Source: a virus (Duplodnaviria > Caudoviricetes). Taken from it: a DNA stretch of 58,586 nt. Both the position numbers and the translations under genes were made by a program. Positions 1-58,586 of this stretch are shown here, piece by piece. Position 1 is the first letter of the stretch. Each line of letters begins with the position of its first letter. The notes below the pieces were generated by a model. That model did no database searches and was not told the origin of the DNA. It saw only the letters and a program-made list of their open reading frames with translations. The stretch lies in IMG/VR virus record IMGVR_UViG_3300049917_000087, positions 1-58,586 of that record. One strand, written 5' to 3'.

Positions 1-30
1 CTCCCCCTCCGCCGCCTCCCCCTCCGCCGC
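1..30 (+). repeat. 15-bp tandem repeat x2 encoding a poly-proline linker
   Basis: CTCCCCCTCCGCCGC occurs twice at 1-30. Confidence 0.9.
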
Positions 31-800
31 CATCAGTCGGCACAGGTATTCGATTCCCTATCGATCTTCCTCCGCCATTACGCGACGGTTACGGAATCGG
101 CTTTGAGGAAACGCGCGCCAGCATGGAAGCCGAAAGCGGCTCTACTCGCGTGCGCAGATTAACGCTTAGCGGCCCACGTCTTGAACAACTAACGTGGGAT
201 CTATCGCAAACTCAGTTTCGTGTATTTGATCTATGGTGGCAAGAAACTATAGGTGCCGGTGCACGTGAGTTTGATATTCTGTTGTCGGATTTAGCTTACG
301 GCACTGTATGGTTCACTGCGCGTTGGATTGGCGCGTATCAAGCGGAAATTAGCGGTGTGCGCTACCGCTGGCGTGTTACCGGCACTGTGCGCCTGCTTGG
401 CGATCCCTTTACGGAGCGTCCCAGCGGCACCGATGAACTGCGCGGACGTTGTGCAGTCGATCTGCAGGCAAAAGGGCGCCTGGAAGTGCCCGTGAGCTTC
501 ACGGGCGCGGCGAGTGTGGGCATAGAGGCACGCGGGCGATTGAGTGGCGCAGGGGGCTTCCTTGCGGCTACACTGGGCATAACCGGAACAGGCCGTATCC
601 CACTCGGGCCGCTGCGCGGTTTGGGAAGTTTGGACGTTGCAGGTACGGCAGCTAATACTGAATTTGGCGTGGGTCAGCCTCAAATAGAGCGTGTGTGGTC
701 TGGTATGCAATGGTGGGCATATGGACGTTCTGCGGACATATTAGCTAATGAAGAAGCAGTGCACAGAAGTGCGATGGGGATAACAAATGTCGTTTACTGA
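3..800 (+). CDS. Distal-tail/minor tail protein (lambda gpM-like) with C-terminal extension, 5' truncated
   Basis: Frame of ORF 123..800 is open from base 3 (PPPPPPPPPPSVGTGIRFPIDLPPPLRDGYGIGFEETRASMEAESGSTRVRR). The LPxPLRDGY...ESG...RR pattern is typical of this minor tail family. Confidence 0.7.
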   Translation, partial: PPPPPPPPPPSVGTGIRFPIDLPPPLRDGYGIGFEETRASMEAESGSTRVRRLTLSGPRLEQLTWDLSQTQFRVFDLWWQETIGAGAREFDILLSDLAYGTVWFTARWIGAYQAEISGVRYRWRVTGTVRLLGDPFTERPSGTDELRGRCAVDLQAKGRLEVPVSFTGAASVGIEARGRLSGAGGFLAATLGITGTGRIPLGPLRGLGSLDVAGTAANTEFGVGQPQIERVWSGMQWWAYGRSADILANEEAVHRSAMGITNVVY

Positions 801-1119
801 AGTTGGCGGAGAATTCACTACGAACGGGACGACACCTGTTACCGTTGTTCCTACACCTTCATCCGGTCATCGTCACTTATTGAACAACGTTCATATAGAC
901 AACACCGATACGATAACGCGCACAGCTTCAATATTTAAGGATAAGGGCGGAACACCGCGCCGTATAGGCTTCGCAACTATTATTACAGGTGCACAGTACA
1001 CTTTCACAAAAGTTACTGTTCTTGATGCCACTAACGAAAGCATCTATGTAGTAATGGGCGAAGCGGATACGACTGCCGCGCCAACCGTTGATGTGGCATA
1101 TGCTGACGTTACCCCGTAA
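787..1119 (+). CDS. Small virion/tail protein, beta-rich
   Basis: 110 aa, Thr/Val rich, tightly packed within the tail operon. Confidence 0.6.
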   Translation: MSFTEVGGEFTTNGTTPVTVVPTPSSGHRHLLNNVHIDNTDTITRTASIFKDKGGTPRRIGFATIITGAQYTFTKVTVLDATNESIYVVMGEADTTAAPTVDVAYADVTP

Positions 1120-2061
1120 ATGTCTACGCCTATCTGTCCGTCAACTGTTCCGATTGTAAGCAAATTCACGCTTACGCCTGACAGTGGGCTAATTTCGGAC
1201 AGCGGCGATGGACCCAAGGATTTTAGACGCAGATATTCTTGCGCAAGTGCGCAGGCCAGTATCGCTTGGAATCTTCAGGCGACCGAACTGCAGATACTCT
1301 TGACTTTTGGTCGAACAGACCTACTGCAGTTCCATCGCTGGTTTTGGTTAAAGCTTCCTAGCGCGGGCGGTATAACGTGGCATGTCGTACGCATAGCACC
1401 CGGAACAAAGCCGCGCGTAAGAAGCACCGGGCACGGCGCGTGGTCAGTCGAAGCAGATATTGTAATCCGCGAACGTGCGTTCACAGAACAGCCTGAACCA
1501 CCGGTTGAACCGGAACCACCAACAGGGGAACCCGACGTGCTGTCATTCTTACTTAACGGTAATTCAAATACATATCCTCTTGATGCTACTCGTGTAGCGC
1601 TGTCGGATTTTTCGACGCGTAAGGCGCTAACTGCTGCAGATTACGCCACATTCAACGAAACGAACGGAAAGTTGACACTTCTGCAAGGTGGCGTGTATGA
1701 ATTGCTATTATCGATCGCTACTACATCATTGACGTTTTTTACACAATCCGCCAACATCGGTGCAGAAGTTTCTGTATTCAGTGAAGATGACGGACCTAGC
1801 GGCTTTGGAATAGCCGCGTACCCGTTTAGCTTCCCGCTTGTAAGCAGTGCGCCTGTTAATGCTGGCGGACCGTCTTTCCCTACCGTAGTGTTACATAAAA
1901 TAATCAATGTGTATGACTATGCGCCGATACACGATCCATACGAAATCATTATTGAACCGTTCGCATACACTGCAGCGGAAACCGGCACATACTATGTGCT
2001 AAGTATTTCAGGATCTTTGCGCAGGCTTGGCGATAGCATCTTTACGCCTTCTGACGATTAA
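1120..2061 (+). CDS. Second distal-tail-like protein with PEPP linker and appended domain
   Basis: N-terminal GPKDFRRRY...WFWLKLP...W pattern of gpM-like proteins, then EQPEPPVEPEPP linker. Confidence 0.6.
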   Translation: MSTPICPSTVPIVSKFTLTPDSGLISDSGDGPKDFRRRYSCASAQASIAWNLQATELQILLTFGRTDLLQFHRWFWLKLPSAGGITWHVVRIAPGTKPRVRSTGHGAWSVEADIVIRERAFTEQPEPPVEPEPPTGEPDVLSFLLNGNSNTYPLDATRVALSDFSTRKALTAADYATFNETNGKLTLLQGGVYELLLSIATTSLTFFTQSANIGAEVSVFSEDDGPSGFGIAAYPFSFPLVSSAPVNAGGPSFPTVVLHKIINVYDYAPIHDPYEIIIEPFAYTAAETGTYYVLSISGSLRRLGDSIFTPSDD

Positions 2062-2630
2062 TGCCTACCTTTCTAACTCCAAAACGCGGGCTATCCTATT
2101 CGCAAGCAATTGCGGAAGCGTACGCGTCAGCACCGGAAACGGTAGTCATTTACGACACATTAGAATTTCGTCATCCGACGTTCGTAGATGAAACAGGCGC
2201 CATCGTTGCCGTGCGTGTGGTCAACGATCACGTAAAACTAGTGGCAGGTATAGAAGCCGGCGCACCGGCAGATGCAGAGCGCTTTGTTCAATTTCAGCCG
2301 GTGCGTTTTGGCTTTCGCAGACCTACGGAAAGCGATAGCGCGCAAACTCCCGAAGTTGAAATTACTGTCAGTAACGTATCGCGTATACTGATGCGCTACT
2401 TAGACTTAGCTAAAGAATCGCGCATACCGATTGAAGTAACGTACCGCCCTTACTTATCTAACGATCTGACTGCGCCACATATGCAGCCTCCGCTTACTTT
2501 GACCTTGCGCAGTGTCAGCGCTGACGTAACCACAGTTACGGCGCGGGCAGGTTTCGGTGATCTTGGGAATAGAAGGTTTCCGCGCGTTGATTACACCTCG
2601 TCTAAGTTTCCAGGTCTTACCGCGAGGTAA
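2061..2630 (+). CDS. Tail tip protein (DUF1833/gpL-like)
   Basis: EAYASAP...TLEFRHP...VTYRPYLS motifs; lies before NlpC/P60 gene. Confidence 0.75.
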   Translation: MPTFLTPKRGLSYSQAIAEAYASAPETVVIYDTLEFRHPTFVDETGAIVAVRVVNDHVKLVAGIEAGAPADAERFVQFQPVRFGFRRPTESDSAQTPEVEITVSNVSRILMRYLDLAKESRIPIEVTYRPYLSNDLTAPHMQPPLTLTLRSVSADVTTVTARAGFGDLGNRRFPRVDYTSSKFPGLTAR

Positions 2631-2632
2631 TT

Positions 2633-3037
2633 ATGCATTGGGCTGACGGCTATATAGGTAAGCAGTGGGATCCGTTAGGGGATGGCGAAAGTACGTTCAA
2701 CTGCTGGACGTTTGCGCAGACGGTTCAACGTGTGCACTATTCGCGCGAACTGCCCGACGTTGAAATAAACGCTAGAAACAACTTGGCTATAGCGCGCGCA
2801 TGCGTGATTGAGTCAACAAAGGACAATTGGGTTTCCGTAGTTACTCCGCTTGACGGTGATATCGTCCTGCTTGCGCGCGCAAGCATTCCTGTGCATGTAG
2901 GGACTTGGGTGCGCGCTGGTTATAAATCTGGCGTGCTTCATTGCGTTAAGGGACTTGGCGTTGTTCATCAAACGCCACTAGATTTGCGTGCAGCAGGATG
3001 GGGGAAACTGACTTATTTTAGGTGGGTTCCGACATGA
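2633..3037 (+). CDS. NlpC/P60 tail assembly protein (gpK-like)
   Basis: FNCW, HVGTW and VLHC motifs. Confidence 0.85.
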   Translation: MHWADGYIGKQWDPLGDGESTFNCWTFAQTVQRVHYSRELPDVEINARNNLAIARACVIESTKDNWVSVVTPLDGDIVLLARASIPVHVGTWVRAGYKSGVLHCVKGLGVVHQTPLDLRAAGWGKLTYFRWVPT

Positions 3038-5397
3038 CAGCTACCGTAGTGCATGCTATCGATTCATTCAACAGCACGCGCAAAATTCAGGCGGTAGCTT
3101 CCGGCAGTCTGCTGCACACCCTCGCCCCGCTTGGCAATGCGCCCACGCTGTGCGTGCTCAATGGCGAGCCGCTATCGCGCACGTGCTGGGACGGTTGCGC
3201 GCTGGAATCCGGAGATGTTGCTGTGTTTGTAACGCTGCCTGCAGGCGGAGGCGATAGTAACCCATTTCAAATCGTGTTGGCTATAGTTTTAGTAGTAGCT
3301 GGCGCATTCACAGGTAACCCTTATTTAATATACGCAGGTATAGGGTTAGGCGTGTCGGGATTGATCCCGACACCAAAAGTGCCTGTAGGGTTGCAACCAG
3401 TCGAATCGCCAAGTCCTACATACAACGTCGCACTTTCCGGCAATTCGGCGCGAATCGGTCAGCCGCTGCCTGTGCCATATGGCAGGCACCTCATATTTCC
3501 GGATTTCGCTGCGCAACCCTACACAGAATTTCAAGATAACGACTCCTTCTACCATTTTCTACTTTGTATCGGTAATACAGGCGATATAGCGATAGAGTCG
3601 ATTACCATCGATGACACCGACATTTCGTCATTCGAAGAAGTACAAACACAATTGGTAGGCCCGAGTTTCACTAGCTCGCAATCACTAGTAAGCCCAGTTG
3701 TGGTTAATGCGCCCGAAGTAGCGGCGCAGAATATGGAAACGTTCCGCGTAGTGGGCCCGTTCGCTGCTACCGGACCTGGATTAAACGCGAGTAGGCTAGG
3801 GCTTGATTTCATAATGCCAAGGGGCCTATATTTTGCTTCAGATAGCGGTGCACTGACGAACAAAACAATAAATTGGAAAGTAGAGGTGCGGCAGATAGAC
3901 GAGTTAGGTTCGCCTATTAGTGAGTGGTCCGTAATAGGCACGGAAACCTACACTGCCGCCACAAATGAGCCGCAACGATTGACAAAGAACTACACCGTTT
4001 CGCCTGCGCGTTACGAAGTACGGGTGTCGCGTACAGATACGCGCGACGATAATTCGCGTGCCGCACATGATATTGAATGGGCAGCTATGCGTGCCTATAT
4101 CGATACTGTTGCGGCTCTTGAACCGACTGCAACGTATCTTGCCGGGCGTATACGTGCGACAAGTCAGCTTAGCGGAAGCAGTCAAAGAAGAATAGCAGTA
4201 ATCATCAGAAGAAAACTTGCGGTATGGAACGCCGAAAGCGGGTGGAGTGCGCCTGTTGAAACACGTTCGATAGCATGGGCATTAGCCGACATACTGCGCA
4301 ATTCCACTTATGGCGGAGGCGTACTAGACAACAGAATAGATTTAGTTACGCTAACTGAACTTGATGCGCTGTGGACGGATAGAGGCGATCACTTTGACGG
4401 TATATTCGATAAACGTGTAACTATGTGGCAAGCATTAACCACAGTGGCGCGTGCTGGGCGTGCACGTCCGCTATTGCGCGGAAATGTTGTGACGTTTGTA
4501 CGCGATTCGGAACAAACGCTTCCTTCTGCCATGTTCAATATGCGTAACATACAGCGTAATTCATTTGCAGTTGATTATTCTTTAGTCACAGAGGATTCGC
4601 CAGATGGCGTAAAGTTTGAATATTTTGATGCACGTACGTGGAATATGGAAAGTGTAATCGTGCCGCTTCCCGGTATAACAGAACCGGAAAATATAAGCAC
4701 GGGTAGCCTTATAGGCGTTACATCTAAACAGCAAGCTCTGCGCGAAGCCGCATATGCTGCTTACGATCTGGCGCTTAGGCGCACAACCGTTCGATTTACT
4801 ACCGAAATGGAAGGTCATTTGCCGACGTACGGAGACTTAATTGCAGTGTCGCATGATGTTCCTGACTGGGGTACTAGCGCGGACGTTACTGCTTTTGATG
4901 TTACCGCACCCGATGCCCCGATACTTACTTTATCGGAGCCCGTACCATGGACCAGCGTGCAGCATTACGCGCTTCTTAGGGACAGTTCAGGTAATACATA
5001 TGGCCCTTTTACAGTTAGTCAAGGTACTGCATTAAACAAAGCAGTATTCAACGAATCTTTGGGTTTCACGCCTTATGTCGGCACAGAAAAGGAGCGTACT
5101 TTTGTGTCTATAGGTCCAGGCGTGAACTTTGCGCGTTACTGCAAAGTGCGCTCTATTACGCCTAACGGCACCAATCTTGTCGCTATTTCAGCCATAGTCG
5201 AAGATAACCGCGTACACGGTGCGGATGCGCGATACCTGCCGCAATTCCCGTCAACGCGTCCCGCTTTCTATATGGCTTCCGGCACTGTGGGGTACAATGA
5301 AGCAACGTTTGCCCAGAAATCAGCACCGGCTGCGTGGGCCGCTCGTCCAGATGGAACTGTAGGCGATCAAGGTGACGCAGGTTTTACATATCAATGA
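3034..5397 (+). CDS. Tail tip/host specificity protein (gpI+gpJ-like)
   Basis: ARIGQPLPVPYG motif, LPTYGDLIAVSH; ATG 3034 overlaps the upstream stop. Confidence 0.85.
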   Translation: MTATVVHAIDSFNSTRKIQAVASGSLLHTLAPLGNAPTLCVLNGEPLSRTCWDGCALESGDVAVFVTLPAGGGDSNPFQIVLAIVLVVAGAFTGNPYLIYAGIGLGVSGLIPTPKVPVGLQPVESPSPTYNVALSGNSARIGQPLPVPYGRHLIFPDFAAQPYTEFQDNDSFYHFLLCIGNTGDIAIESITIDDTDISSFEEVQTQLVGPSFTSSQSLVSPVVVNAPEVAAQNMETFRVVGPFAATGPGLNASRLGLDFIMPRGLYFASDSGALTNKTINWKVEVRQIDELGSPISEWSVIGTETYTAATNEPQRLTKNYTVSPARYEVRVSRTDTRDDNSRAAHDIEWAAMRAYIDTVAALEPTATYLAGRIRATSQLSGSSQRRIAVIIRRKLAVWNAESGWSAPVETRSIAWALADILRNSTYGGGVLDNRIDLVTLTELDALWTDRGDHFDGIFDKRVTMWQALTTVARAGRARPLLRGNVVTFVRDSEQTLPSAMFNMRNIQRNSFAVDYSLVTEDSPDGVKFEYFDARTWNMESVIVPLPGITEPENISTGSLIGVTSKQQALREAAYAAYDLALRRTTVRFTTEMEGHLPTYGDLIAVSHDVPDWGTSADVTAFDVTAPDAPILTLSEPVPWTSVQHYALLRDSSGNTYGPFTVSQGTALNKAVFNESLGFTPYVGTEKERTFVSIGPGVNFARYCKVRSITPNGTNLVAISAIVEDNRVHGADARYLPQFPSTRPAFYMASGTVGYNEATFAQKSAPAAWAARPDGTVGDQGDAGFTYQ

Positions 5398-5400
5398 ACC

Positions 5401-6195
5401 ATGGCTATAGGCAACGTCGAAGCTGGTAAGCTAGTATATCTCTCGAAGTTAAACGAGATAATAGCCGCTATCGGTTCTATCGATGTGTCATGGGTTAATT
5501 TTGTCGGCTCAACTGGCGTTGTGCGCAATTCCGCAGGAAATATAGCCAGCATAACTAGAGAAGCTGCGGGCGCGTATAAAATACTGTTCACTTCGCCGCG
5601 GGCAAGTATAAACTATGCGGTAAAAGGAATTTGCACAGCTACTGCCGGAAATGACACAGGTTTTATCAGCCTCGTTCAATTAACACGTAGCTTTGTGCGC
5701 ATTGAATGTAGAAACGATGACGGGGGCAGAAATGATCCATCCATTGTGTGCTTAATAATTCAGGGTCCGGACCCTAATAATCGTTCTAGCGCGCTATCGG
5801 CTATAACTATTTTCGATCAAACGGTTAGTGAAATAGTAAGCGAAATTGCTACAGGCTCCGCGCGGTTTACGCTTAACTCGGACGGAACAACGACTTATTC
5901 AACAACGCTTTCGGGCTCCGGTAGCTTTCCAAACTGGGTTGAAGATGTTAGCGAGGCAGACTCTTTCGAGGCGCGCGCAACGTTGTTATCCGGCACTACG
6001 CCTGCAGGAAGCGCTTTAGGTAGCTGGCTTGATTTGACTTCAACGCGTTTTTGGGAAATAAATAACGATGCGTATTTTTATGTCGATTCGACATTTCGTT
6101 TAGACATACGCGATAAGGCATCGTTGCAGGTACGCGGCTCTGCAATAGTAACATTGAGCATCGGAACCGGTCCGGGAACAGGCGGAGGCGACTAA
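5401..6195 (+). CDS. Tail fibre/receptor-binding protein
   Basis: SWVNFxG...NIASITR...Y.I.F fibre-type domain plus extra C-terminal domain. Confidence 0.65.
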   Translation: MAIGNVEAGKLVYLSKLNEIIAAIGSIDVSWVNFVGSTGVVRNSAGNIASITREAAGAYKILFTSPRASINYAVKGICTATAGNDTGFISLVQLTRSFVRIECRNDDGGRNDPSIVCLIIQGPDPNNRSSALSAITIFDQTVSEIVSEIATGSARFTLNSDGTTTYSTTLSGSGSFPNWVEDVSEADSFEARATLLSGTTPAGSALGSWLDLTSTRFWEINNDAYFYVDSTFRLDIRDKASLQVRGSAIVTLSIGTGPGTGGGD

Positions 6196-6570
6196 ATGCC
6201 GATATCCAATATTGCAGAAGACGGCGCAATAACTGCTGACAAGATAAATGAAATAATCGACGCCATAAATGATTTATCCATATCGTGGATAAATTTCAAC
6301 GGTAACCCGTCTGTCGCTATTCGGGCGTCCGTTGGTAATATATCAGGTGTTACTCGCACAGGTTCAGGTCAATATCGTATATCATTCACCACAGCGCGTA
6401 GCACGGCTGATTATGCCGTAGCGGGTAACTGCACAGCTACAGCCGGCAACGATACGGGTTTTGTGATGTTAACTGCACAAACCACGACGTATTGCGATAT
6501 TTACTGCCGTAATGATGATGGCGGCGCAAACGACTGCAGTATTGTTTCACTCTTCGTAGTTGGGGGCTGA
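6196..6570 (+). CDS. Short tail fibre protein, paralog of the N-half of 5401..6195
   Basis: Shares NEII, CTATAGNDTGF and CRNDDGG with the preceding ORF. Confidence 0.7.
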   Translation: MPISNIAEDGAITADKINEIIDAINDLSISWINFNGNPSVAIRASVGNISGVTRTGSGQYRISFTTARSTADYAVAGNCTATAGNDTGFVMLTAQTTTYCDIYCRNDDGGANDCSIVSLFVVGG

Positions 6571-6571
6571 T

Positions 6572-7030
6572 ATGTCCGGATTTACTAATTACCTGCGTAA
6601 CGCTATCATCGATTGGTTCCACAGAGCGCAATCGTTTACACCGCCCGCGACTGTATACGTCGCGCTGTGTACAACTGCGCCAAGCGCAAGCAGCGCGGGA
6701 ACCGAAGTTTCTACGTCTGGCACGAGCTACGGGCGTGTCGCTGTAACTGCCTCGCTATTAAACTGGGCAGGTACTCAGGCCGCTTTAAGTACGTCAGCGA
6801 GTTCCGGAACATCAGGCACAACCAGTAACAATAGTTCAATCAGCTTTGGCACTGCAACGGCTTCGTGGGGAACTATTTCGCACTGGGAACTGTACGATGC
6901 ATCGACAAGCGGCAACCGCCTAATGTTTGGCACGATTGTCGATGGCGCAGGTTCAGCCTCTCCGCGCAGTGTGGCTACGGGCGACCCTGTTAGCTTTCCT
7001 GCATCTGCCCTGTCTATCGTTTGGAGCTAG
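6572..7030 (+). CDS. Tail fibre-associated structural protein
   Basis: TNYLRNAIIDW...VYVAL.T..P...WGTISHW.LYDA..GN pattern common in phage tail regions. Confidence 0.7.
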   Translation: MSGFTNYLRNAIIDWFHRAQSFTPPATVYVALCTTAPSASSAGTEVSTSGTSYGRVAVTASLLNWAGTQAALSTSASSGTSGTTSNNSSISFGTATASWGTISHWELYDASTSGNRLMFGTIVDGAGSASPRSVATGDPVSFPASALSIVWS

Positions 7031-7034
7031 CTTT

Positions 7035-7244
7035 ATGCACGTAGTTCCTGAATGGCGCAAGCTGATTCGAAAAGCTTGGTCGATCCGACTGGCGCTGCTG
7101 TCGGCTTCGCTATCGACCCTGGAAGGCGTTTTGCAGTACGTGGCACCTACGCAGGCCAGCGGGCGATTTGCGCTGCTGGCGGGCGCTGTAGGGCTTGCTG
7201 CGGCCGTTGCGCGCATCGTGGCCCAACCGGCCTTGCACGAGTAG
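7035..7244 (+). CDS. Putative holin/pinholin (69 aa, two hydrophobic segments)
   Basis: MHVVPEWRKLIRKAWSIRL..., directly upstream of the endolysin. Confidence 0.7.
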   Translation: MHVVPEWRKLIRKAWSIRLALLSASLSTLEGVLQYVAPTQASGRFALLAGAVGLAAAVARIVAQPALHE

Positions 7245-7246
7245 CC

Positions 7247-7723
7247 ATGCCTCGCCCTACGCCGCGCCGAACCGCTGTCACCCTGGCCCTGGCAGCGGCA
7301 ATTGCAGTGCCGGCAGAGGGATTGCGACAAGTCGCCTATCGGGATCCGCCCGGTATCCTGACTGTCTGTTATGGCAGTACGACGAATGTGCAGCCCGGAC
7401 GCGTTTATAGCCTGTCGGAGTGCAAAGCGAGGCTTGAAAGCGATATGCTTTCAGCGATAGCGACTGTTGAACAATGCGCACCTAATTTACCTGAGAACGT
7501 ATTAGCGGCATTCAGCGATGCCGTATATAACTTAGGGCCGGCTATTGCATGCGACAGAAACGCGTCTACAGCAGCGCGAATGCTAAGCAGCGGCGATATA
7601 GCCGGCGCCTGTGGTCAACTAGTTCGCTGGGACAAAGCGCGCGTAGCCGGGGCGCTTATAGCGCTACCCGGCTTGACTAAACGAAGGCGTACTGAATATG
7701 AACTGTGTATTCAGAAACCGTAG
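7247..7723 (+). CDS. SAR endolysin, T4-lysozyme-like (GH24)
   Basis: Ala-rich N-terminal anchor, then E-x8-D-x5-T triad (EGLRQVAYRDPPGILT) and GLTKRR motif. Confidence 0.9.
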   Translation: MPRPTPRRTAVTLALAAAIAVPAEGLRQVAYRDPPGILTVCYGSTTNVQPGRVYSLSECKARLESDMLSAIATVEQCAPNLPENVLAAFSDAVYNLGPAIACDRNASTAARMLSSGDIAGACGQLVRWDKARVAGALIALPGLTKRRRTEYELCIQKP

Positions 7724-8724
7724 CGGCCTGCGCAAATAGGCCCGATGCCTGCGGCAACGCTTTCCGGGTCAGTCAAGTCCCTATTGCACACGGAACACTT
7801 TCCGAATTGCTTGCCGTAAGCAATCGCTGCCGCTTTCGGATCCGCAGCAATCGCAAGTATTTCCGCTTCGGCTTTCGCGTCACATTCGCGAACTTTCAGG
7901 AAGCGTCCGCCTAGTACCTTGCCCATGTACTGCCCTGGAAGGTCGCCACTCGGCGTGCGAGTCTTGATATAAATTGCGCCCGCATTGGCGCTTGTTTCGC
8001 TGGCTGGACTAAACACGAACGCGCCGAGACGCAGTTTAGGATAGACGATGCCTGCAGCTTTTGCTTTAGCGAATGCAGCTTCTACGGGGTCAAGCTTGAT
8101 TACCGGCGCAGGAGTTTGCGTTTGAACCATTGCAGCGAATGCGCGTGCAGCCGGATCCGTACCTTTTGGAACTTGTTGAAGGTTGCGTGCAGCATCGGCA
8201 ACTATGTCACGACGAATGCCGACTAGTGTACTATCAAAAACACTACCGTACTTATCAACATTGGCAAGCTGATTCGCGTAGTAATTGCTGCCACTTTGCG
8301 CACGCTTTTGCATGTACGCGTATTCGTCCGCATGTGCCAGTTTCCAGGCTGCAGCAGCATCGGCAGCCTTTGCAATTTTACGTTCGTTCCGCGCCTTCTT
8401 TTGCAGTTCACGCACGCGCGCTTCCATTTGGCGGTTGAACGTTTCGAACCCGGCAACGGCACCGCCAGTTTGCTTAACGCACTCGCTACCGACAGTGAAA
8501 CGCGCGCCATCATCGCCGACAATGCGGTAGGCATACTTTATAGGCGTAGTGCAGTAACTGCAGCGGGTTTCGTCAATGTCGCAGGCAACGCACTTGAACG
8601 GCGCGCGGCCCAGCTTTGCAGCTTCGAACGGGTGCACAGCCACTTCGCGCGGCAGCGTCGGAGCGCGGACAGCTTCCGCAATGGCAGAAAGTTCGGCGTT
8701 GACTTGATCGATATCGATCTGCAT
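7711..8724 (-). CDS. Zn-binding protein with C-terminal DUF6011-like motif
   Basis: CSVCNRDLTDPESVAAGIGPICA at C-terminus; CSYC...VGSEC near N-terminus; own promoter and AGGAG. Confidence 0.75.
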   Translation of the reverse strand: MQIDIDQVNAELSAIAEAVRAPTLPREVAVHPFEAAKLGRAPFKCVACDIDETRCSYCTTPIKYAYRIVGDDGARFTVGSECVKQTGGAVAGFETFNRQMEARVRELQKKARNERKIAKAADAAAAWKLAHADEYAYMQKRAQSGSNYYANQLANVDKYGSVFDSTLVGIRRDIVADAARNLQQVPKGTDPAARAFAAMVQTQTPAPVIKLDPVEAAFAKAKAAGIVYPKLRLGAFVFSPASETSANAGAIYIKTRTPSGDLPGQYMGKVLGGRFLKVRECDAKAEAEILAIAADPKAAAIAYGKQFGKCSVCNRDLTDPESVAAGIGPICAGRYGF

Positions 8725-8730
8725 GACTAG

Positions 8731-8783
8731 CTCCTGATTACGTTGCGATGTAGCTATTATGGCAGCTTTTTAGCTAACGTCAA
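8731..8783 (-). promoter_or_regulatory. Early-type sigma70 promoter-leader element
   Basis: TTGACG-N16-CATAAT-AGCTACATCGCAA...AGGAG; 33 bp identical to 28194..28226. Confidence 0.85.
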
Positions 8784-8793
8784 GACTTATTTT

Positions 8794-9039
8794 TTAATGC
8801 AGTCGAACTTCGCCTACTTGATCTGTGACAATTGTTGTGTAAACGCCAGCTTCTTGCAACTTGGCTAAGCACGCAGTGAACAGCACATGAGGCAAACGAC
8901 TGTCACGCTCTGCGTCGGGAAGATGGACAGCGGCATAGACCGTATCACCTTCGATCTGTACGTGATTGGCAAGAAGCACGCTGTAAACAAGTTGAAGCAG
9001 TTCTGATTTTCCGTCCAGCGCTACTTGTGTGCTTTGCAT
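8794..9039 (-). CDS. Hypothetical protein (81 aa)
   Basis: GGAG RBS and promoter element upstream. Confidence 0.7.
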   Translation of the reverse strand: MQSTQVALDGKSELLQLVYSVLLANHVQIEGDTVYAAVHLPDAERDSRLPHVLFTACLAKLQEAGVYTTIVTDQVGEVRLH

Positions 9040-9045
9040 GATTTG

Positions 9046-9099
9046 CTCCGTTTACGTTTGCGATGTAGCTACTTTAGTCGCAAGGTCTACAAAGAGCAA
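9046..9099 (-). promoter_or_regulatory. Early-type promoter-leader element
   Basis: TTGCTC-N17-TAAAGT-AGCTACATCGCAAACGTAAACGGAG; 26 bp identical to 32540..32565. Confidence 0.8.
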
Positions 9100-9121
9100 G
9101 TGAAATTTTCACTATTTTTAG

Positions 9122-11170
9122 CTAAGTGCAGTGCCCCCAGTCCGGGCCTACTTCCATTTCCGCTTTAACAGGGATCTTTAGCGGTATCGCGTTTTCCATA
9201 ACGTTGTGCATGGCTGCAAAAGCTTCCTCGGTTCCAGGTGCGCCCGAGTCCGAAAAACCTAGCTCATCGTGCACGGTCAAACGCGGGACGCCTGTAGCTG
9301 AAAATATACCGCTTTCATAGCAGATGAGCATAGCTTTTTTCATCAAGTCCGCCGCGCTGCCTTGTAACTTTCTATTTAGCGCTTTATGCAAGTTAGCGCG
9401 TTCAATGTTTAATCCGTACTTTGCGCGTGCAGCTTCGTACGGCAAAGCTATCCCACGGTCATCCCAATCAGCGGCATTCCATAAATCAAAACGACTGGCT
9501 CTACCTAATATCGTTCTAACCACACCTGTGCGCATGGCTTCTTGCGCGCAGTATTCCATTGTGGCATCTGCAAAGGGCACGGCAGCGTGATACGCTTTGA
9601 AGAGTTTCTTTCCTTCTTGTGGAGTTAATCCCAGACTACGCGTAAGCTTTGGTACGCCCATCCCGAATACAAGCCCGAAGTTAATAGTTTTGAGCGGCTT
9701 GCGCCTATGCTTCCGTTGCTCCTTTGTGGTTATATCCCAACCTGCAAATGGCGCGACTAGATCAAGCGTCATATCATGGTAATCTGTCTCAGGGTGCGCG
9801 ATAAAGTTTTGTCGTACTTTATCGCTACCTGGACCTACTGCAAAATGTATAAGGAATCGATACTCAATTTGTGAATAATCGTATCTTCGCCACTGCTTAT
9901 GCCCTTCGTCTGGAATGAATAGGCCGCGTATAAGCGGTGCTAGTTCTTCGTCGCGACTTGGAACATTTTGCAGATTTGGGTTGCTTCCGCTGAATCTACC
10001 GCTACGCGTCCCACCTTCATCGGAACGCATATTGTGAAACTGTCCGAATAGTCGGCTATTTATATGAGCATCTAAAATATAGTTCTGTACAAAGGTATTA
10101 CCGAGTTTATCTAGCTTGCGTTGTTCGCGTATCGCATCGCCTATAGGATGCTCAACAGATTCAAGAAATACGCGTTCAAAGCTTGGAGCACCGGCAGATG
10201 TGCGCGGATAAGCTATACCTAGTTTATCAAAAGCTAAGGCTATGGATGCTGCGCTGTTTACGTTTACTTCTAAGCCGGCTAACTCATTTAGTTTGTTATT
10301 AGCTTCCTTAGCGCGTATAAGTAGAGTGCCGCGTAATTTCTCTGCGCGTTCTATATGCACGCGTACGCCCGCAAAGCGCATATCTATAAGAAGCGGTGTA
10401 AGCCTGCATTCCATTTCGAATAGGTCTAGCAAGCCTTCGCGTGACAGTAAAGGCCATTGCTTATTTATCAACCTAAGCGGCAAATCGGCATCGGACTCGG
10501 CGTAAGGCCCGACAAGTCGCGCGGGCGTGCGATAGATGTTTTTTCTTTGATCTGATGTAGGCGAACCGCCATAAGCCTGCGCCTGCCATTGATACATGGC
10601 GCTTGAATCTTTGCCTTCGTTTAAGTATTTTTGCGCTAGTATTTCAAGAGAAACGCGTGAACGTTCGTCTAGTAAGGCTTCGGCATGCTGAACATCGTAT
10701 AGCACACCTTTAACGTAAACTTTTTCTTCGCGTAGCCAACCTACGTCATATATTATGTTCGCGCCTACTTTAGGTTGATGTGCGCGCGTGAGTTCAGTCC
10801 TGGCCCACGCTAAAACCTTTTCAGGTTCGAAGTTATATTGCGGTTCAACTTCATGACGCATTGGAAAATACCAACGCCCGTCACCGTCCGCGCCTATGGA
10901 TATGCCCACGATGTGGCCGACTCCGCGCGCCCATCCGGGACCTTTACCTGTTACTGGATTACCTACGGCATCTTTGTAATCGACTAGCTCCGGGTCCCAT
11001 GTTTCGCAATCGATTGATATAATGCGCGCTGCAGAAAGGTTTGGAAAATATGCGGGCGGTTTCCAGCCGGTTTCGGGTATTGGCGGAAGCGGGCGATTAG
11101 CGACAGACGCTAATTTGCGTGCGTACGGGCTAGCGTCTTCCCAGAATAGGCCGACTGAATCAGCGCGCAT
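9122..11170 (-). CDS. polA: DNA polymerase family A with 3'-5' exonuclease
   Basis: ExoI DCET, ExoII NIIYD, ExoIII YAESD; motif A DYSQIEYR, motif B KTINFG, motif C TVHDE. Confidence 0.95.
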   Translation of the reverse strand: MRADSVGLFWEDASPYARKLASVANRPLPPIPETGWKPPAYFPNLSAARIISIDCETWDPELVDYKDAVGNPVTGKGPGWARGVGHIVGISIGADGDGRWYFPMRHEVEPQYNFEPEKVLAWARTELTRAHQPKVGANIIYDVGWLREEKVYVKGVLYDVQHAEALLDERSRVSLEILAQKYLNEGKDSSAMYQWQAQAYGGSPTSDQRKNIYRTPARLVGPYAESDADLPLRLINKQWPLLSREGLLDLFEMECRLTPLLIDMRFAGVRVHIERAEKLRGTLLIRAKEANNKLNELAGLEVNVNSAASIALAFDKLGIAYPRTSAGAPSFERVFLESVEHPIGDAIREQRKLDKLGNTFVQNYILDAHINSRLFGQFHNMRSDEGGTRSGRFSGSNPNLQNVPSRDEELAPLIRGLFIPDEGHKQWRRYDYSQIEYRFLIHFAVGPGSDKVRQNFIAHPETDYHDMTLDLVAPFAGWDITTKEQRKHRRKPLKTINFGLVFGMGVPKLTRSLGLTPQEGKKLFKAYHAAVPFADATMEYCAQEAMRTGVVRTILGRASRFDLWNAADWDDRGIALPYEAARAKYGLNIERANLHKALNRKLQGSAADLMKKAMLICYESGIFSATGVPRLTVHDELGFSDSGAPGTEEAFAAMHNVMENAIPLKIPVKAEMEVGPDWGHCT

Positions 11171-11342
11171 GTTTACGATCTTCCCATGTAGCAGCGTACT
11201 GCAATAGCTCCGTCTTTAACTTCAACAAGTCTATAGGAGGCGGCGCAACGTATCCAGGCAAGCATCTAGGATAGTCGCAAAACTGCCCGCATTGCGGGCA
11301 GTTAGGGCATTCTAAAGGGCACGCAACGACTTCAACAGACAT
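11160..11342 (-). CDS. Small Cys-rich hypothetical protein
   Basis: CPLECPNCPQCGQFC; fills the gap between neighbours; start 11342 inferred. Confidence 0.5.
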   Translation of the reverse strand: MSVEVVACPLECPNCPQCGQFCDYPRCLPGYVAPPPIDLLKLKTELLQYAATWEDRKHAR

Positions 11343-11673
11343 GGACAGGGATACCCCTAGCTTTGGCACGTTTGCGCATATCGGCTGTTCCGGAGCCACC
11401 TGGAAACGCCAGCACCATAGCCGGCGCTGTGTGGTCAAGCATCCATTGATTTCTAACGGGGCCTGCGCGGTTGCCTAGAAGGTCCCATGCCGCATGCATT
11501 GTAAGGCACGGCCTGCCGTTCTTTATCGCCCAGTCGCGCGCCAGTCTATCAGCACCGTTTGCACCGCCTTGCACTAGACACGCTTGCGGAAAATCAATGT
11601 ACAGTTTTCTAAGTACATCGTGCATACGACTACTATCTTTGTAGTCACGTCCGCCAGTTATTAGAACTATCAT
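11332..11673 (-). CDS. SLOG/YspA-like protein (DUF2493)
   Basis: ITGGRDY, GGANGAD, AGPVRNQWM, FPGGSGT motifs. Confidence 0.85.
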   Translation of the reverse strand: MIVLITGGRDYKDSSRMHDVLRKLYIDFPQACLVQGGANGADRLARDWAIKNGRPCLTMHAAWDLLGNRAGPVRNQWMLDHTAPAMVLAFPGGSGTADMRKRAKARGIPVHVC

Positions 11674-11869
11674 TTAATCGGTTCAAGTTTGTGACCGTCA
11701 GCTAGTGCGGATTCGAGGCAATCACCGTGTATACGGTGAAGTCTTGCATCTTCCTTGGCGCGGATTAGATGAAAGTAAACATGACTCGGTTCTTTCCAGG
11801 TGCGCGATGTAATTGCGCATTGCATTGCCAACAGAAAGAGGGGCCGCCGCTTCCCTGACGTGTTTTCAT
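11670..11869 (-). pseudogene. Split small Zn-finger-like gene (one-base frame break)
   Basis: ATG 11869 frame (CWQC) stops at 11765; the -1 frame carries HGDC and ends at TGA 11670, overlapping the next ATG. Confidence 0.5.
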
Positions 11870-12819
11870 TCTCTAAGTCCTACTATTGCACCGCGCAACC
11901 GTTCGCCAAAAAATAGACAAGGTTTCGGATATGTACTAAAATCGGCAGTAAGTGCCACACCTTTAAGAAGATTTAGCATATTTAGATTGAACACGCCATG
12001 ACTAAACAGGCCATCTAACTCATATGCCGCGCCTTCTTCTATGGTTGTGTGCGTTTGTATACCGTCAGAAGTAAAACGAACTGCGCCGTTTTTATTGACA
12101 AATGGTTTAACTATGGCAAGTGCTGAAAATAGTTCGGGTGAGACTTCGACAGGATTTGCAGCAACGTCCAGTATCCTAGACAAGTCAGGCCAATCATTAG
12201 GAAGCAAATGTGAGCGTAACCATTTACCTGCACCGTAATGAAATGTTACGCTACTTGCGTCGTATTGCGCATGCAATGGTGGCTCGTCTATTCGCAATAG
12301 TTCTTTGACTGTAGCTTTCGGCAAGGTAACCACAACGGGCAGCGTGCTGCCGGCCCAGTATTCGACTAGCGTTACATTGTTTGTGGCGTATATGCTCGGG
12401 CCGCGCAGTAGCACGCCCTGGCACCACGGTCGGGCCGAATCCTCGCCGATGAAGGGGGCGACTGCGCGGAGCCCAGCAAGCAGCGCAGGGCCGTCTACAG
12501 GGCAGGCAATGCCTCCGGGTACAGCGTGAGGGGTAGGGCCGTCTACGCACTCCACAAGTGCCCGGAATTTGCCGCTGCGGACGCTCAGGCGCCCGGCCTG
12601 TGTCAGGCTTAGCTGCACGGTGGAGTCGCAAGAGCCGATGGCTTTTATCAGCGCTTCGGCGCGAGGCTTGCAGGCTATGTCGAAAGGTATTTGACTGGAA
12701 AGCGCTATTACACCGTTGTATCCGCGAACGGTGTGATTTTCAATGACAAAGTGCGTAAGCGCGGGTATGAATTCTTTTTTCGCTACGCTGCCTTGTACAA
12801 ATTTAAGCGCTTCGAGCAT
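11866..12819 (-). CDS. DNA polymerase III beta-clamp-like protein
   Basis: Size, RPWCQGVLL...YATNN clamp-like pattern, position just upstream of polA. Confidence 0.75.
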   Translation of the reverse strand: MLEALKFVQGSVAKKEFIPALTHFVIENHTVRGYNGVIALSSQIPFDIACKPRAEALIKAIGSCDSTVQLSLTQAGRLSVRSGKFRALVECVDGPTPHAVPGGIACPVDGPALLAGLRAVAPFIGEDSARPWCQGVLLRGPSIYATNNVTLVEYWAGSTLPVVVTLPKATVKELLRIDEPPLHAQYDASSVTFHYGAGKWLRSHLLPNDWPDLSRILDVAANPVEVSPELFSALAIVKPFVNKNGAVRFTSDGIQTHTTIEEGAAYELDGLFSHGVFNLNMLNLLKGVALTADFSTYPKPCLFFGERLRGAIVGLRE

Positions 12820-13198
12820 CAATGTCCTTTATTGTGCAGCGGTTATCGTTGAACAAGGTCAACGCGCCGTAAGTGCTGTACGTGTTCCACTCAAACACAC
12901 GACAACCGATAATTTTTGCTACTGCTAGTTCCATATTTGCGCCGCGACTCTGTGACCACCCTGCAAGCAGAACGATGTTTTCGCAGTCGAGTAGTTGACG
13001 CAAATCCTTGCGCAAACATAGCGCATACGGTACGCCGGGCGCGTTTATTTCTGCAGGATTGACGACAACTAGACCAGCGTTGCGCAATATCGCAGTTACT
13101 GCGTTGAAAGCCGGATAGTTATGGTCGGCGTAGCCTGTCATCGGACCAGACACGTACACAGGGCCGTACGCCAGTGCGGCAAAAGCTGGATTAGTCAT
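12803..13198 (-). CDS. DUF4406 / nucleoside 2-deoxyribosyltransferase-like protein
   Basis: VYVSGPMTG...N.PAF...VNPAE...GW.QSRGA..E. Confidence 0.85.
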   Translation of the reverse strand: MTNPAFAALAYGPVYVSGPMTGYADHNYPAFNAVTAILRNAGLVVVNPAEINAPGVPYALCLRKDLRQLLDCENIVLLAGWSQSRGANMELAVAKIIGCRVFEWNTYSTYGALTLFNDNRCTIKDIDARSA

Positions 13199-13285
13199 GT
13201 GAATTTGGTGTGGGATTAGCGCCCGGGAACAGTCACCGGGCGCTTTGAACGAGGAACAGGCCGGCATTGCACCGGCTTGCTTGGC

Positions 13286-13855
13286 TTACTGCGCTTGCGT
13301 TGCAGCGGCAGCCGCTGCAGCCTCTGCGGCGATCTTGCGCTTTGCCAAGTCCATCTGCGAAGGCACGCGGCCCGTCACGCCATTGAACTTGCGCCACTGG
13401 CTGTAGCTGGAACGAACGGTGTTATCGTTCATCTTCAGTTCCGCCGCAACAGCCATCAGATCGCCGATTGCAACGGGCGCACCAAGGGTGCGGCTCAGTT
13501 CGTCCATCAGTGCCCACGCGTTGCCGCAGGCGCTGCCGGGCAGCGGGCGGCGCACGTCGTTTTGCACCGGCTGCGTGTTGACGGCCTTGGTCGCCTTGGC
13601 TGCTTCCTTGGCGGCCTTCTTGGCGGCAGACTGGGCGCTACGCGCATCCTTGCGGGCTTGCACTGCATCCTTCTTGTCTTGCTTCGCCTTTGCGCGTTCG
13701 GCCTTCTTGGCCGCCTTGGCTTCTGCAATCGCAGCCTGCTTCGCGGCTTCCTCTTGCGCGCGCAGTGCAGCCTTTTCGCTGGCTTGCGCTGCGGCAGCTT
13801 GAATCGCGGCAAGTGCCGCATCGATTGCGATCTGTGCAGGGGTCTTTTCAGTCAT
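13286..13855 (-). CDS. Ala/Lys-rich protein with C-terminal putative DNA-binding domain
   Basis: AK-rich helical region, then RRP..GS.CG.AW...Y.QWRKFNG. Confidence 0.75.
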   Translation of the reverse strand: MTEKTPAQIAIDAALAAIQAAAAQASEKAALRAQEEAAKQAAIAEAKAAKKAERAKAKQDKKDAVQARKDARSAQSAAKKAAKEAAKATKAVNTQPVQNDVRRPLPGSACGNAWALMDELSRTLGAPVAIGDLMAVAAELKMNDNTVRSSYSQWRKFNGVTGRVPSQMDLAKRKIAAEAAAAAAATQAQ

Positions 13856-13904
13856 GGCGTTTCCTTGGTTGGTTGATTGTGTGACTTGATTTGTCAACCG
13901 CTGA

Positions 13905-13932
13905 ATCTTAACGCAGCGATTGGCAATGTCAA
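13905..13932 (-). promoter_or_regulatory. sigma70-like promoter
   Basis: TTGACA-N16-TAAGAT. Confidence 0.65.
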
Positions 13933-13945
13933 TACTTTTATCTGA

Positions 13946-14755
13946 TTAATTTGTGGGGCTGGTATGCCCGTAAAACTGCCGCCAGCGGTAGTAGTGAATA
14001 TTTGCCGTTGTGCGATTGACTGCCGCTGCCGCTGCCGCGATGCGCGCCTGTGAAAGCGTGCAAGTCGGGCCGATGGCATCGAAGATGTGCCACAGCGTGT
14101 CACCGATTGTGCCGGCGCTTTGCTTTTGCACACCGTTGCGCACTTCCCGATGCGCATCGATCACAACAGCGGCGCGGAAACTGCGTTCCGCTGCAATAGC
14201 TGTTTTTTGTTGTGCCGCGAAGTTGGCGAAGATAGCTGCCAGATCGGCAGGCGTGCTTGACAGCGCAAGCGAGGTAGCAACGCCGACGGGGTCAGATGCT
14301 GCACCTTCTTCACCGTAGACGCCGCTTGCTGTGACGCCTGTTGCTTCTTGCACACGCGTTTCAATACCCGAAAAGTCACCGGTCAGCATCGGCACGAAAG
14401 GCGGCGCATCCGCTGACGGCAGTTCCTGGAACACGGGCTGCAGATCGACAAGGCGCCCGGTGGGGCTCACTTGCGTAGCTTCTTCGGCCGGCACCTCAAT
14501 CGCTGCGGGTTCGTCGTCCACAAGCGTCCCTGCGCCTTCCCACTTCGGGTGCGAGGCGTCATCTTCGGGCGCGGGTTGCTGGGCGGCCGTCACGGCAGCA
14601 GAAGGCACCGGGTTGCCGTCTGCGTCAAGCCAACAGCCCCACTGTCCTTCGTGCTGCGTCAGGTAGCTTTCCCACAGCGATTCAAGCTTGTGAGTCTTGA
14701 TGAGAAAGCGTTTCGCGTGGTGTTTCGCTTGCGGCTTGAAAGTGAACTGAGTCAT
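13946..14755 (-). CDS. Acidic low-complexity protein sharing the C-terminal domain of 13286..13855
   Basis: RNGVQK..AGT.G..LW...YYRWRQFYG. Confidence 0.75.
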   Translation of the reverse strand: MTQFTFKPQAKHHAKRFLIKTHKLESLWESYLTQHEGQWGCWLDADGNPVPSAAVTAAQQPAPEDDASHPKWEGAGTLVDDEPAAIEVPAEEATQVSPTGRLVDLQPVFQELPSADAPPFVPMLTGDFSGIETRVQEATGVTASGVYGEEGAASDPVGVATSLALSSTPADLAAIFANFAAQQKTAIAAERSFRAAVVIDAHREVRNGVQKQSAGTIGDTLWHIFDAIGPTCTLSQARIAAAAAAVNRTTANIHYYRWRQFYGHTSPTN

Positions 14756-14786
14756 GTTCGCCCCTTGTGGTTAGACAGTGCAACGA

Positions 14787-14816
14787 ACTATAGCTTACGC
14801 ACGCTAGTCTGTGCAA
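14787..14816 (-). promoter_or_regulatory. sigma70-like promoter
   Basis: TTGCAC-N18-TATAGT upstream of 14755. Confidence 0.6.
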
Positions 14817-14868
14817 CACCTCATCGACTATACGACGATAAATTTTTGCTATTAAAAAATTAAAGCTA

Positions 14869-16707
14869 TTAAAAAGGTATATCGTCATCGAAGTCGTCTT
14901 TACCTAATACGAACGGTTTAGATGGTGACGAAGACGGTGCAATATCTACATGCAAATACGGTTCGACTACATCGGCATCCGGCTTACTGTAAGTGGCAGC
15001 ATTTTTACCAAAGCAGGAGCCGTCAAAACAAGCAGCCATAACAGACGGATACTTTTTGTTAGTCATTACGCGAATGTGCGTAGGGACCTTTATACTTTGT
15101 ATATCTGCTAGCGCTTCTAAAGTTGTTTTGGGTACAGGCAAGTTACTCCGTTCGTGCCACCAACGTTTAGCATTGCCGCGTGCGAAGTTGTTTTCGTGTT
15201 CAAAGCACGCGAAATCTTGAAAGCGCCTCAACCCACAAAAGTACGCGATTTTAAGGCTAGGCGGTTTACCTATCTTTGTGTGCATGCTGTATGTAACATG
15301 ATTCACAGCAAATTCTTCTATTACAGGTGGTTCAATTTCGCCTGTCTTAACTAGTGCAGCCGTACCGGCTTCCGATACTATCTTAGGTCCGAATACGGGA
15401 AACTTGTGCTCACAAAAACAACACTCTTTAGCCGTAGCGTGATTGTATGTATTACATATCGGGCACAATTTAACCGGAGCTTCGCCGGGCGTTTCGCCTT
15501 TTTGTTTTGGAATTACAGGGTCATTTATAGGTCCGAGTCTGGGCGTATTTTTGGCGAAATCTAGAACTAAGCAATTAAGTTTGTGACTGTGCGCGATAGC
15601 CGATAGGCGACCGTCGATTGTGTTTAAGTCAAAGCCCGTTGCGTAATACGGTCTTGTGCCACGTCCAAGCATCTGCACCCATAGTTGTGAAGATGCAGAC
15701 GGGCGCAGCATAACTATGCAATCTAGTGCAGGATGGTTTACACCTGTCGTCAGTATATTATTGTTTGTCAGCGCTCTTACTTTACCGGTTTTCCATGCGT
15801 CTAGTGCGTCGTTGCGTTCGTTACGGCCTAGTTTGTCGTGTACGGCTAAACATGGTACACCTAAGCTATTTAACATATCAGATGCCGTAATGGCGTTTTT
15901 AACGCCTGCGCAAAACACTAACCAGCTATAGCGATCTTTTGCCTGTTCACATGTTTCTAATAAAGCTTCATAAGTTACTTTATCATTGGCGCAAATTTCC
16001 TGCAGTTCGCTTTCTACAAAATCGCCTCCGCGTATATGCACGCCTTCAACATCTATACTCGTTTTTGTTTGTCTAGGTACTAGTGAGCATAGATAACCTT
16101 CGGCAATCAGTCTATTGAATGATTGCATGTCAGTTATATCAAAACAGTAATCGGTAAACAGGCCCCCGTTTGTAAGGTCGCCTATTCCTGCGCGCCAAGG
16201 TGTTGCAGTAAAGGCTATAACACGCAAGTTAGGGTTAGTTTTGCGTAAACCTTCTATCAGTCGATTGTACATTGTTGTTTCAGCGACATTAACTGCATGC
16301 GCTTCATCAACTAGAATAAGTCCGACATGGCCTAAACTTTGCCACTTGTTTACTATACTACCAATACCGCAAAACAGTATTCTTTGAAATAGGTCCCTGC
16401 GATTCAAGCCGGCACTATGTACGCCCGCAGGTGCGTCAGGCCATATATCAAGCAGTTCATCGAAGTTCTGTTTTATAAGTTCTTTTTTATGCGTAACCAT
16501 TAATACGCGTTCTTGCGGATACAATGAGTACACGTACTTAAGGAACTCGGCTATAACAACAGATTTGCCGGTTCCTGTTGGCATTGCAACAATGGGATTG
16601 CCCGTAGCGTTATTTTGAAAATAACGTACTATGGACTGCCACGCTTCCGTTTGATACGGACGCGGTAAATATTTAGACATTACAGATAGGCTTCTGATTT
16701 TGTCCAC
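14869..16707 (-). CDS. SF2 DExH helicase (RadD/YejH-like) with Zn finger
   Basis: PTGTGKS, DEAH, TATP, QMLGRGTR, CPIC...CCFC; ends DDFDDDIPF. Confidence 0.92.
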   Translation of the reverse strand: MDKIRSLSVMSKYLPRPYQTEAWQSIVRYFQNNATGNPIVAMPTGTGKSVVIAEFLKYVYSLYPQERVLMVTHKKELIKQNFDELLDIWPDAPAGVHSAGLNRRDLFQRILFCGIGSIVNKWQSLGHVGLILVDEAHAVNVAETTMYNRLIEGLRKTNPNLRVIAFTATPWRAGIGDLTNGGLFTDYCFDITDMQSFNRLIAEGYLCSLVPRQTKTSIDVEGVHIRGGDFVESELQEICANDKVTYEALLETCEQAKDRYSWLVFCAGVKNAITASDMLNSLGVPCLAVHDKLGRNERNDALDAWKTGKVRALTNNNILTTGVNHPALDCIVMLRPSASSQLWVQMLGRGTRPYYATGFDLNTIDGRLSAIAHSHKLNCLVLDFAKNTPRLGPINDPVIPKQKGETPGEAPVKLCPICNTYNHATAKECCFCEHKFPVFGPKIVSEAGTAALVKTGEIEPPVIEEFAVNHVTYSMHTKIGKPPSLKIAYFCGLRRFQDFACFEHENNFARGNAKRWWHERSNLPVPKTTLEALADIQSIKVPTHIRVMTNKKYPSVMAACFDGSCFGKNAATYSKPDADVVEPYLHVDIAPSSSPSKPFVLGKDDFDDDIPF

Positions 16708-17672
16708 ATGCTGCAGCCTACTTGCTGCCGCGCTTTTGTCGGAAAAAAGTTCTCCCCGTCATTTGCTACGCCTTCTTCAGGTCCAAATATCATTTTCATT
16801 TGGCGTTCTTTGTTATTGCAATACCATGTACCATCGGGACGCGGTTCACTAAATTGACACGTCCTGCAGTTACTGTGCGGAGGCGCACTCATGTGACAAA
16901 CCGGCCTATGATCGCACATTTTGCATTCGTACCAGCTAGCGTCTTCTTTTATGCGCTTAGGTGGCGTATGCATAGGAATTATAGCTATTGCGCGAGAAAG
17001 GCAGTTATCTGCCGCGACAATATTTAGTGCAATAACTTCTGCGTAAATCTCGTCAGTGTCTTTGTTTACCGCAAAGTATACGCCGAAATCTAATCCCATC
17101 TTTCGCATGTATTGCTGCATTTGCAAATAGTGCGTAGGTTTAGATAGCTGCACACCCTGCGTCCTTACAGCCTCAAAACTTTTATCATTGTGTGTTTTGA
17201 ATTCAGAAAGCGCGGGCGTATTGTCGGGTAAATCTGGACAACCTACGAACACACCGTCACTGCTGCCGCTCCAATGTCCGCCGGCATCGCTTACACGAAA
17301 TTGTTTTCCGTTAGCGTCTTGTTGATATACCGTACAACCAATCGTCAACAACAAGGCGATAAAACGCGCTTCTTCTAGGTGCCCGCGATTAAATAGCCTT
17401 ATCATTTGTCCGGAAAACTGTCGCGGTGTTGCCCATCGAAAGCTGTACCATATAGCGCGTTCGCAGCTATTTCCTGCTATACTTGCACCAAGATGCGAAC
17501 GAAATAAATCATGTTCTTGCTTGTATGCATCTGACATTGTAGGCAGTACGCGCTCTAACCACATGCGGAACGCGTTGCCTTGATCGTATGCAACCGCTGC
17601 TTCAAAGGCAGCTAGTGTTTTTGTTGCGACTACCGGTGCTGTCGGCATTGCGGAAGTATTTATAGCGACCAT
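16680..17672 (-). CDS. Cas4-like PD-(D/E)XK exonuclease
   Basis: GAS...CER, DG, EFKT, QMQQYM, CKMC...C cluster. Confidence 0.85.
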   Translation of the reverse strand: MVAINTSAMPTAPVVATKTLAAFEAAVAYDQGNAFRMWLERVLPTMSDAYKQEHDLFRSHLGASIAGNSCERAIWYSFRWATPRQFSGQMIRLFNRGHLEEARFIALLLTIGCTVYQQDANGKQFRVSDAGGHWSGSSDGVFVGCPDLPDNTPALSEFKTHNDKSFEAVRTQGVQLSKPTHYLQMQQYMRKMGLDFGVYFAVNKDTDEIYAEVIALNIVAADNCLSRAIAIIPMHTPPKRIKEDASWYECKMCDHRPVCHMSAPPHSNCRTCQFSEPRPDGTWYCNNKERQMKMIFGPEEGVANDGENFFPTKARQQVGCSMWTKSEAYL

Positions 17673-17684
17673 TGTTGCCTAAAT

Positions 17685-17725
17685 AAAAAAAAAAAAATGG
17701 GCGCGAAGCTCGCACCTTCGCGCCC
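17685..17725 (-). terminator. Rho-independent terminator
   Basis: 10-bp GC-rich stem GGGCGCGAAG/CTTCGCGCCC followed on the - strand by T13. Confidence 0.85.
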
Positions 17726-17785
17726 GAACACCCGGCGAGCCAAGCTCCAATAGCTCAAGCCGGGCGAAGGAGGAACACTGTTAGC

Positions 17786-18643
17786 TTACCGCGGCTGCGC
17801 CCACGGGGGTGTTGCGGGGGCAGGGCCACCGGCCCAGGGTTGCGGCTGCGTCTGGGAAGGCCCCTGCTGCGGGGGTTGCTGCGGTGCCGGGGCCTGTTGC
17901 TGTGCCCACGGAGGCGCACCGCCTGCGGCAGGTTGCTGTGCCGGCCCTTGCTGCGCCCAAGGCGGTTGCGCGCCCGTTTGCTGCGGTTGGGCAGGCGGAG
18001 CCCACGGGGCGGGCGCTGGGGCCTGTTGCTGCGGTTGTTGCGGCTGTGCGCCCCAGGGAGCGGCCACCGGTGCGCCGACGCTGGGTGCTGCCTGCGGGGC
18101 AGGGGCTTGCGCCTGTTGCTGCCAGGGTTGGGCTTGCGGAGGCTGTGCAGGCGACCATGCTGCCGGAGGCGCAGCCATGGGGGGAGCGCTGCGCGTCGGC
18201 GCAGGCGCTGCGGACGTATCGCCCACTTCCTCGCTAATGTGCCGCCATCCGCGCGGCTCGTTCTTCGCTTCGTATGTCTTACCAGTTTCCTTGTCCTGGT
18301 AGGCAGGCTGCAGCACGACTTTCAGCTTGAACGGGATGTTGTGCAGTTGATTGGTGTCCTGCAGGTCCAGCACGCCCACTGCATGGCACTGCGCACTCAA
18401 CTGGCGCCACGCAATATCGACGGTCTTCGGATTGGAATTGCGCGTGTTGAAACCGCCGAAAATCTTGTGATTCGTGTATTTACCGTCGATGATCTGATAG
18501 CGAACGGCAAGGCGTTCGCCCTGTCCGTCAGCCGTCGCCTTCATTTCGGATTGATCCATGATAGCGATATACCATCCTGTGGGGACAGGATCCATTCCCG
18601 CATCGGGTTCAACCGAACGCGCATTAAAGGTAAGTTGGGCCAT
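17786..18643 (-). CDS. DUF669-type ssDNA-binding protein with long P/Q/A/W tail
   Basis: DPVPTGWY...QLSAQCHAVG...QLHNIP core; between AAA ATPase and Cas4-like genes. Confidence 0.8.
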   Translation of the reverse strand: MAQLTFNARSVEPDAGMDPVPTGWYIAIMDQSEMKATADGQGERLAVRYQIIDGKYTNHKIFGGFNTRNSNPKTVDIAWRQLSAQCHAVGVLDLQDTNQLHNIPFKLKVVLQPAYQDKETGKTYEAKNEPRGWRHISEEVGDTSAAPAPTRSAPPMAAPPAAWSPAQPPQAQPWQQQAQAPAPQAAPSVGAPVAAPWGAQPQQPQQQAPAPAPWAPPAQPQQTGAQPPWAQQGPAQQPAAGGAPPWAQQQAPAPQQPPQQGPSQTQPQPWAGGPAPATPPWAQPR

Positions 18644-18685
18644 TTTGAGTGTTACTCCTTATCGGGCGTTGAAGGCGGTGCCCAG

Positions 18686-19531
18686 TTACCGCGTGAATAC
18701 GTCGATGCCGTTTGTTTTGTAGAGCGCTTCTGCAAAAGCATTCCACGAATTTGCGGGCGGTGCCGGCAGCTTCACATCCGCCAGCATGCCGAAACGGTTA
18801 CCTGCCACGTAAGCAGGTGTACGCGATAATGATAGCACACGGCCTTTATTTTGACTGACAGCGCGCGCCATCTTGCTGCCCGCATCCGATGTGGCTAAGA
18901 AAGCCGGTTCGTGCAGGAAACCGACTACATCTGCCCACTGCGTAATAATCTCGCGCTTGCCGTAGGTTTTTTCATTTTTGGGACTATGTAGTAAAAGATC
19001 CCATGAATTATATTCACCTATCATTGGGTCTTTGACTACACTGCTAAAAACGTGGCACGTGAATATAATATTTATTCCGTACCAAACCGACAAACGATCA
19101 AGCTGCGTAAGAAGTTCAGCGAAAAGGTTGTTAGCCACAGCGTAGGCTTTGCCGTAGCCTCCGTGCGCTACTTCCATCGTAGTAGTTTTTCCGCGTATCG
19201 TATCAAGCGACAATACGTGTTCGTGAATCATACGTTCAAGCGCCGTTGCTGAATCAAAAGCCAGCGTTCCAAACGGCAACGGCCTATTAGCTGCGCGGTG
19301 TTGCTGAATTAGCTGTTCAATTTCCGAGAGTAACTGCAGCACGGCCTTATACGACTCAAGAAGCGGCGTTTTATTGACGTTAACGCCAGCATACCCGACT
19401 TCAAGCGGCACAAGCAGCACGCCTGGGGCGCCTGCGCAGAATGTCGTTTTGCCCATCTTCTCAAGGGCAGCGACTACGACGCGCAGGCCCATTCGAGCCA
19501 CGCCGCTTGTTACCTGTGCAAGTATGCTCAT
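18686..19531 (-). CDS. AAA_24/Sak4-like ATPase
   Basis: EKMGKTT Walker A, AFDS Walker B, GGYGKAY, WADVVGF. Confidence 0.85.
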   Translation of the reverse strand: MSILAQVTSGVARMGLRVVVAALEKMGKTTFCAGAPGVLLVPLEVGYAGVNVNKTPLLESYKAVLQLLSEIEQLIQQHRAANRPLPFGTLAFDSATALERMIHEHVLSLDTIRGKTTTMEVAHGGYGKAYAVANNLFAELLTQLDRLSVWYGINIIFTCHVFSSVVKDPMIGEYNSWDLLLHSPKNEKTYGKREIITQWADVVGFLHEPAFLATSDAGSKMARAVSQNKGRVLSLSRTPAYVAGNRFGMLADVKLPAPPANSWNAFAEALYKTNGIDVFTR

Positions 19532-19743
19532 GCGCCGTACACACCGTCAACGTTGGTAACGGACATAACCGGTTTCTCTTTGAGTGGCGCTATGCTCGCC
19601 GGTTTACCGCGTCGGGCAGAGCTTGTGCCTTCGAAGCGACTGACAAGCTCCGAAAGTGCCGGATCCAGGTTTGGATACTCATTGCGGATGTGAAGCAAAA
19701 GCTCCGCATCATCAAGATGTGTGGCTACACGCAATTTGCTCAA
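19528..19743 (-). CDS. Hypothetical protein (71 aa)
   Basis: Overlaps neighbours by 4 nt at both ends. Confidence 0.55.
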   Translation of the reverse strand: MSKLRVATHLDDAELLLHIRNEYPNLDPALSELVSRFEGTSSARRGKPASIAPLKEKPVMSVTNVDGVYGA

Positions 19744-20642
19744 GTTGGTTCTCCAATGTCGCGAATGTCACGAAAACCTATGAACGTCGCAAATCTAGGC
19801 GCATCTTTTGCACCTATTTCAAAATGCTTGTACTTAAATACTTTGCCCATAACTTCGGACGGCTGCGTAAAATATTCCATGCGCTGTTGCGCTGTAAAAC
19901 CGCTGCCGACTCTTATACGCTGTCCTGTTACAAGGTCTTCGCCGATCAACGCGCCCAGTGCGCCGGAAGGAACCATACCTTCGGCAGACTGGCTACGCTT
20001 GGCGAGCCCTAGCGCGTCGTCTAGCGCTTCGTTCTCATTATGCATCATTTCTGTCATGTCAACAACGCGCGCTTCTCCTGTTACGAAACGCTTCATTTTC
20101 ATCATGAAGCCTTCTTTAAGAGTGCTGCGTCCAAACTTGTAAGGTGAAAGCGGATCACGAAGTATAAGACCTTCGTAACCTCGTTCTAAATGATCCTCTT
20201 GTGCCAATACAAGTGAATCCATATCCTTAGCTACTGTTTGTTCCAATAGCTGCAACCTTGGATGCAACGTATAGGGCTCTTGAGAAAGCGTAATTAAAAG
20301 CTGCGCGTATCTATCTGCGAATGTGAAAGAAGCCGGGGCATTCCAGCAGTCAAAAACGTAATATACGAAGTCAGGTTCGCCATTGACAGACATTACGCCT
20401 GACATTGTGTCAGTAAAGACTGTATCCGAATAAGGCGCCCCTACGCACAGTTCTCCGTCTAATCCTTCAAGCCACGGACTCGCGAGCATGTGTTGCACGT
20501 AGCGATTGGGGATAGGCTCAAGCTTGCGTGACTTAGCCACACCTTCGTGCACGACGCAGCGTACTCCGTCCAGCTTCGCCGAATACAGCAAAGGGAAACG
20601 AAGGCCATCTGCGGGCGCAGCCACTGCAAGCATTGGGCGCAT
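19740..20642 (-). CDS. lig: ATP-dependent DNA ligase
   Basis: KLDGVR adenylation motif, DGEL, EGLILR, KMK, GSGFT, PRF. Confidence 0.93.
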   Translation of the reverse strand: MRPMLAVAAPADGLRFPLLYSAKLDGVRCVVHEGVAKSRKLEPIPNRYVQHMLASPWLEGLDGELCVGAPYSDTVFTDTMSGVMSVNGEPDFVYYVFDCWNAPASFTFADRYAQLLITLSQEPYTLHPRLQLLEQTVAKDMDSLVLAQEDHLERGYEGLILRDPLSPYKFGRSTLKEGFMMKMKRFVTGEARVVDMTEMMHNENEALDDALGLAKRSQSAEGMVPSGALGALIGEDLVTGQRIRVGSGFTAQQRMEYFTQPSEVMGKVFKYKHFEIGAKDAPRFATFIGFRDIRDIGEPT

Positions 20643-20647
20643 AGCTA

Positions 20648-20992
20648 TTAATGTTCCGTTGCTGCCAAAACGTCTTGAAATGCCTTAATGATAACTAGGC
20701 CAATTTGACGGCCTAAATCGTCTTCAGTGCGCGCTAAGCACTGTTCTTCAATCGAAGAAGCAATAAGCGCCATTCGGGCTAGCTTAGCTTCTGCAAGTCC
20801 TAACCGCGTCACTATCTCTTTTAATGCGTTCTCTGCGGCAACCTCTTGCGCTTTGGCTTCTGCCTGTGCAAGCACATGAGGCGCAATGGTGGAAGGTGCC
20901 GACATACCGGGCAATCCCGCAAGCATCTGCGCAAGACCGTCCATACGCTTAGGTGGGCGATTGGGAAATTTGTGTTGCATATGTACTTTCAA
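20648..20992 (-). CDS. Hypothetical protein (114 aa)
   Basis: Packed in operon. Confidence 0.6.
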   Translation of the reverse strand: MKVHMQHKFPNRPPKRMDGLAQMLAGLPGMSAPSTIAPHVLAQAEAKAQEVAAENALKEIVTRLGLAEAKLARMALIASSIEEQCLARTEDDLGRQIGLVIIKAFQDVLAATEH

Positions 20993-21315
20993 TCACTGGA
21001 CCAAGTAACGGACACCTTTTCGGTGTGACTATTCCACGTATACGCACCGGCAGCTTTTAATACACGTCCGGTAGGCAGAGCGTTTCCGCGTCTGTTGTTG
21101 CAGTCTTTGCACGCTATTCTGTAATTAGTTTCAACGTTCTTGCCGCCGCGCGATACCGGAAATACGTGATCGACTGTAGCAGAAAAGAAAGTTAGTTCTG
21201 TCGGGCAAAGGTAGCAGCGCAGGCGTTCTGTTCGTTCGAATTGTAGGCGCTTAAACGTCTTTGGACTCATCGACTTGCCCGAATTGAGCCGATCTAGTAT
21301 GACTTGCTTGCACAC
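20989..21315 (-). CDS. HNH endonuclease
   Basis: CYLC...TVDHVFP.S.GG.N...N...AC..CN. Confidence 0.9.
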   Translation of the reverse strand: MCKQVILDRLNSGKSMSPKTFKRLQFERTERLRCYLCPTELTFFSATVDHVFPVSRGGKNVETNYRIACKDCNNRRGNALPTGRVLKAAGAYTWNSHTEKVSVTWSSD

Positions 21316-21326
21316 GCTAATTGGCG

Positions 21327-21524
21327 TTATTTACGCGGTTCCACGATAGGTGCGGCATTGCTGTCCTTACTGAATACTTGAAGGGCACGTGTACAAGCAA
21401 AACAGCGGTAGCGGCCTGTTATAGGCAACAAGTCCCATCCGCTGTTTTGCATGTCGTCTGCAGGCCATTGCTTACCGCACCCGCCAGCACAGCCAAGCGT
21501 AGGCCGTTCTTTTGGCTCTGCCAC
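21327..21524 (-). CDS. Small Zn-finger protein
   Basis: CAGGCG...CFAC; packed in operon. Confidence 0.55.
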   Translation of the reverse strand: MAEPKERPTLGCAGGCGKQWPADDMQNSGWDLLPITGRYRCFACTRALQVFSKDSNAAPIVEPRK

Positions 21525-21526
21525 AG

Positions 21527-22294
21527 CTACGCCTTGCGCACAAGTTCTTTGTACATTTGCATGAGTCCAGGCAGATGCGGCTCAAGCAATTCGATAGTGG
21601 CACGCGCATACACCTGCGCTTCGATCTGCGCGTGACTGTGGTCACGCAGAGAAAGAAAACTGATGAACAGGTTGCGCAGGTTCATAGTCGTGAGCCAATG
21701 CGTATAGTGGTTCACGTGCAAGAACATGCGCGCATGTTCAGGAGCCGCGCCTAGCCGGATGTAATGTTTGTACATCGCATAGGCGGATGCGCAATGCTGG
21801 TCAATATCGACTCTGAATGCCTGTTGTACATCCTGCGAAAGGTTATCTTCCTGACCCTGTTTCTTGTTGGCTGCTTTTCCGCCTACGACTTTGGGAATAT
21901 ACCATTCCTCCGGCAGTGTCACGTATCTCGCACTGACTTCGTTGATTGACTGCGTACGTTGGCGTACCATCTGCCGCGCAACGAAAATAGGCAGCTTCAT
22001 TTCTAGCCATACTACGATGGCTTCGAAAGGCGTCATATGCTGGTTTTTGAGTAGGTAGCGATTCAGCCGCATTTCGTCTTCGTAGGTCCGGTCTTGGTCC
22101 GAACTATCGAAGGACATGCGCGCAGCATTCGCTACGTCAGTGTCATCTGCATCAAATACATTTCCGTAAGGCGGTTCTTTGTCTTGACGGATGATGTTCG
22201 TATAAGCATCGCGCCGAGTCGGCCCCGCAATGTTGCGCAAGGTTACAAAGCCGTGATCCAGGCACTTAACCGTATATTTAGCGTTTTGGTTCAC
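21527..22294 (-). CDS. thyX: Flavin-dependent thymidylate synthase
   Basis: LDHGFV, AARMS, HMTPFE, PIFVARQ, SINEVSARY, LR...HAQ.E. Confidence 0.9.
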   Translation of the reverse strand: MNQNAKYTVKCLDHGFVTLRNIAGPTRRDAYTNIIRQDKEPPYGNVFDADDTDVANAARMSFDSSDQDRTYEDEMRLNRYLLKNQHMTPFEAIVVWLEMKLPIFVARQMVRQRTQSINEVSARYVTLPEEWYIPKVVGGKAANKKQGQEDNLSQDVQQAFRVDIDQHCASAYAMYKHYIRLGAAPEHARMFLHVNHYTHWLTTMNLRNLFISFLSLRDHSHAQIEAQVYARATIELLEPHLPGLMQMYKELVRKA

Positions 22295-22935
22295 AGCAGT
22301 TCCCCTTTTGCGTTGTGCACTAGATCGCCTGAAATAAACACGTCAGCCGAAACACGCAACGATACTTCGTTGAACTTCTGTTCAACCGCTGCGGCAATAT
22401 TAACGCCTGTCGGTTCAGACAGAAACACCGGAGTAGCTGCCGAAGTTTCGCCGATGAACGCGTAACGCAGCGTGTATAGATTGCTTATTGCCTCGTTAAG
22501 GAACTTTTCGCGTTGCGCTTCAAAGTCGATAGGCGCTATATCTCCGCGGCGTTGTTTCTTGCTTGCATTGGCGTATTCACCAAGCGCGGCAATAACCGCA
22601 AGCAATTGTTGCGAACGATCACGCGTATGCTCTTGAGGCACGAAATCAAGTGCACGCGTCGAAAGCAAAACTAAATACGTGAACGCGTCGGCAAGCTCTT
22701 TTGCGGCACGTTCACGATAGGTATCCGCATCGATATAACCAAGTTCGAAGCGAATGCGTTCCGTGGCAAACTCGCCCAGTTCGCCTATCAGCGCTTCGAA
22801 CCACTGCGCCGGGTTCCAGTCGCTGCCGTCCGCCTTTGCATGCGCGGCTTCACCGTGTTTGTTCTTGAACTGCGGCAGGCGCAACCTATTTGCCCGTTCG
22901 AATGTATTAAAGGTAAGGTCGCTAAGCTCGGTCAT
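22291..22935 (-). CDS. MazG-like NTP pyrophosphohydrolase with internal partial duplication
   Basis: GELGE...KELAD...KFNEVS. Confidence 0.75.
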   Translation of the reverse strand: MTELSDLTFNTFERANRLRLPQFKNKHGEAAHAKADGSDWNPAQWFEALIGELGEFATERIRFELGYIDADTYRERAAKELADAFTYLVLLSTRALDFVPQEHTRDRSQQLLAVIAALGEYANASKKQRRGDIAPIDFEAQREKFLNEAISNLYTLRYAFIGETSAATPVFLSEPTGVNIAAAVEQKFNEVSLRVSADVFISGDLVHNAKGELL

Positions 22936-23417
22936 TTCGTTTCCTTTGGTGCTTCGATTGAAAGTGAAATGCTACCCGGCTTGCTTGTTATAAAGCAGTC
23001 GGCGATTGCCTTTTGTTCTGCGGTTAGTACGTTATACGCTTTGCCTGACAGTTCAGGGGAGTAACGTACCAGCGCATCTATATTTATACGGACGGCTTGC
23101 AAGACAGATGGGCAGGGCTCCCACATATCGCCCGCAATACCCGCCTTGCTGCGCATTTCAGTTGAAAGTTCGGCCACAGATGCGCGTTTCATTGCGTCTA
23201 ATAGCACTTCATCTATTTCGCGCTTCAGGGGATACTGTGCTTTTAGAGTATACCCTTTACCTAGCTCTACGGAATTGCTTCCATACTTAGGTGACGGGAA
23301 ATACGCGGCAAACACTTGCGCACGTAAAGCACGTTCACTTTCTACGGCGCTATCTGCGGACGCTTTTGCAGCAGACCATTCAGTTAGAAGGTCTTCACGC
23401 GATTTAGCTTCACTCAT
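22932..23417 (-). CDS. Conserved-looking phage hypothetical protein
   Basis: 161 aa, coupled to neighbours. Confidence 0.7.
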   Translation of the reverse strand: MSEAKSREDLLTEWSAAKASADSAVESERALRAQVFAAYFPSPKYGSNSVELGKGYTLKAQYPLKREIDEVLLDAMKRASVAELSTEMRSKAGIAGDMWEPCPSVLQAVRINIDALVRYSPELSGKAYNVLTAEQKAIADCFITSKPGSISLSIEAPKETK

Positions 23418-24114
23418 CGCCGCTTACCTCATTATCAGTAGAGCGACGCTTAAAAAGGGGCGCTAAGCTTGAACCGTTGATTTGACGTTGTACAGGTGAG
23501 CTATAGTGCTCAAGTTCAAACGCTACGCCTTTGACGGGCGCAGGCGCAAACACGGTATCGCGATAGCTAACCGATTTTAGGAATTTGCCCTTCGGTATGA
23601 ATTCGCCGCTGTCCGTATACTGGTCAGAACGCGCCTTTACACAAACACGCGGAAACTGACCTTCGGTGTACAAGTCGCATACACCTTTATTTTCCCAGAG
23701 CGTGCGCGTAGCATTCAGTATTTCAGGTGTCGCACAAAAACGCGTCATGACACCTTCGAGAATAGCAGTTACATCGGCGTTACCGTCGTAACCGGCGATG
23801 TGATATGCACCCAAGGCAAAAACAATGATATCGCCTAGCGCATCGCGTACACCTTCAATGTCACGATTCTGAAGCGCTGTCAGCAGTTCGCGCACTTCGC
23901 CATTTATATCGCCAGTGCTTATATCTTTACCGTTTGAAGCAGTTCCGTTAAGTGTAAACTTACCGCCTATGTTTTCGCACTGCCTCTGCAGCTTTCCCCA
24001 CGCTACTTCGTTGTATACGCCATGCGCGCCTTTTGGTTCAAGTTCCCGTGCATCGCCTTCGGGATTGCCGAAAGCAATGTTCATTTCTTTTACTTGCGTG
24101 AATAGGTCTTTCAT
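23410..24114 (-). CDS. MazG/PRA-PH-like NTP pyrophosphohydrolase
   Basis: EVREL...DALGDI; GKFLKS tail. Confidence 0.75.
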   Translation of the reverse strand: MKDLFTQVKEMNIAFGNPEGDARELEPKGAHGVYNEVAWGKLQRQCENIGGKFTLNGTASNGKDISTGDINGEVRELLTALQNRDIEGVRDALGDIIVFALGAYHIAGYDGNADVTAILEGVMTRFCATPEILNATRTLWENKGVCDLYTEGQFPRVCVKARSDQYTDSGEFIPKGKFLKSVSYRDTVFAPAPVKGVAFELEHYSSPVQRQINGSSLAPLFKRRSTDNEVSGDE

Positions 24115-24164
24115 TGGTTCCTCAGTGCGGTTAACGCCAGTCTAGCACAAGGCAATTACTCGCG

Positions 24165-26555
24165 CTAGTCAAATTTTGGCAAATTGACGATGCGGAAGCA
24201 TCGCCCCTGAAACGTATAAACCTCGCCTATCTTAATCTTGTCCACCTCAACCATATAACCGCTATCGATCAAACTAGATATAGAATCGTCCAGCGCCCGT
24301 TTAGCTCCGTATGGATGCTGCACAAATGAAGCAACACTATATACGCGCATCTGTAGATATTTTCTAGGCACAATGCCATCACGTGGCATATTAGCCGGCA
24401 CGCCATAGCTAGTTGGTACAGGCATAGTCAAATACTCGTGCATCACGTGCAATAGCTTTTTCTCGCGGCTTCCGTCACCTTGCCCAACCTCGCCCGCTGC
24501 CATCTTTCGTTGCATTAGTGCAATGTCACGTCGTATAAGATCAAGCGCCCACTGCACGTGATGCACGCATATGCTGGGCAAGGTGTGGTTATCAGCTACT
24601 GCAAGCAATGCAGCTACCCGCGCCATCTTCAAATGCGCGCGATTCCACATTTGTCTATATGCTTCGTCTTTGCTGCTATTTATTTGCGCGTCGCATTCGC
24701 TATCAAAAGCGTTCATTAGTTCCGCGGATGCGGCATCGCGCATTACAGGCGTCGTTTTCATTTCGCCTATATTCGATGTGGCGTGAAAGCACATGCCCTG
24801 TAGATAATTAGACAAAGCGTTATCAGGAATCAAATTCTGATATACATTTGCCGCCGGCCTTTCACCTTCATATTCAACGATGTTGAAACGACTAAGAAAG
24901 CCGTCTTCCATCATTGATTCACTCAAGCACGAATAAAGCGTATCTGGCGTTGTCTCACCTATCATTGAAAAAGCAACACCGCTAATGCTCGCTACATTGT
25001 TATCTTTATTGCTATACTGAACTCCGCCGACTATGCTAGCTGGGCCTGATTTTTGATATAGATTCGTCATCACTGTTCGCAATGACTGCATCGGGCCTTC
25101 TACCTGCCTAGCTGCTAGTCTTTGCAGCTTTCGTCCCCATTCACCGGACACGTTCAGAAAGCTACTCTGCGCAGCACATGCCTTAGCTAAAGCCGGTCCG
25201 CTAGCGTAGTCATTGAAGTTTATGAAGTTTTCTGCATGTGGCGCACCTTCGCGAAGCCTGTGTGTTAATGCGGCTAAGCCACTATGCATAGCCTCTTTGC
25301 CTACACCGCTTCTAGCCACAAGGATGATATATAGGTTCAGGCCGCTACCTGGAATTGTCCAGGCTTTGCCGCATACGCCAGCAAACCAGCCTAGCGCAGC
25401 TACGATAGCGACTTCACGCACCGGCCTCGGCGCAGAGTGGAATATGAACTTAGCGACTTCGCCGACAGCGCCCGGGGGCCAGGGCAGGCCGCCTTCCGGC
25501 ACAGGTGGCGGCACAGGCACCGGGGGCTCAACGATCACCGGCAATACCGGTGGCGGTGTTCCCTGTAACGTCGCAATGTGCTGCGCAGCTAATTGCCGCA
25601 AATGCGGAGTTACCGCAGATGGCACAGCTTCCTCCGGTGCCTGCAAACGCTTCACAAGTGCAGCCGATTGACCCTGCAATCGCGCTATCGCGTCGTCTTC
25701 GTTCTTTTGACGAGTGCGTATAAGACGCAGCGTGTTATTCAAGTATTTATCGTTTTTAAGTGCTTTCTCGCGTGCACCTAATTCGCTATGCCTAAACAAT
25801 CTTCTGCATTGCTCGTTACTTGTCGAATAAAAAGTAAGCATCGACATTAACGATAGATCCGCTTCTGATTGACTGGGATATCCCATATCGTGCCAATCGC
25901 CGCGCCACAGCTTCCTAAACTTTTCGGCATTATCGGCGTGCCAAGCCTTGTGCATTATCTCGTCGTCAGTCGCGGCTTGTGTAGATTCAACTAGTTCTGC
26001 CGCATCTATGCTGCACATTTGCAGCACCATGTTATTTAGATAGCTTTGCCGGTCTTCAATTGGCAAATCAAGAATTACATTCCCGGTGCAAGCTATAAAG
26101 CGTTCCTGGCTGTATATAGCTACCGGATCGCGCTGCCGACCTTTACCTATCTTTCCCTTAACCCACGTATGGGCGCCTATGCCGCTTTGACTAAACTCTG
26201 TGTAACTTTGCAACTTATCCGCAATACGCTTGCATAGTTCAAAGTCTTCAGGCGTTGACCATTTGTCAGGGTCATTAGGCTTGTTCTGCGCCGTATATAG
26301 GTCGAAGTCAATGCACGTATACGGATCGCTTGCGTCCAGGCAATAACCTAAACCGTATCCAATACGTTGCGCCGCTTCTTTCGCTATATCGAACGCTAGC
26401 CATGTGGTGCTATCGGTGCTGCTGCCGAGAATAGGCCGACCATGCCGCAAAGTCGTTGGGACTTTGAAGGCGCCTTCGGCATCCGGTCCAGCCAACAGCC
26501 ATTGCGGACGTTCCCGCAACCCGACCGGCAGGCGATCCCATGCGGGGACTGTCAT
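24165..26555 (-). CDS. Primase-helicase (AEP primase + DUF3987-like ATPase)
   Basis: CIDFD, YTEFSQSG.GAH, SQSEAD, ARSGVGKE, GFLSRF. Confidence 0.88.
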   Translation of the reverse strand: MTVPAWDRLPVGLRERPQWLLAGPDAEGAFKVPTTLRHGRPILGSSTDSTTWLAFDIAKEAAQRIGYGLGYCLDASDPYTCIDFDLYTAQNKPNDPDKWSTPEDFELCKRIADKLQSYTEFSQSGIGAHTWVKGKIGKGRQRDPVAIYSQERFIACTGNVILDLPIEDRQSYLNNMVLQMCSIDAAELVESTQAATDDEIMHKAWHADNAEKFRKLWRGDWHDMGYPSQSEADLSLMSMLTFYSTSNEQCRRLFRHSELGAREKALKNDKYLNNTLRLIRTRQKNEDDAIARLQGQSAALVKRLQAPEEAVPSAVTPHLRQLAAQHIATLQGTPPPVLPVIVEPPVPVPPPVPEGGLPWPPGAVGEVAKFIFHSAPRPVREVAIVAALGWFAGVCGKAWTIPGSGLNLYIILVARSGVGKEAMHSGLAALTHRLREGAPHAENFINFNDYASGPALAKACAAQSSFLNVSGEWGRKLQRLAARQVEGPMQSLRTVMTNLYQKSGPASIVGGVQYSNKDNNVASISGVAFSMIGETTPDTLYSCLSESMMEDGFLSRFNIVEYEGERPAANVYQNLIPDNALSNYLQGMCFHATSNIGEMKTTPVMRDAASAELMNAFDSECDAQINSSKDEAYRQMWNRAHLKMARVAALLAVADNHTLPSICVHHVQWALDLIRRDIALMQRKMAAGEVGQGDGSREKKLLHVMHEYLTMPVPTSYGVPANMPRDGIVPRKYLQMRVYSVASFVQHPYGAKRALDDSISSLIDSGYMVEVDKIKIGEVYTFQGRCFRIVNLPKFD

Positions 26556-26851
26556 GCGGCATCAACATCCGATGCCGCGATGCAGCGATAAGACGTGATG
26601 CGCCGCCGCGCTGCCAGGATCGCGCCCCACGCCATGAGGTAAGGCGTAACCGCTTGTCGCTCCCAAATCATGATTGTGCAATCGTTCACGCGTATGGGCT
26701 CCGGTAACGCCCCCCTGCGCCGGGCCGCCAACACGGATGTTCGCGTCACGCCCAGCGTTTGACACACCTCGCTAGAAGTGACGTAGGCGGCCACGAAACG
26801 GGCCTGTGCGCTGTTTTCGGCCGGAGGCTGCAGGGCAAGGGTGTCGGACAT
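26552..26851 (-). CDS. Excisionase/AlpA-like HTH protein
   Basis: YVTSSEVCQTLGVTRTSV...G.LPEPI...W pattern; start inferred. Confidence 0.7.
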   Translation of the reverse strand: MSDTLALQPPAENSAQARFVAAYVTSSEVCQTLGVTRTSVLAARRRGALPEPIRVNDCTIMIWERQAVTPYLMAWGAILAARRRITSYRCIAASDVDAA

Positions 26852-26911
26852 AGGCGGGACGCTCCAAAGGGACGCCAGCGTAACCGATCCCCTGCGGCTC
26901 TGCAACGTGCG

Positions 26912-27463
26912 TTACGTTCCGGATGGAAACGCCAACCCGCGCGATTCCGCCATTTTCTGCAGATTCGCTAATTGCGTTTCAAGACGGGCCAGTTCAAACT
27001 TATTTTGACGTAGTGCATTTTTTGTTTTATCGATGTAATTTAATAAAGTACCGTCGTTCATATCCGGATTTGTTCCGGATTTTAGAAACTTCTGCGAATT
27101 TCTAAATCTTTCTTGAGCTTCGCGATTTAGCCGTTTCCGCCGCTCTGTTGGATCTTCGGAAGCGTTAACCACATTCTTCGGAGGTCGCCCACGTTTGACG
27201 GGCGCGTTAGCTATATCCTGATTAGACCAGAATAGCGTATTTTGATACCAACGCGCAAATGTAGTAGCTAAACTCTCATACATTAGCGGAACAGGCGCCG
27301 TATCTTTTGGTGGGCGGCCTTCTATCGTATCGTCGTAACTGGGCCACTCTTCACGGGGTGGCGTAGGTGTGCCACCACTGTGTATACGCCATTCGGTGGG
27401 ACAGAGGATCGTGCCGTCAGGTAGGACAGGCCACGGGCGAAAGGATGGGGTGATTTGTGCCAT
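26912..27463 (-). CDS. AT-hook + bZIP-like basic region + coiled-coil protein
   Basis: KRGRPPK (90-96), RRKRLNREAQERFR (108-121), heptads I144/L151/L158/L165. Confidence 0.7.
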   Translation of the reverse strand: MAQITPSFRPWPVLPDGTILCPTEWRIHSGGTPTPPREEWPSYDDTIEGRPPKDTAPVPLMYESLATTFARWYQNTLFWSNQDIANAPVKRGRPPKNVVNASEDPTERRKRLNREAQERFRNSQKFLKSGTNPDMNDGTLLNYIDKTKNALRQNKFELARLETQLANLQKMAESRGLAFPSGT

Positions 27464-27468
27464 GCCTT

Positions 27469-27497
27469 ACTTTAACACAAGGCGTAAGCATTGTCAA
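27469..27497 (-). promoter_or_regulatory. sigma70 promoter, probably giving a leaderless transcript
   Basis: TTGACA-N17-TAAAGT, then only 5 nt before ATG 27463. Confidence 0.75.
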
Positions 27498-27559
27498 TTA
27501 GGCTAATAACAATTAGGCGCAATCTTAATAAATAAAACTTTCCTAGGCGTTCCCTAATA

Positions 27560-27730
27560 GATTACACCTTTACGCGTAATTACAATTACGCTAATTACAT
27601 TACGTGTCATGCTTACGTGCCATAAACTTACTCGTAATTACAATTACGTGTAATGATGACCGTAACGTAATTGCTTATGTTTCCTGTCTTGTATTATATA
27701 ATTATTTTATTAATTTATATACTATATACA
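27560..27730. repeat. TTAC/GTAA palindrome array plus AT-rich tract; candidate replication origin or switch
   Basis: TTAC-NN-GTAA at 27570, 27628, 27644; CGTAATTACAATTACG at 27575 and 27633; near-pure A/T run at ~27692-27728. Confidence 0.75.
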
Positions 27731-27866
27731 GAGACAAGTGCACTGTAATGGTGCAATTATGTCCGCTATAGCAACGGCAGCTTTAATGATGACAGTCAAG
27801 CTAACGATAACTAAGTGTCGATAGCGTTTACAGGACCAGAATCGCTAAATTATTCACGCAAATCAC

Positions 27867-27895
27867 TTGACAGTCCGCCGTGTTGTGGTTATAGT
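27867..27895 (+). promoter_or_regulatory. sigma70 promoter opening the rightward arm
   Basis: TTGACA-N17-TATAGT. Confidence 0.85.
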
Positions 27896-27922
27896 TTAGT
27901 CATCTGTTCAGCAAGGGGCGCT

Positions 27923-28147
27923 ATGTCAAGTGATCCGAACGAGCTAAGGCATGTGCTTAAAGTCAACTGCACATATAAAATTCCGTCGCGCGTCGGCCTG
28001 CCTTACGGTGGACGCTACGCTATGTTTGTTGGTGAAAGTACGGCAAATTTTCATTTTAGGTTGCGTACGGACGCAAACGGTATACACGAAGTAGAGTTTG
28101 TAATCAATAAGAAAGTTGGTGACGGTTACTTTGTTGTCAACAGCTAA
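27923..28147 (+). CDS. Hypothetical early protein
   Basis: AAGGGG RBS before ATG 27923. Confidence 0.65.
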   Translation: MSSDPNELRHVLKVNCTYKIPSRVGLPYGGRYAMFVGESTANFHFRLRTDANGIHEVEFVINKKVGDGYFVVNS

Positions 28148-28185
28148 AAATAAAAACTGTAGAAAAAAAAATCACGTCTTTTGTG

Positions 28186-28233
28186 TTGACACAAGCTAAA
28201 AAGCTGCCATAATAGCTACATCGCAAACAGGAG
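28186..28233 (+). promoter_or_regulatory. Early-type promoter-leader element
   Basis: TTGACA-N16-CATAAT-AGCTACATCGCAAACAGGAG, A-tract upstream. Confidence 0.85.
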
Positions 28234-28239
28234 AACGCT

Positions 28240-28470
28240 ATGGACCGTGCAGCTAACCTCGCCTTCTTTCTTCTTGAGAAAACAGGTTCGGTGTGCGGCA
28301 ATTGGTCGGGCCGCCTGCCCGCACTACAACAGCGTGCGCTGTTCGGGCGTTTTCTGGGCAAAGGTACGTTGCACATTGACGGTGCTTCTGAAATGCTCAG
28401 TCATTCGGTTAAGGTGTGCTTCGGCTTGGATTACGAAGTGACCGATGAAATTTCGTGGAAAGCGTTGTAA
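28240..28470 (+). CDS. Hypothetical early protein
   Basis: AGGAG RBS. Confidence 0.7.
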   Translation: MDRAANLAFFLLEKTGSVCGNWSGRLPALQQRALFGRFLGKGTLHIDGASEMLSHSVKVCFGLDYEVTDEISWKAL

Positions 28471-28487
28471 ACTTTGGGACGCTCGCC

Positions 28488-28697
28488 ATGATGTTTATTG
28501 CTCATTACATCGATCCTGCAACCAACTGCGCCCATTACGTTGCAGGCGTCGTGCGCGTGAGTGGCAGCGCTTCAGAATTTACGTTCACCGGGCCAGAGGC
28601 GTATAAGGATGCGCGCCCGCTAAGCAGTGAAGACTTTGAACGCTTTACGCGTTGGGCTGGAAAATACGGCTACGCTTTCGGCTATCATCGCGAGTGA
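28488..28697 (+). CDS. Hypothetical early protein
   Basis: Fills gap; start inferred. Confidence 0.55.
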   Translation: MMFIAHYIDPATNCAHYVAGVVRVSGSASEFTFTGPEAYKDARPLSSEDFERFTRWAGKYGYAFGYHRE

Positions 28698-28703
28698 AAT
28701 AAC

Positions 28704-28746
28704 TTGACATGCTTTCGAAATTAAGCTAAAGTAGCTCAATCGTAAA
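28704..28746 (+). promoter_or_regulatory. Early-type promoter-leader element (variant)
   Basis: TTGACA-N17-TAAAGT-AGCTCAATCGTAAA. Confidence 0.8.
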
Positions 28747-28763
28747 CACATCGGAAATTCGCC

Positions 28764-29186
28764 ATGAACATTCAAGAAATGGTGCAAGCGCTTCGCAATC
28801 TGCCGGGCGTGCACTACACTGCTTTCGGTCGCCTGACGATGGGTCAGGTTGCGGATGCCCTTGAAACCGCCAATTCGCTCGCGCAGCCCCGTACAGCCTG
28901 GACGGAAGTGACGCCCGTGTGCGCAGTCGGTCTGCCGAAGCCGCGTGCGATCACTGAAGATGAACGCAATGTTCTGCTGTCAATGATGAAGATGGAAGGC
29001 GTTCGTAACAATATTCCTGTAATAAAGCGTTACCGTGAAATGACGAACTGTTCGTTGAAAGAGGCCGTCGAAGCTATTAATAAATTACGCGATCCAACTG
29101 TGCAAGTCGTACAACCAGCGCCGACGTGTGGTCACTGCGGGCAAGCCTCCTGCGAAGTTACAGGCGTCGGCTACTCGAATAGCTAA
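28764..29186 (+). CDS. Protein with ribosomal L7/L12 C-terminal-like motif
   Basis: IPVIKRYREMTNCSLKEAVEAI resembles the bL12 pattern KI.VIK.VR..TGLGLKEAK..V. Confidence 0.65.
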   Translation: MNIQEMVQALRNLPGVHYTAFGRLTMGQVADALETANSLAQPRTAWTEVTPVCAVGLPKPRAITEDERNVLLSMMKMEGVRNNIPVIKRYREMTNCSLKEAVEAINKLRDPTVQVVQPAPTCGHCGQASCEVTGVGYSNS

Positions 29187-29218
29187 AATACCGTTTTCGT
29201 AAAACGTCTGACTTCGAA

Positions 29219-29431
29219 ATGAGTAAGCCGCTTGATTTGTCTAAGTTTGTCGCTACTATGCGCACATGCATAGGAGTGACAAATGCAAAGATGATTAAAC
29301 AAATTCAGGCGGAAACTGGATTTAGTCGTACCCTTATCGACAAGCATCTTTCGATATTGCGCGATAGAAAACAATTAAAAGCACTTGCGCAGCATAAACG
29401 CCGCTATTACTATATAGACTTTAGCGAATAA
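29219..29431 (+). CDS. Small winged-HTH-like protein
   Basis: IKQIQAETGFSRTLIDKHLSIL. Confidence 0.6.
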   Translation: MSKPLDLSKFVATMRTCIGVTNAKMIKQIQAETGFSRTLIDKHLSILRDRKQLKALAQHKRRYYYIDFSE

Positions 29432-29433
29432 CC

Positions 29434-29679
29434 ATGGCAATAGTTAAACACATCGAACACGCAACACGCATTATCGGTGCGCCGAAAGACTGGAAGCCCG
29501 GTGATGCGTGCGTAGGTTTGCCTATTCGCGATGTTTCAACGCCACAAGGGCCGTTCATGGTTTCGGCGTGGGAGCTTACGCCTGCCGAATTGACAGCCGT
29601 CAAAGAAGGCGCCACAATCAAACTGTGGATTCGCGGAACAGGGCACCCAGTAGTTAAAATAAGCGTTGAGGATTTATGA
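29434..29679 (+). CDS. Conserved-looking phage hypothetical protein
   Basis: GAP.DW...C..LP...SAWE.TP.EL...HP pattern. Confidence 0.7.
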   Translation: MAIVKHIEHATRIIGAPKDWKPGDACVGLPIRDVSTPQGPFMVSAWELTPAELTAVKEGATIKLWIRGTGHPVVKISVEDL

Positions 29680-29870
29680 GCTTCGAAAAGGTCGAATGGA
29701 CTGCAGCGGACGAAATATCTTTTCAAGAAGCGTTGAAAGCAGAGCGCTACGCTACCGAAGTGCGTATGCGCATGGAACAGCGCAGAAACGCTTCGAAATC
29801 GACACAACTTTCACAAGTGTATATAAGGAACACGTTTTATGAACGAGTGGACGCAACAGGACGAACGTAA
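29676..29870 (+). CDS. Hypothetical protein, related to N-terminus of next ORF
   Basis: EWTAADEISF vs EWTQQDERNF; GAGG RBS. Confidence 0.55.
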   Translation: MSFEKVEWTAADEISFQEALKAERYATEVRMRMEQRRNASKSTQLSQVYIRNTFYERVDATGRT

Positions 29871-30252
29871 TTTCAAAGCTGCTTGTGAAGCGGCCGTAGC
29901 TGCAGAAGCTGCGCGAGGTACAGCACAGAGAATGCGCAACGCGCACATTACTCGGTTGAACGAGGTAATGCATTGCGTTGTACAAGCTCGCGGGTTTTCG
30001 GGCTCTACTGGCGCGGCAATCGCCTACGCTGACAAGCTGATTGAACTGCTGCAGCCCTTCAGAAGCGCTACAGAAGAAAAGCCGTCCACTGCGTCAGCGC
30101 CTTCGGAACGCGCACCCATGACAAGAGAAGAAGCGCGGACAATCGCGTACAACGCGGCTAAGCTGCGCCGTCCTTCGTATTTCGAAAACGATACGTTCGT
30201 TCCGCATGAATGGGTTATCGACGCGATCATATTAGCGCGATCTGTTGACTAA
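29839..30252 (+). CDS. Hypothetical protein
   Basis: AAGGA RBS, 137 aa. Confidence 0.7.
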   Translation: MNEWTQQDERNFKAACEAAVAAEAARGTAQRMRNAHITRLNEVMHCVVQARGFSGSTGAAIAYADKLIELLQPFRSATEEKPSTASAPSERAPMTREEARTIAYNAAKLRRPSYFENDTFVPHEWVIDAIILARSVD

Positions 30253-30258
30253 TCGATA

Positions 30259-30345
30259 GCCCGGGTGACGGAATAGGCAGACGTAACGGACTTAAAATCC
30301 GTTGTCCTTCGGGGCGTACCGGTTCGATCCCGGTTCCGGGCACCA
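30259..30345 (+). tRNA. tRNA-Leu(TAA)
   Basis: Acceptor GCCCGGG/TCCGGGC, anticodon arm ACGGA-CTTAAAA-TCCGT, long variable arm, GGTTCGATCC, encoded CCA. Confidence 0.95.
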
Positions 30346-30445
30346 GCTACACAGAGCACTGCGCTTAAGCAAATGCACATTGGCTGCAGCGCCGATGCGG
30401 CCCTGAGTCGTAAATCAGGGCATCCCTTAACTACGAAAGGCGAAG

Positions 30446-30796
30446 ATGGCGGCAAAGATCACTGTACAGCTTCACATCGGTGTCACAACGCAAGAAGCGC
30501 CGGTAGGCCAAACTTACGGGGGACTGGTTGTGAGCTTGGAAGACGTGAACGGTACGCAGACGCGCGAAATCGGTCCGGACGTGTTGCCCGAAGTCGATGA
30601 AGGCGGCAATGCCGAATTTATCGTTACGTTTGACGATGTGCAATCCGGCGCATCGGTCACGTGCAACGTTTCGGCCATCGATGTAACCGGCGCAGAACTA
30701 GGCATGTCGGTATCGCATACCGTGGTGCTTGACGAGGTGCCGGATAACATCGAACGTCCCTATTATCAGCCGTCGTTCCTGTTCATCAAAGTTTAA
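30446..30796 (+). CDS. Acidic beta-rich protein inside the tRNA cluster
   Basis: 116 aa, AAAGG RBS. Confidence 0.7.
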   Translation: MAAKITVQLHIGVTTQEAPVGQTYGGLVVSLEDVNGTQTREIGPDVLPEVDEGGNAEFIVTFDDVQSGASVTCNVSAIDVTGAELGMSVSHTVVLDEVPDNIERPYYQPSFLFIKV

Positions 30797-30953
30797 GACG
30801 CATTACTGCGTATCGGCGTGCAATGCCCGTATCCCTGTATCGGTCAAGACATTGTGCGTATCGTCAGGTGGAAACAACCCGCAAGGGCTTAGCTTTGCGA
30901 AGCTCGTTCGTTACAATAGCCTGCAATGAGGTGCGAAGCCTCTTTATACACTT

Positions 30954-31030
30954 GGGCCGTTAGCTTAACTGGTTAAAGCAGCGAACTCATAATTCGTTGA
31001 GTGCAGGTTCGATCCCTGCACGGCCTACCA
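30954..31030 (+). tRNA. tRNA(CAT), probably Ile2 rather than Met
   Basis: GCGAA-CTCATAA-TTCGT arm; C4-G69 and C5-G68 pairs are TilS determinants; encoded CCA. Confidence 0.9.
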
Positions 31031-31034
31031 ATTT

Positions 31035-31110
31035 GCGCCCGTAGCTCAGAGGATAGAGCACCTGCTTTCTAAGCTGTGGGGCGGCGGTTCGAGTCCGTCC
31101 GGGCGCACCA
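31035..31110 (+). tRNA. tRNA-Arg(TCT) with weak anticodon stem
   Basis: GCGCCCG/CGGGCGC acceptor, canonical D and T arms, loop TTTCTAA, encoded CCA. Confidence 0.85.
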
Positions 31111-31121
31111 ACATAGCCAAT

Positions 31122-31364
31122 ATGCCGAACAGATACAACGCCATCGGTGTTAAAGAAGTCGATACCGGCGATATAACGATTTGCGCTAAAGGCGATCCAG
31201 GCGCAAATTATCACACGCTGTGTGGAACATCGCTTGATGATACCTGTTTTGAAGAAGTACCGATAGCGTGCAATGCTCGCGTAGATTGTCCCGCATGTCA
31301 TAGCGTATGGCAGTTGGCGCGAACTTTCAAAGCTAACTGCTTTATTCAGGAGATAGACAAATGA
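31122..31364 (+). CDS. Small Zn-binding hypothetical protein
   Basis: HTLCG...CPAC. Confidence 0.65.
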   Translation: MPNRYNAIGVKEVDTGDITICAKGDPGANYHTLCGTSLDDTCFEEVPIACNARVDCPACHSVWQLARTFKANCFIQEIDK

Positions 31365-31471
31365 CGTGGCTTTTTATGACTTTAATAGCTGTTGGCGCAA
31401 TAGGCTTAGGCGTCATCATCGCTGAAATAGCTGATAGAATGACTGCAGGCAGAACAAAGGGCAAGCGATGA
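31361..31471 (+). CDS. 36-aa single-pass membrane peptide (absent from ORF track)
   Basis: AGGAG RBS; MTWLFMTLIAVGAIGLGVIIAEIADRMTAGRTKGKR; ATGA overlaps at both ends. Confidence 0.7.
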   Translation: MTWLFMTLIAVGAIGLGVIIAEIADRMTAGRTKGKR

Positions 31472-31953
31472 GACTCGTTCAACGGTTGAAGCTGGCGTTC
31501 CGCGTGCTGTGGTCACGTAATGGGCCTTTGGTCGAACACGCCGAACGCGAAGTTTTTCGCTTGTATACGGAAACTTCGCGTGAGTCGCTTACGCGCAGTA
31601 ATCGAAACGCTGCGCTGTATCGTGAAATCTGCCTGGATATCGTAGCGCAGTTCGAAAGCGCTACCTTAGGCATGCAAGATCGCGAATTGTTGGCGGGTGT
31701 TCTAGCTAAGCTGTTTGCGCAGCGTCCGCTTACACCGTTGACCGGAAATGCCGATGAGTGGGAAGAAGTCGGCGCAGGGTTGTGGCGTAATAAGCGCTAT
31801 CCGTTCGTCTGGAAAGATGCCGCGTATGCATGGGACACGAACGCTACGCTATGCAGGCGTCCGGACGGTGTTACCTATCGGCTTGAAGGTGGGCACGGTG
31901 ACGTGAAGTTTCCGTATACGCCACGTCCGCGTTATATCGAAGTGGGGCGTTAA
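31468..31953 (+). CDS. Conserved-looking phage hypothetical protein
   Basis: PLTPLTG..DEW...NKR...VKFPY.P. Confidence 0.75.
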   Translation: MRLVQRLKLAFRVLWSRNGPLVEHAEREVFRLYTETSRESLTRSNRNAALYREICLDIVAQFESATLGMQDRELLAGVLAKLFAQRPLTPLTGNADEWEEVGAGLWRNKRYPFVWKDAAYAWDTNATLCRRPDGVTYRLEGGHGDVKFPYTPRPRYIEVGR

Positions 31954-31954
31954 T

Positions 31955-32482
31955 ATGGCAATACCTCAAGACTTGGCCTATTCTGCCATGGCGTTTGCTA
32001 TGGATGTGCACGCTACTCAAAAGCGCAGGTATACCGGTGAACCGTATGCCGTGCATTTGGCAGAAGTAGCCGGACTAGCTTTGCCTGTTCTACTTGCAGG
32101 CAGTTATGGTTATCTAACCGCAGATGTTGTGCGCGTTTTCTCTTCAGTATGTTGGTTGCATGACTGCATGGAAGATCAAGGCGTGTTATTTGACACATTG
32201 CGCGCTAAGTTCGGCTATGCGGTAGCCGAAGGCGTACGCTGGCTTACTGATTGCGAGGTGGGAAATCGCGCCTCGCGCAAGGAACAGGCTGCCCAGCGTC
32301 TTGCGCGTGCTCCTGACTGGGTGCAAACGATCAAGTGCGCTGATTTGATTAGCAATACGCAGAGTATCGTTTTGCACGATCCCGGCTTCGCTGTCACGTA
32401 CCTTCGTGAAAAGAAAGCGCTGTTGGAAGCTATGACGCAAGCGGATCCGAAGCTACGCGAGCGGGCTGCGCAAGATTGGTAG
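31955..32482 (+). CDS. Stand-alone RelA/SpoT-type HD hydrolase (small alarmone hydrolase-like)
   Basis: H..QKR..TGEPY..H, LHD..ED, IK.AD.I.N. Confidence 0.88.
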   Translation: MAIPQDLAYSAMAFAMDVHATQKRRYTGEPYAVHLAEVAGLALPVLLAGSYGYLTADVVRVFSSVCWLHDCMEDQGVLFDTLRAKFGYAVAEGVRWLTDCEVGNRASRKEQAAQRLARAPDWVQTIKCADLISNTQSIVLHDPGFAVTYLREKKALLEAMTQADPKLRERAAQDW

Positions 32483-32511
32483 ACGCTGGCTAAACTGTTA
32501 CACTTTGCCTC

Positions 32512-32565
32512 TTGACGTTGCAGCGGTAATAGCTAAAAATAGCTACATCGCAAACGTAAACGGAG
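32512..32565 (+). promoter_or_regulatory. Early-type promoter-leader element
   Basis: TTGACG-N16-TAAAAAT-AGCTACATCGCAAACGTAAACGGAG. Confidence 0.8.
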
Positions 32566-32572
32566 AAGAAAA

Positions 32573-32752
32573 GTGCACAAGGCCATCGGCGAACAACTGC
32601 AGTTTACTAACCAATCTGGTGAACAGCTTGTCGGCGAAATCGTCGGGCGTGACTGGTGTTTCGAACGTCTGGTGTCGTACACGGTGCGCGTTGCCAAGGG
32701 CTTGCGCTATATTGTCAACGCTGACACGTTGCGTGCAGGTCACAGCTTCTAA
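32573..32752 (+). CDS. 59-aa hypothetical protein (absent from ORF track)
   Basis: GGAG RBS, GTG start, MHKAIGEQLQFTNQSGEQLVGEIVGRDWCFERL... Confidence 0.7.
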   Translation: MHKAIGEQLQFTNQSGEQLVGEIVGRDWCFERLVSYTVRVAKGLRYIVNADTLRAGHSF

Positions 32753-32764
32753 GGACGCGTCATC

Positions 32765-32926
32765 ATGGAACACGATGATTTCAATTCCTACTACGCGTCA
32801 CTTATGGACTACGATTGCTTTAAGCAGATCACGAATCTATATCGACAGCAAGACTTAAGCTTGTGTGCGTACGGCTTTGGCGAATATAGCTTCGTCATGG
32901 CCGCTTATATGCAACAGGACGTTTAA
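32765..32926 (+). CDS. 53-aa acidic/aromatic hypothetical protein (absent from ORF track)
   Basis: AAGGA RBS; MEHDDFNSYYASLMDYDCF... Confidence 0.65.
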   Translation: MEHDDFNSYYASLMDYDCFKQITNLYRQQDLSLCAYGFGEYSFVMAAYMQQDV

Positions 32927-32938
32927 GGACAAACTACC

Positions 32939-33175
32939 ATGACACAGAACGAAATTCGAACAATCCGGAACATCATCAAGAGGCTTCAGATGGCCGACTG
33001 CGGCTGTAGCAATTCGCTAGTCGGCGAAGAAGTGGATAAAGCCATTGAAACTTTGCACGAAGCGCGTATCGAAGCCGTTTCGCGTATCTACATCGATACT
33101 TGGCTTGTCGGTGCTCTTGAATGTCTGCTGCCGGAATCGCGTGATACTGCGACGGCTGTTGCGCTGTCGAATTGA
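32939..33175 (+). CDS. Hypothetical protein
   Basis: AAGGA RBS. Confidence 0.7.
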   Translation: MTQNEIRTIRNIIKRLQMADCGCSNSLVGEEVDKAIETLHEARIEAVSRIYIDTWLVGALECLLPESRDTATAVALSN

Positions 33176-33291
33176 GGTTAGAGGCTTATATAAATTAACA
33201 CAATGTGTCCGCAACATGTGATCGAAATCATGCGCGCACGTTGTTAACCGTGATAGACTGTCGATCCGATCAACTAACTTTGTGAGGTTTT

Positions 33292-33573
33292 ATGCATAAT
33301 GGGCATGATTCAAGCGAAATGAACAAGCGCGATGCGCGTATCCGCGCTGCCGCGTTGCGCGAGTATGCGCAGGAAGCCGGCACGGGCAGCAAGCCTGCCG
33401 ATCTGAGCTTGCGGCTTGCTGCAGCCTATCCGCGTCGTTCGGGGCAGTTTGGTGCCGTCACGCAGCCCAGTAACAAGGGCTCCTGCAAGCGCAAGCGGCA
33501 GGGTCTGCCGAAGAACGTCAAGGAATGGTCCAGGCAGGTGCTAGCGCAGGCCAAGCGTTTGCAAGCTAAGTGA
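33292..33573 (+). CDS. Basic hypothetical protein
   Basis: GAGG RBS; K/R rich. Confidence 0.7.
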   Translation: MHNGHDSSEMNKRDARIRAAALREYAQEAGTGSKPADLSLRLAAAYPRRSGQFGAVTQPSNKGSCKRKRQGLPKNVKEWSRQVLAQAKRLQAK

Positions 33574-33580
33574 GGTTGAC

Positions 33581-34000
33581 GTGCCGTACAGTTATCATAT
33601 TGACGGCACGTTGCCGCGACTTCACGAGGGGCAAGTATTTGTATTTGGCTCGAATCTGGCAGGTATACACGGTGCTGGCGCAGCGCGCAAAGCGTGGCAG
33701 CTATTCGGTGCGCGCACAGGCGTAGGCCGTGGGCGTGTAGGCGACAGCTACGCCATTCCGACAAAGGACGGAAGGCACGGAAGCTTGCGCGATCCGTCGC
33801 AGACTCTATCGCTTTTGACTATCGAAATGCACGTGCAGGCGTTCATAGAGCACGCCATGTGGCGGAAAGATACTCAATTTTTCGTTACACGTATTGGATG
33901 CGGCTTAGCAGGCTGGAACGATTCACACATTGCGCCAATGTTCGCGCGTTCTCCGATTAATTGCAATTTCGCTATTGAGTGGAAGCCTTATTTAGGATAA
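33581..34000 (+). CDS. Conserved phage non-structural protein (FVFGSN..G.HGAGAA family)
   Basis: VFVFGSNLAGIHGAGAA, SYAIPT, F.VT.IGCGLAG. Confidence 0.8.
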   Translation: MPYSYHIDGTLPRLHEGQVFVFGSNLAGIHGAGAARKAWQLFGARTGVGRGRVGDSYAIPTKDGRHGSLRDPSQTLSLLTIEMHVQAFIEHAMWRKDTQFFVTRIGCGLAGWNDSHIAPMFARSPINCNFAIEWKPYLG

Positions 34001-34057
34001 AACTACTTCCATGCGGCTAACATGCGTTAGAACTGCGAATAAACTATAGGACGCGCC

Positions 34058-34300
34058 ATGAACTGTACCAAGGAAGAAGCTAAAGCGCTTTTGCTTGACC
34101 ACGATAAAGCGATGCGCGAGCGTATTGCGCAGCTTGAGGCGGAAAAATCGATGCTGTTGATTGCTCTAGGGGTGTTTGTAGAACGCGACTTTGTGTTTTC
34201 CGCGTCGGAATGCGATCCTGCAACGATTGGCGTGCGAATCACATTGGCGGAAATAAGAAATGCGCGAACTATTTATGAGGCGGTAAAAAATGCGAAGTGA
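34058..34300 (+). CDS. Hypothetical protein
   Basis: AGGA RBS. Confidence 0.65.
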   Translation: MNCTKEEAKALLLDHDKAMRERIAQLEAEKSMLLIALGVFVERDFVFSASECDPATIGVRITLAEIRNARTIYEAVKNAK

Positions 34301-34577
34301 ACAGCCGCGCCAAGATTTAGTTTCCATCGATCAAGCTGCGGCGTCGCATGCGGAAGCTTTTGCCAAGTATAACACGGCTTTCGAAAAGCATTTTCGCGGC
34401 CTACTTGATGAAGCAACGTGGCAAGCTGCAAGGCACGCAATGCGCATGGCTAATACCGCCTTTGATTCAGCTTTAGCCGCAGTCAACGTGCAGATAGCCG
34501 AAGCGCGCAACCAATGGCTTAGCGGCGATCCTTACGGCTTCGCTACTCCGCATATGCCCGGTGCCACCGACGAATAG
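34290..34577 (+). CDS. Hypothetical protein
   Basis: GAGG RBS, overlaps upstream stop. Confidence 0.65.
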   Translation: MRSEQPRQDLVSIDQAAASHAEAFAKYNTAFEKHFRGLLDEATWQAARHAMRMANTAFDSALAAVNVQIAEARNQWLSGDPYGFATPHMPGATDE

Positions 34578-34626
34578 CTTGCAGTCACGCGCGTAAGCAT
34601 GCTACACTTAGGCATCGCACAACAAG

Positions 34627-35937
34627 GTGGCAGCAATGACAGGTGACCAGCAACGCGCTATTGAATTTCTCGACGCCTACGCAGATACGCTGCGCCCGAA
34701 TACAAGTTCGTTCGCGTGCTTGGAAGGTGCGGCAGGCGTCGGTAAAACGTGGCTTGTCGCGCATTGGCTGGAACGCTATGCGGAACGTAAGCCGAAAGCG
34801 CGCGTGCTTGTCACTGCGCCGACAAACAAGGCTGTGGACGTTCTCCGCTCGAAGTGTGGTCACCTTCCTGTGGGATTCCGCACGCTTGATAGTTATCTGG
34901 GCTATCGTGTCAAGCGTGACGAAGATAGGCAGATGCAGCGCAGTCGCAATATACAGGCTGCCGATCAAGAACCGCCATCGTTGCTTGTCGTTGACGAGGC
35001 ATCAATGGTGAAGGAAGAGTATCACAAAGAACTCGGTCATATGCGCGTTCCTGTGCTGTATGTCGGCGATCCGTATCAACTGCAGCCGGTTGGCGAAACG
35101 GCTTCGCTTGCGTTTAGCGTCACCAGTCGCATCCGCATGCTTGAGCCTACTCGACAAGCTGCGGATAGTCCTATCCACGGTCTAACGGACTTTTTGCGTA
35201 ACCGTGTCGAAGACAATCGAACCTTCGTTTTGCAAGACTTGCGCGTTTTAGCTAAAAAAGACGACAGTCGTTTTGTATTCACGAACGCGCGTAATGTTCG
35301 CGACTGGGCAGAAAAAGCTATTGAAAAGGGCCTTGACTGCCGCATAATCGCTTTTACGAATGCGGCAGTTAATGAACAGAACGCCGCAATGCACGCAATC
35401 ATGTATCCAAGTGCTCCGCTATTCGGTGTCGGCGAGCTTGCGCTAGTCAATGAAGCTTTTGAATACTCTGACGATTTGATGTTACTTAACGGTGAAATGC
35501 TGCGGGTTAATTCCTGCGAAGAAGTCGCACCGGTGGCAGGAAACGTGCGCGTTTTCGAAGTGCGCGCGAATCAGCTAAAAAACAGCCTTGACGTTTCGGG
35601 CGACGTTGACGACAATGAGCTAGTCTTGAAAGTCGCGCTTGACTCTGAGCACGCGTTGCGCGTGCATCGCGATTTGACGGACAAAATTTACGCTGCGCGT
35701 CGGACTGGTGATATAGCGAATGCAGATCGATATCTTGAGGAACGTGCGCCACTCAACAAGCTTGCGCCTTTGCGGCACAGTTATGCAAGCACGGTGCATA
35801 AATCACAAGGCAGCACGTACGATGTTGCCATCGTAGATTTTCCGGATATCTATCGCAGTCGTGAAATGCGCGCTAGACTTATGTATGTTGGCGCTTCGCG
35901 GCCTTCACAGTTTTTGGTTGTTTCGCATACAGCTTGA
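34627..35937 (+). CDS. SF1B helicase (Dda/RecD-like)
   Basis: GAAGVGKT, APTNKA, DEASM, GDPYQLQPV, YASTVHKSQGSTY, YVGASR. Confidence 0.93.
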   Translation: MAAMTGDQQRAIEFLDAYADTLRPNTSSFACLEGAAGVGKTWLVAHWLERYAERKPKARVLVTAPTNKAVDVLRSKCGHLPVGFRTLDSYLGYRVKRDEDRQMQRSRNIQAADQEPPSLLVVDEASMVKEEYHKELGHMRVPVLYVGDPYQLQPVGETASLAFSVTSRIRMLEPTRQAADSPIHGLTDFLRNRVEDNRTFVLQDLRVLAKKDDSRFVFTNARNVRDWAEKAIEKGLDCRIIAFTNAAVNEQNAAMHAIMYPSAPLFGVGELALVNEAFEYSDDLMLLNGEMLRVNSCEEVAPVAGNVRVFEVRANQLKNSLDVSGDVDDNELVLKVALDSEHALRVHRDLTDKIYAARRTGDIANADRYLEERAPLNKLAPLRHSYASTVHKSQGSTYDVAIVDFPDIYRSREMRARLMYVGASRPSQFLVVSHTA

Positions 35938-35943
35938 GGTAAT

Positions 35944-36258
35944 ATGTCAGACACTATCGAAGCAAAAATGCAGGCGCAAAGTAAGGAATTTGACGCTGTG
36001 TGTGACTTGGCTGCCGCATATCGTTTAATCGAAATGACTGCCGTGGTTGACGATGACTATCCGCATGTTCGGCATCGCTACGAAAGCGCACTTCGCGCGC
36101 TGCTTGCTGCATGCAAGGCGAATGGGCGCATGCCAGAGGCAACGGCCCCGCGCGCCGTCTGCCCAGTGTGCGAAAACAAGGTAGATGCCTGTCCGGACAG
36201 CTACAGCGGCGGCAATGTCGGCGCACCCTGCCCGTTTCGAGGAAAGGTGCGCACGTGA
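35944..36258 (+). CDS. Hypothetical protein with C-terminal Cys cluster
   Basis: GAGGT RBS; CPVC...C...C. Confidence 0.7.
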   Translation: MSDTIEAKMQAQSKEFDAVCDLAAAYRLIEMTAVVDDDYPHVRHRYESALRALLAACKANGRMPEATAPRAVCPVCENKVDACPDSYSGGNVGAPCPFRGKVRT

Positions 36259-36722
36259 AGCCTCTTTGCGTCTACTGCGACAGCGATACGCATGGCGGAA
36301 CGCAGTGCCCGAACTGGAAGCCTTCTGACGGCTATTTGACGGCCTTTGAGGCGGACCCTGTAGGCAAGTTTGCTGGACATTCGGCAAGCTGTCTTGACCA
36401 GCTTCGACAAGTAATGAAAAAGGTTGACGCGTTCGGCGATGCTGTCAAGCAAGGCGGTATTTTCGGACGTGAACGAACACGTGACGAACTAAACGGAGCT
36501 ATCACAACTTTGATACTGTCTCTGCAAAACGCTTCCGCGCAAGACGTTCAACAAGCTACCATGTTCCGTTGGCTTCGTGACAAGGCGCATATTCAGGACA
36601 GCGACGGGGGCTATACTAAAACATACGTGCTGCCCAGTATTCAAAAAGAAGGCGGCACGTTTGCGAAACATTTTCACTGGACTACTTTTGAAGCTGCAGT
36701 TAAAGCGGCAATGGCGAAATAA
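36255..36722 (+). CDS. Protein with N-terminal CCHC zinc knuckle
   Basis: GTG 36255 overlaps upstream stop; CVYCDSDTHGGTQC = C-x2-C-x4-H-x4-C. Confidence 0.7.
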   Translation: MKPLCVYCDSDTHGGTQCPNWKPSDGYLTAFEADPVGKFAGHSASCLDQLRQVMKKVDAFGDAVKQGGIFGRERTRDELNGAITTLILSLQNASAQDVQQATMFRWLRDKAHIQDSDGGYTKTYVLPSIQKEGGTFAKHFHWTTFEAAVKAAMAK

Positions 36723-37120
36723 TGGAAGCACGTCAATTATCTCGCACTATTTGGAGCCTTCCTTTCGAGCTTGTGCTGTGCGCATCGACACAGAGCTATT
36801 TTCGCGTTTGTGACGATATCTCGTTGCCGAAGAAGTACAGAACTGCTTTTCCTGCAATCGACGGTGAGGCGTTCACCGTCCGCGAGCATAATCGCGCATA
36901 CGTCGATTGCATGGATACGGTGCTTGTGGTCATCCGTCCGTGCGAGGATCACGCCAAAATTCGTTCACATCTTGTGCACGAAGCTGTGCACGTTTGGCAG
37001 TATCATGCGGACTTGCTAGGTGAAGATAAGCCCGGTGCCGAGTCCATGGCTTACGGTATACAGAACATTTACGGGCAGTTGATAGGTGAGTACGGACGAC
37101 AATTAAAAATATCAATCTGA
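36722..37120 (+). CDS. HExxH-motif protein (zincin-like)
   Basis: LVHEAVH...E.MAY. Confidence 0.7.
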   Translation: MEARQLSRTIWSLPFELVLCASTQSYFRVCDDISLPKKYRTAFPAIDGEAFTVREHNRAYVDCMDTVLVVIRPCEDHAKIRSHLVHEAVHVWQYHADLLGEDKPGAESMAYGIQNIYGQLIGEYGRQLKISI

Positions 37121-37144
37121 AGCGCTACGCGCATAGGAGAAAAC

Positions 37145-37237
37145 ATGTTCCTGTTTCCGTTTTTCCTTGCTATGCTTCCTTTCATGCTTGTGATGCCGAT
37201 TCCGGCGAAACGCGATAAGACTTCGAAGCCTGAATAA
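37145..37237 (+). CDS. 30-aa hydrophobic micro-protein (absent from ORF track)
   Basis: AGGAG RBS; MFLFPFFLAMLPFMLVMPIPAKRDKTSKPE. Confidence 0.7.
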   Translation: MFLFPFFLAMLPFMLVMPIPAKRDKTSKPE

Positions 37238-37269
37238 ACCAAATCAATCGAAAACGTATGCGACGAAAT

Positions 37270-37715
37270 ATACTACGCGGATTGGCGCTTGCAGTCGCAG
37301 GCTTGTTTGCTTGCCCTAATCCGGTAGTCGCCCCCTGTCCCGCCGACTTTTCGCGACTGGCTGCCTTTCTTCGCAGCGGTGCGCGGGTCACTACGCGGGA
37401 CCGGGATCTTTGCAGCGATCTGGCGGCCCCCACACGCGCGGCCTGCACGTCGCTGCCTTTGCTCTGCGCCCAATCGCCCGGCGCTGTTCGTCACGGGAAC
37501 GTGAGAAAGTGCGTATGGCGATCCGCCACGGGCATTGCCCGAGAAAAGCCCCGGGCTATCTTGCCTGTGATGAGTCGCGCGGTGCGCTACATCAACCGTG
37601 GCCCTGTAGGGCGCTTTCACGGAGGCGTGAGAAAGATGACATGGCGATCCTGTACGCCAATCGGCACATGCCCATAGCCGCGGGCTGCCCAGTGTAGAGA
37701 CTTTCGCACTGGGAT
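37270..37715 (+). ncRNA. Candidate structured RNA with duplicated motif
   Basis: Several stems visible by eye; TCACG-N4-CGTGAGAAAG-N5-ATGGCGATCC occurs twice; overlapping 139-aa ORF lacks an RBS. Confidence 0.35.
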
Positions 37716-37731
37716 AACGATGCGATGCACG

Positions 37732-37762
37732 GAGCCCACCTAAGACGTGGGCTCTTTGCTTT
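37732..37762 (+). terminator. Rho-independent terminator
   Basis: GAGCCCAC-N7-GTGGGCTC then TTTGCTTT. Confidence 0.75.
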
Positions 37763-37788
37763 GTCTCGCTGTTTCGTGCAAATATCAC

Positions 37789-37835
37789 TTGACGCAAAGA
37801 TAACGCGCGCTATAGTTGAGTCATCGCAACAGGAG
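37789..37835 (+). promoter_or_regulatory. Early-type promoter-leader element
   Basis: TTGACG-N16-TATAGT...CATCGCAACAGGAG. Confidence 0.8.
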
Positions 37836-37843
37836 CACATCAC

Positions 37844-38080
37844 ATGGCCGAAGAGTACGTTCTTTCAACTAAAGAGCACGTCATTCAAGCAGTAGCGGAA
37901 CTCAAGCAATGGGCTATCCGTGTCGAGACTCCTTCTTATCATTCGGGGCGCGGCAGGTATGTTATCATTGCAAATCGCTGCATTGACGACGCCTATCTTT
38001 TTTCGAATATCGAAGTGCAGTTCTCTATTAAGCGTTGCTACGAAGCTCGTGAATATTTGATGAAGGCAGAAGGCAAATGA
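37844..38080 (+). CDS. Hypothetical protein
   Basis: AGGAG RBS. Confidence 0.7.
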   Translation: MAEEYVLSTKEHVIQAVAELKQWAIRVETPSYHSGRGRYVIIANRCIDDAYLFSNIEVQFSIKRCYEAREYLMKAEGK

Positions 38081-38607
38081 GCCCTATTGCCGAAGCTGTT
38101 GAACCTCTGCGTGCGTCAGCTATTCAGCATGCCGCAGAATATGCGCGTACATTTGTTGATCGCGTATTGGCTAATCTTGAGTCCCATAAATGGGACCTGA
38201 ATTCGGCCTACCCGCAACCGAACATTTCAATGGGCGCTATTCGTTACGCGTTCGCAAACATGCAGCGTGCCACGGCTTCGAAGCTGGTGACGTGGCGCAG
38301 TTCGTCTATTCGCCACGGGCAGCCGTGCTTCGTTGATCCGTGCCAAAAAGGATGCGAAAAGTTTATTCAAGATGCGCGCGAAAACGCCGATGCGACGTAT
38401 ACGCTTTTTATCGAAAAGCTGGAATCGAAAGTCGGTGAACATGTGCGCGCGACACTTGAAGGTAATCACGTGTGGGGGCACAGCGTCTTGACAGTTTTGA
38501 CACCTGACGGTGAACAGAAGTGGAAAACGCAGCAAATAATCAACGTCAGTAAACTCGGTAAAGTGTTCAACCAGTGGCCTACGCGGCTTATGAAAGGTAA
38601 CAAATGA
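38077..38607 (+). CDS. Conserved-looking phage hypothetical protein
   Basis: TQQIINVSKLGKVFNQWPTR C-terminus. Confidence 0.75.
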   Translation: MSPIAEAVEPLRASAIQHAAEYARTFVDRVLANLESHKWDLNSAYPQPNISMGAIRYAFANMQRATASKLVTWRSSSIRHGQPCFVDPCQKGCEKFIQDARENADATYTLFIEKLESKVGEHVRATLEGNHVWGHSVLTVLTPDGEQKWKTQQIINVSKLGKVFNQWPTRLMKGNK

Positions 38608-38819
38608 TTCGTGCAAAGCAATCCTCGCCTGTGCAACAGGGTTTCGCCGACTATCGCGCAGGCGTCGAGTGCCCGTTTCCGGAAGGCAGCTACGATGCGC
38701 AGGAATGGGAAATTGGATGGATGCAGGCACGCATGAATAATGGGCCGGCGCAACAAGCTGTTACCATTGGCGGAACGGCGCTTGAAGGCGCCACGAAGGA
38801 GTGCGACATTGAAATCTAG
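38604..38819 (+). CDS. Ribosome modulation factor (Rmf/CrpP)-fold-like protein
   Basis: GF..Y..G..CPF......EW..GW resembles Rmf GY.AG..G....CPY......W..GW. Confidence 0.55.
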   Translation: MIRAKQSSPVQQGFADYRAGVECPFPEGSYDAQEWEIGWMQARMNNGPAQQAVTIGGTALEGATKECDIEI

Positions 38820-39114
38820 CCCTGACGCGTGGGAGTCTGCTGGCGAAGTGGCTGCACTCGCCATCAACAAAATCAAAGAGAAGTCGCGCACTGGCAATAA
38901 TCGGCAATTGGCGCTTAAGGTGGCAGAAGCGCTAATCTTTGGCGATTGGGTTGTTTATACGGGTGTCGGTGTTGCGCCCACTGTCGAGTTTCGCGTAGAC
39001 ATTCTCTTTCGCAACGGCAGAATTGCGCAAGGTGTGACGGCGCGTTACGAAGATTGGACGCAACGCGGATGGGCTACTGATATCGTCGGCTACAGACCAG
39101 CAGCGCATAGCTAA
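38809..39114 (+). CDS. Hypothetical protein
   Basis: AAGGAG RBS before TTG 38809; DIVGYR C-terminal motif. Confidence 0.6.
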   Translation: MKSSPDAWESAGEVAALAINKIKEKSRTGNNRQLALKVAEALIFGDWVVYTGVGVAPTVEFRVDILFRNGRIAQGVTARYEDWTQRGWATDIVGYRPAAHS

Positions 39115-39131
39115 ATTCGTGATTAGTTCTC

Positions 39132-39184
39132 TTGTATTTGCGATGCAGCTAAGCTAAAGTCTCTACATCGCAACACAACCGGAG
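39132..39184 (+). promoter_or_regulatory. Early-type promoter-leader element with inverted motif copy
   Basis: TTGTAT-N17-TAAAGT-CTCTACATCGCAA...GGAG; TTGCGATGCAG in the spacer. Confidence 0.8.
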
Positions 39185-39190
39185 AACATC

Positions 39191-39292
39191 ATGCAAGTCA
39201 CCGATCTGACAAACGAAGTTGAAATTATCGAACTGTTCGAAGGCTTCGAAGTCATTGACTTGACTGATGACGTTGAAATCATAATTCTGTGA
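39191..39292 (+). CDS. 33-aa acidic micro-protein with internal repeat (absent from ORF track)
   Basis: GGAG RBS; MQVTDLTNEVEIIELFEGFEVIDLTDDVEIIIL. Confidence 0.75.
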   Translation: MQVTDLTNEVEIIELFEGFEVIDLTDDVEIIIL

Positions 39293-39303
39293 AGGGACGA
39301 ACA

Positions 39304-39408
39304 ATGAAAGACATTCGAAACACGTACCGCAAAGCCGGCTTTGATTGGCGGTTGCGCGGCTGGAAACGTAAACTTTTGCGCGACTTGCGTAAGCTGCTAG
39401 CCGCGTAA
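39304..39408 (+). CDS. 34-aa basic micro-protein (absent from ORF track)
   Basis: AAGGGA RBS; MKDIRNTYRKAGFDWRLRGWKRKLLRDLRKLLAA. Confidence 0.7.
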   Translation: MKDIRNTYRKAGFDWRLRGWKRKLLRDLRKLLAA

Positions 39409-39432
39409 TTTCAACCAACCTAGGAAAGCAAC

Positions 39433-39810
39433 ATGTCATTTTTTACCTGTGCCTTCACATCTTCCGCGCCCACGAACTTTCTTATCTACGCGGTATTCGC
39501 CTGCATGCTGGGCATCGTCTTCGGCGCTGCCTGTTTGGTGGACCGGCTGCTAGCCGGCAAGTTGATTCCGCGTGATCGAACCGTAACGATGTGGCTTGTT
39601 GCGTGGGGCATCGCCTGCGGGGCATCTGGACTGTGGCTGCAGGTAGCTGCAGCTACCGGCGTGCTGTCGGGTAATACGTGCATGCCGCGCCCGTTCGTCG
39701 CGTTGTGGCTCACGTTGTTCACCGTCGTAACTGTCGTTGCTGCTGTGGCCTGCCGCCATGTGCTGCGGACGCGCGGACAGCGCAAGATGCGCGAAGCAAT
39801 GGGCTGCTAA
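39433..39810 (+). CDS. Membrane protein, about three TM segments
   Basis: AGGA RBS; three hydrophobic stretches. Confidence 0.7.
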   Translation: MSFFTCAFTSSAPTNFLIYAVFACMLGIVFGAACLVDRLLAGKLIPRDRTVTMWLVAWGIACGASGLWLQVAAATGVLSGNTCMPRPFVALWLTLFTVVTVVAAVACRHVLRTRGQRKMREAMGC

Positions 39811-40017
39811 ACGTGGACGCGCTTGCACCTCGGATAGTCGATGCAAGCGCGTCCGCCTGCGTGTGGTCAGACGGTGTAACACGTACGCAGGCGGAAAGTG
39901 TGGCGTTTGCAACAGCGCTGCACTTACAAGAAGACACGCGGGTAAAACTGGTGTACTCTTGTAAGTGTTGTCAAGATTTTAATAGCGAGCCGTCCGACTC
40001 GTTTACAGGAGAAAGCA

Positions 40018-40425
40018 TTGTTTGATAGCTCGCTTGTTCAGGATATTCCGGTTCCGTTTGCCGAAGAACTTTGCGGCGAACGGCTTTTGTGCATGCTTGT
40101 CGAAAGTGAAAAAATGACGCAACCTGTTGCAGAAAAATTCCCGCATTACTACAAATCTGTCAAGGGTCTTGACCACGTTGACGTATATCGGGTGCTGTCG
40201 CTGTTCAACGTTACCGATCCGTGTTTGCAGCATGCGCTGAAAAAGCTGCTTGTTGCCGGTGGACGTACAGCGGGCAAAGATATCCGTCAGGACGTGCAAG
40301 AGGCGATGGATAGCCTTGTGCGTTGGCAGGCGATGCGTGCCGAAGATGTTGCACGTATCCCTGTGCAACCACAAGCTGTGCCATCGATGCCGTTGCCGTT
40401 GCCGTCCGCGTGGCCGAAGGCATGA
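40018..40425 (+). CDS. Phage protein, DUF3310/gp1.7-like
   Basis: HYYK...DVY.VL..F.VT.P..QHA.KKLL..G.R..KD..QD..EA; family assignment tentative. Confidence 0.65.
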   Translation: MFDSSLVQDIPVPFAEELCGERLLCMLVESEKMTQPVAEKFPHYYKSVKGLDHVDVYRVLSLFNVTDPCLQHALKKLLVAGGRTAGKDIRQDVQEAMDSLVRWQAMRAEDVARIPVQPQAVPSMPLPLPSAWPKA

Positions 40426-40769
40426 ACATCGCATTAGATTACGATGGAACGTTTACCGCGCGGCCCACGCAGTGGTTGGCGTTCATCGAACTTATGCGCA
40501 GTGTCGGCGATACCGTATACATTGTCACGATGCGCTACGAAAGCGAATGCAACGGACTAAGGGGAAGTGTCGATTCTCGTTTGCGTGAGAGGCTTGTGCC
40601 GTTTATCTGTACAGCGCGCGCAGCCAAGAAGCCATTTTGCGAAAAGTTGGGCATCCCTATTGATATTTGGATTGACGATCATCCGGAAGCCGTGCATAAC
40701 GATGCAAGCACGATTTGGGAGAATGTTTCGGTAGAGGGTTCGACCGTTACGCCCAATCGCGGAAACTAA
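40422..40769 (+). CDS. HAD-like phosphatase
   Basis: DYDGT, VT.R, K, IWIDD.P. Confidence 0.8.
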   Translation: MNIALDYDGTFTARPTQWLAFIELMRSVGDTVYIVTMRYESECNGLRGSVDSRLRERLVPFICTARAAKKPFCEKLGIPIDIWIDDHPEAVHNDASTIWENVSVEGSTVTPNRGN

Positions 40770-40777
40770 CTACCGTC

Positions 40778-41119
40778 GTGTCAAGCAACGTATTTAGCTT
40801 TCCGACTAAGCGAGTGGATGCCACCATGAGCGGCGAGGCTGTGTGTCTCGCCTGCTTCCATCACTGGCAGGCTGTTGTGCCTATCGGCACGCCTGTTCAC
40901 GATCCCGATCCGGATGCACGTTGTACGCTTGAATGTCCTGCATGCAGTGCACATAAGGGCGTGATGCTTCGATTTGTTCAATATACGGATATTCCATCAT
41001 GGCACTGTGAAAAGTGCAATGGATTCCTGTTTTCGGCTATTTTAGTGAAAGCCGTTCCTACACTGGCTTGCGCTAGTTGTGGGCATTTTCTAAACGCAAT
41101 CGATTTATTTAATAAATGA
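40778..41119 (+). CDS. Double Zn-ribbon protein
   Basis: Four CxxC pairs; start inferred. Confidence 0.7.
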   Translation: MSSNVFSFPTKRVDATMSGEAVCLACFHHWQAVVPIGTPVHDPDPDARCTLECPACSAHKGVMLRFVQYTDIPSWHCEKCNGFLFSAILVKAVPTLACASCGHFLNAIDLFNK

Positions 41120-41550
41120 AACCTTCTTTTGATATAGAAGCGCATTGCGACAATTTAGCTAAATCAGGTACTGAGCACGCGCACCAGCGCGCATTTTTTC
41201 AATACCTTAATTTTTTGAATAATACGAATCCAGAGTATAAATCCGAACTTGTTTTCGCTATTCCAAATGGCGGTAAACGCGATCCGATAACCGCTGCAAG
41301 GCTAAAGGCGGAGGGTGTAAAAGCTGGCGTGCCGGATATAATGAATCCTGTGCCGAACGGTTACTATGTCGGGCTGTTTATAGAAATGAAGAAGCCTGAA
41401 AAAGGTTCTGTATCACCAGCGCAAACAGAATATCATGAGAATCTGCGTGTTCTTGGCTACGCTGTCGCTGTATGTTATGGTTGGCGTGCTGCGCGACAAT
41501 GCTATATGTCCTATATCCTAGGTAACACGTGCGACACGCTGTATCAATGA
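41116..41550 (+). CDS. VRR-NUC nuclease
   Basis: FAIPNGGKR...EGVKAGVPD...IEMK...S..Q. Confidence 0.9.
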   Translation: MKPSFDIEAHCDNLAKSGTEHAHQRAFFQYLNFLNNTNPEYKSELVFAIPNGGKRDPITAARLKAEGVKAGVPDIMNPVPNGYYVGLFIEMKKPEKGSVSPAQTEYHENLRVLGYAVAVCYGWRAARQCYMSYILGNTCDTLYQ

Positions 41551-41640
41551 CCGTTCGTCGGTAGTTACATTTCGGCGCTTGGCTTAGCCCATAGGCGCGG
41601 GCTATAGTCCGGGATCGGCAGTGCCGCAAGTAGGTGACCT

Positions 41641-42021
41641 ATGTCCGACCCAACAGCGCCCCTCCTTTCGAGCGTGGAAGCGCGTTTGATCGCAGCCCAG
41701 CTAGGGCACCTCACAGACGAGACTCGGCGCAACGCTGACGGCATAGCAGCCATTGGCGAAAGCCTGCACGTCCTTACACGACTCGAAGAAAATCAATCGC
41801 ACATCGCGGAAAAACTCAAAGAAGGTTCCATGCGCATGAGTGACCACGAGAGGCGTTTGCAGATCGTGGAACAGGACTTACCTGGGCTGCGCGAACTTCG
41901 TAAATGGGTTATAGCCGGCGTGCTTGCAGGTTTGGGTATGGTGGGCGCAAGTTTATTTAAGCTCGTTGTCCTGGACGTTCCGAGGTTGCCCGTTAGTACG
42001 CAGTATACGCCAAAGCCGTGA
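41641..42021 (+). CDS. Coiled-coil protein with C-terminal TM segment (possible holin/antiholin)
   Basis: AGGT RBS; WVIAGVLAGLGMVGASLF; precedes spanins. Confidence 0.6.
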   Translation: MSDPTAPLLSSVEARLIAAQLGHLTDETRRNADGIAAIGESLHVLTRLEENQSHIAEKLKEGSMRMSDHERRLQIVEQDLPGLRELRKWVIAGVLAGLGMVGASLFKLVVLDVPRLPVSTQYTPKP

Positions 42022-42380
42022 CTGACGCTATCGTTACCTTATGTTTATCTGCTGGTATTGTAGCATTGGCGTTCTTTGCAGGGAAGTCGCACGAGTCGGC
42101 AGCGATTGAAGCAGAGAAGGTGCAGATTCGTGCAGAAGTGCAAGCGGCCCGGGACGAAGCAGCGCGCGAAGGTGCGACACAGACTGCAAAGCTCGTTGCT
42201 GACTTGCAGCGCTTGAAGGTGCAAAACAATGCAAACAGGTCTGCGCTTCAACGCGCCTTGCGCACGAAAATTGAATGCCCGCAGTCGGGCGAAGTCGGTG
42301 ATGTGCTTGTGCCTGCTGACGTTGTGCGCAGGATGTTCGCACCTTCCGGCCCCTCTACCGAGGATCCAGGCGCCGACTGA
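42018..42380 (+). CDS. i-spanin (Rz-like)
   Basis: N-terminal TM segment, coiled coil, overlapped by a +1-frame lipoprotein. Confidence 0.75.
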   Translation: MTDAIVTLCLSAGIVALAFFAGKSHESAAIEAEKVQIRAEVQAARDEAAREGATQTAKLVADLQRLKVQNNANRSALQRALRTKIECPQSGEVGDVLVPADVVRRMFAPSGPSTEDPGAD

Positions 42381-42537
42381 CCTACTGCAAGCCTGTGACC
42401 CAGGGCCTACGCCTCCGCAGGGCGCAGCCTCGGTCGCTGCGCTAGCCGATGTGGTCAATGCGCGCGAAGCCGCTTTTGCAGCTTGCAGAATTCGGCAACA
42501 GCGCTTGATTAATTGGGTCCGCAGAGTAACGGACTGA
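42271..42537 (+). CDS. o-spanin (Rz1-like lipoprotein)
   Basis: Lipobox LCAG-C, Pro-rich, P..LL..C...C...L..W; start 42271 (TTG) or 42301. Confidence 0.75.
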   Translation: MNARSRAKSVMCLCLLTLCAGCSHLPAPLPRIQAPTDLLQACDPGPTPPQGAASVAALADVVNAREAAFAACRIRQQRLINWVRRVTD

Positions 42538-42606
42538 TTTCATTTGCCTTTACCGGGCGCGAAGCTATATACTCGCGCGGTGCAATGCTGCACGTACTAG
42601 CAGGTA

Positions 42607-43125
42607 ATGGGCATGGTCCCGCAAGACACATCGGGCGATTCGTGGACATGGGCCGCGATGGAACCGGAACCCACGGAACACGAGCGCGCGTTATACGACA
42701 TATTCTGTGAAGAATATTTAGTAGACCTTGACGCTACGCGCGCCGCTTCGCGTTGCGGTTTTCAAGCCGGTTTTGCACGTGACTATGGACAAATGCTTTT
42801 TACGAAAAGCTACGTCCAGAAAAAAATAGCCGCTCTGCAGCGCGCTAAATTAGATGAAAAAGATGAACGCGCTTTCGACGCTATAAATATTCGTGCACGC
42901 CTCAGAGCCATTATAAACGATGATAGGCAGAAGGCAAGTGCGCGTGTAGCTGCAGCACGTGAACTAAATACGATGCATGGCCTGCATAATCAAGAAAAAC
43001 AATCAAGCGATGTAGGCCAAAGAGGCGGAATCGTACTGCTTCCAAGTATAGCTAATCTCACAGAATGGGAAGCGGCAGCGACAGCTAGCCAATCGGCATT
43101 GGCGGAAGAAAGCCGCGTACAGTGA
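42607..43125 (+). CDS. terS: Terminase small subunit
   Basis: F.EEYLVDLDATRAA.R.G HTH pattern. Confidence 0.88.
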   Translation: MGMVPQDTSGDSWTWAAMEPEPTEHERALYDIFCEEYLVDLDATRAASRCGFQAGFARDYGQMLFTKSYVQKKIAALQRAKLDEKDERAFDAINIRARLRAIINDDRQKASARVAAARELNTMHGLHNQEKQSSDVGQRGGIVLLPSIANLTEWEAAATASQSALAEESRVQ

Positions 43126-44804
43126 CGGCGCTTGATCTTTATGGCGGACGCCTGATAGACGCAGGCGCAGCAGAAGAACGCGAAGTGTTGCTGCCGGAGG
43201 GGCCGCGTGTAACTTGGAAGCCGCTATCGGGTAGCCAGACGCTTGTACTGAGCTATGGCGGAAACATCGTTCTGCATCACGGTACACGCGGACCCGGTAA
43301 AACTGACGGTCAGCTAATGGCCTTTCGTCGTTACGTCGGAATCGGTTATGGCGCATATTGGCGCGGCGTAATTTTTGATCGTGAATATAAGAACTTGGAC
43401 GACTTAGTATCTAAGTCTATGCGCTGGTTTCCGCATATTGGTGGACCTGAAGATAAACCGCGTTTTCTTAGCTCAAAGTCCGATTATAAGTGGGTTTGGC
43501 CCACTGGCGAAGAACTTGCCTTTCGTACCATAAAAAAGATTACCGATTACTGGAACTTTCACGGGCAGGAATATCCGTTCATAGGTTGGAACGAGCTAAC
43601 TAAGTATCCAACCGATGAGCTATTTGATATGATGATGAGCTGTAATCGTAGCGGCTTTGTTCCCAAAGAACAGCCGCTAACGATTGACGGTGACGTGTAC
43701 AACGCGACGGGTCAAATAAAGTTTGTCGGCTCACGCGATTCGCGGGCGCGCGTGTACATTCTACCTGAACTTCCGCTACGCGTGCACGCAACATGCAACC
43801 CACATGGGCCGGGGCACAACTGGGTGAAGAAGCGTTTTATTAATGCTGCACGTCCCGGTCAGATTGTGCACAAGAAAACTAACGTTTTTAATCCACGCAG
43901 CGGCAAACGCGAAGATGTGGTCAAAACGCAGGTTCACATTTTTGGCAGCTACCGAGAAAATAAATATTTAAGTCCTGAGTACGTTGCAGAACTAGAAAAC
44001 ATCACAGATAAAAATAAACGCAAAGCTTGGCTAGGCGGAAGCTGGGACATTGTTTCCGGCGCAATGTTCGATGATGTATGGGACAGCGACTACCATAAAC
44101 TAAAACCGTTCGAGATACCGCACAACTGGCGCTTAGATCGTTCATTTGATTGGGGATCCAGTAAACCCGCTAGTGTTGGCTGGTGGGCTGAATCGGACGG
44201 TTCAGACGTTCAACTACCCGATGGTACGTGGAAGAGTACGGTACGCGGAGATATTTTTAGAATAGCTGAATGGTATCTGACCACAGGTAAGCCTAATCAG
44301 GGCTTGAACATGTTAGCTAACGATGTTGCCGCGGGTATCGTGGAACGTGAATTAGCTATGGGAATCTATGGACGTGTGAAGCCGGGACCTGCCGATACTT
44401 CGATATGGGACGTTGAAAACGGAAACAGTATCGCTGCGGATATGGCTAAGCCCGTGCGAGTAAAGGGCAAAGTCATGAAAGGCATAAGCTGGACACGCGC
44501 TGATAAGTCGCCCGGCAGCCGTAAATCTGGTTGGCTTCGCGTTCGCGTATATCTGCAAAAAGCGCTTCCTGCTTTTATACAGGGACGTGACGGCAAACCT
44601 GTTCGCATACCTCGTGAGCATCCAGGTATGTATATATTCGACACGTGTACATACTTTTTTGATTTATTTCCTACTCTGCCGCGCGATGAAAAAGATCCGG
44701 ACGACGTAGACACGTCTGCAGAAGATCACATAGGCGATGAGGTACGGTATAGGGTATTATCGGCAATTACGGGCGCACGCTCAGGGCGCACAACCGGGAC
44801 TTAG
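43122..44804 (+). CDS. terL: Terminase large subunit
   Basis: GTRGPGKT, WNEL, TCNP.GPGH.WVK, FDWG, EDH..DE.RY. Confidence 0.93.
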   Translation: MTALDLYGGRLIDAGAAEEREVLLPEGPRVTWKPLSGSQTLVLSYGGNIVLHHGTRGPGKTDGQLMAFRRYVGIGYGAYWRGVIFDREYKNLDDLVSKSMRWFPHIGGPEDKPRFLSSKSDYKWVWPTGEELAFRTIKKITDYWNFHGQEYPFIGWNELTKYPTDELFDMMMSCNRSGFVPKEQPLTIDGDVYNATGQIKFVGSRDSRARVYILPELPLRVHATCNPHGPGHNWVKKRFINAARPGQIVHKKTNVFNPRSGKREDVVKTQVHIFGSYRENKYLSPEYVAELENITDKNKRKAWLGGSWDIVSGAMFDDVWDSDYHKLKPFEIPHNWRLDRSFDWGSSKPASVGWWAESDGSDVQLPDGTWKSTVRGDIFRIAEWYLTTGKPNQGLNMLANDVAAGIVERELAMGIYGRVKPGPADTSIWDVENGNSIAADMAKPVRVKGKVMKGISWTRADKSPGSRKSGWLRVRVYLQKALPAFIQGRDGKPVRIPREHPGMYIFDTCTYFFDLFPTLPRDEKDPDDVDTSAEDHIGDEVRYRVLSAITGARSGRTTGT

Positions 44805-44808
44805 CAAA

Positions 44809-46353
44809 ATGGCTATCAATTCAAGGCATCCATCCTACGAAGCGGCTGTAGCGGACTGGCGCCTGATGCGCGATGCCTACGCGGGCGAAGGCGCCATCAA
44901 GGCGGCAGGCGTGCGCTACTTGTTGCCGACGCCTGGACAGGAGCTAGACGGCGCGCTTACAGGCGATGAGCGTAAAGCCGGCTATCTTGCGTATAAAGGC
45001 TATAAAGCGCGCGCAGTTTTTCCTGATTACGTCGAAGACGCTGTAGCACGTTATATAGGCATGTTGCATCACAAGGAAGCTGTTATTGAACTTCCGTCAT
45101 TGATGGAACCGTTGCGCACAAAAGCTACCTTAGATGGCGAATCCTTACAAGGTTTGTTGCGCCGTATCAATGAACAACAGCTAGTAACAGGAAGACTCGG
45201 GCTGCTTCTTGATTTCCCTCCGCAGGTAGTCGATGCGCAGCCTATGCCGTATATAGCGCTGTATTACGGTGAAACTATAATAAACTGGGACAACAGCGCG
45301 GACCACGTAGGCGTGAATGCCTTAAACCTCGTTGTGCTTGATGAAAGCGGAAACGTACGTGATACAGATTTTACATGGCGCTACGTCGAACGCTATCGCG
45401 TGCTTCAACTGGGCCGAACGCCTATCCCAGAATCGCGCGGCACCGAAGATGTGGTTACGGCTGTTGACTCGACGGTTCCGGATGATCCTACAGAAGGCAT
45501 AGGTGCACCTGTTTACAAACAGGGTGTTTTTGAAGTGCGCGGAGGAACCACGTTTGACGAGAATCAACTAAGCGCGCCTACCTATCGCGGTGCAGAACTT
45601 GCGCAAGTGCCGTTCGTCTTTATAAACACTAAGGACATTGTGACTAGTCCGGATAAACCGCCGCTTATCGGACTGGGGCGCGCATGTTTAACAATATATA
45701 GAGGTGAGGCGGATTACCGTCAAACTCTGTATATGCAGGGCCAAAGTACATTAGTGACTATTGGAACAGTTCGTCAAGATGGCGAACAGCTTGATTATTC
45801 TATGCCTTTGCGTGTCGGCGCAGGCGCGCATATTGGCTTAGATATAGAAGGCGACGCTAAATATATTGGGATCGGCGCTGACGGTATAGAAGGTCAACGC
45901 GAAGCTTTGCGCGATGATCGTAAGTTAGCTGAAGCTAAGGCAGGTGCGCTAATCAATCCTTCTGCCGGTCAAGCAGAAAGCGGAACCGCCCTTACTAAGC
46001 GTGTCGCGGCGCAAACAGCTTCACTCAAGCAATTAGCCAAGGCCGGTGCAGGCGGACTTGAAAACATATTGAGGATTGCTGCCGAATGGATGGGGCAAGA
46101 TCCTGGAAAGGTGAGGGTCACGCCTAATCTCGAATTCGTTGATGTTCAGGTAACGGGCCAAGAACTCGCGCAGCTTATGGCCGCCCGTTCTCTTGGTGCC
46201 CCGCTGTCTTTAGAGTCTGTTCACGCTGTGCTAGTCGATAACAACTTAGCTAAGTTTGATTTCAAAACCGAAGTTGATAAGATAAGCGAAGAAGACGCGC
46301 AACGCGGCGCAACCGGCAGAACTTCAAATCCGCCAGCTAACGGCGCACAATGA
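44809..46353 (+). CDS. Portal protein (DUF4055-like)
   Basis: HP.Y...W...RD...GE..IK..G..YL; follows terL. Confidence 0.88.
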   Translation: MAINSRHPSYEAAVADWRLMRDAYAGEGAIKAAGVRYLLPTPGQELDGALTGDERKAGYLAYKGYKARAVFPDYVEDAVARYIGMLHHKEAVIELPSLMEPLRTKATLDGESLQGLLRRINEQQLVTGRLGLLLDFPPQVVDAQPMPYIALYYGETIINWDNSADHVGVNALNLVVLDESGNVRDTDFTWRYVERYRVLQLGRTPIPESRGTEDVVTAVDSTVPDDPTEGIGAPVYKQGVFEVRGGTTFDENQLSAPTYRGAELAQVPFVFINTKDIVTSPDKPPLIGLGRACLTIYRGEADYRQTLYMQGQSTLVTIGTVRQDGEQLDYSMPLRVGAGAHIGLDIEGDAKYIGIGADGIEGQREALRDDRKLAEAKAGALINPSAGQAESGTALTKRVAAQTASLKQLAKAGAGGLENILRIAAEWMGQDPGKVRVTPNLEFVDVQVTGQELAQLMAARSLGAPLSLESVHAVLVDNNLAKFDFKTEVDKISEEDAQRGATGRTSNPPANGAQ

Positions 46354-47549
46354 CCACAGCTAACGAGGCTCTGTTTGATGCCTTGGTGAGGCATCAAACG
46401 TATCTAATGCGCTTCAGTGGAAGTGTGCGTAATCGCATGCTTGCTATATTAGATGCGACAGAGGATTCGTTAGCAATGCTTATACGCGATAGGCTGCGCG
46501 CGGGCACCGGCCTAAATTCGTCTGAAGCTGTTGCGCGGATGGAAAAGCTTATCGATTCAATCGATTCTGTTCGGTCCGATGCGTGGAAAAAAGCTGCTGA
46601 CGATCTGCAACAGCAGATGATCGATTTAGCTATTAAGGAGCCTGCATTATTTCAAAGTATTTTAGCTACTGTTTCGCCTGTCGTATTAGAAACTACTTTG
46701 CCTTCGGCTAGACTGCTGCGCGCCATCGTCATGACGCGGCCTTTCCAAGGGCGCGTATTGCGCGAATGGGCGCAGACAATGGAAGCCGAAGATTTGCGGC
46801 GCATTCACTCTGCAGTGCAGATGGGCATGGTTGCGGGCGAAAGTAGCGCTGCGATTGCGCGTAGAGTAATTGGCACCGGTGAACTAAAGGGCGCAGACGG
46901 TATTACGGAATTGACCCGCAGACAGGTTACCGCGATAACTCGCACGTCAACACAGCATGTGGCTAACAGTGCGCGCTCTGAGTTTCTGCGTGACAATGCG
47001 GATATAGTTACTGAAGAACAATTTGTTGCCACTCTTGATAGCCGCACTACGCCAGTTTGCAAAGCTAATGACGGCAAGCGTTTTCCATTAGATAGCGGAC
47101 CTAGGCCGCCTTTGCATTGGCAGTGCAGAAGCTTACGCATTCCGGCACTTAATGGCGAAATGCTTGGAATGCGTCCAGCTAAGGCCAGTACACAGCAACA
47201 GCTATTACGTGAGTTTTCAGAAGAAAATAAACTTACTGGCATCAAGAAGCGTGACGACATTCCGCGCGGGATGAAAGGCTCTTTTGATTCATTCTCGCGC
47301 AAGCGCATACGCGAATTGACTGGACGTGTACCGGCTTCAACATCGTATCAACAATGGCTAGAACGACAAAGCCGGGCATTTCAAGAAGACACGCTAGGCA
47401 AGACAAGAGCTAAGCTATTCAGAGAAGGTAAATTGCCTTTAGATAAATTCGTAGCTGCTGACGGTTCGGAATTAACATTGGCGCAGTTAGCAGTTAAGCA
47501 GAAAGAAGCGTTTAGAGCGGCAGGGCTTAACCCTGACGACTTCACCTAA
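46350..47549 (+). CDS. Head morphogenesis protein (SPP1 gp7/MuF-like)
   Basis: ATLDSRTT..C...DG...PP.H..CRS. Confidence 0.9.
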   Translation: MTTANEALFDALVRHQTYLMRFSGSVRNRMLAILDATEDSLAMLIRDRLRAGTGLNSSEAVARMEKLIDSIDSVRSDAWKKAADDLQQQMIDLAIKEPALFQSILATVSPVVLETTLPSARLLRAIVMTRPFQGRVLREWAQTMEAEDLRRIHSAVQMGMVAGESSAAIARRVIGTGELKGADGITELTRRQVTAITRTSTQHVANSARSEFLRDNADIVTEEQFVATLDSRTTPVCKANDGKRFPLDSGPRPPLHWQCRSLRIPALNGEMLGMRPAKASTQQQLLREFSEENKLTGIKKRDDIPRGMKGSFDSFSRKRIRELTGRVPASTSYQQWLERQSRAFQEDTLGKTRAKLFREGKLPLDKFVAADGSELTLAQLAVKQKEAFRAAGLNPDDFT

Positions 47550-47601
47550 TTAGTCGGTAGTCCGACTTAACTTGCGGCATGGCCGCGCAAAGGAGTAGGG
47601 C

Positions 47602-48447
47602 ATGGCCCTCAAAGCTTTAGTTGAAAAACTGGATGACGTGCCGGAAGAGCTTCGCACTGAATATAAAGAAGTGACCGACAACAAAGGCGTAAAAACCTTT
47701 GTTTTGGACATTGAGGGAAGCATCGAACTGCACCCCGCTGCACGTGTGCTCAAAGATGAGCTAGCGCGTAGGCGACTCAGTGAAAAAGCGGCAAAGGACG
47801 AGCTTACTAAGCTGGCGCCTTTCAAGGCATTGGGCGATCCGGCGGAAGTGCTTGCAAGGCTTGATCGCATTCCCGAACTTGAGGCGGCGGCAGAAGGTAA
47901 ATTAGACGAAAACAAAATTAACGGTCTAGTCGAAACGCGCATCAAGTCAAAGATTGCGCCCATTGAGCGCGAACGCGATCAACACAAAAGTAAAGTTGCC
48001 GAACTGATGGCGGAGAACGAAGGCTTCAAAGTAAAAGAGAAGCAGCGCAGTATTGCGGATCAAGTGCGAAGCGCAGTAGGCAAATCGAAGGGCTTTCTCG
48101 CACCGGCTGCAGAAGACGCTATCGTTTATGCAGAGCGCATGCTTGAAGTGAATGAAGATGGGCATGTCGTCACTAAAACAGGCGTAGGCGTCACGCCCGG
48201 ATTAAACGCCGAAGTGTGGTTGCAAGAAATGCAGACGAAAAAACCGCATTGGTGGGGCGCTACTGCAGGCGGAGGCGGCACGGGCGGCACGGGCGGAGGC
48301 GCTGCAGGCGAGAATCCGTTTACGCATGAGCATTGGAACCTGACTAAGCAGGGCCAATTGATGCGCGCGGATGCCGCAAAAGCCGCGCAAATGGCAAAGA
48401 GTGCCGGCACGTCTATCGGTGGTCCGAAACCCGCGCCGAAAAAGTAG
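47602..48447 (+). CDS. Scaffolding protein
   Basis: Charged coiled coil, GGG linker, NPF...WNLT.Q; precedes capsid gene. Confidence 0.8.
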   Translation: MALKALVEKLDDVPEELRTEYKEVTDNKGVKTFVLDIEGSIELHPAARVLKDELARRRLSEKAAKDELTKLAPFKALGDPAEVLARLDRIPELEAAAEGKLDENKINGLVETRIKSKIAPIERERDQHKSKVAELMAENEGFKVKEKQRSIADQVRSAVGKSKGFLAPAAEDAIVYAERMLEVNEDGHVVTKTGVGVTPGLNAEVWLQEMQTKKPHWWGATAGGGGTGGTGGGAAGENPFTHEHWNLTKQGQLMRADAAKAAQMAKSAGTSIGGPKPAPKK

Positions 48448-48498
48448 TTGACGTTTCGGTTCAGCGCCTGCTATATTTCCGCCATGTAGCAGGCGCTG
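48448..48498 (+). promoter_or_regulatory. Putative capsid promoter with inverted repeat over the -10
   Basis: TTGACG-N18-TATATT; CAGCGCCTGCTA/TAGCAGGCGCTG inverted repeat. Confidence 0.55.
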
Positions 48499-48581
48499 CA
48501 TACCGAAGAATCATCGTCGCACACCGTGCCATGTGGCAGGTGTCGAGTTTAACCACTTGATGCCTACCCAAGGAGCTATCC

Positions 48582-49610
48582 ATGGCAGCCGGTACTACCC
48601 GCATTGCGGACGTAATTGTTCCCGAAGTCTTCACGCCCTACGTCCGTCAACTGACGGAACAGAAATCGCGCTTGATTCGCTCCGGCGCAGTCGTGGGCGA
48701 TGCGATGCTTAACGAATTTTTGGCAGGCCCTGGCCTGACGATTCAGGTTCCTTCCTGGAAGGATCTTGACGACGACGCGGACAACGTTTCGAGCGATGAT
48801 CCGGCAGTCACCAGCACGCCGAACAAGAACGGCAGCGCCAAGGAAATCGCGGTTCGTCTGAGCCGTAACAATTCCTGGAAGACGGCTGACCTGACTGCCG
48901 CGCTGGCGGGCGACGATCCGGCAGACGTGATCGCGCAACGCGTTTCCGACTATTGGGTACGGCGCCTTCAGGTAGCCTTTGTGGCTACCATCACTGGCGT
49001 ATTCGCCGATAACGCGGCTGCGCCGTCTGCGTCTGAACACGTGCAGAACGATATGACAAACGACGTAAGCGGTTCTAGCTTCGTCGATGGCGTAACGAAC
49101 TTCAGCACGGAAGTTTTTATCGACGCTCTGCAGACGATGGGCGATTCGCAACAGGGCCTTGGGATTATGTTTGTGCACAGCGTGGTGTATTCGCGCATGC
49201 AGAAAAATAACCTCATCGACTTTGTTCCGGACGCTACGCAGCAAATCAACATCCCGATGTTCTTGGGGCGTGAAGTCGTCGTCGATGACGCGATGCCGAA
49301 TAGCGCTGGCGTGTTCCAAACGTGGATTTTCGGCGCGAGCGCTGTGCGGTTGGGACTGGGTTCGCCGAAAGTGCCGGTTGAAGTTGATCGCGCTCCGGCA
49401 GAAGGCAACGGGGCCGGCACCGAAATCCTGTACAACCGGGTGGAATGGTGTATTCACCCTGTCGGGAACAAGTTCGCTGGTACGGCAGCAAATGGCGGCC
49501 CGTCGAACCTCACGACTAGCAACAATCTGGCTCACGCGGATTCGTGGGCTCGCGTATACACCGAACGGAAGCAAATCAAGATTGCCCGTTTGATTTCTCG
49601 CGAGTATTAA
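48582..49610 (+). CDS. Major capsid protein
   Basis: TRIADVIVPEVF.PY...SG; HS.VY...HP.G; AAGGAG RBS. Confidence 0.9.
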   Translation: MAAGTTRIADVIVPEVFTPYVRQLTEQKSRLIRSGAVVGDAMLNEFLAGPGLTIQVPSWKDLDDDADNVSSDDPAVTSTPNKNGSAKEIAVRLSRNNSWKTADLTAALAGDDPADVIAQRVSDYWVRRLQVAFVATITGVFADNAAAPSASEHVQNDMTNDVSGSSFVDGVTNFSTEVFIDALQTMGDSQQGLGIMFVHSVVYSRMQKNNLIDFVPDATQQINIPMFLGREVVVDDAMPNSAGVFQTWIFGASAVRLGLGSPKVPVEVDRAPAEGNGAGTEILYNRVEWCIHPVGNKFAGTAANGGPSNLTTSNNLAHADSWARVYTERKQIKIARLISREY

Positions 49611-49618
49611 GCGACTGT

Positions 49619-49646
49619 CGGCCCACCTATTCACATAGGTGGGCCG
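49619..49646 (+). terminator. 12-bp hairpin after the capsid gene (no U-tract; attenuator or stabiliser)
   Basis: CGGCCCACCTAT-TCAC-ATAGGTGGGCCG. Confidence 0.55.
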
Positions 49647-49703
49647 CTGCGCTGATAAACATCAATTCTGTTTGCGTAGCGATGCTGCGCACAAGGGGCG
49701 TGT

Positions 49704-50207
49704 ATGAAAGGCTTACAGCGTTCGCTTACCCGGTCATTGCCGCGTCAAGCGATGGTGAAGCAAACCATTAAGATGCGCAACCTTGCGCTAAGCATCGCCG
49801 GCACAACCGGCGTAGGCTTCGGCAGTATGGTTATCGGTGACTTCCCTGCAGGCAATATTCTGCTGCACGGTGCTGTCGCCTATGTGAAGCTGACGACTGT
49901 TGATTCAGACGTGCAAGCGGCATTTGATGGCGATTACAGCATCGGCACGGTTCCGACTGTCGATACTGACCTTGCCGATTCTGGCGAAGCGGATATCGTG
50001 CCTTCCGCTTCTCTTGGCGCAGCTACTGCCGGCGTGTCGCCTATCGTTCGCAGCGCAAACGCCACGCAAGCGATTTTGGACAATACCGACGGTTCGCTTG
50101 AAATGAACCTTAACGTATTGATCGACGACGCAAATATCAGCGGCACCGGATCTTTCACAGTCACCGGTGAACTGTACATTTGCTATACCGTTCTTGGTGA
50201 CGACTAA
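49704..50207 (+). CDS. Virion protein (possible decoration protein)
   Basis: Beta-rich, directly after capsid gene. Confidence 0.65.
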   Translation: MKGLQRSLTRSLPRQAMVKQTIKMRNLALSIAGTTGVGFGSMVIGDFPAGNILLHGAVAYVKLTTVDSDVQAAFDGDYSIGTVPTVDTDLADSGEADIVPSASLGAATAGVSPIVRSANATQAILDNTDGSLEMNLNVLIDDANISGTGSFTVTGELYICYTVLGDD

Positions 50208-50215
50208 GGCTAAAC

Positions 50216-50860
50216 ATGTCGGCAAATATTCTGCATGCGCTGGGTCAGCTTGACCCAGCGAACGAAAATCACTGGACTGCTGACGGCGCTGCACGTCTGG
50301 AAACGGTCAAGCTGCTTGCAAAAGACCCCACCGTGACACGTGAACGTATCGCAGCGGTTGCGCCGGGTTTCAGTCGGCATCAAGTGCTGTTGCCGGCTCA
50401 GCAAGCCTCGCAGAACGCTTCAGCAGTGCCACCGGCTGTGCAACCGCAACCGGCTTCGCTTCCTGCGGCCGTTGAAGCCCCTACGGTTGTTCCACAGCCG
50501 CAGGAAGCGCCTGCGCTTCCGACATTTCCGCGGTTCCAGGGGACTCCGCTGCAGGAAGCGCAGCATTACTTGCAAGAAGTGCGCGAAGCCAAATCGCGAA
50601 TCGATGCGGAGCTTGCTGTCGCACTGAAAGCGGTTGATGTGCTTATCGATGCCGAAACAAAAGCAACGCCTGCACAAGGTTTCGCTAACACGGTGCAAGA
50701 GTATCTGGCAAGTCAGGCGTTGATTCGCGAACGTCGTGCAGCGCAGATTGCTGCGCTTAAAGGCGTGAACCTGAAAGACATTTTACCGACGCGTTCGAAG
50801 ATCGACGAAGCAATGAAACGCCGCGCCGATCCGTATTCCAAGCGTCCGCGCATCGTATAA
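50216..50860 (+). CDS. Hypothetical head-region protein
   Basis: LDP.N..HWT.DG...R..I...AP.F.R motif. Confidence 0.7.
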   Translation: MSANILHALGQLDPANENHWTADGAARLETVKLLAKDPTVTRERIAAVAPGFSRHQVLLPAQQASQNASAVPPAVQPQPASLPAAVEAPTVVPQPQEAPALPTFPRFQGTPLQEAQHYLQEVREAKSRIDAELAVALKAVDVLIDAETKATPAQGFANTVQEYLASQALIRERRAAQIAALKGVNLKDILPTRSKIDEAMKRRADPYSKRPRIV

Positions 50861-50868
50861 GGCATACG

Positions 50869-51231
50869 ATGTTAAACGCAAGTCAATACGCTCGCATTCA
50901 GCAAAAACGAAAGCTGCGCGAGCGTATTGATTTTGCTGCGTTTGCAGAGCTAATAGCGACACCTGCTACTATAACCACGGTGGCGGGCGTTACGCTTCCG
51001 GCGAATGCCGCTTTGTACGTTTCGATAGCCAATACTACTTTAGTGAACAAACATGTTCTTGAAGTGGGTCCGCGAACTATTAGTGTGCCTAGTCTTGGCG
51101 CTAATCATTATTGGCCTATTGGATCTTTTGAACGCGGAAGAACCTTAAAGCTTTCTGCGGCTGTTGGAACAGTCGTATCAGTCTATATGCAAGACGGCGC
51201 AGGTAAGCTGCATAAGATCGCAGAGGGTTAA
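50869..51231 (+). CDS. Virion hypothetical protein
   Basis: Packed in operon. Confidence 0.65.
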   Translation: MLNASQYARIQQKRKLRERIDFAAFAELIATPATITTVAGVTLPANAALYVSIANTTLVNKHVLEVGPRTISVPSLGANHYWPIGSFERGRTLKLSAAVGTVVSVYMQDGAGKLHKIAEG

Positions 51232-51741
51232 ATGGCGTTCGTTGCAGAAGACGGGACAGGTTTAGCGAATGCTAATTCGCTATGCGATGTGGCTTTTGCC
51301 GACGCATACTTCAGTGATCGCGCTATCGCAGCCTGGACCGGCAGCACCGGGGCGAAACAAGCTGCGCTGATTCAAGCCACAGACTATATAGAATCGCGTT
51401 GGGCACGTCGATTCGCAGGTGTCGTGCAATTCCCGGACACTCCGCAGGCATTGAGCTTTCCGCGTAGCTGTGCGCCTGTTGCAAATGAAGATGAAGTGCC
51501 AGTAGGCATAAAGAAAGCCGCGAGTGAATACGCATTGCGCGCTTTATCGGCGAAGCTTGTGCCGGATCCGGTTGTCGATGCTTCGGGGCTAGTTTTAGCC
51601 GGTTCGCGCACTAAAGTAGGCCCGATTGAAACTGAACTACGTTATCAGGCCGGCAGCGCATTGTTGCTGAAAGCATATCCTGCAGCCGATATGCTGGTGC
51701 GCCCATTCCTAGCGGCTGCGCCCGCATTAGCGCGTGCGTAA
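51232..51741 (+). CDS. Head-tail adaptor (DnaT-like family)
   Basis: EDGTG...ANS...ADAYF..R...ALI.ATDYI...Q.L.FPR...KVGPIE. Confidence 0.85.
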   Translation: MAFVAEDGTGLANANSLCDVAFADAYFSDRAIAAWTGSTGAKQAALIQATDYIESRWARRFAGVVQFPDTPQALSFPRSCAPVANEDEVPVGIKKAASEYALRALSAKLVPDPVVDASGLVLAGSRTKVGPIETELRYQAGSALLLKAYPAADMLVRPFLAAAPALARA

Positions 51742-52121
51742 TGGACTATGCCGCACTAGTCACAGCCGTACAGACGCTTATAGCGTTCACTGGACGGTCA
51801 ACGACATTTCAGCGTCTTTCGGCCACGCCTGCCGATCCGCTTAAGCCTTGGCTAGGTGCTGGGACGCCTACGGTTGCAGCAACCGCTACAGCTTTCGCAA
51901 CGTTCGTGCCACCGGCTGGTGCCGACTTGGGCAAAGAACTTATAAACGAGGAAATGTTAGCGCGTTGCGAACAGGTGTGCTTAGTCGCACCTATTTCAGG
52001 TTTCGATATAAATACCTGCAACGCTATTGTTGAAGCAAGTGCACGTTGGGCTGTGCAATGGGTCTATGAATTAAAGCCCGGTGACACGTCTTTACTTTTT
52101 GCAATCGGTGTAAAGCGATGA
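51741..52121 (+). CDS. Head closure protein
   Basis: Position, size, PW...KPG pattern. Confidence 0.7.
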   Translation: MDYAALVTAVQTLIAFTGRSTTFQRLSATPADPLKPWLGAGTPTVAATATAFATFVPPAGADLGKELINEEMLARCEQVCLVAPISGFDINTCNAIVEASARWAVQWVYELKPGDTSLLFAIGVKR

Positions 52122-52522
52122 CACCACTTGCGGCCCGTGACGAAATGCTAGGCGTGTTCAATACTGCCTGGACCGGCACCGGCTTCCCTGTAGTGTGGTC
52201 AGATGTGCCGGGTTCTCCGCCGTCAGCCGAAACACCCTGGGCGCGCGTTACGCTGCGCCACGTAGACGGCGCGCAGCGTACTCTGTCCGACGCAGCCGGA
52301 AGCCGTTCTTATACCGCCACGGGCACGATTTGGGTACAATTGTTCATTCCCATCGGGCAGGGGCTTACTCAGGCATACCCGTTAGCTAAAACTGTTCTTG
52401 ATGCCTATCGTTCAGCGAATGGCCTAGTATGGTATCGCAACGCGCGGCTTAAAGAGTTACCGGACGATGGCGCATTTTCGCGCATAAACTGCCTGATTGA
52501 TTTTTCGTACGACGAACCTTAA
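52118..52522 (+). CDS. Tail terminator
   Basis: PWARV.......G...VQLF.P.G.G; precedes tail tube gene. Confidence 0.75.
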   Translation: MTPLAARDEMLGVFNTAWTGTGFPVVWSDVPGSPPSAETPWARVTLRHVDGAQRTLSDAAGSRSYTATGTIWVQLFIPIGQGLTQAYPLAKTVLDAYRSANGLVWYRNARLKELPDDGAFSRINCLIDFSYDEP

Positions 52523-52534
52523 AGAGGCGCAATT

Positions 52535-54070
52535 ATGGTCACGAAACAGGACTCAAACCTTACTGGCCTGCGCTACGCTCAAGAAAGCGCAGTAATCAAG
52601 GTGTTGCCGGGTTCGCCTGTTTGGTATCCTCTGGAACCGAATAGCTATTCGGATTTCGGCGGCCAGATCGCCACGGTTGCGCGCGATCCGATCAATTCTT
52701 CGCGTCAGCGCAAAAAGGGCACCGTCACCGATCTTGACGCTAGCGGCAGCTTCAATCAGGATTTGGTGACCGGTGACCTTACGCGCTTGCTTCAAGGTTT
52801 TTTCTGCGCCGATGCTAAGGGACAGGTCGATACGCAATCATTGGCAGGCGCTACGGCTACCGTTACGGCAGTTACAGCGTCCAGTGACACTTACACGCTA
52901 TCCGGTGCACTGGATTACCCTGTTTTAGAGGGTGCATTGATCTATGCCACTGGTTTTGCACAGAGCGGCAATAACGGACTCAAAGTAAACATTGCGCAAG
53001 GCACGACTACACTTACTGTGGCCGCTTCGCCTGGACTGACGAACGAAACTCCGTCAAGCGCTGCAAGAATTCTTGTCGTCGGGCAAGAATTCATCGAAGA
53101 TGACCTTTCGATTGAAATGAACGGTGATCTAGTGCGCATTGTGTCTAATGATGCGTTGATGGGCAATTTCTTAGTTGAGCCCGGTGACTGGATATACGTG
53201 GGCGGAGACACTTCCGGAACGCGTTTCGATTCAAATCAAGGTTTTGCGCGTGTTAGCGCAGTAACTAGCGCGTACATGGAACTTGATAAAGTATCTTGGC
53301 CTGCGCAGGCCGAAAGTTCCGGAGGCAAGACTATTCGCCTGTTCTTTGGCAGGCGTATTCGTAACAATGCGAATATTGCGTATCGAACCTATCAGCTTGA
53401 GCGAACGCTAGGCAATGATGGTGTCGGTACGCAAAGCGAATACCTTGTCGGTGCAGTACCTAATGAGCTAACGCTCAATGTGGCAACGGCCGACAAGGTT
53501 ACTATCGACTTAGCTTTCATTGCCCTTGACAACGAGCAACGTTCTGGAACTACCGGAGTAAAAAGCGGTACGCGTCCGACGCTCGTTTCCGGCAATGCGT
53601 TGAACACTTCTTCGGACTTCAAGCGCATAAACATAGGTGCTGTGTCAACGACAGACGCGACCGTTACGCCATTGCTGGCGTATGTTTCGGACTTGACCTT
53701 GACTGCCAACAACAATGCACAAGCTTTGAAAGCAATTGGCACGTTGGGCGGGTTTGATGCATCACTGGGAACCTTTGAAGTTGGCGGCACGCTTGAAGCC
53801 TACTTCGCCGACGTAGCGGCAATTGCGGCCATTCGAAACAATGCGGATATAACAATCGATCTGGCGATTGTTGAAAACAACAAAGGGCTTGTTATCGATC
53901 TGCCGCTTATTTCCCTGGGCGACGGTCGATTGAATATCGAAAAAGATCAAGCTATTAAAATACCGCTGGAAAACTCCGCGTTTGAAAACCCGCTGGGCTA
54001 CACCATTCAGTACCAAGAATGGTTGTATTTGCCTGATGCGGCAGAATCACCTTTCGTTGACATTTCTTAA
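52535..54070 (+). CDS. Major tail tube protein with inserted domain
   Basis: DSN.TGL..A.E...LEPNSY.DFGG...R.PI..SRQRKKG..TDLDA.G. Confidence 0.88.
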   Translation: MVTKQDSNLTGLRYAQESAVIKVLPGSPVWYPLEPNSYSDFGGQIATVARDPINSSRQRKKGTVTDLDASGSFNQDLVTGDLTRLLQGFFCADAKGQVDTQSLAGATATVTAVTASSDTYTLSGALDYPVLEGALIYATGFAQSGNNGLKVNIAQGTTTLTVAASPGLTNETPSSAARILVVGQEFIEDDLSIEMNGDLVRIVSNDALMGNFLVEPGDWIYVGGDTSGTRFDSNQGFARVSAVTSAYMELDKVSWPAQAESSGGKTIRLFFGRRIRNNANIAYRTYQLERTLGNDGVGTQSEYLVGAVPNELTLNVATADKVTIDLAFIALDNEQRSGTTGVKSGTRPTLVSGNALNTSSDFKRINIGAVSTTDATVTPLLAYVSDLTLTANNNAQALKAIGTLGGFDASLGTFEVGGTLEAYFADVAAIAAIRNNADITIDLAIVENNKGLVIDLPLISLGDGRLNIEKDQAIKIPLENSAFENPLGYTIQYQEWLYLPDAAESPFVDIS

Positions 54071-54085
54071 TCACACGGACTTAAA

Positions 54086-54505
54086 ATGACGTTGTATACG
54101 ACTTTCAAGACAAATCCGGAAGTGGAACGCACCGGCGTTCTGCTTGAGTACGGCACGAATAGTCAGGGCCTGCCCATCACTATTCGTATCGCGCGGGCAG
54201 GCGGTGCAAACACTGCATTTCAAAAACGGCTTGAAGCTGCAGTGAAGCCGTATCGTCGGCAAATCCAAGCCGATGTGATGGATCAAAAACAGCTTGAAAA
54301 GCTAGTGCGCGGTGTCTTCTGCGAATCTGTCGTATTGGGTTGGGAGAACGTCGAAGACAAAGACGGCAAGACCTTGCCGTTTTCGGCTGCGAACTGTGAA
54401 AAACTCTTTACCGATTTGCCCGACCTGTACGCAGATGTGCAAGCACAGTCGCAGTCGCTTGCGCTTTTCCGTGAAATCGCACGTGAGGCGGACGCGGGAA
54501 ACTAA
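54086..54505 (+). CDS. Tail assembly chaperone (gpG-like)
   Basis: IARAGG.N..F...LGWE...LF.DLPDL; ends at slippery site. Confidence 0.85.
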   Translation: MTLYTTFKTNPEVERTGVLLEYGTNSQGLPITIRIARAGGANTAFQKRLEAAVKPYRRQIQADVMDQKQLEKLVRGVFCESVVLGWENVEDKDGKTLPFSAANCEKLFTDLPDLYADVQAQSQSLALFREIAREADAGN

Positions 54506-54834
54506 CAGCGGTTCTGCAATATACGCTGACGCAGGGCCGTACGGAACAAGGAATAATAAAAGATTGCATCGCGCGTCGGCAGCCGTTGCCCGATGCAATA
54601 GCTAATGCGCCGCAAGTGTGGTTAGGTCTTGAACTGTATTTAGGTGCGTTCTTCGATCTAACTACTTGCCGCGCTGTTGGCTTTTGTGAGGGACCTATTC
54701 AGTGGACAGCTATAGAAGCATGGGCGGTAGCCGCTGAATTAGATAAAGAACAACGCGAAGACTTGCACTATTTCATATCGCGACTTGATGAGAAGTATTT
54801 AGCGCACAGAGATAAGCAAAGGCAGAATAGCTAA
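54496..54834 (+). CDS. Tail assembly chaperone -1 frameshift extension (gpGT-like)
   Basis: G-GGA-AAC at 54496-54502; -1 frame is open through ORF 54586..54834. Confidence 0.85.
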   Translation, partial: GKLTAVLQYTLTQGRTEQGIIKDCIARRQPLPDAIANAPQVWLGLELYLGAFFDLTTCRAVGFCEGPIQWTAIEAWAVAAELDKEQREDLHYFISRLDEKYLAHRDKQRQNS

Positions 54835-55277
54835 TGGACCTGCGACAATTCGCTAGAAAAATGCGGGTCACTGGCGCTGTTGTCCAAGACAATGGCGATA
54901 TCCTGCTGCGCAAGGTCGCTTTAGCCGTAGATGCGGCCGTCGTGCTAGCTACGCCAGTCGATACAGGCCGCGCCCGCAGCAATTGGCAGGTAGAGCTAGG
55001 CGCAGCCCCGGAAGGCGTGCGCGAGCCCTTCTCAGAGGGTGCAGAAGGCTCTACAGCCGGCCCAAACGCGCAGGCGGCCATTGCAGCCGGGCAGGCCGTT
55101 ATCGCACAGGCGCGCGGCACTGATGTTATCCACATCACAAACAACTTGACATATATTGCCGCGCTTAACGATGGAAGTAGCGCACAGGCACCAGCGGGCT
55201 TTGTAGAAGAAGCCGTACATGCTGGCGTGAAGCAAGTGAACGACGCCCGCGTAACTATCGAAGGCGGTGTTAAATGA
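54834..55277 (+). CDS. HK97 gp10-like tail completion protein
   Basis: TPVDTGRARSNW...NNL.YI..LN.G.S.QAP.GFV. Confidence 0.85.
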   Translation: MDLRQFARKMRVTGAVVQDNGDILLRKVALAVDAAVVLATPVDTGRARSNWQVELGAAPEGVREPFSEGAEGSTAGPNAQAAIAAGQAVIAQARGTDVIHITNNLTYIAALNDGSSAQAPAGFVEEAVHAGVKQVNDARVTIEGGVK

Positions 55278-58162
55278 CTGTCGAAGCCATCGACATACGC
55301 ATACGCCAAGATGGCGCCCGTGTGGTCAGGCGCGATATTGACGCAATTGCATCGGGTTCGGAAAAGGCCGCTGACAGCGTTGATCTTTTGAATAAGTCTT
55401 TGCGCTTTATTGGCGCAGGCTTAGTTATTAAAGGTTTACTTGAACTTGTAAATACATTCGGCAATTTACAGAATCGTTTACGCTCTACTGGATTAGAGGG
55501 ATCTAATTTAGTGGCTGTATACGACGCGCTGCTTAAAGTCAGCAATGATACGCGAGGAAGTGTTGAAGGATCCATCGAATTATATTCGCGATTGGCTATA
55601 AGTGCTAAAGAACTTGGCGTAAGTCAACAGCAGCTAATTGACTTCACTAAGTCGCTTAATCAGGCCATATCATTATCTGGCGCAAGTTCACAAGAAGCGC
55701 AGGCCGGATTGCAGCAGCTTTCGCAAGGCATAGCCAGTGGCACTCTACGTGGCGACGAGCTACGCAGCGTGCTTGAGCAACTACCTGCTGTGGCCGACGT
55801 TATCGCGAAGAGCCTAGGCGTTACTCGCGGGCAACTGCGTGCACTAGGCGAAGACGGTAAGATTACTGCGCAGGCTGTGCTTAAGGCATTCCAACAGGCA
55901 CGTGGAGAACTTGAGGAACGTTTTGCTAAAACAGTTCCCACGATTGGACAATCGTTCCAAGTTCTAAAAAATAACGTACTTAACCTTGTCGGTGCATACG
56001 ATCAAGCCACTGGATTTAGCGCGACCCTATCTAAAGGCTTGCTACTGCTTTCCTCTAATCTGGATACGGTAGCGCGTGCAGCGATTGGCGTTAGTTCAGG
56101 TTTATTGCTCATAGGCGGCGCTGCCACCGTAGTGCGGACGACTGCTACTGCAGTTCAGGCGCTTACTGCAGCAATGGCAGCTAATCCGATTGGTGCGTTT
56201 TTAGTTGTAATGACTAGCATCATTACAACGCTGTTTTTGTTTCGCGATCAACTGACGCTTGGTACGGATAAATTAACCACACTGGGCGACTTCCTGCGCG
56301 CATTCGGCGAAATTGCGTCAGACGCTTTTGGTAAGCTGCTTAGTTCGGTGCGCGAAGCGTTCGGACCGTTAGGCGGAATTATTGCCGATTGGGTCAGTAA
56401 GGTCAACGTCAGCTTCATTGATGTTATCGGTTTCGCTGCTAAAGCCGCTGACACGATTCTAGGCGTTATGCGTGGGATGTTCCAGGCGCTATTTACGCTA
56501 TTCGACAAGTTCCCGCTAGCCGTGTCCGATGTGGTCATCCAGGGACTTAACCTTGTCTTGGATAAGATAGGAAAGTTTGTCAATAAGGCGGGCGAATTGC
56601 TTAACTCCGTTACCGAGTTTGCAGGACTTGGTAAGATCGCTACGGCTATTGATTTCACATTGCCTAATTCTGCGGCAGGCGAGGCTAAGGCCCTTGGATC
56701 AAATATAGCCGAAGCATTCAGCGCAGGGTTTAACACGTCGAATCCTGCGCAGGATTTCGTAAACAATTTGGCTAAGCGTGCGCAGGAAATTGGTTTAGAG
56801 CGCAAGCTTTCCAACAACCCAAGTTCGCCTAGCACTGTAGCCGGTAAAGCTGCGCCTGTGCCTATCGATAAAAAAGAGCTTGAGAAAGCTACAAACGATC
56901 TTCGTAGTTTCTTGAATACCGTGCTACCTAGCTCGGGCGCGGTTCTTGAATTAGCTAAAGCAGAAAAAGTGCTTACTGAAGCGCAGAAGGTAGGTTTAAT
57001 AACTCAAGCGCAACATACACAGTATCTGGCGTTAGCTAAGCAGTATTACGAAGATACGATTAATCCTCTTGGTAAAATAAACCGCGATCTTGACGAACAG
57101 GCCGGTTTATTACGGCTTAACTCGGCTGCGCGTGAAGTCGAAACGCAGCTTCTGCAAACAATGAAAGAACTGCAGCAGCAAGGCATAGCACTTTCGCAAG
57201 CTGAAGTTGTTGAATTGCATAACAAATACACCGCAATGCAGCAACTTAATTTAGTTACGCAAGCTCAAGACGCTATTTATGCCGAAAGCATAGGCAAGCG
57301 TAAAGAATTCGAGGCGCAGCTTATAGCCTTGCAGCAAGCGCGCGCAACCGCTGGAATCACCGGCGGTGACATGGCAGGTGCTACGGCTAATGTACTAAAG
57401 AATGCTGGACTTGACATTGAAGGCACACAGGTTGCTATCGATGCGCAAATAGCGCAGTTCGAAGGTATGTATGCAAAGATAGCGGCACTGCGCGAAAAGG
57501 ATTTGATTAGCGCGCAAGATGCTGCGCAGTTGACTGCAAAGGTGACGCTGCAGCAAAATGAAGCGCGACTGAAAAACACTCAAGATTTCTTCGGTAATTT
57601 AGCCACACTTTCGAAAAGTGGCAATTCGAAGCTTGCCGCCATTGGTCGCGCTGCAGCTATTGCACAGGCTACGATTGATGGCGTGTTAGCGGTACAGAAG
57701 GCCCTTGCGAGTGCACCGCCTCCGCTTAACTATGCCTTGGCTGCAGCGGTAGGAGTAGCCGCAGCGGCAAATGTCTCTGCTATTGCGAAACAGGGTTTTG
57801 CCGCTGGCGGATACACAGGTGACATGGGCACCGGCACTGTCGCAGGCGTTGTGCACGGAAAAGAGTTCGTGAACAACGCAGAATCGACCCGCGTAAATAG
57901 GCCGATACTTGAAGCAATGAACGCAGGCGCGGACTTTTCTGCATTAGCTTCACAACGTGGTGGCGGATCCGTAAAGGTCATCATTAACAACAATGCGGAC
58001 GGCACTAAGGTTCGACAAGAAGAACGTAATGGACCGGACGGAAGAGAATTAGAGGTGACTATCGAACGCGTAGCCGCGCGGAGTGTGGCTAAAGGCGGCC
58101 AGTTAGCCAATGCCATTGAGTCACAATACGGCTTAAATCGTGCGCAGGGGAGCACGTATTAA
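55274..58162 (+). CDS. Tape measure protein
   Basis: 962 aa helical; QLSQG..SG.LRGDELRS..EQ; GF..GGYTG...AGVVH..EFV. Confidence 0.93.
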   Translation: MTVEAIDIRIRQDGARVVRRDIDAIASGSEKAADSVDLLNKSLRFIGAGLVIKGLLELVNTFGNLQNRLRSTGLEGSNLVAVYDALLKVSNDTRGSVEGSIELYSRLAISAKELGVSQQQLIDFTKSLNQAISLSGASSQEAQAGLQQLSQGIASGTLRGDELRSVLEQLPAVADVIAKSLGVTRGQLRALGEDGKITAQAVLKAFQQARGELEERFAKTVPTIGQSFQVLKNNVLNLVGAYDQATGFSATLSKGLLLLSSNLDTVARAAIGVSSGLLLIGGAATVVRTTATAVQALTAAMAANPIGAFLVVMTSIITTLFLFRDQLTLGTDKLTTLGDFLRAFGEIASDAFGKLLSSVREAFGPLGGIIADWVSKVNVSFIDVIGFAAKAADTILGVMRGMFQALFTLFDKFPLAVSDVVIQGLNLVLDKIGKFVNKAGELLNSVTEFAGLGKIATAIDFTLPNSAAGEAKALGSNIAEAFSAGFNTSNPAQDFVNNLAKRAQEIGLERKLSNNPSSPSTVAGKAAPVPIDKKELEKATNDLRSFLNTVLPSSGAVLELAKAEKVLTEAQKVGLITQAQHTQYLALAKQYYEDTINPLGKINRDLDEQAGLLRLNSAAREVETQLLQTMKELQQQGIALSQAEVVELHNKYTAMQQLNLVTQAQDAIYAESIGKRKEFEAQLIALQQARATAGITGGDMAGATANVLKNAGLDIEGTQVAIDAQIAQFEGMYAKIAALREKDLISAQDAAQLTAKVTLQQNEARLKNTQDFFGNLATLSKSGNSKLAAIGRAAAIAQATIDGVLAVQKALASAPPPLNYALAAAVGVAAAANVSAIAKQGFAAGGYTGDMGTGTVAGVVHGKEFVNNAESTRVNRPILEAMNAGADFSALASQRGGGSVKVIINNNADGTKVRQEERNGPDGRELEVTIERVAARSVAKGGQLANAIESQYGLNRAQGSTY

Positions 58163-58586
58163 TGCCTTACTTAGACTTATCAGCGCCGCCCTTTAATACG
58201 CCAACGTCAACCGCTGGGGTAACAGGTAACTATGACAATGTTAGTTTTGTTTCAAATACTGTCGAATTTTCAAATGATGGATTTGGTAGTCTGTATGAGT
58301 TAATTTTTACTAACGATGGGAATGGTTTACTTGATCCGATAACAGATATTTCTTTCACTGTGCAGCGGCGTTCTGTCGCTGTGCAATTGACAAGCTCTTT
58401 TTATTTTTCTGGCGGCATTGGCGGTGCCAATGAATACCAGCTTAACTATATAGACGGAACATTGTCTATATTTTCGCAAGGAACTGGAACGATTTATTCG
58501 GAGGCAACTTCTTTATGGACAGCGCCGGGTAACTCTCATTCAATTAAGTTAAGTATAGCGTCGCCGAATGGCACGCTATTTATAGA
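58162..58586 (+). CDS. Tail-tip protein, 3' truncated (possibly the N-terminus of the gene ending at 800)
   Basis: ATG overlaps the TMP stop; open to window end (MPYLDLSAPPFNTPTSTAG...). Confidence 0.7.
   Translation, partial: MPYLDLSAPPFNTPTSTAGVTGNYDNVSFVSNTVEFSNDGFGSLYELIFTNDGNGLLDPITDISFTVQRRSVAVQLTSSFYFSGGIGGANEYQLNYIDGTLSIFSQGTGTIYSEATSLWTAPGNSHSIKLSIASPNGTLFI

Follow-up and report, generated by a model that had tools for sequence, protein, structure and literature searches.

A YAP-like basic helix in a tailed-phage protein and the ATTAC array beside its gene: a candidate DNA reader at a putative origin or early control region

The leftward arm of a 58,586-nucleotide tailed-phage sequence, analysed here over its whole length and referred to as the window, is headed by an open reading frame for a 183-aa protein (26,912–27,463, minus strand) whose basic segment resembles that of YAP/Pap1-type bZIP proteins, and a dense group of TTAC sites lies in the divergent intergenic region upstream of it. 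The question raised by this locus is whether the protein reads these sites and, if so, whether it does so as a bZIP or in some other manner.

The protein, its family and its likeness to known DNA readers

The reading frame was defined from the ORF translation and from homologues that align from M1. The automatic gene call on the record (P0001) is a shortened 123-aa form starting at M61, and we regard the 183-aa start as right because the N-terminal PPREEWPxY block is conserved in homologues. The translation carries KRGRPPK, then RRKRLNREAQERFR, then a C-terminal heptad helix, and every element listed by the earlier note was found in place, namely the AT-hook-like sequence (K90-R-G-R-P-P-K96), the basic segment (R108-RKRLNREAQERFR-121) and the coiled-coil residues (I144, L151, L158 and L165, together with L161 and L168). 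The AT-hook-like stretch K90-RGRPP-K96 (27,176–27,196, minus strand) matches Pfam AT_hook (PF02178) at E 0.017, with 15.4 bits vs a cut-off of 17.4 and the K-R-G-R-P-P-K core present. It is followed by a putative basic recognition helix, the module E103-R121 (E-D-P-T-E-R-R-K-R-L-N-R-E-A-Q-E-R-F-R; 27,101–27,157, minus strand), delimited by alignment column counts, hhalign and PDB profile matches, then by a hinge of residues 122–139 with G130, P133 and G138 (27,047–27,100, minus strand; Pro/Gly in 10/10 members) and finally by a predicted amphipathic heptad helix (residues 140–172; 26,948–27,046, minus strand). In the heptad scan of this last segment, I144, L151, L158 and L165 occupy the a positions and T147, N154, L161 and L168 the d positions, six of the eight being hydrophobic; a comparable window exists in 8/10 members and no heptad window in 2/10.

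Judged from its sequence, the protein is a member of a small unnamed family found in phage contigs only. A PHROGs search with the window protein returned nothing below E 0.1, phage and plasmid collections searched with the region and with the protein gave no match, a GTDB genome scan yielded 29 pattern matches and no relatives, JGI metagenome scans for the family found one locus (L040), and the ESM Atlas queried with the homologue P0007 gave no lead (scores ≤0.84, TM ≤0.32). Neither the family nor the ATTAC arrays were found described in the literature searched. Among the ten aligned homologues of set A4, N113 is kept in nine, E115 in ten, A116 in nine, Q117 in nine, R119 in ten, F or W at 120 in ten, R121 in ten and G-R-P in nine; the YAP-like N-x2-A-Q-x2-[FW]-R and the G-R-P are thus retained in 9–10 of 10, and the residue conservation on which the earlier note had staked its proposal withstood the comparison. 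A wider alignment of the module (23 sequences) gave N in 20, R(+1) in 21, E(+2) in 23, R(+6) in 20, an aromatic residue or His(+7) in 19 and R(+8) in 21, and two sub-families compared by hhalign matched with a probability of 93.6% (E 2e-7), the match being confined to the E103-R121 stretch.

Every protein seen has one copy of the module, which is portable, being the C-terminal tail both of the HNH_3 endonuclease P0038, where it is the only extra domain, and of an unrelated 152-aa protein (L040). In homing endonucleases, the C-terminal tail is the position normally taken by the DNA-binding domain. Many clade members have a head protein without the basic module, so DNA reading by this helix would not be universal to the head-gene position. 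Among 5.8 billion proteins, the module search brought up 36 phage-like proteins without a name and not one named bZIP; the absence of the latter is weak evidence because just 8000 candidates were scored.

The earlier note had taken the protein for a YAP-type bZIP, a claim that stood as to the signature, which is conserved and brings YAP-type chains to or near the top of PDB searches, but not as to family membership, Pfam bZIP never reaching its cut-off. The bZIP basic-region signature, N-x7-R/K in an Arg/Lys-rich segment, is present as N113-x7-R121 (N in 9/10, R121 in 10/10). Against 177,635 PDB sequences, the A1 profile gave 7aw7_D as its best match (E 0.0031), followed by Pap1 (1gd2; E 0.25), the A2 profile matched Pap1 alone (E 0.36) and the A4 profile placed YAP-type bZIPs at ranks 2 and 3 (E 0.046 and 0.1); in the alignment, the 7aw7 chain ('BZIP domain-containing protein') also shows G-R-K-P a little ahead of its basic region. 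Pfam bZIP gave no match to the window protein at E ≤10, and bZIP_1 (PF00170) and bZIP_2 (PF07716) gave sub-threshold matches, to the basic region only, in 8 of the 19 proteins scanned (one of six A3 members at E 0.47; five of six in A2, best E 0.0057; two of seven L026-type proteins at E 0.19 and 0.59). The Pfam matches scored 10–16 bits vs cut-offs of 22–28, and the A2 member tabulated scored 15.5 vs 27.6. There is no statistically secure similarity to a known DNA-binding family, the best E being 0.003 and from PDB only.

Yap1 binds TTACTAA, usually (A/C)TTACTAA, and the conserved Asn and Ala of Pap1 contact the first T:A pair (PMC3865217); the motif N-R-E-A-Q-E-R-F-R of the window protein predicts a TTAC-type site. 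The phage protein shares with YAP/Pap1 proteins N-x2-A-Q-x2-F-R in an Arg/Lys-rich helix and the putative cognate core TTAC, but it has an unrelated N-terminal domain of ~85 aa, its E-values are marginal (0.003–0.4), the phage arrays are without abutting TTAC|GTAA palindromes, and a Pro/Gly hinge stands in place of the continuous helix into the zipper. A zipper continuous with the basic helix, its first Leu 9–10 residues past the invariant Arg, was not found in the sequence analysis, R121 being separated by G130, P133 and G138 from I144, with which the heptads begin. A continuous basic-region-to-zipper helix is not supported, Pro/Gly occurring 4–12 residues past the motif in 10/10 members, and with Pro/Gly directly after the basic helix in all ten the protein is therefore not a canonical bZIP.

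When a broad module profile was compared with PDB, the STPR domain 5d23_A came out on top (E 0.018) and the bZIP matches were gone. The STPR of Bombyx FMBP-1 (PDB 5d23) consists of a free-standing basic helix, ~21 residues long, which takes up its fold in the major groove, covers 4 bp and prefers A/T-rich units such as ATAC, its native site being tttacatagattc (PMC4856987). The phage module, a putative basic helix of similar kind, has counterparts of the STPR-stabilising residues Glu1, Thr/Ser2, Arg6, Arg9 and Leu10 (E in 20, T/S/D in 17, R/K in 19, R in 21 and L in 12 of the 23 sequences). STPR, however, acts through 3–7 tandem 23-residue repeats per chain and reads mainly DNA shape, whereas the module is single-copy in every phage protein seen and falls short of the at least three tandem 23-residue repeats that define an STPR; moreover, the second half of the phage helix (N-R-E-A-Q-x-R-F-R) is bZIP-like and the match E is not significant. 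With HMGA-type AT-hooks (R-G-R-P) the phage family shares the core K-R-G-R-P-P-K, kept as G-R-P in 9/10, and the window sites are mostly preceded by AATT; it differs in having one hook with a score just under the Pfam cut-off. The hook is missing from the L026/L029/L032/MMDA13 branch, where arrays still occur.

The site array and its surroundings

The array (27,561–27,671, on no particular strand) was delimited from the sequence and simulation counts and comprises 11 ATTAC cores (15 TTAC/GTAA) in both orientations with the consensus (A/C)ATTAC(G/A). The five sites named by the earlier note are all where it had put them (TTACGCGTAA at 27,570, TTACGTGTCA at 27,600, TTACGTGCCA at 27,613, TTACTCGTAA at 27,628 and TTACGTGTAA at 27,644), and the array contains two 21-bp repeats, one ATTACATTAC and two copies of GTAATTAC. 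None of 2000 first-order Markov simulations of 27,480–27,680 reached any of the three counts observed there (TTAC 16 vs 4.3 expected, TTACG 10 vs 1.4, AATTAC 8 vs 0.46). ATTAC (12) and CGTAA (10) are the most enriched words other than pure A/T ones, the 459-bp intergenic region holds 8 of the genome's 30 AATTAC, and TTACG reaches nine in its densest 200-bp segment, which lies here, vs at most three elsewhere in the genome. Genome-wide, ATTAC shows no enrichment (111 observed vs 109.9 expected), yet 11 fall within 27,561–27,671, which is the sole such ATTAC/TTAC cluster in the 58.6-kb phage genome.

The palindrome TTAC-N2-GTAA, proposed by the earlier note as the unit, does not hold up outside the window: it occurs three times in the window array and in none of six other arrays examined. 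The abutting half-site palindrome TTACGTAA, the YAP/Pap1 target pattern, is found neither in the window array nor in those six. Spacing and orientation are irregular across lineages: there are direct repeats at distances of 5 and 8 bp, and the spacers of inverted repeats are N1, N2 or N4. An equally good description of the window array is a pair of 21-bp direct repeats (27,570–27,590 and 27,628–27,648), each with a 16-bp palindrome CGTAATT-AC-AATTACG. A 55-aa ORF overlapping the array (27,604–27,771, plus strand) was rejected as a gene, being a low-complexity, A/T-driven frame, and so were DnaA-box and IHF-type sites, the repeated word fitting neither consensus. Rfam gave no match on 27,300–28,100, and a search of sequencing runs with the stretch gave no RNA run among the matches listed; one DNA run contains the stretch and may be where this DNA comes from.

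A consensus scan predicted a sigma-70 promoter for the leftward arm (TTGACA, 17-nt spacer, TG-extended TAAAGT; 27,469–27,497, minus strand), whose -10 hexamer stops 5 nt short of the ATG, and another promoter for the rightward arm (TTGACA, 17-nt spacer, TATAGT, 11/12 matches; 27,867–27,895, plus strand). A TTACG site (27,484–27,488) falls inside the leftward spacer, and two copies of GCCTAATTG (27,496–27,520, minus strand) overlap the leftward -35. The A/T tract claimed to follow the sites was recovered as an almost pure A/T stretch at 27,690–27,729; with an imperfect inverted repeat, CTGTCTTGTAT / ATACAGAGACAAG, on its two sides (27,684–27,738, from sequence and fold), it is a candidate unwinding element, and the tract with its repeat, as single-stranded DNA, folds at -6.6 kcal/mol (z -2.66; matched by 2/200 shuffles). 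The 183-aa ORF does head the leftward arm, as had been claimed, and is followed by a conserved HTH protein (phrog_11967, sub-threshold HTH_17 match; 26,552–26,905, minus strand) and by a primase-helicase (phrog_3022, DUF3987, NrS-1 HBD-like, with 50% identity to gp56 of Pseudomonas phage NP1; 24,165–26,555, minus strand). The cumulative GC-skew minimum lies in the interval 26,001–27,000, which is not independent evidence for an origin because the transcription direction switches at the same place.

Among iteron-type origins, those of lambda (O and ori-lambda) and of iteron plasmids have an autoregulated initiator gene next to them. Their layout is found here, with the array at 27,561–27,671, the A/T tract at 27,690–27,729 and a putative DNA-binding-protein gene at 27,463, and the locus shares with them the promoter with a further site and the helicase/primase genes downstream. 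Known initiators are winged-helix/HTH proteins acting on iterons of 17–22 bp, whereas the unit here is 6–8 bp and the putative reader a single basic helix.

Recurrence of the gene-array pair in related phages

The earlier note had asked whether homologues in related phages have adjacent TTAC arrays, and TTAC-core arrays were indeed found directly upstream of the homologous gene: (C/A)ATTAC(A/G) arrays precede related head genes in six lineages, the cultured Sphingomonas phage MMDA13 included. Counted over 38 loci and the window, clusters of at least five ATTAC per 250 bp occur in the window (12), L004/L005 (6), L026 (5), L027 (5), L029/L030 (9) and L032 (8) and nowhere else, each directly upstream of a head gene encoding R-L-N-[RK]-E-x3-R-[FWH]-R. 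In the 400 bp upstream, observed and expected ATTAC numbers were 12 and 2.4 for the window, 6 and 2.1 for L005, 6 and 1.2 for L026, 9 and 1.3 for L029 and 8 and 1.1 for L032, and the observed count was reached in 0, 14, 1, 0 and 0 of 1000 simulations, respectively. MMDA13 gp53 (RMNRERVARHR) has eight CATTAC within 150 bp, the last one 82 bp before the gene. The word ATTACATTAC, found once in the window and there inside the array, also lies inside the arrays of L026/L027, L029/L030 and MMDA13, and in an alignment of the upstream regions of four phages the ATTAC cores are invariant columns. L004 has the window's gene order of head gene, HTH and primase. In array-bearing loci, G+C ranges from 34% to 49% over the 400 bp that precede the head gene, and the genome of MMDA13, which infects Sphingomonas, has 59% G+C (PMC7472734).

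Counter-examples were also observed. L049/L050 encode the helix of L026 (NRERVARHR), yet have one ATTAC, with TTAC at 9 vs 3.7 expected (11/1000 simulations), mostly as CGTTAC; the NP1-type loci L009, L010 and L012, with a complete NREAQxR[FYL]R, have 0, 3 and 0 ATTAC; and L022 and L024 have the module and no ATTAC. In a phylogenetic control with five independent pairs, the array went the same way in three, the other way in none and did not differ in two (p 0.25). The exact 16-mer CGTAATTACAATTACG had 17 single matches in IMG/VR, which we attribute to chance because none has a module ORF within 1.2 kb. The gene-array pairing probably marks a replication origin or an early control region.

Candidate readers of the array and their significance

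We give roughly an even chance to the reading in which the 183-aa protein is a sequence-specific early DNA-binding protein that acts with a hinge-tethered basic helix and an AT-hook on iterons at an origin or early-promoter region. The reading head would be one basic alpha-helix of ~20 residues (E103-R121), preceded by the AT-hook (RGRP) and followed by a flexible Pro/Gly hinge and a C-terminal amphipathic helix that probably serves self-association. This basic helix would lie in the major groove and read the 4–5 bp (A/C)ATTAC(G/A) unit, the contact positions N, A/Q, aromatic and R being those by which YAP/Pap1 basic regions read TTAC, and the AT-hook would occupy the minor groove of the neighbouring AATT. 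The hinge would allow linked heads to occupy units of variable spacing and orientation, and many copies might coat the 110-bp array, which has the A/T tract on one side and the promoter of the protein's gene on the other. The sequences show the motif with its conservation, the array and its uniqueness, the recurring gene-array pair and the portable module, and from them we infer binding, stoichiometry, dimerisation and origin function. The succession of A/T tract, iterons, promoter, gene and primase-helicase is what an iteron-type origin has when its initiator or organiser gene is autoregulated. The protein would most likely organise the origin and autoregulate the leftward early promoter. A viral bZIP-like protein, EBV Zta, acts at promoters and at the lytic origin. 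The bacterial 'bZIP-like' proteins RptR and TodS are a precedent for splayed basic helices on very short sites in prokaryotes, although RptR is a compact dimer on one 6-bp palindrome and not on an array (PMC12255303).

Another phage protein might read the array instead, either the adjacent HTH protein or the C-terminal part of the primase-helicase, which is the site reader in P4 alpha; the basic stretch of the head protein would then do something else, e.g. non-specific DNA or RNA binding or protein contact through the conserved C-terminal helices. We consider this unlikely. The HTH recognition helix R-T-[TS]-V-L is found in the window, L005, L026/L027, L029/L030 and MMDA13 (5/6 array lineages) and differs in all array-less loci listed, and since it too co-varies with the arrays, co-occurrence cannot tell which protein reads them. 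The 16-bp palindrome present twice in the window array has the usual HTH-dimer size, and an HTH reader would also suit the many relatives whose head protein is without the module and the loci (L049/L050, L022/L024) that have the module without an ATTAC array. A rigid HTH dimer, however, is ill suited to the irregular spacing and orientation across lineages, the array of L032 goes with another HTH helix (RATIV), and the head-protein motif independently predicts TTAC, its module being the only extra domain of the HNH endonuclease. It is very unlikely, in our estimate, that the repeats are promoter or host-factor architecture without a dedicated phage reader, that is stacked weak promoters, UP-like elements or bending/nucleoid-protein sites boosting divergent early transcription. 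The array does lie between the two predicted divergent promoters, at roughly -60 to -200 relative to the leftward promoter, in an A/T-rich region, and ATTACA resembles a -35 hexamer, one ATTACA-17-TATAGT pair being flagged by the consensus scan; but sites that follow one another at 5–8 bp and face either way cannot all be promoters, the core is common to phage contigs of widely differing base composition (34–49% G+C upstream, 59% in the MMDA13 genome), and the array tracks the presence of the module gene.

It appears highly improbable that the protein is a genuine bZIP, related by descent to YAP/Pap1 of eukaryotes and bound as a parallel leucine-zipper dimer to TTAC-N2-GTAA, with a longer linker explaining the wider half-site spacing. 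The conserved N-x7-R with A-Q and F-R, the top PDB ranks of 7aw7 and Pap1, the G-R-K-P of 7aw7 before its basic region, the three TTAC-N2-GTAA sites in the window and the four-heptad C-terminal helix argue for it. They have to be set against Pfam matches that are all below threshold and cover basic-region profile positions only, Pro/Gly in the linker of 10/10 members, a variable linker length, two of ten members without a heptad window, the absence of TTAC-N2-GTAA from the six other arrays examined and of TTACGTAA from all, the STPR found in its stead by the broad module profile and, as weak evidence given the 8000 candidates scored, the lack of a named bZIP from the 5.8-billion-protein search. 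We are likewise distinctly doubtful of a wider reading, according to which the module would be an evolutionary relative of eukaryotic single-basic-helix readers, with a YAP basic region in an STPR frame, tailed phages would be their reservoir or source, and the protein would be a hinge-tethered half-site reader coating an iteron origin.

Should the 183-aa protein bind the array, tailed phages would possess a DNA-reading head that is neither HTH, RHH nor winged-helix, namely one basic helix bearing the base-contact residues typical of YAP-type bZIPs, usually deemed a eukaryotic invention, and this would bear on the origins of bZIP-like and STPR-like helices. Short, portable and a putative reader of a 5–6 bp word, the module is an attractive minimal DNA-targeting part, and gp53 of Sphingomonas phage vB_StuS_MMDA13, whose host is Sphingomonas turrisvirgatae, offers a cultured and non-pathogenic system for direct tests. 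Head-of-arm genes are annotated as hypothetical in three cultured-phage records (NP1, DoCa3 and MMDA13), and binding of the array, if true, would provide the first functional handle on the divergent control/origin region of Nipunavirus-like (Queuovirinae-related) siphophages.

An ATTAC cluster at the point of gene divergence

The window is an entire IMG/VR virus record (58,586 bp, ~97% complete) and represents a Nipunavirus-like siphophage, because its primase-helicase (24165-26555, minus strand, 796 aa) shares 50% identity with NP1 gp56, NP1 being a Pseudomonas phage, and has matches in 395 phage records. Genes diverge from a single intergenic region (27464-27922, 459 bp), which is covered by the stretch of lowest G+C (27001-28000, 0.43); the cumulative GC-skew minimum lies in the stretch immediately preceding. 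The leftward arm starts with the 183-aa head ORF (26912-27463, minus strand), followed by a HTH protein (phrog_11967; 26552-26905, minus strand) and the primase-helicase. Consensus scans predicted a strong rightward promoter (27867-27895, plus strand) and a leftward promoter, TTGACA-17-(TG)TAAAGT (27497-27469, minus strand), whose -10 hexamer ends 5 nt ahead of the ATG and whose spacer contains one TTACG. An Rfam scan of the divergent region returned no match.

The residues and DNA sites listed in an earlier note were all found in place. Between 27480 and 27680 we counted 16 TTAC/GTAA (4.3 expected), 10 TTACG (1.4 expected) and 8 AATTAC (0.46 expected); each of the three counts exceeded the outcome of all 2000 first-order Markov simulations. 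The 459-bp spacer holds 8 of the 30 AATTAC copies in the genome, TTACG reaches 9 per 200 bp here against at most 3 anywhere away from the region, and the number of ATTAC in the whole genome is as expected by chance (111 versus 109.9), yet 11 of them fall within 27561-27671. This ATTAC/TTAC cluster is highly non-random. It includes two 21-bp repeats, each with a 16-bp palindrome, and adjoins a 40-bp A/T tract that has an imperfect inverted repeat at its flanks; folding gives z -2.66, with 2 of 200 shuffles as good.

The head gene has no usable Shine-Dalgarno sequence (27463-27497, minus strand; AAGG 1 nt from the ATG, TG-extended TAAAGT as predicted -10) and may have a leaderless mRNA, unlike its homologue at the related phage locus L004, where a normal GAAGGA stands 8 nt before the start. 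Two direct copies of GCCTAATTG (27496-27520, minus strand) lie across the -35 of the predicted leftward promoter and form a second repeat type with a TAATT core; TAATT-type repeats also occur, without an ATTAC array, at locus L033, whose head protein retains G-R-P and has a degenerate basic helix (RLRREQAAADR). The predicted rightward promoter is flanked by an 18-nt inverted repeat, ATCACTTGACAGTCCGCC / GGCGCTATGTCAAGTGAT (27862-27879 / 27917-27934, 83% complementary), with one arm falling on the -35 and the other on the initiation codon of the gene that is first in this direction. TGACAGTCAAG is present a third time 75 bp upstream of the repeat (27788-27800), and together these copies may serve as operators of another regulator. 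Three tRNA genes (Leu-TAA, Met-CAT and Arg-TCT) are present in the early rightward arm (30259-31110).

Half-site arrays in related phages

We compared 35 loci fetched via the primase and further ones fetched via head proteins. At least five ATTAC per 250 bp were found only in the window, L004/5, L026, L027, L029/30 and L032 (other loci, four or fewer), each cluster ending ~80-100 bp before a head gene with an L-N-type module; the enrichment is strong, the observed count being reached in 0-14 of 1000 simulations of the local Markov expectation. The cultured Sphingomonas phage MMDA13 (L041) carries eight CATTAC in 150 bp (1249-1398) beside the head protein gene gp53. The neighbouring arrays that the earlier note anticipated in homologues are present, as TTAC-core arrays before the head gene, at the clustered loci just named and in MMDA13. 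The 1186-bp non-coding region of MMDA13 contains two distinct arrays, the second consisting of six to seven copies of GGTTAACG near gp54 (294-510); in the part of the MMDA13 paper available to us this 12-bp repeat is noted and the CATTAC array is unmentioned (PMC7472734).

The site consensus over lineages is (C/A)ATTAC(A/G), and ATTACATTAC lies inside four arrays and occurs elsewhere only once in 357 kb of loci. In an upstream alignment of four phages (L026, L027, L029 and L041) the ATTAC cores are invariant, the region being 67% identical overall. The proposal that TTAC-N2-GTAA forms the unit is not supported by this comparison: we judge the conserved unit to be the half-site, with spacing and orientation free, because the window sites of that form are not conserved in the arrays of relatives and TTACGTAA has no occurrence in the window array or the other arrays examined. 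A hinge-tethered reader would fit such freedom better than a rigid dimer. The tightest packing was seen at L032, where an 8-bp unit, CCATTACA, is repeated three times head-to-tail (1056-1079). The A/T-rich element CTATAGgGgATATTAACAnATTAACA is invariant in the four aligned phages, and NP1-type phages conserve a similar one, ...CATATTAACAC.TATATAGAG; the element could be the clade's common unwinding or promoter core. The window counterpart at the same relative position is the A/T tract with its flanking inverted repeat, of different sequence.

A basic helix resembling two families

The gene call on the record (P0001) covers 123 aa (26912-27283, start M61); the 183-aa start is correct and the recorded call truncated, because homologues conserve residues 1-60 (MAxLP.., PPREEWPxY). 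A full HMMER pass over 1.84 billion representatives recovered only four relatives plus the window's own truncated call, and eight were recovered when 5.8 billion proteins were searched by profile; no relative from either search has an informative name, two being labelled "hypothetical protein" by their source and the others nameless. The residues singled out in the earlier note are retained in the ten-member alignment A4 (N113, A116 and Q117 in 9; F/W120 and R121 in 10), as are E115 and R119 (10 each), G-R-P (9) and the N-terminal blocks PPREEWPxY and YWAxQD. The protein that takes this position in NP1-type phages, phrog_20983 of unknown function, has only the basic stretch KRARQNREAQRR in common with the window protein (hhalign between the families: probability 93.6%, E 2e-7, 27 columns). 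A third group, R-L-N-[RK]-E-[RG]-V-x-R-[HF]-R, comprises L026, L027, L029/30, L032, L049/50 and MMDA13 gp53.

The bZIP-like reading of the protein is partly supported, membership in the bZIP family is not. The family has the YAP/Pap1 signature, N-x7-R with A-Q and an aromatic-R, and YAP-type chains were at or near the top when family profiles were searched against 177,635 PDB sequences: A1 matched 7aw7_D (E 0.0031) and Pap1 1gd2 (E 0.25), A2 matched Pap1 solely (E 0.36), and A4 matched YAP-type chains at ranks 2 and 3 (E 0.046 and 0.1), rank 1 being an unrelated glycosyltransferase. Pfam bZIP_1 or bZIP_2 also matched 8 of the 19 proteins scanned, below threshold and over the basic region only. 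Against a bZIP, no match reached a curated threshold. The basic helix would be unable to continue into the heptads because Pro/Gly follows the motif by 4-12 residues in all ten members, with a linker of variable length; the heptad window itself is absent in two of the ten. With a broad module profile the bZIPs were lost from the PDB matches and the STPR domain of FMBP-1 was matched instead (E 0.018). STPR helices, in the available part of their description, are 21 residues long, each spans 4 bp of major groove, ATAC-like units are preferred (native site tttacatagattc), and Glu1, Thr/Ser2, Arg6, Arg9 and Leu10 are stabilising (PMC4856987). All these stabilising residues have counterparts in the phage module. 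Given the evidence for and against a bZIP and the STPR match, we describe the putative reading head as a single basic helix, STPR-like in its first half and like a YAP basic region in its second, and assign it to neither family. Fold, hinge and self-association of the head protein are predictions from sequence.

The conserved frame over 23 sequences (A5) is (N/L)-P-(G/N)-E-(T/S)-x3-(R/K)-x2-R-L-N-R-E-x3-R-x-R, and a search with this module against 5.8 billion proteins gave 36 clusters, most of 206-238 aa and none informatively named. The module is a portable, mobile unit because an HNH_3 endonuclease (P0038, 147 aa, among the 36 clusters) carries it as a C-terminal tail and it lies C-terminal to an unrelated N-terminal domain in a 152-aa metagenome ORF (L040:1620-2078). 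DNA-binding extensions are usual at this position.

Candidate readers of the array

Six lineages share one layout, which runs, in the direction of the gene, from A/T tract through iteron array and predicted promoter, itself containing another site, to gene, HTH and primase-helicase. It mirrors the order of elements in iteron-type origins with an autoregulated initiator. We give roughly even chances that the head protein binds DNA and organises the origin and early-promoter region; its basic helix would read ATTAC units with the AT-hook, where present, assisting. The association of array and gene has limits. Placed on a primase tree, the array requires 3-4 changes, its carriers falling in two distant clades, and the independent contrasts, only five in number, went the same way in three, the opposite way in none and showed no difference in two (p 0.25); L017, L020, L023, L025 and L028, which are without upstream DNA, were excluded from them and scored 'none' in another primase-tree count. 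L049/50 have an L026-type helix, yet CGTTAC-type sites (TTAC 9 versus 3.7 expected, ATTAC 1), L022 and L024 have the module with no array and in a gene that does not lead the arm, and NP1-type phages have no ATTAC array, in place of which a conserved A/T element containing ATATTAACA is common to them. At L050, where TTAC sites are mostly CGTTAC, three to four tandem copies of GCAGCACCCC (~1040-1075) lie upstream of a head gene with both G-R-P and RLNRERVARHR.

The main rival, in which the array is read by the HTH protein or the primase-helicase, seems to us improbable. The recognition helix of the HTH protein also co-varies with the arrays, and the array could be read by the head protein or by the HTH protein. 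R-T-[TS]-V-L forms the second helix of this conserved HTH protein in phages that have arrays and belong to two distant primase clades, which suggests that array, head gene and HTH gene are exchanged together as one cassette.

Our literature search found no description of this phage head-protein family; in the portions of the sources available, bZIP-like regulators RptR and TodS have been proposed in bacteria (PMC12255303) and a 'bZIP domain protein' is annotated in one Stenotrophomonas phage (PMC9025141). With the head protein as organiser of the region, a phage DNA-binding protein with iterons would be of an already known kind, and what would be new is its unusual, eukaryote-like reading head.
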